A DNA stretch of 20,000 bases. It comes from Welwitschia mirabilis. Its lineage: Eukaryota. The notes beneath the pieces were generated by a model. That model had not been told where the DNA came from. It searched no databases and worked only from the letters and a program-made list of their open reading frames with translations. The stretch covers positions 978,144-998,143 of the forward strand of contig JBOZIK010000001.1 of NCBI GenBank assembly GCA_051453625.1, given 5' to 3'. A program made the position numbers and the translations under genes. Below are positions 1-20,000 of the stretch, in pieces; within the stretch, counting starts at the first letter, position 1, and each line of letters opens with the position of its first letter.

Positions 1-497
1 TGAATTTCACTCTTAGATCCTAGGGAGAATGCAAAGAAGAATTTTTTACATAATCTTTATTCACTTATAGAGCCCTTCCTTAGAAAAAATAATCCTCTTT
101 ATTGTAGTCTTGGAAAGTTTAAAGAATTAGGTTGACCTTATTCTTCATTCTAATAGCCTTTGTAATAAAATATGCAGAGATTGAAATACACCTTTGCTTC
201 TAAAGTAATTTACCATATCTAATATACCTCTACATTTAAAACTTAGGTTTCCCCTTAAGGTCTATAAGCCATGTTCATCCAATGCTATCTAGGTATTTCC
301 ATAACCCCATGTTAAACCTAAATTTTTTCATGATCCATGGGTCATAGCGTAAATGAATTCCCATTTTAATAGCTTAACCCAATTGAATCTTTAACATAAC
401 TTAGTGGTAGATATTAAGAGGAGTATGCCAAATACTTTAAAATATGTATTTTTTGTTTGCACATTAAAGATGCCATAACATGATGTTAGAGTATCAT
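1..497 (-). pseudogene. 3' part of the degenerate LINE ORF2 (post-RT / zf-RVT-like region), separated from the rest by the LTR-element insertion
   Basis: It lies directly outside the LTR element whose other flank (9519+) is LINE ORF2 on the same strand. Minus-strand translation near 170-225 gives IW*ITLEAKVYFNLCIFYYKG, resembling the zf-RVT 'IW..LPPKV..FLW' motif. Heavily decayed. Confidence 0.55.
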
Positions 498-913
498 TGT
501 AATGTCCCATTTTACTATTTTTAGATTACTTTGCATAAAAAGAACCATTTAAAATAATATGCTAGGATCCATAAAAATAACAAGGAACAATTTAAAGAGA
601 AACAGACTTTTATTATTAATAGTAGTAGATTACATTCCACATCATTAATAAATAGTCTTGGACTAGTGGTTATAGGTAAATACATGAACTATGACCTTAG
701 TCCCCCTCTTGGATCCCTTGGGATCAGCCAAGTTTGTTGCTAGTTACATCCACCTAGCTCATATACCTCCACCTAATTCCATAGGCTTATATTACATAAT
801 GAAGGAACACATCATTACATATTTGGGTCACACCCATTTACATCTCTTGTTAACCATGATTCATTAGTGCTTAAGATACATCATTATTTAATTAATAATT
901 TTGGAACATTACA
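498..913 (-). repeat. 3' LTR (416 bp)
   Basis: Begins TGTAATGTCCC and ends GGAACATTACA (TG..CA with terminal inverted repeat). Aligns with 9042-9518 at roughly 85-88% by eye, mostly transitions. Confidence 0.95.
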
Positions 914-926
914 TTCCCTCCCTCTT
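914..926 (-). other. Polypurine tract (PPT)
   Basis: The minus strand reads AAGAGGGAGGGAA immediately before the 3' LTR TG. Confidence 0.9.
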
Positions 927-1078
927 AAGAATCATGCTTATCCTTGAGTACGGTCTCTCCTTGATTTGCATCACTTCTGAAATCATGCTCCTGTGCATCA
1001 TTTTCTATATTATCTATAAGACATAACAAGAACAGGAAATATCATCCAATATAGACAATACAATACAAAATTGGTATA

Positions 1079-4000
1079 TCAGGCTCTATTAATAAAAACC
1101 TTGGGAAAGGTCTCTTGCATGTATTCCCTGATTCATTTTGTAAGTAATTCATTCTATACTTTTATTTTTTAGTTGTGTAGATTTGGTACTTAAGACTTTT
1201 TGTGGTTGAACCATAAAATTTAAATTGAATTTGGGCATGATATGTTACTAGTTCAAGGTGTAGTCTTGGTTTCTATCTTTATGGTATGATTTTATAGTGC
1301 TCACATAAAAAACTAGATGTATTCAAGACATCGAGGGAGGAAGCTCTAGTTTGTATGCTAGATTCCTAATATTTTTAATAATCTTAAAAGGACTGCAGAA
1401 TCATGAGGCTGTTTGCTGTAATTTTTCATTTTCAAGGAGTTTCTTTCTGGATTGATTTTTAATACTTATTCACCTATCTGGAATATGCAGGTATGATGCT
1501 TTTGATTGTAATATTTCTTATATCGATCTTGTGATACATGTTACTATCCTTTTATTTTATTGATTACTTCTTCCATTATTTTTAATTTTGAAGGTACTGT
1601 CTTTTTTAATCTTTATGAAGGATTTGACCATGTAATAGATGTAGAACAGTTTCTTTCATACATTGATTTGAATGATGAATAGAAGATGGAAGTTTGGAAT
1701 GTCTAGTAATAAGAAAATTCTGCCAGATGTAGGTAGTTCTTCCATTGTTTGAGCCTTCTTTTTACATAATACCTTAAAGTGTCTTTTAATATACAATTTA
1801 TTCTTTCTATTTAGTCATCTGTTTCTAGGTGGTAAGCGGTACTAAAACTGAGCTTGATACCCAAGTGGTGGAAGAAGCTTCAATAAAATTCAAATAAGAA
1901 CTTTGGATCTCGATTAGATACTATAATCTAAGGTGCACCATGTAACCTAAAAACTTCCTGTACAAAATGAAGAGTTAGTTCTTCTGTTGTATTAGTACTT
2001 TAAACTATAATAAAAAGAGCCATCTTAATTAACATGTATACACAAACAAAAAATGCATGATGCTCTTTATTAGTGAGGGATAACCTGGTGATAAAATCCA
2101 TAGATATCTCTTCCCATTTTCATTGTGGTATTCCCAATGGTTGAAGGAGTCTAGTAGGTCTTCCTTAGTTGATTTTTATTTGCTAGCATATAGAATAGTT
2201 GTAGATGTATTATTTAAATCTACCTTTATTCTGGCAAAAAATAGTATTTCCATAATTGGTGGTAGTTTCTGATAAATTCTTGATGTCCTACATAAGGAAC
2301 TTCATGTAGTTTAGATATTAGTTTCCTTCTCCATGGGCCTTGTGGAATGCACAATCATCTTGTCTTTATAAAGAATCCATCTCATGAGATCATGTATGTG
2401 TCTACTTATTTTTCTTCTTGAACCTATTGGTATATGTCCTTGAAGTATGGATATTATTCCAAAGAAGTTTTGAGAAAAGTGGATAAATCAGATGCGATAC
2501 TGATAGCTAACATATACCACATACTACTTAAAGTATATACTACTTTATTCTCTTATATTGCAACTTGAAATCATATTCTATAAGTAACTTACTCCATCTA
2601 CTTTTTTGTGTATTTAGAAGGGGTTATTTTTAAAAGCTTTTATGGTCTATTTTGAGAAGGAATTCACTCTCCATAAGGTCATGCCTCCAAACTTTCAAGG
2701 CATTCACTATGGTTAATAGTTCCAAGTCATGTACAGGATAGTTCTTCTCATGCTTGTTTAGCTTCTGTGATTCATATGTAATCATCTAATCATCTTAGCT
2801 GAGCATGAATCCTATTCCTTGGGTAGAAGTATCTGTGATGATTGTAAATGATTTGTTTGCATCTATAATCTTGAAGACCAGTGCAATTGTGAGTAGCAAC
2901 TTCAATCTGAGAAATGCCTCATTGCATTTATCATCAAAGCAGAATGTATTTGTTGCTTTGGTCAAATCTATTAATGATTCTATAAGTTGAGAAAATCCTA
3001 GAACAAATTTCCAATAGAAGCTGGTGAATCCTAAGAAACTTCATACTTGCACGGCATCTTTTAATTCTAGCCATTTCCTTATAACTTATACTTTGGTTGG
3101 ATCTGTTGTAATTTCTTTTCTGAAGATGATATGTCCCAAATAACTAATTTCTATCTAAAATAATTCACATTTACTTAATTTTACCTTGAATTTATGCTTG
3201 GACAAAACCTGTATTACTTTTCTCAAATGTGTAATATGATCATTCTAGTTTTTAGAATATATTAGGATATCATCTAAAAAGACAACCACAAATTTATCTA
3301 AGTATGAGTGAAAAACATCATTCATTAAATTCATAAAAGTAGCTAGAGCATTTTTCAAAACAAAAGGCATTACTGCAAATTCATAATGTTCATATCTTAT
3401 TCTAAAATTAGTCTTGTAGATGTCTTTATTCTTGATATGGATTTGATGGTAGCCAGATTTTAAATTAATATTTAGGAAGTACTTGTCTCGTTGCAGTTGA
3501 TCCAATACATCATTTGATCCATGGTAATGGGTATTTATTCTTGATGGTTACTTTGTTGAATTGTCTATAGTCAATGTAGAGTTATAAGGTACCATTCTTC
3601 TTTTTAACAAATAACACTAGTGCCCCCAGGGTGACACACTAGGAAAAATCTTTCCTTCTAACAATAACTGTTTAACCTGTAACTTCAATTCTTTTAATTC
3701 TACCATTAATAAATGGTAAGGTTCTCTGACTATTGGCTATGCTCTAAGGATTAAATCAATTGCATGCTTTACTTTCTCTTGGGTGGTAGCATTTTTGAAT
3801 CTTTAAATACATCTAAAAATTCCTTTAATTATTTTGGTATAGATGGATGTTCTTTAGGATCTTCTACTTATACTAGGTGATAAACACCTAATTTTTTAAA
3901 TAGCTTTAGCAATTTGTTTGAGTGAGATTAAAAAAATCTTCTTACTCTTTCCCTTCCCTTTAAAAATTTATTTTTTAAACACATGGAATAATTACAAGGT

Positions 4001-4330
4001 TTTATAGTGAAAGTTAATATGAAGATTATATCTAACTAAGAAAGGGATTCCTAGAATGGCATAGTACTCTCCAATTTGAAAGACATAAAACTTATTCCTA
4101 AACTGTAAGTCATGAATGGTAAAAGTAATAAGAGTAGTAGTCACATCTTGTATAAAAACATTACCCCCTGCAACTCCTACGATGGACTCTTATTCTTTGA
4201 AAGGAGTGATCTTTATTTTGTAACATAGGGATGGTAAAATGAAATTATGTGGTGACCACTATCGACTAGAAATGAAATAACAAAAGATAAAATGTAATCA
4301 CATAACTCTAATATGGAGTATTAGTTGTGA
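1079..4330 (-). pseudogene. pol: Ty3/gypsy pol remnant (protease, RT, RNase H, integrase with GPY/F, chromodomain remnant)
   Basis: Minus-strand motifs: FLVDSG(x)THNFI (~4240-4278); [34 protein letters not shown] (~3520-3645); [24 protein letters not shown] (ORF 3245-3505); TDTSTQGIG and THDLELLTIVNALKVWRH (~2670-2840); KWEEISMDFI, LHGAP..IVSNRDPKF, STAYHLETD (~1810-2120); FCSPFKII..LAYKLELPPSM..IHLVFYVS (~1295-1410); QPQKVL..QLKNKSI..EYMQETFP (~1100-1215). Many stops and frameshifts. Confidence 0.93.
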
Positions 4331-4379
4331 ATCACATCTATTTGAATGGTAGCATAGACTCTTTTAAATGGCATAGGTT

Positions 4380-5369
4380 GATTCTAAAGAGTTTGAGGCC
4401 AACTGTGCTGAGGAACATTTGACACTCATGATTTAAAAGGATAGTTCCTAGCAATGTAGCCTCTCTTGTGGCACTTATGAAAGGTAAGATTTGTTCTGTA
4501 TGATCCCTTGCTAGTGGTGTGGCTGAAGGAGGGTGTCTATCTCCTTAGTGTGATTGATCTGTCCATCTATTCTCTTATCCTTAGAGGTAGTGCCTTATTT
4601 TCTGATAGGAATCCTCTATAGACTTAATTTTCAAAGTATGAAGGACACTTTAAAGTTTAAATGACAAAGCATCAATAAAGCTATTAATTAGTTGCTTTTC
4701 TAAAAAATTCTTTTTGTACTTCATAAGACACTAAAATTCTAACCAATGTTCATCTAACGAGCTTTTACCTAGGTATAGGCATTGGAATTCCACTATTTGG
4801 TCTTCAATAAAATCTTTTGGAATGAACTTCTTTTTAAATTATTCAACAAAAGTATCCCACGCTATCTTGTGTAGGTGTTTCTATTGGCACCTGGACCATT
4901 ATTCTTGTGTGTTCCCTATAGAAAATGCACTAGCATATATGCACTGTCTTTCTAAAGGTATATTTCAAAGTTTAAAATAGTTCTCTAATTGCTAAATTCA
5001 TGATATAACTTTCTCATTTGTTCCAGCCTTTCCCTCATAGGTTTTTAAATGTATCATCCTTGCAAGTTCTTCTCCTTCTCGTTGTTTAATGTTGGAGTGG
5101 TTAGACTTATTTATTAGAAAATATTAAGAATTGAACTCTATATTTAATAACCTCATTTGGATGTTTTAGAGGTCAACATTAGTGGTAGGAGTATGCTGTT
5201 CTGAAGTAGAAAGCAATTCTTGAGATACCCTTTAATTAGATTCTATAAGTCTTTGTTCCAGGCGAGTAACAAGGCTATCGAGCCTACTAGCTAACTATAC
5301 ATTTTATGAGCAAATATTATCAATATGATCATCTAGTATATCAAGACACTCATTAACCCTGTGTTTCAT
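4380..5369 (-). pseudogene. gag: Ty3/gypsy gag remnant with decayed CCHC zinc knuckle
   Basis: KTYEGKAG..I*QLENYFKL (~4970-5045) and WDTFVDNLKKKFIPKD (~4815-4860); the knuckle remnant FHKCHKRGYIARNYP (~4440-4485) lies just upstream of the protease. The start position is approximate. Confidence 0.8.
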
Positions 5370-5642
5370 GATACACCAGTGGATTCGATCTCTTCCTATA
5401 CCCATACACCTTTGTCTGATTCTACAAGTACTCTCTTTCTCTTCCTTTACTTTCTCCTATGGTGGTGCTTCCTTTTTATAATTTTGCTGATGGGAGTTGG
5501 GGACCTATAACTATTTGATAGTTAAGAAAATGGTTAGAGAGAATAGTTTCTTGTAGTTATCATAACAAACTTACTGATATGACAAGCCATTTCCACTAGG
5601 GTCTATGTGTTGCCAGATGTTCAGAGATGATGCTGAGGATTT

Positions 5643-6168
5643 AAGTGTGATGTCAGGTGATTATGTATATTGAGTGTGATGTCAGGCCCTCAAGTATGAC
5701 ATCGGTCCATCAAGTGCAACATTGGATCATCAAGTATGACATTAGATCCCTCATGCTAATGGGTAAAATAGGTTATTTTAGAGAGGCAACAGATGGTTCT
5801 GTGCTTGTAAGTGACAAGTGCAACATTGATCACCCAAGTGTGATGTTATCTAGCTAAGTGCGACATTGGGCTTCCTTGGTTAAATGGATAGAATAAGCAA
5901 TTTCTTTAAAAAATGATGGAATTTGGGCCTATGAAGGAAAAGTGCAATGTCGGGCATCCAAGTGCAACATTAGCCATCCAAGTGCAACATCAGACTTTGA
6001 GGGGCTTCAGAATGCTGCACTGAGTTTGATGAGATTAAGTGTAACATCGGGTACCCAAGTGCGACGTCGACTATCAAAGTGCAATGTTGAACTTTAAGGG
6101 GCTTTGGAATGCTATGTTTAGTTTGATGAGATCAAGTGCTATGTTAGCCTTTCAAGTACAACATTGGA
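5643..6168. repeat. Interrupted tandem array of ~16 x 20-bp units, consensus CAAGTG-CGACGTCG-GGCACC
   Basis: AAGTGYRAYRTYR units at 20-bp spacing (e.g. 5692/5712/5732, 5940/5960/5980, 6037/6057/6077), grouped in ~97-124-bp higher-order blocks. Intact CGACGTCG at 6062-6069. Confidence 0.9.
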
Positions 6169-6478
6169 GCCCTTTAGTTTACTGTAGTTCAGGGTTTTAA
6201 TTTTTTTGTAGTTAACTTAAGTTGATTGAATTTAACTAAGGTTTGATTAACTATGTTTAACTATTATTTTAGAGTTAGGTTAAACCATGATCCACCACTA
6301 TAACTAACTTCATGATCCCCTCATTTTTTTCTTCTTTTGTCATATGCCTCTATAATCAAATTGGTAATTCTTTTATTTATTCTTCTGCTTGTCTTTTTCT
6401 ATTTCATTTTTTTATTTTAATATTTTTCTTTTCCTTTTCTTGCTTTTTATGCAAGTCCTTCCAATGCCTACTTCTACC

Positions 6479-6486
6479 TATAAATA
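6479..6486 (+). promoter_or_regulatory. Putative TATA box of the antisense accessory gene
   Basis: CCTATAAATA, 56 nt upstream of ATG 6535. The paralog has CCTATAAAT at 18135 with the same 56-nt spacing to ATG 18191. Confidence 0.55.
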
Positions 6487-6534
6487 CAAGTTCCCTCTAG
6501 CATTTTTGAATGTACTTCTTCCTCTAGTTAAGGT

Positions 6535-8851
6535 ATGGCTTCTAGACTTTACCTTATCATTTCTTGGCATTCTACCAATGTCAGATCTGTAGAATTGGAA
6601 TTATAGCAACATACTTCAGATTAATGGTTTTTTTGGATCTTTTCCTCTAATCTCTTAGTTCGTTGTGGCTATTCATCGTTCTATGTTCATCATCATACTA
6701 TTCTTTTCATCTTAGATTCCTTATATTCTTCCTTTGATTTAGATACTAATACCATTACTCATCCTCGGCATAGTCCAATTCAAATTTCAAAGGAAAGCAT
6801 CAAGGTGGTCTTCAGAATAACTGAATGTGATCGTATTCCTTCCAAAGTATCTCATTTTGATAAGGAGTTTTGTTACTTCTTGGAAAATTGCTTAGATGAT
6901 TTTGTATGTGTGTGGGAGATGGATATCCACTACCATGAAATTTCTACTGTCAATTTTACCACTTCATATTTTGTAGCTTCTGGAGAGCTAATTGCTTATA
7001 GGGCCTTTTTTCATGATTGAGTGAGTGAGGTTTTCATCTATATAATTCACTTGTTCCCTTTTATGAATAGTGGAGTTTCTTTTTGGGCCTTGTTTATCTA
7101 TTCTTCTACTCTTTTCAGTTGACCCACTTGAAGAAGATAAATGATAGGGTAAAGTGTTTTTATGAACATATTTTATTAAGTTTATATTTTACTCCTACGA
7201 GTCTAGAGGGTCTATAACTATCTACAGCTATTTCTATAGATTCTTCTTATATTTTCTCTCCTCATGAGATTCTTTCTTGATCTTTATTATATCTTTGTTC
7301 TTCCTCATCTATGGAGAGTGAAGGCTCTAGGAGTTATGACTCTAAAGAGATATCTCAAGGTACTTTTTCTAGTCTATCTAAGGTATGGATTTTGTTGAGG
7401 AATATTGCTATTAAGTATATTTCTGATAACTCTAATTTTTGGCATTTGGTGTTTTGTAGAAGAGTAAAGCTTTGAATCTCCTGACTCTTCCCATTAAAAA
7501 CATGATATAGCTCTAGTGAATCACCCTATGCCTATGAAACTAGAAGATAGAAAGGATGCATACCTCAGCTTTTCTCGGTGACACTAGTCTTGTGTGATAT
7601 TACCCACTAACATCTCTTTCTTTTTTTCCTTCTTCTTCTTTTTTTCTTTTTTCTTTTTTTGTTTTCTTTTGACATAGGTATTTGTTTACTTTATTTTAGA
7701 TTTCTCATGTAGAAACTTTGGTAGAGGAGTATATGGATTTTATCCCATGGCCTCCAAAGAAGATCTCTCTTCGGCAGCTAAGGGAGGAGTGCATTATTGT
7801 AAGTGAAACTTTTTCTTATGTCCCTTCCACTAGCTTCTTCATGGATTTATTTTTTCCTTTCAAATCTCAATGAGAAGAGGTACTTAATGATTTTGACACC
7901 TAAATAGATTAAGATGGACATGTTCTATTCCACCTCCTATTTTTAGCCTTTAGGTCAAAGTCCTCCTATTGCTCGCTCTTCTCTAAAAACTTCTTGTTAC
8001 CCACTTGTAGCTTCATAATTTATTGTTAATGAATAAGGCCAAGTTTCTTATCGTACTTATCAGCTTCTGTTAATGGTGGAGACCTTGTATCCTAAGATCA
8101 AGGAGTTAATAGACCAGATAGGGGATTACCACTCCCTTTCTAGTCTTTTGCATGCACAATTTACACATCCTTTATGCCTAGATGATGTCTACACCCATCA
8201 ACGATCTAAGGTAGTAGATGTATCATGGGACTTTGAATGTAGCCGTTCTTCTTGTTTCACCCCCCATTGTTCTTCATAGTAAGAGTGACCTCCTCTACTC
8301 TGAGATCTCTATAATATGGTGGATATGATGAAGTTATTTTACTACATGGATTATCATAGGATTAAAGAGTGCAAGTCTATGAGAGATTTCCTTTTGATGT
8401 TGGAGAATGAGGTGGAGAACATGCATTTGTTAGAGAAGAAATTACAGGTAGATGGGCAGATGCTTCACGAATGATAGAAAAAAATTAGGCTATTTTATCT
8501 TCTTATCTAGCAAAGATTTAGAGGATGATTTGGACTTGTGTAGATCATTTGTCCATTACTATTAATGACATAGATGTGCTGTATCATGGCAGGGAGCTCT
8601 TGAAAGAACATCTATTAGGAACTTTAGTTGCTTACAGTAAGATTCATATGAAGCTCTATAAGTGGTTGTATCTTATTACTAAGGCAGATTCTTTAGCTGC
8701 TTCTTCTTCAATAGAAATCAGTATTTCAATGGTTCCTACACAACCTATTAGGATGGACATAATTCTAGGTGGAACGAAGCCTTCTATCCCAGGCATCGAG
8801 GGTCACAACCCTGTTATTTTTTTTGTGGAGGATCTTCTTTCTCCTCATTAA
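6535..8851 (+). pseudogene. Decayed antisense accessory gene of the retrotransposon (unknown function; N-terminal globular domain and helical C-terminus), probably spliced
   Basis: One frame runs 6535-~7110 (MASRLY..IFSSNL..KESIKVVFRI..FWA; includes ORF 6805-7020) with only 3 stops. Further segments at 7700-8470 (includes ORF 8073-8279) and 8525-8851. It aligns codon-for-codon with 18191-20000, and most stops in one copy are sense codons in the other. Confidence 0.75.
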
Positions 8852-9026
8852 TGATGTTTTATTTTTCCTTATCAAGATGTCATGCATCCTATTTTTGCTA
8901 ATATCTTATTTCCTGTAATCACCATATTCTTGTTTATTGATGTACTATTTGGACTTTTAGCTGGTTTTAATTTATAATAGAGTTTCTTCCTTGTTTTTCT
9001 TCAAGTATAGTTTACCACTTATTATT

Positions 9027-9039
9027 GGCTTTGATACCA
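9027..9039 (-). other. Primer-binding site complementary to the tRNA-iMet 3' end
   Basis: The minus strand reads TGGTATCAAAGCC, 2 nt after the 5' LTR end. Confidence 0.92.
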
Positions 9040-9041
9040 AA

Positions 9042-9518
9042 TGTAATATCCCATTTTACTATTTTTGGATTACTTTACATAAAAAGAAACATTTAAAATA
9101 ATATGCCAGAATCCATAGGAATAATAAAGAACAATTTAGATAGAAACATGATTTTATTATTGATAGTAGCAGATTACATTTCACATCATTAATAAACAAC
9201 CTTGGAGTAGTGGTTATAAGTAAATACGTGGACTATGACCTTAGTTCTCCCTCCTAAGACCATTGGAGATTACCCAAGGTTATGGACTAGGACCTTAGTT
9301 CCTCCTCCTAGAACCCTTGGGGATTAGCCAATGTTGCCGTTGGTTACATCCACCCAATTCATCCACCTCCTTCCCCAATAATGCCATAGGCTTATATTAC
9401 ATAATGAAGGGACACATCTTTACATATTTGGATTACACCTATTCACATATCTTGTTAATCACACTTCATTAGTGCTTAACATACATCATTATTCAATTAA
9501 TAATTTTGGAACATTACA
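9042..9518 (-). repeat. 5' LTR (477 bp), with an internal 54-bp tandem duplication
   Basis: TGTAATATCCC...GGAACATTACA; homologous to 498-913; adjacent to the PBS. Confidence 0.95.
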
Positions 9519-12500
9519 ATTGTCCTTTATTTCTTAAGATATTATTCCAGAGGAAGATCCATCCTAACATCCTTTATATTTCTTTCACCATTAGATAATC
9601 CTAAAAAATGTGCTTAGTACCTTTCACTTATCTGCAAATCCTACATTGCATTTTAATGCTAAGGATCCTCTGCCTTAGCCTTTCTGCTGTTAAGAACTTG
9701 CCCTTTATTAGCATCTATTTAAGAATCCTATACTTTTCCATTAGATATATTTTTAAAGATTTTATTAGAGAAATTTTAATGCCATATTTATTAATCATGA
9801 GTACTTTGAAAGTACATGGCACAAACTTGATTAATCATTAGTCCATACCATTCACTTAATAGAAAGCCCACCTGTCAAAATCTTCTCCAAAGCTTGAATA
9901 ACTTTATCAATTACATAATTTTTTATTCTAGGAAGAGTTTTTTCATTTTTTTAGTGTTTGATATTTATACCTATATGTTGCCTTAGCTAATTCTTAGTTA
10001 TTTGAATTTGTTCTAATTCATTTGGTATTTTATCATTGAGAATTCTAAAACACTAAAAAGAGATGTTGACTTTATTGATTTTCTACGATGTTTGATATTT
10101 AATCTATTTTCTAATCTTAAAAATTGAGGTCAAAAGAAAAAATTCCTCTTCTTTACATCCTAGTCTAAGTATTTTCTTCTTAAAATATTATTTCAAGACG
10201 TAATTTCCCCTACTTCTATCTTTAAGATTATTTTATTATAAGCTAGAAAAACTCTATTGTTAATATCTTAGATCCTCCATCCTTCTAGCTCTACAATCTT
10301 AGGAATATATTTCCAAACCAATGTGTGATGCCTACATCCTTTTTTATCCTTACTTTAGATAAAGCTCTAAATAATTCTATTAATCTATCTTTTTACTTAT
10401 TCTAGGAGGATTCTTGTGGCCATACTACATCTAGTTATGAATGAGAGAATTAAATTATCTAAAATAGTTTTTACCTTTTTAGATAAGAAAATAGATTTCT
10501 AATTATTACATCTCTTCTCAGGTTTTTGAATTAGTTTCTTCCAAGTTGTAACATATCTCTAATTGAGCATCAGAATTCATAAGTTGGAGTTATGCTTTTC
10601 TCCTTTATTTTTCCTAAAATTTTTCTAATAGCCTTTTGAAATCTATTCCATATGTGAGTGAAATAAGCTTTACTATTTAACTAGTTGACCTCTAGATCTT
10701 CTTCTCACCCAAACTTATCTAAGACTTGCTTAATTACTCTGATTTTTCTAATATTTATCTTTAAATAGATCACTGTGTCATCTATGAAGTGATTAGAAAG
10801 AAATTTTCTACTATGGATGCTAATATTAATTCCTATTGCTTCTTTTCCTGAAAGAAGTTAAGGGTAATTATAAATAATTAAGGATATATAAACAAGTAAG
10901 GAGATAAGAAATCACCTTACCTTAGTTCTTCACTTAAATAAAATAAACCACAGATTTTTTGGTTGATCTTTAAGCTAAATTTTACTATTTTTTACATGTT
11001 CAAAATAAGATGAATGAATGTTCTTGAAAATACATTCTGATTAAGCACCTATTCTAAGAAATGCCAAAACATACTATCATAAGCCTTCATAGTGTCTAGA
11101 TTTAGAATAAAGTTTTTCATTTTCATTTATATTAGAAATTAGAACAACTTATGATTTAAAATGATTTGGTCTAGCATTCCTCTTCCCTCAATAAATCTCA
11201 CTTAATTTGATCTTACTAATTTTAATAAGAGTGATCTTATTATTTTGAGTAGGAGCTTAGAAAAAAATCATTTAAGTTACATTATAAACTTTATTTAATC
11301 TATAGTCTTATTCTTGCCAAGCCTTTGTTTTCTTAGGGATCATTCTAACATTGGTATTATTCCATGTATAAGTCATTTCTCCTATTTTCATTACCTAATT
11401 AAAAGCATTTTCAATCTAAAATCTAAAATAGAACTAATATTTCCTAAAGAATTTAACCATCCATACATCCTATATAAGACATTTACTATTCTTCATTTGA
11501 GTGAAAACACTCTAAATCTCATTTTAATTAGTTAAATTCAAAATATCTTCTTCTCTTCAAGATTGTCTGCATGTGATTGACATGTTTGTTTATTCTTTTA
11601 CTTACCAAAGCTCCTAAAGACTATTAATAAAGGATTTTGATATATCCTTTCATAATTTGATTTCTTCTTTCTTCTACATCATAGTAATTTTATTTTATTG
11701 CCTTCTTTAACTAACTATATTAAAGAAAAAATTGGTATGCTTATCTCTATATTTGAGCCAATTAATATGGTCTCTTTATCTTTAGTAAACATCCTTCTAG
11801 AATTTCAAGGCATGTAATTTCTAAGGCTTTTATCATTATTCCCATGGAGGTCCTCTCTATTTTTTTTACATTTCTTGAATTACTCTGAGTTCTGATTTGA
11901 TTATCTCCTTTCTATTAAATTTTTGCCTTTATTAATTGCTTCAATCCTTTAGTCAAGACTTCAAGATGCTTAGATTTTGATTCAAGGCTAAGATTGGGTA
12001 TCCTTAGGACTTCTGATAGTTATGGTAGATAAAATCTTCTATTTCTTCCTCATTAAGTAATATCAATTCAAAAGAAAATTAACTGTGTTTTAATTTCTTC
12101 TCATCTAATGTTAAGATGATTAGTTTGTGACTTGAAAACCATCTATCCTTTCCTTATAGCCTACATTTTTTTTGGGAAATCATAAATTTGGGATTAGAGA
12201 TCTATCTATCTTACTTGAAATTTAGTTTTATATCTCCCTTCTATTAGACCTAGTGTACTAAAGTGTATGCAAATAAAGGTTGATTAGATTAAGATTAGAA
12301 ATAAAGTCATCTAGTTCCTATGCACTAGTTAGGTTCTAGTTTAATCCTTATTACTTATTCTACTCAAAATGAGTTTGGTTTAAGTACCTAAATCATGTAC
12401 TTCTTGATTTTTTACTTTTCCTCTTTTCCTAACTTCCTACAAGGTATATAGATTAGCTATCCACCAATTTTTGATGCTCAAAATTTGATACCATCTTAGA

Positions 12501-12743
12501 TTTCTTAATTCTTTGTATCTTGAGGTTTTTATTAAATAGGGTAACAAGAGCTCTTGCTAAGCCTAAACTAGGAGTAATATAAATTTTCTAATTTATTTAA
12601 AATCTAAAAAACATGTATATTTGTTAAGTTTTAGTTTCTTGGAGACAAATGATGTTGATCTTATTATCTCTAGTAAAATCATGAAGTACCTAGATGTTGA
12701 AGGGTGTCTTAATGTCTCTAATATTTTAGCTCATGATATTCAT
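9519..12743 (-). pseudogene. L1-type LINE ORF2 remnant (APE endonuclease + reverse transcriptase)
   Basis: Minus-strand motifs: MNIMS*NIRDI (ATG 12743); IICLQETK (~12630-12653); SKIDR (~12200-12220); FSSHKLI (SDH motif, ~12120-12140); LNLDTMKAYDSMFWHFL (~11055-11105); LR*GDFLSPYLFI (~10890-10930); FIDDTVIYL (~10762-10790). Confidence 0.92.
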
Positions 12744-12759
12744 TTAAGATGCTCCTTAT

Positions 12760-13977
12760 TAGATTTATTAATATTCAAGAGAATGCTTTATAACCTAGTA
12801 TCTATATTTTTTAAGCTTCATTTTTTGCTTTAGAAAGTTTCATAGGTCTACCTATGTTTCCATCATGCTTTTTTTATTGCTCATGATCCCATCTATTTCT
12901 CTCAAGTTTATTTTCATCCTAGTCGACCTCAGAATTAGAGATAAGTTATTAGTAGATAAAGACTTATACTATTTACTCATTTAAGAATTTATTCTATCTA
13001 ATTTCCTTAAAATGAGCTTTCTATTAGTTCTTTCATCCTTACTAGATTTATGGGAGAAACTGGCTCTAGACATACTTCTTTACTTACTTCCAATTACTTA
13101 TAATTCTCATCTCCTCTATTTACTACTATAGTTGATTCTCCTTATTAATTTATTAGAGTATAAATTTTTATCTGTCTTTGAATTACTTTAAAGTCCCCAT
13201 CATTCCTTTTCCTAAACTTGTAAATCTTTCTTAAATGTCGAAGCTTTTTACATTAGGTATAAGATTTCATTAAATATGAGATTAACATATGCCCTATTTC
13301 CATACTATTCATAGGTATAATTACTTAACATAGAAGAAAAGTATAGGACATGTCCTACACCAATACAAAAGCTACAAGAAATGAATAGATTTTCATATTC
13401 AACTTCTATCATATTAGTTCCATGTTTATATAAAATCTTAAAATCCTCAACTATTTTATAAGTTCAATGTGAATCCATGATAAGATATTATTAGTGCTAT
13501 TTTAATTTCTTGTAAGGTTGTAAGATCCAATATAATCTAATCTCTAAATTATAAAGAAAGCTTCATTGTGAAGGATTAATTATAGAGGAATAGACTTGTG
13601 GCTCTTAATCTAACTTGTATGAGTAGCTTCTATAAAATTTTTCTATTTGATTCTAGTTTTCATCAAGCCAGCACTAACCCATGCACTCCAAACAACCATG
13701 GTCTTTTGGCCATGAAACTATTCAAATATTTCTCAAAGCTAAATCTAAAAAGGACTAGTCCTTAGGCTAGGGCTATTATCTACACTTCACTAATGCTGGT
13801 TCATTGGATAGGTACCCACTTCTTGATGACTTCCATGCTTAGATGAGGACCTGAAGAAATAAAGTAGCCAATAAAACTATACCTTAGATTTTCCTTTGTA
13901 TTAATATAGTGATTTAATACAACCCTAATCTTGAAATGCCCATTTTATTGAAATAACTTTATGGCCTGAGTGGCCAT
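12760..13977 (-). pseudogene. L1-type LINE ORF1 remnant (DUF4283-like domain + CX2CX4HX4C zinc knuckle)
   Basis: SFIGYF..KKWVPIQ* (~13800-13880), PWLFGVHGLVLA (~13668-13702), EYENLFISCSFCIGVGHV (~13348-13400). Directly upstream of ORF2 on the same strand; ends approximate. Confidence 0.82.
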
Positions 13978-14149
13978 CAACCTGGGATCTACCGAGGAAG
14001 ATTTCCTTCTATAAATTTTACAAACACTCCTACATCCTAAACAAACAAAAAATATAGAAATATTGAAAAAACTAAGTAGAAGTAAGGCCCTTCCTACATC
14101 TAACACAAAAACTATTAATCCTAACACCACAGAAAAACAATTTTAACTA

Positions 14150-14973
14150 ATTTATGAAGATTTAATTAGCTAAAAAATACAAACAAACTAAAATCAAAAA
14201 TTAAAATGCTTAAAGTATTTTTCTAAAATAAGAAATAAATAAGTTTCTCAAATAAAAACCCACTTGTTAACTTTAATAGCCAAAAGAGAAAAGGGTAATC
14301 TTATAGATCAAACATATTCCTTATCCAAAGCATGTTAACATAATTGAAAAATAGGAAAAACTCAAGTGAGATAATGTTCTCACTTATAATTAACATTTCA
14401 ATACATGAAAATGTTCAAGCACCTAGAAAATGCCATTCTATATCTAATCCCAAATCTCAAATAACTCTCAAAACTAATAAAGATGAAGAAGATCATATAG
14501 AAAGATTATATCTAAAGAACTAAAAAAGGCCACATTTCCTAAATGCCTTACAAACCCTTAGGAAAGTAATAACTTAAGGAAGAATACCTATAAATATTTT
14601 AAAATGTAAAAATAAATATTTTTGTAAATTCCATTTAGTAAATTCCTTCTTACATGAAATTTCTTAAGATATTTTTTATCATACTAAGTAAGTGTTATAA
14701 TTCCGAATGAACTTTTATCAAAGTTTGTAGATCCTAGTTTCCTAAAAATTTCATGTGTCATAGGAAATAAGAGAATCTATAAAACCTTATTAAACTTGAT
14801 AGCTAGTGTGGACATAATACTTTATTCATTTTACAAAGAACTTATATTCAAGGATTAAATAAAAGTAGGACAACTTTGCAACTTGCTAATTACTTAATTA
14901 ATATCCCCAAGAAAATAATAGAAGATGTTTTAATATAATTAGATAAATTTTACTACTAAATGAAGTTTTTTAT
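14150..14973 (+). pseudogene. Athila-like Ty3/gypsy gag-linker and aspartic protease remnant
   Basis: EKGNLIDQT; PHFLNAL; NVKINIF..IPSYMKFLK; DPSFLKISCVIGNKRIYKTLLNLIASVDII (decayed LLDLGASVN, ~14730-14820); TLQLAN..IIEDVLI*LDKFYY*MKFFIV (~14874-14977). Confidence 0.8.
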
Positions 14974-15252
14974 TGTTAGAAATATTTATTTTTATAGGAG
15001 TGGTTATAACGACTCCCTTATCTCTTCCTTATTCCTCTTCTATTCTCTCTCCCATTCTTCTCTTCCATTACTACCTATATTTAAGATCTCCTGATTTCCA
15101 TCTTCCACTATCCTATTCTATCTATATTTTATTATACTTTGAGGGTATTTAAACTCTTTCATTTGAATAAAAAATAGTGAGCTACATTTTATTAATTTAT
15201 CCTTTGCTCTTGTTGTCTTCTTTCTGGCTCAAGGATTTCCTGAAACCCTTCA
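14974..15252 (+). repeat. Probable 5' LTR of a Ty1/copia element
   Basis: Ends ..CCCTTCA 2 nt before a Met PBS. Starts about TGTTAGAAAT where protease homology stops; contains CTATATTTAAG and AATAAA. The left boundary is uncertain because no partner LTR is in the window. Confidence 0.55.
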
Positions 15253-15254
15253 AT

Positions 15255-15266
15255 TGGTATCAAAGC
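15255..15266 (+). other. Primer-binding site (tRNA-iMet) of the copia element
   Basis: CA-AT-TGGTATCAAAGC. Confidence 0.85.
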
Positions 15267-15539
15267 ATAACATGGGAAGATCTTAAAAGAAGAAGAAAGG
15301 GCAAACAATATAACAAAAATGCCTAATAGAGAGTAAGGTAAAGAACTGAGGCCCTCCATTCTAGACACCCTTCTCTATTTTGTAATTTCTCTCATCCTTG
15401 ATGTGATTTCAGTTAGGAGCACTGTGCAATGTAACATAGAATTTGCGACCTTCACGTTTTTAATAAAATCCTCAAGTTATCATCTTAACTTTGATAGCAC
15501 TTTGCATCACCGTTAGGAAGAAGTGCCAGATCCGTAGTC

Positions 15540-15575
15540 GCAGCCACTACCACAGCCACAGCCACAGCTGTAGCC
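15540..15575. repeat. Short (CCACAG)n-like microsatellite in the copia leader
   Basis: GCAGCCACTACCACAGCCACAGCCACAGCTGTAGCC. Confidence 0.6.
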
Positions 15576-16480
15576 GTATTCATAGCTCTAAAGGTAATGA
15601 ATATAGGTATAGTTTTGAAGGACATTCAATGCACAAGCAGTAAAAGAAAACACCTGAATAGAATAACAATGAAGCACTATATCTAAGACAAACCATAACA
15701 AAAGAAGATCAAACCCTTGTTTGCAATTCCAACTTTTTTTTGGCATTATATCATTGAGAGGTCTTCAATTTGTGTGATTTTCTTATTTCCTTATCATTCA
15801 CAGGGATTGGTTATGTGAAATATATCCACTTCGGATTATCTTTTATTGGCCTTTAGTTGCATAACACTATCAGAAGCATGCTTACAAGGAAAATTTAAGG
15901 TCTATTGAATTATGAACCACAGTTATTCACTGCATTTTTTCCTTGACATCATTCCATCATTCAAGAATTCTATAAAGTCAGCCATGAAACTGCAGTGCTG
16001 CTAAACTTCTAAAATGATATTTAAGATAGGTGAGATATTTTGGAGGCCATGAGCTTTGACCCTCATTCATCTAAAACTATGAAGTCCTTTTCAATTCTCA
16101 TGTTTCTGTGATGCACTTCATTTTTTCTTTAGTAATTTAAAATAGAAACATCATAGATTGAGAAATGTTATTTTGTATAAAAAAAACCCAATTCTCTCTT
16201 TACTAATACTTTTCCCTCTATTCTAAAGAATTTATTTCTTTGCTATTTGTAAGACATCCTATTGCCTTTGTATTTGTAAACCAAAAAAGGGGAATAAAGG
16301 AAAGTTTTTTCTGGGAGTGTGATGAGGTGAGAGAAGCATCAAGGTAGAGGGAGTACATAAATGTTACTCTTTCAAGGGGCTCCATTCTTAAAACCTTAAA
16401 TTCTAAGGTTAAAAAGGTGAAAATTTACCAACTCCCATAGAGCTTCACTCAACAGGGTAATTTAAAGAGGAAAAGAGAAA

Positions 16481-16928
16481 ATGAACATATCAGAAAAGGA
16501 TATTGAAAAATACAATGGTAAAAATTTCCATTCTTGGAAAATCAAGGTGCAGCTAATCTTAATTCATAAAGGTGCATGGAAAGTTGTAAATGGTACAATA
16601 CCTAAACCAATAGATGCATCTAAAATTATGGAGTGGGAAATGCTATATCAAAGGGCTATATCTCTAACTGGCCTTGCACTTGAAGATAATTCCTTACACT
16701 ATCTTGATTTAACCAAGACTTCAAAGGCAAACTGGGAAGAATCATTTATTTGGTGCAAGTGGTCAAGAGGCTAAGAAAATATTGAAGAATAAACTTTATA
16801 GCTTAATGATGGATGAAGGCAAAGGCATGGATGAACATATAAACTACTTTCAATCAATTTTAACTCAACTTTCTTCTATCAATGCTAAAGTGGATGATGA
16901 TGATGCCAAAGCCATCTTACTTAATAGT
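16481..16928 (+). pseudogene. gag: Ty1/copia gag N-terminus (DUF4219 / Retrotran_gag_2-like), frameshifted and truncated by the gap
   Basis: IEKYNGKNFHSWKIKVQLIL..W..V.G..PKP..; after a frameshift LKNKLYSLMMDEGKGMDEHINYFQSILTQLSSINAKVDDDDAKAILLNS, typical of copia gag. Confidence 0.92.
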
Positions 16929-17028
16929 NNNNNNNNNNNNNNNNNNNNNNNNNNNNNNNNNNNNNNNNNNNNNNNNNNNNNNNNNNNNNNNNNNNNNNNN
17001 NNNNNNNNNNNNNNNNNNNNNNNNNNNN
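16929..17028. other. Assembly gap (100 N)
   Basis: Exactly 100 N, the usual placeholder for a gap of unknown size; the two sides belong to different elements. Confidence 0.98.
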
Positions 17029-17077
17029 TGCTGATGTAGTGTGTTCCTAGGTATCCCAGAGATGGTGCTAGGGACTC

Positions 17078-17828
17078 AAGTATGACGTCGAGCAACTATG
17101 TATTTTAAATATGATGTTAAGCCCCTAAGTATGATGTCGAGTCCTAAAGTATAACATCAAGCCATCAAGTGCAAAATCAGACCATCAAGTACGACATCAG
17201 ATCCCTTATGCTAGTGAGTGAAATAGGTGATTTTGTAGAGGCAATGAATGATTCCAAGCTTGCACGAGATAAGTGCAACATCAGGTACCCAAGTGTGACA
17301 TCGGGCTTTCAAGTGTGATGTGGTCACCCAAGTGTGATGTCGGCCACCCAAGTGCGATGTCATCTTTTCTTAGATAGGCAAATAAAATTGGTGATTTCTT
17401 TAGAAAATAGTGGAATTTGGGCCTGTGGAGGACAAGTGCAATGTCAGGCACCTAAGTGCAATGTCAACCATCCAACTGGTACATCGGCCACCCAAGTGTG
17501 ATGTTAAGCTTTGAGAGGCTTTGAAGTACTGCATAGGGTTTAGCAAGATCAAGTTCAATGTCAACCTCCCAAGTGTAATGTCAGCCACCCAAGTGTAACG
17601 TTGGCCTTCAAAGTGTGACAGTAGCCTCTAGTCTTATAACTAAAGTGAAATGTTAGCCATCTAGAAGTGTAATGTTTCCCTTTCAAGTGTGATGTCAACC
17701 ATCTGGGAGTGCAACATTAGCCTCTGAAGTGTGACATCAGCCTCTGGAAGTGTAATGTTGGCCATCTGGGAGTGCAATGTTGTCCTTCTGGGAGTGCAAC
17801 ATTGGCCTTCTAAGTATAACGTTAGCCT
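17078..17828. repeat. Expanded tandem array (~28 units, 20-22 bp) of the CAAGTGCGACGTCG motif
   Basis: Same units as 5643-6168, plus a run of ~21-bp units at 17640-17828. Confidence 0.9.
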
Positions 17829-18190
17829 TTTATTTACTTGTAGTTTAGGGCCTTCATTTTTTTAAAGTTAACTTGAGTAGTTTTACATTTAATTATGGTT
17901 TGGTTAAATATGGTTAACTATTTTTATGGCGTTACCTTAAACCCTATTCCACCGCTATAAATAGCTCTATGATCCCTCATTTTTTTCTTTTTTTTGTCAT
18001 GTGCCTATATAGTTAAATTGGTAATTCTTTTATTTATTCTTCCACTTATCTCTTCCTCTTTTACTTTTTATTTTAATATTTTTATTTTTCTTTTCTTCTT
18101 TTTTGTGTAGATCCTTTCATAACTTGCTTTTGCCTATAAATTTAAGTTTTGTCTAACATTTTTAAATGCACTTCTTCCTCTGGTTAAGGT

Positions 18191-20000
18191 ATGAATTCTA
18201 AACTTTGCCCTGTCATTTCTTGGAATTATACTAATGTTGGGTTTATAGAGTTGGAAATATATGAATGCACTTCGAGCAAGGGTTCTCTTAGATCTTTTCC
18301 TCTAATCTCCTAGATCTCTGTGGTTTTCCACACTTCCGTCTTCATCATTCTACTATTCTTTACATCTTAGACTCCTTGTATTCTTCTTTTAATCTAGATA
18401 CTGACACCATTATCCATCCTTGGCATGACCTAATTTAGATTTTGTAAGAGAGTATCAAGCTAGTCTTTGGAATAAGTGAAGGTAATAGAGTTTCTCCAAA
18501 AGTCTCTCATTCTAATGAGGACTTTTTTTACTTCTTGGTAAATTACTTAGATGATTTTATATGTGTGTAGAAGATGGATACCCATTGTCATGGGATTTCT
18601 ATCACCAATTTTACCACTCCATATTTTGTAGCTTATGGGGAGATAATTACTGATAGAGCTTTTCTTTATGATCAGGTGAATGAAATTTCCATCTATATAA
18701 TTTAATTATTTCCCTTTTTAACTAGTGAAGTTTTTTTTGATTAGGCCTCAGTTATCTGTTTTTATACTCTTTCTCAATTGACCCAGTTGAAGAGGAATGA
18801 TGATAGGGAAAAGTGTTTCTATGGTCATCTTTTATTAGGTTTATATTTTTCTTCTATAGGTCTAGAGGGTCTTCAACCATTTAGGGATATTTTTTTAGAT
18901 TCTTCTTATGTGTTGTATTCTTATGAGATTCCTGCTTGATCTTGCTTACATCCTCATTCTTTCTTATTTATAGAGGATGAAGGCTCCTGAAGTTACGACC
19001 CTAGAGAGACATCTTAGGGTACTTTTTCTATTTCATTTGAGATATGGGTTTTATTGAGAAATTTTACTATTAAGTATATTTTTGATAACTCTGGTTTTTG
19101 GCTTTTGATGTTTTACAGATGAGTAAAGTTTGGGATCTTGTGACTCTTTCCAACAAATATGTAGCAAAGCTCCTGTGAATTGCCTTATGCCTGTGGAATT
19201 AGAAGATGAGGAGGATGCATCCCTTAGCTTTTCTCAGTGACACCAGCCTTGTGGGGTATTATCATGTTATCATCTCTCTCCTCTTTTATTTCTCTTCTTC
19301 TTTTCCTTACTTTCTTCATTTTTTTTTGACATAAGCATTTTCTTATTTTTTTTAATTTCAGATTCCTCGTGAATAGACTTTGGTTGAGAAGGACATGGAT
19401 TTTACCCCATGGCCTTTGAAGAAGATCTCTCTTTAGTAGCTAAGAAAGGAGTGCATTACTGTAAGTAAAACTTTTTCTTTTGTTTCTTCCACTTGCCTCT
19501 TCATAGATTTATTATTTCCTTCTGAATCTTAAGGAGAAGGGGTACTTAATGATTTTGACACCTTAATGGATCAGGGGGATATGTCCTATTCTACCCCTTA
19601 TTTTCAGCCTTTAGGTTAGAGTTTTCCAGTTTCTTGCCCTTTTCTAGAGCCTCCTCACTACCCACTTGTAGCTCCACAACCTATTATTACCAAATAGGAC
19701 CAAGTTTCCTATCACACCAGTTAAATTTTATCAGTGATGGAGACTTTGTACCTTAAGGTCAAGGAGTTAATGGACTAGATAGGGGATTACTAGTTCCTTT
19801 TCAGTCTTCTACATGCATAGGTCATGCATCCTTTATGCCTAAATGATGGCTACACCTATTACCAATCTAAGACAAAAGATGTATCACGAGACTTTGAATA
19901 CAGTTGTTCTGCTTGTTTTACCCCCCATTGTTCTTTACAGTAAGAATGGCCTACTCCACTCTAAGATTTATACAATATGATGAATATGATAGAGTCGTTT
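18191..20000 (+). pseudogene. Paralogous antisense accessory gene, running off the window end
   Basis: An indel-free frame at 18301-19041 (SNLLDLCGFP..ESIKLVFGI..FD*ASVIC..CFYGHLLLGLYF) and another at 19362-20000 (MDFTPWP..METLYLKVKELMD*IGDY..). Most stops are explicable by single C>T or G>A changes. Confidence 0.75.

Follow-up and report, generated by a model that had tools for sequence, protein, structure and literature searches.

To our knowledge, extra genes are common in plant LTR retrotransposons, and we know of none with a proven function. The antisense ones described so far lie mostly 3′ of pol in Tat/Retand elements; among retroviruses, HIV-1 ASP is also an antisense protein. Another retroviral example, mentioned in the part of PMC11963269 used here, is HTLV-1 HBZ. 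According to the sections of PMC7264820 and PMC11963269 cited here, maize Grande gene23, rice RIRE2, and Silene Retand represent antisense genes that occupy the interval from pol to the 3′ LTR, with Transposase_28 (PF04195) being encoded by 97% of the Retand clusters. Retrotransposon antisense genes with a promoter of their own are in print as well (PMC7264820). The REXdb survey by Neumann et al. (2019), in the portion that we draw upon, defines the extra-ORF class eORF-5′R by its 5′ position and reverse orientation, counts as eORFs those with at least 250 intact codons, and reports that such ORFs are mostly devoid of conserved domains, with 21.4% of them having a CDD match (PMC6317226). For the Tekay elements, the relevant portion of PMC11728184 describes a 5′ aORF in sunflower Tekay group 2, rice Retrosat-2, and maize and sorghum Tekay; in sunflower, this is an ORF(+), i.e., in the sense orientation, and its product is proline-rich and largely disordered, with an NLS. 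Here we describe a locus of Welwitschia mirabilis at which, with a probability of roughly 0.58, the leader of an old Ty3/gypsy element carries a decayed, element-borne accessory gene that is antisense to gag-pol.

The analyzed window (the whole stretch of 20,000 nucleotides) contains an old, real Ty3/gypsy LTR retrotransposon of ~9 kb on the minus strand (Table 1). Its LTRs are 85% identical over 417 aligned sites (K2P distance of 0.17), the 5′ LTR contains a 54-nt tandem duplication at positions 9229-9335, and the PBS is presumably of the initiator tRNA-Met type, with one mismatch. The domains detected with Pfam follow the gag-RT-RNase H-integrase order of Ty3/gypsy elements, with the protease and the integrase core falling below the Pfam threshold in this element. 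The best protein matches of the RT-RNase H region are plant polyproteins (43-49% identity), and the ∼230 nt that separate the end of the integrase (at about 1155) from the PPT (926) are free of ORFs. Neither the Rfam scan nor the tRNA scan of the window gave any matches. The element probably represents a chromovirus. It had been called a chromodomain element in an earlier reading of the sequence alone; of such a domain, only the first ∼20 residues align with relatives: the alignment of the integrase C terminus extends 18 to 20 residues into the part matched by Pfam Chromo in the chromodomain-bearing relatives P0022, P0096, and P0029 and then decays, and the Pfam chromodomain itself is not detected there at E values of ≤0.5.

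Table 1. Positions of the retrotransposon, leader, and second-copy features in the window
Feature	Position	Strand	Details
3′ LTR	498-913	minus	
Polypurine tract (PPT)	914-926	minus	
Integrase C-terminal SH3 and chromodomain-start-like stretch	1155-1433	minus	Pfam SH3_Tf2-1 at 1433-1281
Reverse transcriptase and RNase H	2573-3523	minus	Pfam RVT_1 (3523-3125); RT_RNaseH_2 and RT_RNaseH (RNase H, 2935-2573)
gag	4928-4665	minus	Pfam Retrotrans_gag
Tandem repeat array	5640-6140	strandless	20-42 nt units; located between gag and the candidate TATAAA
TATAAA, candidate promoter element	6479-6484	plus	56 nt before ATG 6535; motif only
ORF-A	6535-7280	plus	ATG to TGA at 7278, common to both copies
Middle stretch without coding signal	7281-7699	plus	Shared stops in all plus frames; no G1 periodicity
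Open segment	7700-8279	plus	Phase 2, changing to phase 0 at the 1-nt indel (7915)
Open segment, 56 codons	8304-8471	plus	Phase 0; contains helical-looking LENEVENMHLLEKKLQ; copy 1 only
Open frame, intact, 109 codons	8522-8851	plus	Phase 2; last antisense segment; copy 1 only
PBS	9027-9039	minus	TGGTATCAAAGCC; two bases past the 5′ LTR
5′ LTR	9042-9518	minus	TGTAATG start, ATTACA end
Copy 2 of the leader, more decayed	17128-20000	plus	Tandem repeats, spacer, TATA, ATG, ORF region

Since the gag frame can be traced by eye past the Pfam match at 4928 to about 5330, the leader between the PBS and gag is about 3.7 kb long, in good agreement with the earlier estimate of ∼3.6 kb. TRF places tandem arrays only at 5690-5993 and 7615-7670, with none within 6535-7280 or 7700-8851. 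The second copy of the leader, which is truncated on its left side by an N gap and on its right side by the end of the window, has its equivalent array at 17130-17810, longer than that of copy 1, and aligns to positions 5673-8339 with 77.5% identity and few indels. Given the K2P distances of 0.28 between the two copies and 0.17 between the LTRs, most of this divergence represents postinsertion decay; both window copies are dead, and the differences between them reflect neutral decay. Like gag-pol, the leader is a multicopy sequence: in the DNA run X2, single differences within 6300-8532 were each found on 4 to 88 contigs. Ancestral frames were compared in these two copies, one of which ends at 8339, with the region 8340-8851 covered by copy 1 alone.

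The antisense (plus) strand of the leader contains an unusually long ancestral reading frame. The final stop codon that both copies share ahead of ATG 6535 is at 6529, two codons upstream, and from this ATG the two-copy comparison yields a run of 249 codons free of shared stops. All 10 stops within ORF-A are private, 4 of them in copy 1 and 6 in copy 2; the frame is in phase 1 until copy 1 loses 1 nt at 7114 and in phase 0 from there on, and its longest surviving intact piece (6625-7020) encodes 131 aa. The minus-strand frames across ORF-A carry 4 to 8 shared stops each, so the plus frame is not a shadow of a sense ORF. The middle stretch that follows, possibly an intron or else a spacer separating two ORFs, terminates in a tract with 65% T (7605-7699), and this low-complexity tract is what had been taken for a Pro/Ser-rich linker. 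The next open segment begins right at a conserved pyrimidine-tract-YAG site (7698-7699), contains 15 private stops and a single shared one (8034), and is followed by shared stops at 8280 and 8301; its switch from phase 2 to phase 0 at 7915, just as the switch from phase 1 to phase 0 at 7114, coincides with a 1-nt indel. In the best frames of three segments, 3 shared stops stand against 25 private ones, versus 95 shared and 95 private stops in the other 15 frame-segments (Fisher P value of 6e-5, which is optimistic because the frames were picked for their openness).

Shared stops nevertheless persist at 7278, 8034, 8280, and 8301, so that a continuous gene would need introns or an ancestor that had already been damaged. 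These stops, along with those found in every plus frame between 7278 and 7699, break up the single frame of ∼700 codons that the sequence-only reading had envisaged. The peptide strings quoted there are present in the translations, and its claim that the stops of the two copies complement each other stands in that most of the stops in its frames are private, with complementation assessable only up to 8339.

Codon-position composition was compared with that of stop-free Markov simulations. ORF-A (247 codons) has a chi2 value of 25.1, which was reached by 0.65% of the simulations, and the six stop-defined segments pooled (605 codons) have a chi2 value of 60.6, which was reached by none of 1,000; in the pooled segments, the G fraction drops from 0.22 at position 1 to 0.12 at position 2, and the T fraction at position 3 is 0.46. 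When only the columns with agreement between the copies are counted, the chi2 value is 26.1 for ORF-A1 versus 1.7 for the upstream spacer, and the G1 pattern is absent from 7281-7604. The strongest periodicity is seen in the segment 8304-8471 (chi2 of 33.9), and the last segment, 8522-8851, has a chi2 value of 24.3 (P value of 5e-4). The long shared-stop-free run, the frame shifts matched by indels, and the coding-like codon-position composition make it most likely that the ancestor from which both copies descend had a protein-coding gene on the plus strand of its leader.

The product of this gene has no recognizable relatives in the databases that we searched. The antisense frames, with stops given as X, in all plus frames of both copies matched no Pfam family at E values of ≤1 beyond chance-level rows, namely DUF1467 (E value of 0.42) and zf-HIT (E value of 0.14). 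The previously suggested likeness to the PMD or Transposase_32 domains is not supported, as neither PF10536 nor PF20167 matched at E values of ≤1 in the plus frames of both copies. A Retand/Grande-type Transposase_28 gene was considered and rejected: PF04195 was likewise unmatched at E values of ≤1, and the position is 5′ of gag, not 3′ of pol. A 163-aa portion of ORF-A had no HMMER matches among 1.84 billion protein representatives. In a word-index protein search, which returned 947 matches for the RT-RNase H control, none of the 2 candidates for the ORF 6625-7020 (near lengths) and none of the 147 candidates for the ORF 8522-8848 (longer lengths) proved to be a match. Three segments used in a PDB sequence search gave nothing below an E value of 0.08, and metagenome scans with two ORF pieces confirmed 0 of 266 and 0 of 128 pattern matches. 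In the ESM Atlas, there was no usable match for 8522-8848, and the top score for 6625-7017 (0.84) was at chance level. AlphaFold2 models built without an alignment (pLDDT of 42.5 and 46.4) were too poor for fold searching, and the language-model recognition values (1077 and 1824) were low.

The block at 5640-8900 could be a captured host-gene fragment with introns, or a relic of some other mobile element, that was once coding, became fixed in the leader of one subfamily, and never served the retrotransposon; we consider this rather unlikely. Consistent with such an origin, the ORF is unrelated to gag-pol, and the GC content of the open segments (0.33-0.38) exceeds that of the flanking spacers at 6140-6475 and 8852-9023 (0.27-0.28). 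The four persisting shared stops suggest damage that was already present in the common ancestor, and the N gap at 16929-17028 prevents copy 2 from being linked to gag-pol in the sequence. However, the block is not bounded by terminal direct or inverted repeats, the only arms being 20 to 28 nt long at 79-81%, and Pfam and the protein databases returned no relatives, although a host gene that is conserved, or a transposable element of a known type, should have some there. Tandem repeats, spacer, and ORF come in the same order in both copies, and the contig depth of the block in X2 is of the same order as that of gag-pol.

It is quite improbable that the leader was never coding, with the open frames arising by chance from the T-rich antisense composition and the copies merely sharing a recent ancestor. 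On the plus strand, A makes up 25% and T 42%, a T content that lowers the density of stops and results in translations rich in F, L, S, and I; in Markov simulations of 2.2 kb, the longest ORF averaged 85 codons and reached up to 186. The region had been picked in the first place for looking open, homologues are absent, the predicted folds are of low confidence, and there is no sign of selection: mismatches in 6619-7114 are spread over the three phases as 37/39/36, i.e., without a third-position excess, and the dN/dS ratio is 0.48 in frame versus 0.48-0.82 in control frames, a test that has no power with two dead copies. Chance, however, does not account well for a run of 249 codons when the shared-stop-free runs pooled from all six frames average 22 codons and the runners-up are 141, 104, and 101 codons long. 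Neither does it account for an excess of private over shared stops that is confined to the best frames, for frame changes that coincide with indels, or for a codon-position composition that lies above all 1,000 stop-free simulations and is missing from the adjoining spacer.

The candidate promoter of the antisense gene is shared by both copies: copy 2 retains TATAAA at 18135 and ATG at 18191, which confirms the TATA box (6479) and the ATG 56 nt later (6535) noted previously. The proposal of the gene's own promoter thus holds at the motif level, but transcripts were not found. Three RNA runs, of which about a quarter each was read, gave 14, 8, and 27 reads across 8 kb, none of them ≥95% alike and almost none in the leader. 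The only GT/AG pair that is conserved in both copies and joins the frames in phase would place the donor at 7021 and the acceptor at 7698; past this donor, however, the frame stays free of shared stops for another 86 codons. It is scarcely probable that what functioned here was an antisense RNA running from the TATA box into the PBS and the 5′ LTR and regulating the element through pairing with its genomic RNA, with the ORFs being incidental: the plus strand has no AATAAA-type signal at 8840-9100, so a transcript could enter the LTR, and antisense noncoding transcripts of retrotransposons are known (PMC7264820), but such an RNA would leave the frame-specific ancestral scarcity of stops and the codon-position periodicity unexplained, and no transcript was seen in the three RNA runs.

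The ancestor of both copies had an ORF of ∼249 codons extending from ATG 6535 to 7278, with further coding parts at 7700-8279, 8304-8471, and 8522-8851. If these indeed formed an accessory gene of the element, its transcription would have started at a TATA-type promoter of its own (6479) and proceeded toward the 5′ LTR, with the coding segments joined by splicing; an antisense intron can survive retrotransposition because the genomic RNA represents the other strand. The encoded protein would be a lineage-restricted orphan whose N-terminal part is hydrophobic and whose C-terminal part is more polar and helical. Its role, in analogy to Grande gene23, the antisense ORFs of Retand and RIRE2, and retroviral antisense proteins, may have been to modulate expression or silencing of the element itself, and the antisense transcript would be the complement of the genomic RNA at its 5′ end. 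That the locus represents an undescribed chromovirus accessory gene with the entire set of these properties (a spliced, self-promoted, antisense gene of the 5′ leader that arose de novo on the T-rich strand, kept its intron owing to its orientation, and encoded an orphan controller of silencing or expression whose head is hydrophobic and whose tail is helical) is distinctly unlikely.

An antisense gene in the 5′ part of a chromovirus-like element would broaden the range of positions and lineages in which such genes occur, and the intron, if confirmed, would be an example from nature of how orientation can preserve an intron through retrotransposition. Since both copies in the window are dead, their value lies in pointing to the family, many copies of which are present in the genome; the younger ones could be tested for expression and function.

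The arrangement had been described as atypical, which overstates the case, judging from the cited parts of two papers: eORF-5′R is an already catalogued class (PMC6317226), and 5′ extra ORFs have been reported in chromoviruses (PMC11728184). As far as these and the other cited accounts go, the closest counterpart is the eORF-5′R class: the ORF region at 6535-8851 lies between the PBS and gag, is antisense to gag-pol, lacks recognizable domains, and does not consist of tandem repeats. It differs in its state of preservation, with the longest intact ORF being 131 aa and the 249-codon frame inferred from two copies, versus the ≥250 codons of the survey. The Tekay 5′ aORFs, which in the account cited are conserved only within a subgroup, resemble it as extra ORFs that are located between the 5′ LTR and gag of a chromovirus (here a probable one) and have no Pfam domain; the gene described here is set apart from them, by description, in being antisense and in having a hydrophobic N-terminal part. 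With the Grande, RIRE2, and Retand genes, as presented in the parts cited, it shares the antisense orientation to gag-pol, a long noncoding internal region with tandem repeats, and a proposed promoter of its own, but those genes are found 3′ of pol in the nonchromovirus Tat/Retand elements, whereas this one is 5′ of gag in an element whose integrase end aligns to chromodomain-bearing relatives. The likeness to HBZ and ASP, within the scope of the source cited for such proteins, is one of analogy only: like them, the proposed protein would be encoded opposite to the genomic RNA, be expressed from a promoter apart from that of the sense LTR, and be regulatory rather than structural, but the retroviral genes either overlap env or occupy the 3′ end, and they are unrelated in sequence to the Welwitschia locus. 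The antisense leader gene would represent a rare but already published kind, eORF-5′R, rather than a new class of its own.

The element is a Ty3/gypsy LTR retrotransposon of about 9 kb on the minus strand of the Welwitschia mirabilis contig, with its protein domains recognized by a Pfam search of read-through translations in which X was placed at stops. On that strand, each LTR starts with TGTAATG and ends with ATTACA, and the primer-binding site (PBS; TGGTATCAAAGCC) is presumably of the initiator-Met type with one mismatch. The LTRs are 85% identical across 417 sites (K2P 0.17), so the insertion is old. A 54-nt unit is tandemly duplicated in the 5' LTR (9229-9335) and single in the 3' LTR, so that aligning the two LTRs leaves a gap of 56 nt. 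By eye, the gag frame is traceable to about 5330, giving a leader (the PBS-to-gag stretch) of about 3.7 kb from the PBS at 9027-9039; the long spacing pointed out in the sequence-only reading is thus confirmed.

Coordinates of the retrotransposon features and of the neighboring sequence gap
Feature	Position	Strand	Basis or placement
gag	4928-4665	minus	Pfam
Reverse transcriptase	3523-3125	minus	Pfam
RNase H	2935-2573	minus	Pfam
Integrase SH3 domain	1433-1281	minus	Pfam
LTRs	498-913 (3') and 9042-9518 (5')	minus	direct repeats
PBS, TGGTATCAAAGCC	9027-9039		two bases after 5' LTR
Polypurine tract	914-926		directly before 3' LTR
N gap, 100 N	16929-17028

The element is likely a chromovirus, short of proof, because Pfam finds no chromodomain in it but the alignment of its integrase end with three chromodomain-bearing relatives extends 18 to 20 residues into their Pfam Chromo segment and then decays. 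Its RT-RNase H region (2573-3523, minus) retrieved 947 relatives from the protein collection, all plant polyproteins, none of them close (the best of the 947 are 43-49% identical). Weak matches to zf-RVT (9598-9747 minus, E 0.0065), just beyond the 5' LTR, and to DUF4283 (13603-13839 minus, E 0.0021), farther out, suggest a decayed non-LTR (LINE-type) element beside which the retrotransposon inserted. A Ty1/copia gag fragment (DUF4219 and Retrotran_gag_2; 16514-16928 plus) is truncated by the N gap.

A second decayed copy of the leader (copy 2, 17128-20000) is collinear with the one in the element (copy 1) through the tandem repeats, spacer, and ORF region, with 77.5% identity and 12 small indels over 2.2 kb. 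The N gap truncates it on the left, as does the end of the window on the right, so that the comparison extends to 8339 only and any junction with gag-pol falls outside the view. Tandem repeats of 20 to 42 nt form arrays in the interval separating gag from the antisense TATA box (5640-6140; 17130-17810). The copy 2 array is the longer by ∼180 nt, and contigs of the sequencing run X2 contain many joints within the repeats. The leader is a repeated part of the genome and not a one-off capture, as indicated by the depth per bin of the 18928 matching X2 DNA pieces (68-1144 in the leader, 65-2822 in gag-pol) and by single differences in the ORF region shared by up to 88 contigs. Of the words sampled from 5300-9100, a fraction of 0.92 occurs in runs under organism code A and 0.86 in those under code B, so this insertion, or a copy nearly identical to it, is present under both codes.

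Coding capacity was assessed by classing stops as shared, if present in both copies and hence likely ancestral, or private, if present in one and hence likely due to decay. In the plus-strand frame that begins with ATG 6535, here ORF-A, the first shared stop is TGA 7278; the run is 249 codons long when measured from the preceding shared stop (6529) and carries 4 private stops in copy 1 and 6 in copy 2. Shared-stop-free runs average 22 codons over the six frames pooled, the next longest being 141, 104, and 101, and each of the remaining five frames has 4 to 13 shared stops in 6619-7114. A second open path spans 7700-8279, in phase 2 as far as a 1-nt indel at 7915 and in phase 0 thereafter; within it, only the stop at 8034 is shared and 15 are private, and further shared stops come next at 8280 and 8301. 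ORF-A likewise passes from phase 1 to phase 0 at a 1-nt gap in copy 1 (7114), and both changes are those predicted by the indels. Over three segments, the best frames have 3 shared and 25 private stops, whereas the remaining frames have 95 of each kind; the p value of this difference (Fisher p 6e-5) is optimistic owing to the selection of frames for openness. Two additional segments, the open stretch 8304-8471 and the intact 109-codon ORF 8522-8851, are evidence from copy 1 alone. The minus-strand frames over ORF-A are closed, so the plus-strand signal is not a by-product of a sense ORF.

Base composition in the stop-defined frames is periodic by codon position. For the 247 codons of ORF-A, chi2 is 25.1, and 0.65% of stop-free Markov simulations score as high; for six pooled segments (605 codons), it is 60.6 (0 of 1000 simulations), with G at 0.22, 0.12, and 0.19 and T at 0.33, 0.35, and 0.46 in positions 1, 2, and 3. 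Among columns that agree between the copies, the signal is retained in ORF-A1, a part of ORF-A (chi2 26.1, p 2e-4), and not in the upstream spacer 6140-6475 (chi2 1.7, p 0.95); G at position 1 is not favored in 7281-7481 or 7482-7604. Mismatches between the copies are spread evenly over codon positions (37/39/36 across 6619-7114), and the plus-frame dN/dS of 0.48 lies inside the control-frame range (0.48-0.82); this comparison lacks power because most of the divergence, with K2P of 0.28 between copies and 0.17 between LTRs, is post-insertion decay. Given the stop pattern, the periodicity, and the closed minus frames, the plus strand of the leader likely had a coding origin (probability roughly 0.58).

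This supports the decayed antisense gene of the sequence-only reading, but its single frame of ∼700 codons is not established, since every plus frame contains shared stops in 7281-7699, with the phase 0 stop at 7461 found in most genomic contigs. The stretch terminates in a 65% T tract, previously taken for a Pro/Ser-rich linker, and a YAG (7698-7699) that is kept in both copies exactly at the start of the next open frame; judged by sequence, the arrangement resembles an intron's 3' end. The sole conserved donor that joins in phase is at 7021, yet the frame continues for 86 codons past it without a shared stop, so the structure may be one spliced gene or two or three ORFs. On the sense strand of the element, the T-rich tract (7605-7699, plus) is a long purine-rich run in mid-leader and could also be a putative internal polypurine tract.

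TATAAA 6479 and the ATG 56 nt downstream are both kept in copy 2, which makes the former a candidate for the proposed promoter, the promoter itself being not established. There is no AATAAA-type signal between the ORF and the LTR. In three RNA-seq runs with the same species label, each sampled to about a quarter, 14, 8, and 27 reads matched across 8 kb, none of them at least 95% alike and nearly none within the leader, which fits dead copies and is uninformative on the ancestor.

The first part of the copy 1 read-through is hydrophobic (GRAVY 0.25) and rich in F, S, I, and L; later segments are more polar, with 8304-8471 rich in L, M, E, and K. The antisense ORF protein has no match in Pfam, among 1.84 billion protein representatives, in PDB (by segments), in metagenome scans (by pieces), or in word-index searches, in which the RT-RNase H control gave the 947 polyproteins; folds predicted without an alignment were unusable. 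With no Pfam match, identity as PMD, Transposase_32, or Transposase_28 is unsupported, and the suggested PMD/Transposase_32 likeness is not established.

Extra ORFs were reportedly found by Steinbauerova and colleagues in 2011 to be rare in chromoviruses. Extra ORFs fall into four classes, eORF-5'R among them, and are mostly heterogeneous and devoid of domains (Neumann et al. 2019; PMC6317226); antisense genes with their own promoters are described in Grande, RIRE2, and Retand, all 3' of pol and in non-chromoviruses, those of Retand mostly carrying Transposase_28 (PMC7264820; PMC11963269); and extra ORFs of chromoviruses are described in the 5' part of the element, that of sunflower Tekay being given as ORF(+) (PMC11728184). 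The earlier observation is largely correct. The likely Welwitschia antisense leader gene differs from the well-studied extra ORFs in position, lineage, and protein, and fits, by its location and orientation, the already published eORF-5'R class.
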